The notes under the pieces were generated by a model. It worked only from the letters and a program-made list of their open reading frames with translations. It was not told where the DNA came from and ran no database searches. The position numbers and the translations under genes are program-made. Positions 1 to 18,325 of a DNA stretch of 18,325 bases are shown here, one piece after another (within the stretch, counting starts at the first letter, position 1; each line of letters opens with the position of its first letter). This stretch comes from Candidatus Woesearchaeota archaeon. Its GTDB lineage: Archaea > Nanobdellota > Nanobdellia > Woesearchaeales > SKGA01. The DNA is taken from NCBI GenBank assembly GCA_016926395.1, contig JAFGOT010000030.1, forward strand, positions 1 to 18,325. Reading direction: 5' to 3'.

Positions 1-107
1 CTTCTATGTTTTTAGATTTTGTTTGCTATGTAGTGTTTTTTTTGTTTTTGTTCGTCTTCTATGTTTTTAGATTTTGTTTGCTATATAGTGTTTTTTTATT
101 GTTTTTG
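1..107. repeat. Imperfect tandem duplication, 55-bp period
   Basis: 1-42 vs 56-97 match at 41/42 (CTTCTATGTTTTTAGATTTTGTTTGCTATRTAGTGTTTTTTT), followed in both copies by GTTTTTG. May continue left of the window. Confidence 0.85.
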
Positions 108-246
108 ATTTAATTCGATAATTTTTTATATGACCTATCTCAAAATCGCTTCAAAACATATTTTGACGTTATTTATGTTAAAAGACATACAAAGCGTTCT
201 TTGTTTGCCGTTTTCGTGTTGTTTCTTCCCAATTGAAAAGAAAAGC

Positions 247-254
247 TTTATAAA
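247..254 (+). promoter_or_regulatory. Archaeal TATA box (with purine-rich BRE) for tRNA-Asp/tRNA-Lys
   Basis: GAAAAGAAAAGC-TTTATAAA about 50 nt upstream of tRNA-Asp; the same TTTATAAA precedes several other units in the window. Confidence 0.55.
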
Positions 255-306
255 ACAAGTCCGTTTCCCTGACATAGTTGGTTTGCGTATAAATCTACGT
301 TGGTAT

Positions 307-381
307 GCCCTGATAGTGTAGTCCGGCCTATCATGCGGCCCTGTCGAGGCCGCGACCCGGGTTCGAATCCCGGTCAGGGCG
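307..381 (+). tRNA. trnD: tRNA-Asp(GTC), CCA not encoded
   Basis: Cloverleaf: acceptor GCCCTGA/TCAGGGC, anticodon stem CGGCC/GGCCG with loop CT-GTC-GA, T-arm CCGGG-TTCGAAT-CCCGG, discriminator G. Confidence 0.97.
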
Positions 382-429
382 CCTTTATCTATCATCATAT
401 ATTGTGATTGATGGCCCAAAAGATGGAAT

Positions 430-506
430 GAGCCGGTAGCTCAGCCTGGTAGAGCACCTGACTTTTAATCAGGTGGTCGCGAGTTCGAATCTCGTCCGGC
501 TCGCCA
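430..506 (+). tRNA. trnK: tRNA-Lys(TTT), followed by CCA
   Basis: Acceptor GAGCCGG/CCGGCTC, D-stem GCTC/GAGC, anticodon stem CCTGA/TCAGG with loop CT-TTT-AA, T-arm GCGAG-TTCGAAT-CTCGT, G503 then CCA 504-506. Confidence 0.97.
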
Positions 507-507
507 T

Positions 508-520
508 CTTTTTATTTTTT
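508..520 (+). terminator. Oligo-T tract after tRNA-Lys
   Basis: CTTTTTATTTTTT immediately 3' of the tRNA; archaeal intrinsic termination uses oligo-T. Confidence 0.5.
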
Positions 521-571
521 AACGTATAATCAACAAAATATTACGCTCTTGAGAGGGGGAATTTGCGCAAA

Positions 572-808
572 ATGACCGAAGAAGCTTTACAACACGTTCT
601 TGTTCCAAAACACGAAAAGATTTCTGATAAGGATAAAAAAAATCTATTTGAACAGTATCAGATTTCAGAGAAAGATTTACCAAAGATTCCTATTACTGAT
701 CCTGCGATCAGACATATGAGTCTTAAAGTTGGAGATGTTATAAAAATAACACGAGTAAGTCCAACTGCAGGACACGTTTATTTCTATCGAGGTGTGTCTA
801 ATGAATAA
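572..808 (+). CDS. rpoH: DNA-directed RNA polymerase subunit H (Rpo5); alternative TTG start at 563
   Basis: HVLVPKHE, LPKI..TDPAI, GDVIKITR.SPTAG motifs; G-rich SD (GAGAGGGGGA 551-560); first gene of the canonical operon. Confidence 0.97.
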   Translation: MTEEALQHVLVPKHEKISDKDKKNLFEQYQISEKDLPKIPITDPAIRHMSLKVGDVIKITRVSPTAGHVYFYRGVSNE

Positions 809-2297
809 AGATTTGAAAATTGATGATCCTCAATTACTTCTAAAAAAATTCTTTGAAGAAAATTCTTTAATTCAATCTGATTTAGAATCCTTTAACAATT
901 TTGTAGAAGAAGGCTTAAATCAAATTCTTGAAGAAAACAGAATTATCGAACCAACAATCATTCCACCAAACGTAGATGATTTCAAAATTCGATTAGATAA
1001 TATTTGGGTTACTAAACCAGAAATTACTGAAGCAGATGGTTCTATTAGACCGATTCTTCCTTCCGAAGCTAGACTTAGAAAAATGTCTTACTCTGCTCCG
1101 GTTTTTATGGAAGTTTCAGCTCACATAAATGGGATTCAAAAAGAAGATTTCAAACTTCAAATTGGAAACCTTCCTATTATGTTGAAAAGTAAATTTTGTC
1201 ATCTAAGTAATATGAATAAAGATGAGTTAATCAAAGCTGGTGAAGACCCTTATGACCCTGGAGGTTATTTCATAATTAACGGAACTGAAAAAGTTCTTGT
1301 AAAAATTGAAGATCTTGCAAGTAACAGACTTATGATTGAGCGTGAAGCAACTGGTCTTTCTCCTTTTGTTGGAAAAGTATTTTCCGAACGAGGAAGTTAC
1401 AAAATTCCGCACCAATTTGAAAGACTTAAAGATGGAATGTTCTATCTTACATTCACTCGAGTAAAAAGAATTCCTGTAGTTCTTTTAGTTAAAGCACTTG
1501 GTATGCTTCGAGATGATGAAATCATGCGATCTGTTGATATTGAAAACAGTAATGAAGTATTTGTTAACTTATTCGAATTTGTTGATATCAAAGAAAGAGA
1601 AGATGCACTTGACGCTGTTGCTAAAAAAATCGGAATTACTCAAAGTAGAGAAATTCGAATTCAACGTGTTGAAGAAATTCTTGATAAATATTTATTCCCT
1701 CATCTTGGTATTACTGAAGAAGATCGAATGTTTAAAGCAGTTAATGTTTGTCGATACTTAAAACAATACATCCAAACTATTCAAGGAAAACTTCCTACAA
1801 CTGATAAGGATCATTACGCAAACAAAAGACTAAAACTAAGTGGTGATCTTCTAGCAGATTTATTCCGAGTTAATATGAAAGTATTAATTGGTGATCTTTT
1901 ATACAATTTCCAGCGGATTGTAAAAAGAGGAAAAATTCCTAGTATTAAAGTTATTATCAGAGAAAAACTTCTAACTCAAAGAATTTATAGTAGCATGGCT
2001 ACTGGTAATTGGGTTGGAAATAGAACTGGTGTATCACAACGTATTTCAAGACAAAACTTCCTAGAATTAGTTTCATCTCTACAAAGAGTTGTAAGTCCAT
2101 TATCTTCAAGTCAAGAAAACTTTGAAGCACGTGCACTTCACTCAACTCATCTTGGTAGACTTTGTCCAAGTGAAACTCCTGAAGGAAGTAACATTGGTTT
2201 AAGAAAGAACATGGCTATTCTTGCTAGCGTATCTCAAGAAGTAAATGAGGAAGAGCTAGTTAAATCATTAAAAACAATTGGCCTGGAGACTATCTAA
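801..2297 (+). CDS. rpoB2: RNA polymerase subunit B'' (Rpo2 N-terminal half)
   Basis: GNLPIMLKS, DPGGYFIINGTEKV, GRLCPSETPEG motifs; ATG 801 follows SD GAGGTG (789-794) and overlaps the rpoH end. Confidence 0.97.
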   Translation: MNKDLKIDDPQLLLKKFFEENSLIQSDLESFNNFVEEGLNQILEENRIIEPTIIPPNVDDFKIRLDNIWVTKPEITEADGSIRPILPSEARLRKMSYSAPVFMEVSAHINGIQKEDFKLQIGNLPIMLKSKFCHLSNMNKDELIKAGEDPYDPGGYFIINGTEKVLVKIEDLASNRLMIEREATGLSPFVGKVFSERGSYKIPHQFERLKDGMFYLTFTRVKRIPVVLLVKALGMLRDDEIMRSVDIENSNEVFVNLFEFVDIKEREDALDAVAKKIGITQSREIRIQRVEEILDKYLFPHLGITEEDRMFKAVNVCRYLKQYIQTIQGKLPTTDKDHYANKRLKLSGDLLADLFRVNMKVLIGDLLYNFQRIVKRGKIPSIKVIIREKLLTQRIYSSMATGNWVGNRTGVSQRISRQNFLELVSSLQRVVSPLSSSQENFEARALHSTHLGRLCPSETPEGSNIGLRKNMAILASVSQEVNEEELVKSLKTIGLETI

Positions 2298-2298
2298 A

Positions 2299-4104
2299 AT
2301 GGCAACTGACGTATTCATAAATTACAAATTTAGCGGTAAAGTTAAAGACGGTCAAGCTTTTGTTGAAAGAATTATTTCTGAACGAAGAATGAATAGACTT
2401 CCTCGTGATGTAAATGTATTTCATGACCCTCGAACTGGTAACGTTTATGTTGAAACAAGCCGAGGTCGAGCTGTTCGTCCGCTAGTTGTTGTTAAAGAAG
2501 GAAAATCAACTTTAACAAAAAGACATGCAGAACAACTTATCAAAAACGAAATTTCCTGGTCTGATTTGGTCAAACAAGGAATCGTTGAATATCTTGACAG
2601 CAGTGAAGAAGAAAATGCATATGTTGCATTCTTTGAAAAAGATTTAACTCCAGAACATACTCATCTGGAAGTTAGTCCTGTTGATATTGTTGGTGTTGCA
2701 ACTGGTCTTGTTCCTTTTGGGAATCACAATCAGGGTGCACGTTTACTTCAAGGTTCTAAAAACCAGAAACAAGGTATTGGATTTTATGCAGCAAACTTCT
2801 CTGTTCGAATGGACATGGATACTAACTTGCTTCATTACCCACAAGTTCCTATTGTTTCAACAATCCTGCACGATTTAGCACAATATGATAAACATCCATC
2901 TGGTCAAAATGTTATGGTTGCAATTATGTCCTTCCAAGGTTTCAACATGGAAGATGCAATTATTTTAAACCAAGGTAGTGTTGATAGAGGTTTAGCACGA
3001 AGTCATTATTTCAAACCAATGATTGCTGAAGAACTTCGATACTCTGGTGGTTTATTAGATGAAATTGGAACTCCTGACAAAGATGTTAAAGGTTACAAAT
3101 CCGAACGTGATTACAGATTCTTAGAAGATGATGGAATTATTTTCCCAGAAGCAACTGTTCATGAAGGTGATGTTGTTATCGGTAAAACTTCTCCTCCAAG
3201 ATTCTTAAACTCTATGGATGAATACAACTTAGCAACAAGTTCTAGACGTGAATCTTCTATGAGTATGGCTCATGGTCAAGAAGGAACTGTTGATATGGTT
3301 TACTTAACTGAAAATGCTGAAGGTAATAAACTTATTCAAGTAAGACTTCGAGAACAAAGAATTCCAGAAATGGGAGATAAGTTCACTTCTCGTCATGCAC
3401 AAAAAGGTGTAGTAAGTTTAATCGTTCCTGAAGTAGATGTTCCTTTTACATCCACCGGTATTAAACCAGACATTATTTTCTCACCACATGGTATTCCTTC
3501 TCGGATGACTGTAGGTCACTTATTAGAATTACTAGGTGGAAAAGTTGGTGCTCTTGGTGGTCGATACATTGATGGAACTCTTTTCCAAGAAGAAAATGAA
3601 AAAGATATGAGACAAGAACTTTTATCTTATGGCTTCAAAGAAAATGGGACTGAAACAATGTACAATGGTACAACTGGTGAAGAATATAAAGTTCAAATTT
3701 ATGTTGGTCCAATGTACTACTTAAGACTAAAACATCAAGTTCGAAATAAAGTTCACTCTCGAGCTAGAGGTCCAATCCAGCTATTAACAAGACAGCCTAC
3801 TGAAGGTCGTCTAAAAGAAGGAGGACTTCGATTAGGAGAGATGGAGAAAGATACTTTCGTAGCTCACGGAGCAAGTCTTCTTCTAAAAGAAAGATTTGAT
3901 TCTGACCGAACTATTCTTCCAATTAGTGAAGAAGCAGGTATTACTGCTGTTCATGATACAAGACGAGATAAATACTTCTGTCCAGTTAATGGAGAGAATG
4001 CAGATATTTCTAACATCGAGATGTCATATGCTTTCAAACTTATCCTTGATGAGTTTAAGTCATTATGTATCTATCCAAAATTGGAGTTAAAATCAAAATA
4101 CTAA
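2299..4104 (+). CDS. rpoB1: RNA polymerase subunit B' (Rpo2 C-terminal half)
   Basis: GFNMEDA, GDKFTSRHAQKG, YYLRLKH, RQPTEGR..GGLRLGEME motifs; ATG 2299 after GGAG, 1 nt after the rpoB'' stop. Confidence 0.97.
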   Translation: MATDVFINYKFSGKVKDGQAFVERIISERRMNRLPRDVNVFHDPRTGNVYVETSRGRAVRPLVVVKEGKSTLTKRHAEQLIKNEISWSDLVKQGIVEYLDSSEEENAYVAFFEKDLTPEHTHLEVSPVDIVGVATGLVPFGNHNQGARLLQGSKNQKQGIGFYAANFSVRMDMDTNLLHYPQVPIVSTILHDLAQYDKHPSGQNVMVAIMSFQGFNMEDAIILNQGSVDRGLARSHYFKPMIAEELRYSGGLLDEIGTPDKDVKGYKSERDYRFLEDDGIIFPEATVHEGDVVIGKTSPPRFLNSMDEYNLATSSRRESSMSMAHGQEGTVDMVYLTENAEGNKLIQVRLREQRIPEMGDKFTSRHAQKGVVSLIVPEVDVPFTSTGIKPDIIFSPHGIPSRMTVGHLLELLGGKVGALGGRYIDGTLFQEENEKDMRQELLSYGFKENGTETMYNGTTGEEYKVQIYVGPMYYLRLKHQVRNKVHSRARGPIQLLTRQPTEGRLKEGGLRLGEMEKDTFVAHGASLLLKERFDSDRTILPISEEAGITAVHDTRRDKYFCPVNGENADISNIEMSYAFKLILDEFKSLCIYPKLELKSKY

Positions 4105-4113
4105 GGTGGAAAA

Positions 4114-6717
4114 ATGATTAACGATAAAGAATTTATATCAAAAAAAGTTGGTTCAATCACCTTTGGTATTATGGGTCCAAAGTTCATTAAAGATACTGCT
4201 AGTGCAAAAATTGTTACTCCAGAACTTTATGATAAAGAAGGTTATCCTGTTGACGGAGGTCTTATGGATGTTCGTCTTGGTGTGATTGATCCTGGACTTA
4301 AGTGTAAAACTTGTGGTTTGAAACTTAAAGAATGTCCTGGTCACTTCGGTTACATCGAACTTGCAAGACCTGTAGTTCATATCAAATTTGTTGAATTAGT
4401 TCTTGATTTACTTCGACTTACATGTCGTGGCTGTTCAAGAGTTTTGCTTCCTGATGGTAAAGTTCAAGAAATAAAAGATGATCTTGAAAGAATTAGTACT
4501 TTTGGAAGTGATGTTGAACGAAGAAATTATCTTAAAGAATTAACAGCAAGTCTAAAGACTGTAACTAAATGTCCTCACTGTGGTGAAAAACAAGCTAAAG
4601 TTAAACTTGAAAAACCAACCACTTTCCTTGAAGATGAAAAAAGAATCAGTCCTATTGAAGTTCGTTCAAGATTTGAAAAAATTACTGATGAAGATTTAGA
4701 ATTAATAGGTATTAGCTCTCAAACAGCAAGACCTGAATGGTCTATTCTAACTGTTCTTCCTATTCCGCCAGTAACTATGAGGCCAAGTATTACTCTAGAA
4801 TCTGGAGAAAGAAGTGAAGATGACTTAACTCATAAGTTAGGGGATATTGTTAGAATTAACCAAAGACTTTTCGAAAACATAAATGCTGGTGCTCCAGAAA
4901 TTATTGTTGAGGATTTGTGGGATTTACTTCAATACCACGTAACAACTTTCTTTGACAACGATGTTTCTCAATTACCTCCAGCTCGTCATCGAAGTGGTCA
5001 ACCTCTAAAGACTTTAACTTCAAGAATAAAATCTAAAGAAGGTCGAATTAGACATAACCTTGCAGGGAAACGTGTAAACTTCTCCGCTCGTGCTGTTATT
5101 AGTCCTGATCCAAAATTAGAAATTAACGAAGTTGGTGTTTCAAGAGAATTCGCAAGAAAACTTACAGTTCCTGAAAAAATCACTGAATGGAATAAAGATT
5201 ATTTACGTAAATTTGTTGAAGCTGGTCCTGACAATTATCCGGGATCAAACTACATTGTTCGACCAGATGGCCGACGAAAACAAATTACTGATGAAACTAA
5301 AGAACAGCTTCTTGAAGAACTTGAGCCAGGATTAATTGTTGAAAGACATTTACTTGACGGCGATGTTGTAATCTTCAACCGGCAACCATCTCTTCACAAA
5401 ATGAGTATGATGTGTCACCGTGTTCGTGTTCTTGATGGTTTAACTCTACGTCTAAACCCTGCAGTATGTGCTCCATACAACGCAGACTTTGATGGTGACG
5501 AGATGAACCTTCACGTTCCACAAACTGAAGAAGCTAGAGCTGAAGCTGAAATTTTAATGCAAGTTCAAACTCAGCTTATCTCTCCACGTTACGGTTTGTC
5601 TATTATTGGATGTAACCAAGACGCAATTTCAGGTAACTATCTTTTAACTAAAAAAGGCTTTGAAGTTTCTTACTCTGAAGCTGTTGATATGATTATGGCA
5701 ATTGGAGAAACTGATTTTTCTCGTTTGCCTAAAAAAGAAATGGTTACTGGTAAAGAAATCTTTAGTGTTTTGCTTCCAGAGGACTTATCCTTTAAAGCAC
5801 CAAACAAACTTTACAAAGCAAACCCAGAAGATCCTGAAGGAATGGTTGTAATTAAAGATGGTGTTTTAACTCAAGGTGTTCTTGACAAACAAAACTTAGG
5901 AGATGGTTCAGGTTTACTACTTAGACAAATCCACAAAATTTATGGTCCTGATAAGACTGTTGTTTTCCTTGGTAAAATCTACCGATTAGGTATTGAAACT
6001 CTTTACCGACGTGGATTCACTGTAAGTATTAGTGATACTGATTTATCACAAGAAGGAGAATCTCAAGTTAATGAGACCATTCTATCTGCAGAAAAAGAAG
6101 TTGCAAAATTAATTGAACAATACGAAGCTGGAAAACTTGAAGCTCTTCCTGGTCGAAGTACAAGAGAAACTTTCGAACTTGAAGTTTTAAGAATCCTAAA
6201 CAAAGCACGTAACGATGCAGGTACTATTGTAACTGATACTGCAAAACACTCTAACACTATTGACATGATTAAATCTGGTGCTAGAGGAAACGTAATCAAC
6301 ATTGCTCAGATGTCTGCAATTGTAGGTCAACAGGACCTTCGTGGTGGACGAGTTAACAAAGGTTACGTTAACCGAACATTATCTTGTTTCAAAGAAAATG
6401 ATTTAGGTGCAGCTGCTCACGGTTTCATCCGAAATGGTTTCAAATCTGGTCTTCTTCCTCATGAAGCATTTTTCATGGGTATGACTGGTCGAGATTCACT
6501 GATGGATACTGCGCTTCGAACACCAAAATCTGGTTACTTATACCGAAGATTAGCAAATGCTATGCAGGATTTAAAAGTTGAATATGACTTCACTGTTCGA
6601 GATGCATCTGGTAAAATTGTTCAGTTTGTATATGGTGAAGATGGAATTGATGTTTCCAAAAGTGAAGGTGGTATTCTAAATGTCAAGAAAATTATTGCTG
6701 AGGTATTGGAGGAATAA
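4114..6717 (+). CDS. rpoA1: RNA polymerase subunit A' (Rpo1N)
   Basis: Catalytic YNADFDGDEMN; zinc motifs CKTC..CPGH and CRGC..CPHC; DTALRTPKSGYLYRRL bridge helix; SD AAGGTGG. Confidence 0.98.
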   Translation: MINDKEFISKKVGSITFGIMGPKFIKDTASAKIVTPELYDKEGYPVDGGLMDVRLGVIDPGLKCKTCGLKLKECPGHFGYIELARPVVHIKFVELVLDLLRLTCRGCSRVLLPDGKVQEIKDDLERISTFGSDVERRNYLKELTASLKTVTKCPHCGEKQAKVKLEKPTTFLEDEKRISPIEVRSRFEKITDEDLELIGISSQTARPEWSILTVLPIPPVTMRPSITLESGERSEDDLTHKLGDIVRINQRLFENINAGAPEIIVEDLWDLLQYHVTTFFDNDVSQLPPARHRSGQPLKTLTSRIKSKEGRIRHNLAGKRVNFSARAVISPDPKLEINEVGVSREFARKLTVPEKITEWNKDYLRKFVEAGPDNYPGSNYIVRPDGRRKQITDETKEQLLEELEPGLIVERHLLDGDVVIFNRQPSLHKMSMMCHRVRVLDGLTLRLNPAVCAPYNADFDGDEMNLHVPQTEEARAEAEILMQVQTQLISPRYGLSIIGCNQDAISGNYLLTKKGFEVSYSEAVDMIMAIGETDFSRLPKKEMVTGKEIFSVLLPEDLSFKAPNKLYKANPEDPEGMVVIKDGVLTQGVLDKQNLGDGSGLLLRQIHKIYGPDKTVVFLGKIYRLGIETLYRRGFTVSISDTDLSQEGESQVNETILSAEKEVAKLIEQYEAGKLEALPGRSTRETFELEVLRILNKARNDAGTIVTDTAKHSNTIDMIKSGARGNVINIAQMSAIVGQQDLRGGRVNKGYVNRTLSCFKENDLGAAAHGFIRNGFKSGLLPHEAFFMGMTGRDSLMDTALRTPKSGYLYRRLANAMQDLKVEYDFTVRDASGKIVQFVYGEDGIDVSKSEGGILNVKKIIAEVLEE

Positions 6718-6719
6718 AA

Positions 6720-7889
6720 ATGGAACAACTAATTAAAGAATATGCGGACCTACTTCCTCAGAGTGTAATTCAAGATATTGTTGACAATGTCCCTTCTGGA
6801 ACAAGTTCTGCAAAGATAAAAAAGATTTTTGAGAAAATTAATGAAGAATACCGATTTGCTCTGGTAGACCCAGGACAAAGTGTTGGAGTTATTAGTGCAG
6901 AAAGTATTGGAGAACCATCCACGCAGATGACTCTTGACACCTTCCACTTTGCAGGTGTATCTGAAGTTAATGTTACAACAGGTCTTCCTCGGGTTATTGA
7001 AATCCTTGATGGTAGAAAAAATATTTCAACTTCTTCTATGGAGATTTTCTTAGTTTCTCCATATAGTGAAGGAAAAGATATTACAAAAATAGCTTCTCAA
7101 ATCAGAGAAACAACTCTTAAAACTTTTATCAAAGAAATTGATATTAATATTTCAAACACAACTCTTCAAGTTACTTTAAACTCTAAGTCTGTTGAAGATG
7201 CTGGTGTTAATAAAAAGAAACTTATCAAACTTCTTGAAAAAAGCATTAAAGGATATGGTGTTACTGAAGCAGATGATATTTTAACCATTAAACCTACTAA
7301 AGAAGGCGACATTAATGAGCTTTACAAACTTAAAGAAATCATTAAAGATGTTTACGTTCATGGTATTAAAGGAATGAAACAAGTTGTTCCTGTTAATCGT
7401 GATGGTGAACATGTTCTGGTTACTTCTGGAAGTAATATGAAAGAAGTCTTCAAACTTGAATTTGTTGATACTCAACGAACTACAACAAACGATGTCTTTG
7501 AAATTGAAAACTTCTTAGGTATTGAAGCTGCTAGAGCTGCTGTTATTAATGAAATCATGAAAGTTTTTGAAGGACAAGGTATCTCAATTGATGTGCGACA
7601 CATTTTACTTGTTGCAGATACTATGAGTATGTCAGGTCACGTTCTTGGTATTAACCGGTATGGTATTGTTAAAGAGAAACCTTCCGTTTTAGCACGTGCA
7701 AGTTTCGAAACTCCAATTAAGCACTTAATCAGTGCAGCAATTACTGGAGAAAGAGATTACTTAAACAGTGTTATTGAGAATGTTATGCTTAACCAACCAG
7801 TTCCAAGTGGTACTGGCCTTCCTGGTTTAGTTACTGGTGGTATCATGAATCCTGATCATCACCACGCTGCTAAAAAAGCTAAGAAGTAG
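6720..7889 (+). CDS. rpoA2: RNA polymerase subunit A'' (Rpo1C)
   Basis: SIGEPSTQMTLDTFHFAGV trigger loop, GLPRVIEI, SVLARASFET, NVMLNQPVPSGTG; SD GGAGG. Confidence 0.98.
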   Translation: MEQLIKEYADLLPQSVIQDIVDNVPSGTSSAKIKKIFEKINEEYRFALVDPGQSVGVISAESIGEPSTQMTLDTFHFAGVSEVNVTTGLPRVIEILDGRKNISTSSMEIFLVSPYSEGKDITKIASQIRETTLKTFIKEIDINISNTTLQVTLNSKSVEDAGVNKKKLIKLLEKSIKGYGVTEADDILTIKPTKEGDINELYKLKEIIKDVYVHGIKGMKQVVPVNRDGEHVLVTSGSNMKEVFKLEFVDTQRTTTNDVFEIENFLGIEAARAAVINEIMKVFEGQGISIDVRHILLVADTMSMSGHVLGINRYGIVKEKPSVLARASFETPIKHLISAAITGERDYLNSVIENVMLNQPVPSGTGLPGLVTGGIMNPDHHHAAKKAKK

Positions 7890-7904
7890 TTTTTTTTGTT
7901 TTTT
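7890..7904 (+). terminator. Oligo-T terminator of the RNAP operon
   Basis: T-run of 8, G, then T-run of 6 directly after the rpoA'' stop. Confidence 0.6.
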
Positions 7905-7985
7905 ATTGGTGCTAATCAATTAAAAATTGATTGCACAAAAACAATTATTGTTTTTTAGTGCCAATAATCTTTGATTATTGAGCAT
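7903..7985. repeat. Cluster of three consecutive perfect 8-3-8 dyads
   Basis: AATCAATT-AAA-AATTGATT (7914-7932), AAAAACAA-TTA-TTGTTTTT (7937-7955), CAATAATC-TTT-GATTATTG (7962-7980). Confidence 0.8.
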
Positions 7986-8057
7986 TTTTATATTTTTCTT
8001 AATTTTTTTACCAAGAATTTATATCTTAGTTCTCATTAATTATTTGTGATTTAGAAT

Positions 8058-8930
8058 ATGGTGCAAAAAATAGCTTTGGTATTATCCGGCGGTGGTGCTA
8101 GAGGGATTGCTCACATAGGTGTTATTGAAGAGCTTGAAAGACGTGGTTTTGAAATTAGTTCTGTTTCTGGAACTTCCATGGGTTCTATTGTTGCTGGTTT
8201 TTATGCTGCAGGTAAACTTGACGTGTATAAGAACTGGATTTGTTCTCTTGATAAACTAAAAGTTTTCAATCTTATTGACTTTACTTTTAGTAAATCGGGT
8301 TTAGTCAAGGGGGATAAGGTTTTTAATGAGCTTAAAAAAATAATTCCTGATATTCTTATAGAAGATTTGAAAATACCTTATTGTGCTGTAGCTACTGATA
8401 TTCTTAGTAATCAAGAGATTCGTTTTACAAAAGGAAGTCTTTATTCTGCTATTCGTGCTTCAAGTGCTATTCCTACTATTTTCACCCCTATCAAAGATGG
8501 TGATCGCTTGCTAGTTGATGGTGGTATCACAACTAATGTTCCTGTTAATTGTGTTAAAAGATCTAAAGGGGATATTTTAGTTGTTGTTGACGTTAGTGCT
8601 AATGTTCCTTCTTATAAGAAAGATAATCCTTCTTCAAAAAAAGAGTTATCTGTCTATGAACAGAAAATTCAAGTTTTTAAAAATCAATTATCAAAAATAA
8701 TGCCTATTGGTAGTTCGCATTCACTTGGATATTTTGACTTGATTAGTAAGACTTTTGATACGATGCTTTCTTCTCATTCCAAATTATTGATTGATATCTA
8801 TTCCCCTGATATTTTGATAAACATCTCTAAAGACACTTGTTCTATTTATGATTTCTACAAAGCTAATCAGTTAATAGAGATAGGCAGGAATATTGCTAAT
8901 CAACAATTAGATATTTATTTTAAGAAATAA
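8058..8930 (+). CDS. Patatin-like phospholipase (RssA/NTE family)
   Basis: LVLSGGGARG oxyanion loop, GTSMG nucleophile elbow, LVDGG catalytic Asp motif. Confidence 0.95.
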   Translation: MVQKIALVLSGGGARGIAHIGVIEELERRGFEISSVSGTSMGSIVAGFYAAGKLDVYKNWICSLDKLKVFNLIDFTFSKSGLVKGDKVFNELKKIIPDILIEDLKIPYCAVATDILSNQEIRFTKGSLYSAIRASSAIPTIFTPIKDGDRLLVDGGITTNVPVNCVKRSKGDILVVVDVSANVPSYKKDNPSSKKELSVYEQKIQVFKNQLSKIMPIGSSHSLGYFDLISKTFDTMLSSHSKLLIDIYSPDILINISKDTCSIYDFYKANQLIEIGRNIANQQLDIYFKK

Positions 8931-8932
8931 TT

Positions 8933-10930
8933 TTACTCGCTACTTACTAAGTCTCTATCTATTAACTTAATTAATCCTTCGAGTCTTTCTTTTAGAATTT
9001 TATCTTCTGTTGCGTGAAGAAGTTGTGTTAATGTATCAATTAACCTTCTAAAGAACCTTATTATGTCGCCTTCTGCTAAATTGCTGTATGTCATAAGTTC
9101 TGTGAAGCTACTTCCATCTGCCCATGCAGTGACAAAATTTATCATTCTTTTTAATGATACTTTGTTAAGTTCTTTGCCAACAACAGTGCCTTCAATTATT
9201 TTTAATATTCTGTGGTATCTTTTTTCTGTTCCTTTTATCATGAAGTAGTCTAGTCGTCTTTGCTCATATACTATGCTTGCAAGAAGAATTAATAAGTCTA
9301 TGTCGCTAATTTTGTTAAGGAAATCTAAATGGAATAATTCTGTTAATATTATTTCGTTGCTGTATAAATATTTTGCAAAACGACCTTTATCCGTTAGCAT
9401 GTATTTTGTATTTGATTCAACATATGCTCCTTCGTTAACAGCTACTTCGTCTGTTTCTTTTATGTAGTTTAGTTTTTTTAATAATTTTATTTTGTTTTTG
9501 AAGCTAGCCATTATGTGAACTGCTTTTTTATTTTCTTTTAATCGTTTGTAGTGATCAAAATTGCTTTTCAAAACTCTTTCTTGGTTATTTTCATCAAAGT
9601 TATCTATTAGGTTAAGTGCAGTATTGATGCTAAGTGTGAAATGACTTATGATTGGTTCATCATCAACAGTTGATATTTTGTGTAGTTTTTCAAGGTTTGT
9701 GAATCGTCTATTTATTAGGGCAATTACAAGACCTTCTTTATCAATTCCTCGTCTTCCTGCTCTTCCTGCTATTTGGAAATATTCTTTAGCGTTAAGCATT
9801 CTCATGTTTATCCCATCATATTTTTCAAGTGAGTTAAACACCACTGCTTTTGCTGGCATGTTAATTCCAACTGAGAACGTTTCTGTTGTGTACAGTATTT
9901 TGATAAGTCCTTGTCCAAATAGTTCTTCTACTATTGTTTTTAGAACTGGAAGCATTCCTGAATGATGAAAACCAATTCCTTTTGGAAGAGTGTTTCTAAT
10001 AACTTTTGTTGTCTCCATTTTTGCAACTTCTGGAGTCATGTGATTTCTGATTACTTCCAAAACTTTTTGTGCTTCCTCTTTGTTTAGGAAATCTTGTTTT
10101 TTTGAAAGTTCAACTGCGAAGTCTTGTGTTTTTTTTCTTGAGAAGCAAAAATATAGTGCTGGCATTTTGCCTTCTAATTCTTTAATAACATCCAAGTGAT
10201 ATGGTGGTTTCATGTTGTGAATTTTCGCCTTATTTTGTGCCTTTTTCTTTTTACCAGGATTATAACGTGGACTAAATTCCATTGCTCTAGAATATTCTTC
10301 TTCTTTTAGCATGTCGATTTGAACATCTTTTATTTCACAAAGTCCAAGACGCCTATCATAAACTTTATGTCGTAAGGGAACTGGTCGATGTCCGTAAAAT
10401 ACAGTGTCAACGGGGTGTTCTTTGATGTGTGCGATCCAGTCTGCAAATTCTCTGTAGTTTGGGATGGTTGCACTCAATGCTAAAAATCGAATGTGTTTTG
10501 GAGAGAATATTATTGATTCTTCCCACACTGTTCCTCGTTCAATATCGTTTATATAATGAATTTCATCAAAAATAACATAACTAACTCTGTCAATTAAAGG
10601 GTCGTTTGTAAGGAGCATATTTCTATAGATTTCTGTTGTCATAATAAGAATTTGACCTTCGTGATTAATTGAAGTATCTCCTGTTAGAAGACCGACATTT
10701 TCTTTCCCGTAATCTTCACAGAAATCTTTGTATTTTTGATTTGATAGTGCTTTTATTGGAGCAGTGTAAATTATTGTATTTCCTTCTGGTAAGTGTTTAT
10801 TTATGATATATTCGGCTATTAGGGTCTTTCCAGTCCCTGTTGAAGCACTAACTACGCAAGAATGATTTTTATCTATTGATTCAATTGCTTCTTTTTGGAA
10901 CACATCTAGTGTTTTTCCCTTAAATTCCAT
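8933..10930 (-). CDS. Ski2/HelY-like SF2 DEAD/DEAH-box helicase with DSHCT-type C-terminus
   Basis: ASTGTGKT, YTAPIKALSNQKY, FDEIHY, LSAT, GIGFHHSGM, TETFSVGINMPA, QIAGRAGRRG; C-terminal W..G..F..L..S.L.EGDIIR.FRRLID.L.QL. Confidence 0.93.
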   Translation of the reverse strand: MEFKGKTLDVFQKEAIESIDKNHSCVVSASTGTGKTLIAEYIINKHLPEGNTIIYTAPIKALSNQKYKDFCEDYGKENVGLLTGDTSINHEGQILIMTTEIYRNMLLTNDPLIDRVSYVIFDEIHYINDIERGTVWEESIIFSPKHIRFLALSATIPNYREFADWIAHIKEHPVDTVFYGHRPVPLRHKVYDRRLGLCEIKDVQIDMLKEEEYSRAMEFSPRYNPGKKKKAQNKAKIHNMKPPYHLDVIKELEGKMPALYFCFSRKKTQDFAVELSKKQDFLNKEEAQKVLEVIRNHMTPEVAKMETTKVIRNTLPKGIGFHHSGMLPVLKTIVEELFGQGLIKILYTTETFSVGINMPAKAVVFNSLEKYDGINMRMLNAKEYFQIAGRAGRRGIDKEGLVIALINRRFTNLEKLHKISTVDDEPIISHFTLSINTALNLIDNFDENNQERVLKSNFDHYKRLKENKKAVHIMASFKNKIKLLKKLNYIKETDEVAVNEGAYVESNTKYMLTDKGRFAKYLYSNEIILTELFHLDFLNKISDIDLLILLASIVYEQRRLDYFMIKGTEKRYHRILKIIEGTVVGKELNKVSLKRMINFVTAWADGSSFTELMTYSNLAEGDIIRFFRRLIDTLTQLLHATEDKILKERLEGLIKLIDRDLVSSE

Positions 10931-10960
10931 CGTTATACCCTTTTAGAGGTGGTTATATTC

Positions 10961-10968
10961 TTTATAAA
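10961..10968 (-). promoter_or_regulatory. TATA box for the helicase (divergent region shared with alaX)
   Basis: TTTATAAA 30 nt upstream of the helicase ATG; 10961-10980 matches 13681-13700 (upstream of the 13639 gene) at 17/20. Confidence 0.55.
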
Positions 10969-11022
10969 CTATATGTTTAGTTCGTAAATTTTTTAAGAGG
11001 AAGCCTTATTTTATGGTGTATT

Positions 11023-11757
11023 ATGAAAACTAAAATGCTACATTTTACTGATTCGTATCTTAAAGAGTGTGATTCTAAGGTTTTATCCATAGCCGAGCAT
11101 GATGGAAAAATATTGGTTGAACTTGACCAAACCTGCTTTTATCCTGAAAGTGGCGGTCAACCATCTGATAATGGTCAAATAATTAACGATCAAGGAATCG
11201 TGTTTGGGATGTCTTATGCGTATAAATTTGATAACAAAGTTCTTCACATCGTTGATAAAGTTGGTTTATCTGTTGGTGATTTAGTTCATTGTAAGCTTAA
11301 TTGGGATGATAGGTATAGAAATATGCAATTTCATACTGCAATTCATGTCGTGACGCGTCTTATTGAGCGTGATACGCCAATTAAAGTTTCTAGTAATAAT
11401 GCGACCTTAGAAAAAGCTCGTATTGATTTTACTCTTGATGAATTTGATAGGGAATTCTTAGGTTCTTTTGAGGCTAAAGCTAATGAATTAATTAAACAGA
11501 ATTTACCAATTAAGACTTATATTCTAACCAGAGAAGAGGCAGAGAAAGATCCTGATGTATTTCGACTTGCAAAAGGTTTTGATGAATCCATTCAAGATAT
11601 TCGAATTGTTCAAATGGGGGATGATGATGCTATTTTTGATAGAACTGCTTGTGGTGGAGCTCATCTTGCAAACACAAGTGAAATACCGAAAATAAAATTT
11701 TTGAAATTAGAAAATAAAGGTGCTCAAAGAAGAAGGATTAATTTTACTTTTGAGTGA
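11023..11757 (+). CDS. alaXM: Alanyl-tRNA editing protein AlaX-M (free-standing trans-editing deacylase)
   Basis: N-terminal LDQTCFYPESGGQPSD, zinc ligands HTAIH (HxxxH) and CGGAH (CxxxH), 244 aa. Confidence 0.93.
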   Translation: MKTKMLHFTDSYLKECDSKVLSIAEHDGKILVELDQTCFYPESGGQPSDNGQIINDQGIVFGMSYAYKFDNKVLHIVDKVGLSVGDLVHCKLNWDDRYRNMQFHTAIHVVTRLIERDTPIKVSSNNATLEKARIDFTLDEFDREFLGSFEAKANELIKQNLPIKTYILTREEAEKDPDVFRLAKGFDESIQDIRIVQMGDDDAIFDRTACGGAHLANTSEIPKIKFLKLENKGAQRRRINFTFE

Positions 11758-12457
11758 TTGTTTTTTTAGGAAATAGTTCTTTGTCAAGTTCATCTAGTAG
11801 TGGTCTTAAGTCGTCCATCTTTTGAGCTTGCTCTAAATCAAATACTTTTTTTTCTTCTTCGCTTAGATTTTGATATTTTATTTCTTCTCTCATCTCAAAT
11901 AAATCGTTCTCTGCTCCGATAAATCTAGCGCATTCAAGAAGTTCTCTTGACTCCATTGCTCCTGATTTGTAAACCTCTCTTAACAATGTGTTTTCTTCTG
12001 CAAGTCCTTCCTGATATAATTCTAAGAATTTTTTACTGTTAATATTTTGATTTATTAAGTATTGTGCAGCGCTTTCTATGTCTTTTTCTGTTGTGAGGAA
12101 CGAAATGTCGTTATGAAATGAATCACTTTGTGCTGTTGTTTTAATCCTTGTGTTGATTTCTATTCCTGTATTTGCAACTTTTAAAACTCCATGAAAGTAT
12201 GTTTTAACCATTGGGTCTTCTATTTCATAACCTGTAACTAATGAAATAACTTGGTAGCTTTTGTTTTGGTTAGCTGCTTTGATTTCTTTTTCTGGAAGTG
12301 ATTCTTCTGCGTAATATTTTGATTTATTTTTATCTGGTTCTGCCATTGAATAAATGTCAAAATTTTGTGTTGTTATAACTATGCGTGATATTTCTTTTTT
12401 CTTTAAGTCTTCTAAACATTCGTTTATTGTATCTGTTAATTTTTTTAGTTCTTTCAT
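11744..12457 (-). CDS. Hypothetical protein, paralog of 12965..13639
   Basis: 237-aa ORF aligning along its length with the 224-aa ORF; 3' end overlaps alaX by 14 nt. Confidence 0.85.
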   Translation of the reverse strand: MKELKKLTDTINECLEDLKKKEISRIVITTQNFDIYSMAEPDKNKSKYYAEESLPEKEIKAANQNKSYQVISLVTGYEIEDPMVKTYFHGVLKVANTGIEINTRIKTTAQSDSFHNDISFLTTEKDIESAAQYLINQNINSKKFLELYQEGLAEENTLLREVYKSGAMESRELLECARFIGAENDLFEMREEIKYQNLSEEEKKVFDLEQAQKMDDLRPLLDELDKELFPKKTITQK

Positions 12458-12458
12458 T

Positions 12459-12932
12459 TTATTTTGGTATTAGTGATTTAAAGTTAAACTCAGGATTAAC
12501 TTCAGATAGGGGTATTAAAATGTATTCAATTCCATAATATTGTGCAGAGTCTAAGTCTTGAACGCTATCTCCTATCATTATTGTTTCTTCTTTAGGTATT
12601 TTGTATTCTTCACAAATTGTTTGGAGATTTTTTATTTCTCGCCAGTTTTCTTCATCAAACCAAACATCGTTTGAATAATATATTTTATCAACAAGTTTTC
12701 CAAGGCCATTAAGTAAAGGCTCAACTTCTTCTTGGTTTGTATCGCTTGCTATAACAACATACTTTTCATCTTGGTTTTTGTAGTGTTTGAATACTTCTTC
12801 GATTCCTTTTCTTGGTTTTCCACTGTCAATTTCATCCGTAGATGTGTTTGATTCAATAGTTGTTCCAAGAAAGTCAAAAATAATTAATTTCTTGCTGTCC
12901 GGTATACTGTCTAAGCTTCCAAGTCTGCCCAT
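12459..12932 (-). CDS. Small, apparently capless HAD-superfamily hydrolase with variant motif I
   Basis: LIIFDFLGT (motif I), VIASD (motif II), IKN (motif III), IMIGDSVQDLDSA (motif IV). Confidence 0.8.
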   Translation of the reverse strand: MGRLGSLDSIPDSKKLIIFDFLGTTIESNTSTDEIDSGKPRKGIEEVFKHYKNQDEKYVVIASDTNQEEVEPLLNGLGKLVDKIYYSNDVWFDEENWREIKNLQTICEEYKIPKEETIMIGDSVQDLDSAQYYGIEYILIPLSEVNPEFNFKSLIPK

Positions 12933-12964
12933 AAGTCTCTGCCTTTTGTGTTGTTGTTTTGTTT

Positions 12965-13639
12965 TTAAATTAGTTTCTTGTATTCTTCAACTTTCTTATT
13001 GATTTTCTTTAAAATGTCTTGTTTAGCTATTTTTACTCTCGCACTTTGTAGATATTTATCTGCACCAATAGGCTGATCTTCTAGTTTTTCTCTAGCTTCA
13101 ATAGCTCCTGATTCTTCCATTAATCTAACAGTAACATCGTTGTATTCTTTAACTCCTCTGTCAAATATTTTTTTGAATTCTTTACTATTGATTCCTAAAT
13201 CCACAAGGTAAGTTGCAACTTCTTCTATTGCGCTTTCATTTTCGAATTCTGCAAATTGCCATTCATTAACATATTTGTTATTTTCAAAATCATCAATTCC
13301 CATTGTATAAGTTGGGTTTCTAGTTATGATTTCAATACCGCATTCTTTTTTGTCTTTTTCTTGAAATACGTGGCTAACAGGAGATTGTTTTAGAACTCTT
13401 GGTTCATGTCCGTTTACAAGCGCGATGGTTTGATAGTTCTCGCCATAATTTTTTGCTTGTATTTCTAATTCTGGAAGTGTATTTGGATGATAATATGCCT
13501 TTTCTTCGTTATTGACCCATCCGCCTGCTCTTTTTCCTTCGAAGTTTTGTGCTAGAATGACTGCTCGACCTATCTGTTTCTTTTCTAGTTCGGTTAAGCA
13601 TTCCTTGATTGTGCTTGTTAAATCGTTTATTTTACCCAT
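12965..13639 (-). CDS. Hypothetical protein, paralog of 11744..12457
   Basis: 224-aa ORF, SD GAGGT upstream, TATA at 13681-13688; homology to the downstream paralog. Confidence 0.85.
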   Translation of the reverse strand: MGKINDLTSTIKECLTELEKKQIGRAVILAQNFEGKRAGGWVNNEEKAYYHPNTLPELEIQAKNYGENYQTIALVNGHEPRVLKQSPVSHVFQEKDKKECGIEIITRNPTYTMGIDDFENNKYVNEWQFAEFENESAIEEVATYLVDLGINSKEFKKIFDRGVKEYNDVTVRLMEESGAIEAREKLEDQPIGADKYLQSARVKIAKQDILKKINKKVEEYKKLI

Positions 13640-13680
13640 CGTAAATAACCTCTTTTGATGCTTTTGTTAGGGGGTTTTTA

Positions 13681-13688
13681 TTTATAAA
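13681..13688 (-). promoter_or_regulatory. TATA box for the 13639-11744 three-gene unit
   Basis: Minus strand CAAAACATAAAC-TTTATAAA, about 42 nt before the ATG, with an intervening SD. Confidence 0.55.
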
Positions 13689-13738
13689 GTTTATGTTTTG
13701 AAACTACTGGGAAGTGACAATAAAAAAGATAAGAAACC

Positions 13739-13746
13739 TTTATAAA
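13739..13746 (+). promoter_or_regulatory. TATA box for tRNA-Gln
   Basis: AAGAAACC-TTTATAAA about 65 nt upstream of the tRNA. Confidence 0.5.
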
Positions 13747-13811
13747 TGGATTTTTACTCCCTAAACCTACACTGTTTCCAGTTTTTAGGAAGCGAAAATA
13801 AGCTGTTTTAC

Positions 13812-13884
13812 AGCCCCATGGTGTAGTGGCCAATCATCGGGGATTTTGGGTCCCTGGACCTCGGTTCAAATCCGGGTGGGGCTA
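13812..13884 (+). tRNA. trnQ: tRNA-Gln(TTG), CCA not encoded
   Basis: Acceptor AGCCCCA/TGGGGCT (A1-U72, typical of archaeal tRNA-Gln), anticodon stem GGGGA/TCCCT with loop TT-TTG-GG, T-arm CTCGG-TTCAAAT-CCGGG. Confidence 0.95.
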
Positions 13885-13953
13885 TTGGTCCTCCGTGCCT
13901 TATGGAGGACTCTTCATTTTTAATTCTGTATTTTTAGGCTTTGTGCTCGCAGA
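13878..13953 (+). repeat. 76-bp direct repeat, copy 1 (attL-like; last 7 nt of tRNA-Gln plus 69 nt downstream)
   Basis: Identical to 15033-15108; extends to 81 bp with one mismatch (13873/15028). Confidence 0.97.
13888..13921 (+). terminator. Hairpin plus T-tract after tRNA-Gln (duplicated at 15043-15076)
   Basis: GTCCTCCGT-gcctt-ATGGAGGAC (9 bp, one G.T) followed by TCTTCATTTTT. Confidence 0.65.
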
Positions 13954-13965
13954 ATTTGATGTTGT

Positions 13966-14011
13966 TTAGGTGGCCACAAATATTTGTATTTTTATTTTTG
14001 TAGTCACTTAA
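13966..14011. repeat. 46-bp dyad site A (13-20-13) overlapping the Fic stop codon
   Basis: TTAGGTGGCCACA-AATATTTGTATTTTTATTTT-TGTAGTCACTTAA. Confidence 0.85.
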
Positions 14012-14915
14012 TTTTTTTGAATGTTTTCTTGTATTGTTTTATTAGAAATTGAATTGTTGGTCTTAATTTGTCATTTTGTGAATACTCATACAGGACCCAA
14101 TAATATTCACTTCTGTCTTCTAATGCTATGTTTATTGGTGGATAGTTATTTTTTATAAGTATATAATTTAATAATAATCTTCCTACGCGTCCATTTCCGT
14201 CTTGGAATGGATGCATATATTCAAATTGATTATGTATTATTGCTGCTAAAATTAATGGTTTGAATTTTGATTTGTTTTTTTTATACCATTTAATAAATTC
14301 TTCAAGTTCCAAGATTAATTCGTTTGCAGGTGTTCCTTTGTGAATTACAGTTCCATCTCTTGCTTTTATGACAACTTCTAATTTTCTAAATTGTCCTGCA
14401 AACTCTTTTGAACCTTCAAAGCAGAATTTATGTAATTTTAAAATTAAACTAATTGATAATTCTTGTTTGGTTGTTCGAATAAATTCTATTGCTTTTGCTA
14501 CACCTTTTGTTTCTATTTCATCCGAATTAAGATTTTGTTTTTTTTGTAATATACTTGGAACATCTTCTTTTAAGACCGTTGATCCTTCTATTGCATTTGT
14601 ATTGTATGTGAACTCTTCTGTGAATAAGTTCCATTTTTTTTCATCAAAATGAGAAATCTTTATTTTTTCATTATATTTGTTTAATGCTTGTATTTCTTTT
14701 GGTGTTAATGAAAAATTAAATATGTTCGTTTCTATTTCTTTGATTTGATTGTGTATTGTAATTTTTGCAAATTTTTTTGCGTCTTCTAATTCTTCTTTTG
14801 TTAAATTGGTTCCTAGAAACTTTCGAATTTTAATTACTTTGTTAGTCTCATCTCTATATGAATGAGATAAATAATATTTGGTGTTTTTCCCAGAAATCCT
14901 TTTTTCAACAAACAT
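14004..14915 (-). CDS. Fic-domain protein (class II) with an N-terminal extension, about 303 aa
   Basis: Intact Fic motif HPFQDGNGRVGR; inhibitory (S/T)xxxE(G/N) motif TNAIEG upstream of it. ATG 14915 preferred over GTG 14966 because TTTAAATA lies 22 nt upstream. Confidence 0.93.
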   Translation of the reverse strand: MFVEKRISGKNTKYYLSHSYRDETNKVIKIRKFLGTNLTKEELEDAKKFAKITIHNQIKEIETNIFNFSLTPKEIQALNKYNEKIKISHFDEKKWNLFTEEFTYNTNAIEGSTVLKEDVPSILQKKQNLNSDEIETKGVAKAIEFIRTTKQELSISLILKLHKFCFEGSKEFAGQFRKLEVVIKARDGTVIHKGTPANELILELEEFIKWYKKNKSKFKPLILAAIIHNQFEYMHPFQDGNGRVGRLLLNYILIKNNYPPINIALEDRSEYYWVLYEYSQNDKLRPTIQFLIKQYKKTFKKIK

Positions 14916-14924
14916 ATAACTATC

Positions 14925-14970
14925 TAAGGTGACTACATATTTAAATATTTCTATTTTTGTGGTCACCTAA
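14925..14970. repeat. 46-bp dyad site B (13-20-13) containing the likely Fic TATA box
   Basis: TAAGGTGACTACA-TATTTAAATATTTCTATTTT-TGTGGTCACCTAA; same geometry as site A, right-hand 25 bp identical at 22/25. Confidence 0.85.
14938..14945 (-). promoter_or_regulatory. TATA box of fic (probably a leaderless transcript)
   Basis: Minus strand AAAATAGAAATA-TTTAAATA, 22 nt before ATG 14915; no SD. Confidence 0.6.
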
Positions 14971-15032
14971 GTGGTTATTTTGTAGTGTTTTTTCCGAGTT
15001 TTATGTATATATTAAGCCAACTGATGTCGGGC

Positions 15033-15108
15033 GGGGCTATTGGTCCTCCGTGCCTTATGGAGGACTCTTCATTTTTAATTCTGTATTTTTAGGCTTTGTG
15101 CTCGCAGA
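15033..15108 (+). repeat. 76-bp direct repeat, copy 2 (attR-like)
   Basis: Identical to 13878-13953. Confidence 0.97.
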
Positions 15109-15235
15109 TTTTATTCTTGCTTAGCAAGTTTTAGTTGTCTCATATTTTTTTCAAGATTAATTTCATTGTTGTTTAAATTTAGTTGTATTTATTTATTAGA
15201 CAAATTTATAAACAAATAAAATTTACTCCTGAGAA

Positions 15236-15592
15236 ATGACTAAAGAAAACTATATTTATGAACGTGCTAATATACTTAGAGATTATGTTAATGGCTATGT
15301 TTTGAATCCTTTGAACGGTTTTTATCAACTTGCTGTTAAATTAAATACTTCTTCCGTTTTGTCTAACGTTCCTAATTTTGATGGTCCAAAGGCTTACTTT
15401 TCTGAACGTAATTTAGTTGTTGAAGATTATTTATCTTCTGAAACTATTTGTGTTCTTGACAGTTTAGTTTCTAAATTGAATTCTTTACAACCTTTATCTT
15501 TAGAGAAAAAACCTTTTGTTGATGATGTTCATTATGTTCTTTCTTGTTTTGTAAAACAATCTATTTTAGATATTTCTTTTGATTCTAATTAA
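15236..15592 (+). CDS. Hypothetical protein (118 aa)
   Basis: ATG-started ORF with TTTATAAA (15205-15212) 23 nt upstream; no recognised motif. Confidence 0.65.
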   Translation: MTKENYIYERANILRDYVNGYVLNPLNGFYQLAVKLNTSSVLSNVPNFDGPKAYFSERNLVVEDYLSSETICVLDSLVSKLNSLQPLSLEKKPFVDDVHYVLSCFVKQSILDISFDSN

Positions 15593-15752
15593 GATTTTAT
15601 TTGTGTTTATTTAGTTCGTTCTTCTTGCATATTAATTGTTCTTTGGTTGTGATTTTTTTTGAATGATTTATTCTCTATACCTGTTATTTTATAAATAATT
15701 TTGAATTTATATTCATAACTCTTCATGTAAAAAAGATGAGGGATGATAAAAA

Positions 15753-15947
15753 ATGCCAAAAGGAAATGGAACTGGACCTGATGAGGAAGGTCGAAGAACT
15801 GGTAGAAAATTAGGTCTTTGCTCTGGAAATAATGCTCCGGGTTCAGAAAATAACACGGAACCTCGACAAGGTAAAGCTCGAGGTCAAAGAAATGGTCAAG
15901 GACAAGGTTTGGGTTTAAGAAACGGCCAAGGTCGAAACAAGAAATAA
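15753..15947 (+). CDS. DUF5320-family small Gly/Arg-rich protein
   Basis: MPKGNGTGP..G..TGR.LG.C signature and GRG/GQG-rich tail; usual neighbour of DUF134. Confidence 0.8.
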   Translation: MPKGNGTGPDEEGRRTGRKLGLCSGNNAPGSENNTEPRQGKARGQRNGQGQGLGLRNGQGRNKK

Positions 15948-15949
15948 AC

Positions 15950-16243
15950 ATGTCAAGACCAAGAAAAATGCGAAGAATTAGAGGAAACCCTAATTCTTTA
16001 TACTTTAAAACTGCTGGAGTTAGAATGCTTGATTTAGACGAAGTTATCTTAACAAGAGCTGAATTTGAAGCTTTACGATTACGAGATGTAGAAGATTTCG
16101 AACAGAAATTGTGTGCAGAAAAAATGGATATTTCTCAACCTACATTTCACAGATTATTACTTGCTGCAAGAAAAAAAGTGGCTGATGGCATAGTCCTTGG
16201 CAAAGCAATTAGAATAGATGGTGGTAAAACAGGCGATGAATGA
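15950..16243 (+). CDS. DUF134 (UPF0251) helix-turn-helix protein
   Basis: MSRPRK.RRI, EFEALRL.D, AEKMDISQPTFHRLL..ARKKVADG.V.GKAIRIDGG. Confidence 0.92.
   Translation: MSRPRKMRRIRGNPNSLYFKTAGVRMLDLDEVILTRAEFEALRLRDVEDFEQKLCAEKMDISQPTFHRLLLAARKKVADGIVLGKAIRIDGGKTGDE

Positions 16244-18325: not shown

Follow-up and report, generated by a model that had tools for sequence, protein, structure and literature searches.

CccR of Yersinia pseudotuberculosis combines a Fic domain with a DNA-binding domain and represses its own promoter (PMC9755527). The archaeal Fic protein analysed here, encoded in an 18,325-nucleotide stretch of a Candidatus Woesearchaeota genome (the whole stretch is called the window), resembles CccR in that one polypeptide carries both a Fic AMP-transferase and a DNA-binding domain, with the binding here only predicted. 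However, in CccR, a secreted T6SS effector, the DNA-binding domain lies at the C-terminus, whereas the archaeal domain is N-terminal and has a different fold (beta3-alpha), and a second site lies at the 3' end of the archaeal gene. A further likeness is to SoFic, a single-gene, self-inhibited class II Fic anti-phage system found on mobile islands. The C-terminal region of SoFic is unmatched: the present Fic ends about 5 residues past the match and has an N-terminal domain instead.

Autoregulated type II toxin-antitoxin operons encode a toxic-enzyme module whose promoter is overlapped by palindromic or repeated operators, as is proposed here, and in DPANN archaea MNT-HepT (MNT-HEPN) operons are headed by the same N-terminal domain and half-sites. 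The Fic module differs in having no separate antitoxin gene, inhibition being exerted by an intramolecular helix. Its promoter is archaeal (TATA/BRE) and an extra operator copy is found at the stop codon.

tRNA-targeted integrative elements, and the integrase-less CIME-type (cis-mobilisable) elements derived from them, share with the Fic cassettes direct repeats of a tRNA 3' end, a relative in which the site is empty, and tandem accretion of att copies with cargo between them. The Fic unit, in contrast, is only ~1.1 kb long with one gene, and no cognate integrase was identified for it; single-gene CIME-type units of ~1.1 kb in DPANN archaea were not described in the literature searched. Integron cassettes, including archaeal ones (PMC9668308), are similar as single-ORF units, often of toxin-antitoxin or defence type, in co-oriented arrays with imperfect-hairpin repeats. 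But the Fic dyads lack RYYYAAC/GTTRRRY, the repeats separating the cassettes are copies of the tRNA-Gln 3' end, neither an IntI gene nor attI adjoins them, and each Fic-type cassette has its own promoter. Integrase arm-type and AP2-like domains, like the modelled N-terminal domain of this Fic, have three antiparallel strands in a sheet that packs against a helix, and recognise ~10-bp sites in direct or inverted arrangement (recognition by the Fic domain is predicted). However, the structural similarity is weak (Z ~4.7; TM 0.52-0.55), sequence comparison gives no match, and the Fic-type domain is fused to enzymes, not to recombinases.

A class II Fic gene inserted at tRNA-Gln

To our knowledge, almost nothing has been established about gene regulation or mobility in DPANN archaea. 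The features of the locus are collected in Table 1.

Table 1. Positions of the gene, dyads, repeats and target tRNA in the window
Feature	Position	Strand	Remarks
tRNA-Gln (UUG), integration target	13812..13884	+	ARAGORN; Rfam tRNA 48 bits
Left direct-repeat copy (attL-like)	13873..13969	+	core CGGGTGGGGCTAT at 13873-13885
Site A, downstream (D) dyad	13966..14011	-	arms 13966-13978 and 13999-14011, 20-nt spacer; overlaps fic stop
fic gene, 303 aa	14004..14915	-	class II (self-inhibited) Fic/FIDO AMP-transferase-type; Pfam Fic E 5e-20
N-terminal beta-beta-beta-alpha domain, residues 1-62	14730..14915	-	structure models; predicted DNA-binding module
Site B, upstream (U) dyad	14925..14970	-	distal arm 14958-14970, proximal arm 14925-14937; read as promoter-operator
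57-bp element-borne segment between site B and right repeat copy	14971..15027	.	absent from G007 empty site
Right direct-repeat copy (attR-like)	15028..15124	+	partial tRNA 3' end CGGGCGGGGCTAT at 15028-15040

The best solved relative of the protein is FICD (E 5e-25). An AlphaFold2 model (pLDDT 93.6) has a FICD-like fold, matching FICD structure 6i7g in Foldseek with an E value of 2e-13 and a probability of 1.0. Both diagnostic motifs are present: the active-site motif HxFx(D/E)GNGRxxR (HPFQDGNGRVGR, residues 235-246) and, N-terminal to the core, the inhibitory helix motif (S/T)xxxE(G/N) (TNAIEG, residues 106-111), which is invariant across 39 homologues. The PADLOC SoFic model matches the core only (E 8e-31; model positions 33-265 of 361) and not over its full length, and with the NCBIfam SoFic equivalog the protein reaches 54 bits, far below the cut-off of 550. 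The predicted score for a Fic homodimer was 0.00, which counts neither for nor against binding as a dimer. Translation of fic begins at the ATG at 14915 rather than at the GTG at 14966.

Tyrosine recombinases that integrate site-specifically typically leave junctions made of direct repeats of a tRNA end. At this locus a direct repeat of 85-97 bp (97 nt at 94% identity and a spacing of 1155 in the repeat search) starts with the last 12 nt of tRNA-Gln; within 13879-13956 its left copy is identical to the right one, and the left copy contains the hairpin of the tRNA trailer (13887-13911). In the right copy an element-type junction, GT, directly precedes CGGGCGGGGCTAT. The copies flank both dyads from outside, with junctions 11 and 57 bp beyond them. 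The att core occurs twice in the window (0.01 expected) and also only twice genome-wide, and a search of the genome revealed no further att copies. The 1155-bp insert has a GC content of 0.26, compared with ~0.33 outside. In the congener G007 there is a single repeat copy and an uninterrupted site (G007:C4 alignment), and the flank after 15111 runs on as in that single-copy locus. The tRNA-Gln gene is also found in congeners, in some of them with an intron. The locus therefore has the marks of a tRNA-targeted element, namely a tRNA 3' end repeated at both junctions and an empty site in a relative, and the direct-repeat copies of the tRNA-Gln end and trailer (core CGGGNGGGGCTAT) are the true cassette junctions.

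The fic gene is the sole gene between the repeats. The element encodes no integrase, and no integrase fragments were found within the 1155-bp insert. There are no tyrosine recombinase genes in the window; the 4-5 copies in the genome sit on other contigs, and none was identified as an integrase with tRNA-Gln att specificity.

Five further genomes contain Fic cassettes delimited by the same core and bracketed either by tRNA-Gln or by its 13-bp 3' end (L112 with three copies, L244, L237/G376, G005 and L113). The junction of GT and CGGGCGGGGCTAT is common to L112, L244 and G376. In G376 seven co-oriented core copies delimit six segments, all without an integrase, and one of these is a 1121-bp Fic cassette with both dyads. 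Orthologous Fic cassettes occupy other genomic contexts; significant flanking direct repeats were detected at only ~7 of 32 orthologous loci, and extra partial att copies adjoin some cassettes. The repeats of L044, L070 and L051 may share GTCGG(G)CGGGAG, but this candidate was discarded because its orientation to fic is opposite to that of the tRNA-Gln core. No integrase was found on the full 9.4-kb contig of a 72%-identical orthologue, and a 224-aa neighbour protein, compared in the Atlas as a possible recombinase, gave no usable match. Viral contigs contained no close Fic orthologue (best identity 36%, Fic core only), and there is therefore no evidence of a virus carrying the cassette.

The locus is probably an autoregulated single-gene Fic module that was integrated at tRNA-Gln by a trans-acting recombinase. 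The 1155-bp stretch would be a mobile islet with one gene, a class II Fic of toxin or defence type, inserted into the tRNA-Gln 3' end; as it encodes no recombinase, the presumed tyrosine recombinase would have to be supplied in trans. It is possible, but rather unlikely, that the islet is instead a decayed remnant of a larger integrase-bearing element at tRNA-Gln and is not mobilised as a unit. Remnants of tRNA-linked elements are common, and decay and accretion are evident from the additional partial att copies next to some cassettes. Against this, minimal Fic-only units recur between att copies (1155 bp here, 1121 bp in G376), the insert is free of integrase fragments, and the direct repeat is nearly perfect over 84 bp and hence recent. 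Very small integrase-less cassettes stacked at tRNA-Gln may be one route by which defence or toxin genes enter the 1-Mb genomes of such archaea.

Two conserved dyads at the ends of fic

The earlier note had described two dyads, each with a 13-bp arm, a 20-nt spacer and an inverted 13-bp arm. Both are present with the arms and spacers it gave. They are 959 bp apart from start to start, and the last 12 nt of their spacers are identical at 11 positions. The fic stop codon (TGA, 14004-14006) is indeed inside the second arm of site A (A2) and a TATA box (TTTAAATA, minus strand, 14938-14945) inside the spacer of site B; the ATG begins 9 nt beyond the proximal arm. Each dyad is composed of two half-sites of roughly 10-13 bp with the consensus GGTG(A/T)C(C/T)ACA. 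The arms of site A are weaker (10/13), and neither a promoter nor a gene follows it. Both sites are exact matches to TWARGTGRCYACA-N20-TGTRGYCACYTWA (0 in 200 shuffles) and they are the sole copies in the 1.0-Mb DPANN genome of the uncultivated host. Looser dyads (CYACA-N8-24-TGTRG) are not enriched in that genome, with 19 matches versus 44 in the reversed control. The sole Rfam match over 13700-15300 is the tRNA.

Among 34 orthologous loci, 30 have the upstream dyad, which lies -49 to -53 relative to the ATG and holds the TATA box in its spacer. It clamps the TATA box, the ATG follows ~10 nt downstream, and this position relative to TATA box and start codon is conserved, as expected of an operator. 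At 32 of the 34 loci the downstream dyad is found at the stop codon. Its spacers are 9-14 or 19-21 nt long and cluster at ~10 and ~20 nt, which are whole helical turns, and the downstream arm is retained irrespective of being translated. The two dyads are kept together in about 30 orthologous Fic loci. Across 167 kb, 86 of 90 strict half-sites fall in the upstream and downstream intervals, which make up 3.9% of the sequence (0.3 in shuffles).

An N-terminal domain that accompanies the half-sites

The N-terminal domain had no Pfam match at E <= 10, a profile search against PDB sequences returned nothing, and neither did Foldseek against the PDB at E <= 0.001. The VIA wide fold search produced only matches of a common arrangement (Z 4.7-6), which are weak and non-specific; 3jtz (Z 4.7) and 6sy0 (Z 4.8) appear among many unrelated matches with Z 5-6. 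Structural neighbours in the Atlas include the N-termini of integrases and of IS1634 transposases (TM 0.52-0.55), and the arm-binding domain of HPI integrase is also among the structural neighbours. Its homologues include the N-terminus of an MNT protein (hhalign probability 94.7%, E 6e-8), and fusions of the domain to HAD, methyltransferase and PEP-utiliser proteins occur as well. Identical half-sites are found in the promoters of domain-MNT fusions (L046, L124), and closely related or diverged ones at the promoters of the fusions to HAD (L125) and to a PEP-utiliser (L126). At non-Fic genes half-sites also occur as direct repeats. Literature searches found no description of the N-terminal domain, of the dyads, or of DPANN tRNA-Gln cassette arrays.

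Within the Fic family every paralogue has the N-terminal domain and its own dyad around the TATA box, in a paralogue-specific version. Arg31, in strand 3, accompanies GTGAC arms, and Ser or Ala at position 31 together with Arg29 accompanies GTGTC arms, a correlation that is confounded by phylogeny within the Fic family. The same pairing also holds in two non-Fic fusions (L124 and L125). When 401 genomes were searched with the motif alone, 40 had matches and the reversed control had none. A gene with the N-terminal domain directly adjoined the dyad at 24 of the 30 loci fetched, and a Fic remnant was found at one more. At the other five, dyads with 11-12-nt spacing have no domain gene within 1.5 kb and stand beside small toxin-antitoxin-like genes.

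These associations make the half-sites the predicted targets of the N-terminal three-strand-plus-helix domain of Fic itself. At site B they flank the BRE/TATA box, the proximal one covering the transcription start of an almost leaderless mRNA, and protein bound there would shut off its own promoter, so that a potentially toxic enzyme would be autorepressed, like CccR and type II toxin-antitoxin operons. The unannotated domain of ~60 residues and the ~10-bp half-site are thus a candidate recognition pair, and one that recurs with Fic, MNT, HAD and further enzymes across many uncultivated lineages.

It appears doubtful that the dyads are operators for a separate trans-acting regulator, with the N-terminal domain serving, for example, in substrate or partner binding. 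DNA binding by the domain is itself a prediction, its fold search was non-specific, and solo dyads do occur without a nearby domain gene, all of which would suit such a regulator. However, the host genome has the sites at one gene only, so that this reading requires a further regulator dedicated to that gene. The domain and the sites also co-occur across four enzyme fusions and in the 24 of 30 motif-first loci, and paralogue-specific dyads track paralogue-specific domains, as binding by the Fic protein itself would predict.

The site at the stop codon

Autorepression at site B leaves the second dyad to be accounted for. In the autoregulated module site A would be a second copy of the operator, placed at the stop codon. 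An auxiliary operator or roadblock is its most likely role, but this is a guess and the least supported step of the scheme. Bound protein might bridge both ends of the gene and so aid repression, or might insulate the cassette and the adjacent tRNA from read-through. We know of no precedent for a 3' operator function in toxin-antitoxin-type modules, and the conserved site would give a toxin-type gene a second predicted operator, at its 3' end.

It is improbable that site B alone is an operator and that site A acts as RNA or ssDNA, forming a 3' hairpin by which the fic mRNA is terminated or stabilised. Site A is transcribed as the mRNA 3' end, its spacer (the loop) differs in length between loci, and the antisense strand of the spacer is T-rich, resembling an archaeal terminator signal. 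The hairpin itself is poor, however: site A folds as ssDNA at -3.2 kcal/mol (z -1.3), whereas the upstream site B folds well (-8.1 kcal/mol, z -4.6). Many arm pairs contain non-wobble mismatches, spacers favour ~10 and ~20 nt, and at each locus the arms follow the sequence type of the upstream operator, which a structural hairpin would not require.

Dyads and recombination

The earlier note had taken sites A and B for attL/attR-like hybrids at which a candidate new cassette system recombines; excision between them would yield a 959-bp circle and a site joining the two outer arms (A1-B2). Its mobile fic cassette stands, on the strength of the low-GC insert, the G007 empty site and the other genomic contexts, but its placing of recombination at the dyads is not supported, since the junctions are the tRNA-Gln repeats. 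The sorting of outer and inner arms on which the hybrid reading was built comes down to one informative base, C or T at arm position 10, and does not reappear across 29 orthologous loci, where mean identities are 21.0, 20.6 and 20.8 of 26 (p 0.10 and 0.51). The motif occurs only here among the genome of the host and 17 family genomes, an outcome that the note itself had taken to speak against its model; elsewhere it is found in operator position at genes encoding the Fic N-terminal domain.

That the dyads are hybrid recombination sites is therefore very improbable, even though they bracket exactly one gene in direct orientation, do so in about 30 loci, have solo counterparts beside five small toxin-antitoxin-like genes, and adjoin a gene for a domain whose fold resembles integrase arm-binding domains, and even though in L046 the downstream dyad and a second dyad (~88 bp) are duplicated around a ParE-type toxin-antitoxin insertion: insertion boundaries and the empty site coincide with the tRNA-Gln repeats, homologous cassettes share their att junction (GT before CGGGCGGGGCTAT) beyond the dyads, the upstream site keeps a fixed distance from TATA box and ATG and is also seen as direct-repeat half-sites at non-Fic genes, downstream spacers differ in length (9 to 21 nt), in the inferred circle the dyad-att-dyad distance varies between 38 and 294 bp, no recombinase gene adjoins a dyad at any locus examined, and the 18 family genomes hold no further copies. 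The note was correct that the geometry is neither that of dif (11-6-11) nor that of loxP-type sites (13-8-13), and that the integron attC boxes RYYYAAC and GTTRRRY are in neither dyad. In dif, loxP and FRT sites the inverted arms enclose a crossover spacer of 6-8 bp, whereas the spacers are 20 nt here and 9-23 nt in orthologues. A false lead is thereby removed: the dyads are very probably no novel type of recombination site, and are better regarded as internal conserved parts of the Fic module.

A broader scheme, in which tRNA-Gln of Woese- and Nanoarchaeota-type DPANN archaea is an integron-like platform where a trans-acting recombinase stacks cassettes and Fic binds both ends of its gene, is speculative and judged unlikely. 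Its integrase-less cassettes would hold one or a few genes and would each end in a copy of the tRNA-Gln 3' end with the trailer hairpin. In the excised circle both dyads would flank the att site, and the Fic N-terminal domain, with its integrase-arm-like fold, could therefore aid the recombination of its own cassette architecturally.

Insertion of the fic cassette at tRNA-Gln

The source genome is archaeal (1.0 Mb, 82% complete), and proteins closely related to its own are labelled Woesearchaeota or Nanoarchaeota. Its Fic protein is of class II: the inhibitory helix carries the motif TNAIEG, and the catalytic motif reads HPFQDGNGRVGR. The best solved relative is human FICD, and the protein matches the core portion of the PADLOC SoFic model. 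Two dyads bracket the gene, site A downstream and site B upstream. Both exist as the earlier note described them, with 0 matches in 200 shuffles, and the stop codon (TGA) does fall within site A's inner arm. As a hairpin site A is poor.

Coordinates of the features discussed. Positions without a locus or contig name are those of the window.
Feature	Position	Strand	Remark
244-aa gene	11023-11757
Three-gene block	11744-13639	minus	237-aa unknown, HAD hydrolase, 224-aa unknown
tRNA-Gln(UUG)	13812-13884		last 12 nt start the left repeat copy
Direct repeat, 85-97 bp	13873-13969 and 15028-15124		spacing 1155 bp; outside both dyads
Site A	13966-14011		13-nt arms, 20-nt spacer
fic	14004-14915	minus	303 aa, ATG at 14915; between the dyads
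Site B	14925-14970		13-nt arms, 20-nt spacer
DUF134 gene	15950-16243
att copies, L250 (G376:C7:72000-87000)	4070, 4517, 8897, 10333, 11454, 12414, 14697
88-bp direct repeat, L046	3900-3990 and 4806-4896
Gene duplication, L070	2742-2932 and 4020-4210		also in L044
203-aa protein, L123 (G000:C5)	1492-2103
Tyrosine recombinase genes	G000:C30:543-6226

The direct repeat begins with the end of tRNA-Gln(UUG) and continues through the tRNA trailer hairpin. The stretch between its copies is an insertion: its GC content is 0.26 compared with ~0.33 in the surroundings, and the congener G007 has a single copy, followed by sequence resembling the right flank of the window and not site A. In addition, the window has two copies of the 13-nt core CGGGNRGGGCTAT (0.01 expected), and no third copy was found elsewhere in the genome.

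The locus varies on both sides of the tRNA. In two congeners (G012 and G017) the 244-aa gene adjoins tRNA-Gln directly, so the 1.9-kb three-gene block between them in the window is a second indel. For the 224-aa protein of this block the Atlas yielded no informative result. Downstream, the window and G007 first share the DUF134 gene; the genes between it and tRNA-Gln differ between the two genomes, and the downstream side is therefore variable too. The tRNA-Gln of the window genome is intron-free, and an intron of ~40 nt follows position 38 (window tRNA numbering) in the congeners G005:C36, G007:C4, G010:C14 and G011:C16 (loci L012, L004, L013 and L014).

The att core in other genomes

The same core bounds Fic cassettes elsewhere. 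The cassette of L112 (Fic 75% identical) adjoins tRNA-Gln(CUG) and has two further partial core copies. In L244 a partial copy beside fic is followed by a second island of 4.3 kb and then tRNA-Gln(UUG). Genome G005 contains three core copies, and in L113 a variant core flanks the cassette on both sides. In G376 the intact tRNA-Gln end is followed by six co-oriented partial copies spanning 10.6 kb. One of the six segments they delimit is a Fic cassette of 1121 bp that has both dyads, and a Fic paralogue lies in another. The cargo of the six comprises two Fic genes, an AAA_14/DUF4143 ATPase, TrmB-like regulators and an isocitrate-lyase-family gene; no integrase was found in them. The junction GT|CGGGCGGGGCTAT is common to the partial copies, which places the homologous end of the element at the att site, outside the dyads.

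Other orthologues occupy different targets with flanking direct repeats of 12-190 bp, always external to the dyads; significant flanking repeats were found in only about 7 of 32 loci. In L070 and L044 the orthologous cassette lies within the 5' region of a 720-aa gene, a target other than tRNA-Gln, and ~190 bp of that gene is duplicated.

Conservation of the dyads

Orthologous Fic loci (34, with 46-75% protein identity) were compared across genomes and metagenomes. Of these, 30 have the upstream dyad, at -49 to -53 relative to the ATG. Its spacer is 19-21 nt long (rarely 17, 22 or 23 nt) with the TATA box at its 3' end, and its proximal arm ends ~10 nt 5' of the ATG. The downstream dyad is found at the stop codon in 32/34 loci, and in most its arms are of the upstream dyad's type; its first arm is inside the reading frame in some loci and outside in others. 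Downstream spacers cluster at 9-12 nt and 19-21 nt (14 nt in two loci), which fits whole helical turns. Nearly all strict half-sites in 167 kb (86 of 90) fall inside the dyad windows. The remaining four are all in L046: three precede an MNT gene, and the fourth belongs to a duplicate of the downstream dyad.

The dyads had been read as recombination sites, attL/attR-like hybrids in which outer arms resemble outer and inner arms inner. This sorting hangs on one base and does not recur across 29 non-redundant loci (mean summed arm identities: 21.0 outer/outer plus inner/inner, 20.6 within site, 20.8 direct; p 0.10 and 0.51). Further findings speak against recombination sites. The insertion joints are elsewhere, in the tRNA-Gln repeats outside the dyads. 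A scan of related genomes, which the earlier note had proposed, found the motif absent from 17, and no recombinase adjoins a dyad in any of the loci examined. Spacer lengths vary, as does the dyad-att-dyad distance in the inferred circle (38 to 294 bp). A small residue of doubt persists because of solo dyads and of L046, where an 88-bp direct repeat containing the downstream dyad and a second dyad (TTACCCTCTACA...TGTAGTGGGTAA) flanks a 0.8-kb insertion with a ParE-type toxin-antitoxin set. Here the dyad-containing stretch itself was therefore used as a duplicated target.

The N-terminal domain and its half-sites

The AlphaFold2 model of Fic (pLDDT 93.6) has an extra N-terminal domain (residues 1-62, three strands and a long helix) before the FICD-like core. 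No Pfam family was found for it. Several findings connect it with the half-sites. Its profile matches the N-terminus of the L046 MNT nucleotidyltransferase (hhalign 94.7%, E 6e-8), whose promoter carries the same half-sites as the Fic dyads. A search of 1.8 billion representative proteins showed that MNT, HAD hydrolase, methyltransferase and PEP-utiliser proteins also carry the domain as a fusion. Three promoters of such non-Fic fusions were read: that of L124 (MNT) has an identical TATA-clamping dyad and three tandem half-sites, that of L125 (HAD) three co-oriented half-sites, the last between TATA box and ATG, and that of L126 (PEP-utiliser) a diverged direct repeat. All Fic paralogues of the family contain the domain, and each has a dyad of its own surrounding the TATA box (in one case, direct repeats instead).

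Where the arms are GTGAC, residue 31 of the domain is Arg; with GTGTC arms it is Ser or Ala, and residue 29 is Arg. L124 and L125 follow the same pattern; the correlation is partly phylogenetic.

Searching by motif first, the strict dyad was detected in 40 of 401 genomes of the class (reversed control: 0 matches). Among 30 such loci read, a gene with the N-terminal domain directly adjoins the dyad in 24 and a Fic remnant in one. The other five (L215, L229, L233, L235, L236; centre ~1501-1532) are solo dyads with 11-12-nt spacing, GGTGWCYACA-N11-12-TGTRGWCACC, beside small RHH-, PIN- or toxin-antitoxin-like genes. No gene for the domain was found within 1.5 kb, and these dyads could be relics, or operators regulated in trans.

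Among the structural neighbours of the domain are the N-termini of integrases and of IS1634 transposases, as well as the arm-binding domain of the HPI integrase; the scores are too low to prove kinship. The window genome also encodes a 203-aa protein with several cysteines and an N-terminus weakly like that of Fic (E 0.005); the region upstream of its gene showed no matching dyad.

Proposed regulation and integration

Through its N-terminal domain, predicted to bind DNA, Fic would occupy the half-sites that flank the BRE/TATA box of its own promoter and cover the transcription start, and would thereby repress itself. CccR is a known Fic protein that represses itself (PMC9755527). Site A would serve as another operator. 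That the same Fic protein binds it is favoured by how well it is conserved, by its sequence, which matches site B, and by a spacing in helical phase. It might loop to site B, block read-through into and out of the adjacent tRNA, or do something else.

As kinds, Fic proteins that regulate themselves, islands targeting tRNA genes and derivatives lacking an integrase are already known. New are the conserved putative 3' operator, the minimal cassettes stacked at tRNA-Gln and, in DPANN, a family of predicted DNA-binding domains together with its operator code.

The cassette was integrated at tRNA-Gln, most simply by a tyrosine recombinase acting in trans. All 4-5 tyrosine recombinase genes of the genome are on other contigs, and none is linked to the tRNA-Gln att site. 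Contig C30 holds two of them and a third, sub-threshold match within 6 kb of sequence; these are candidates for such an integrase.
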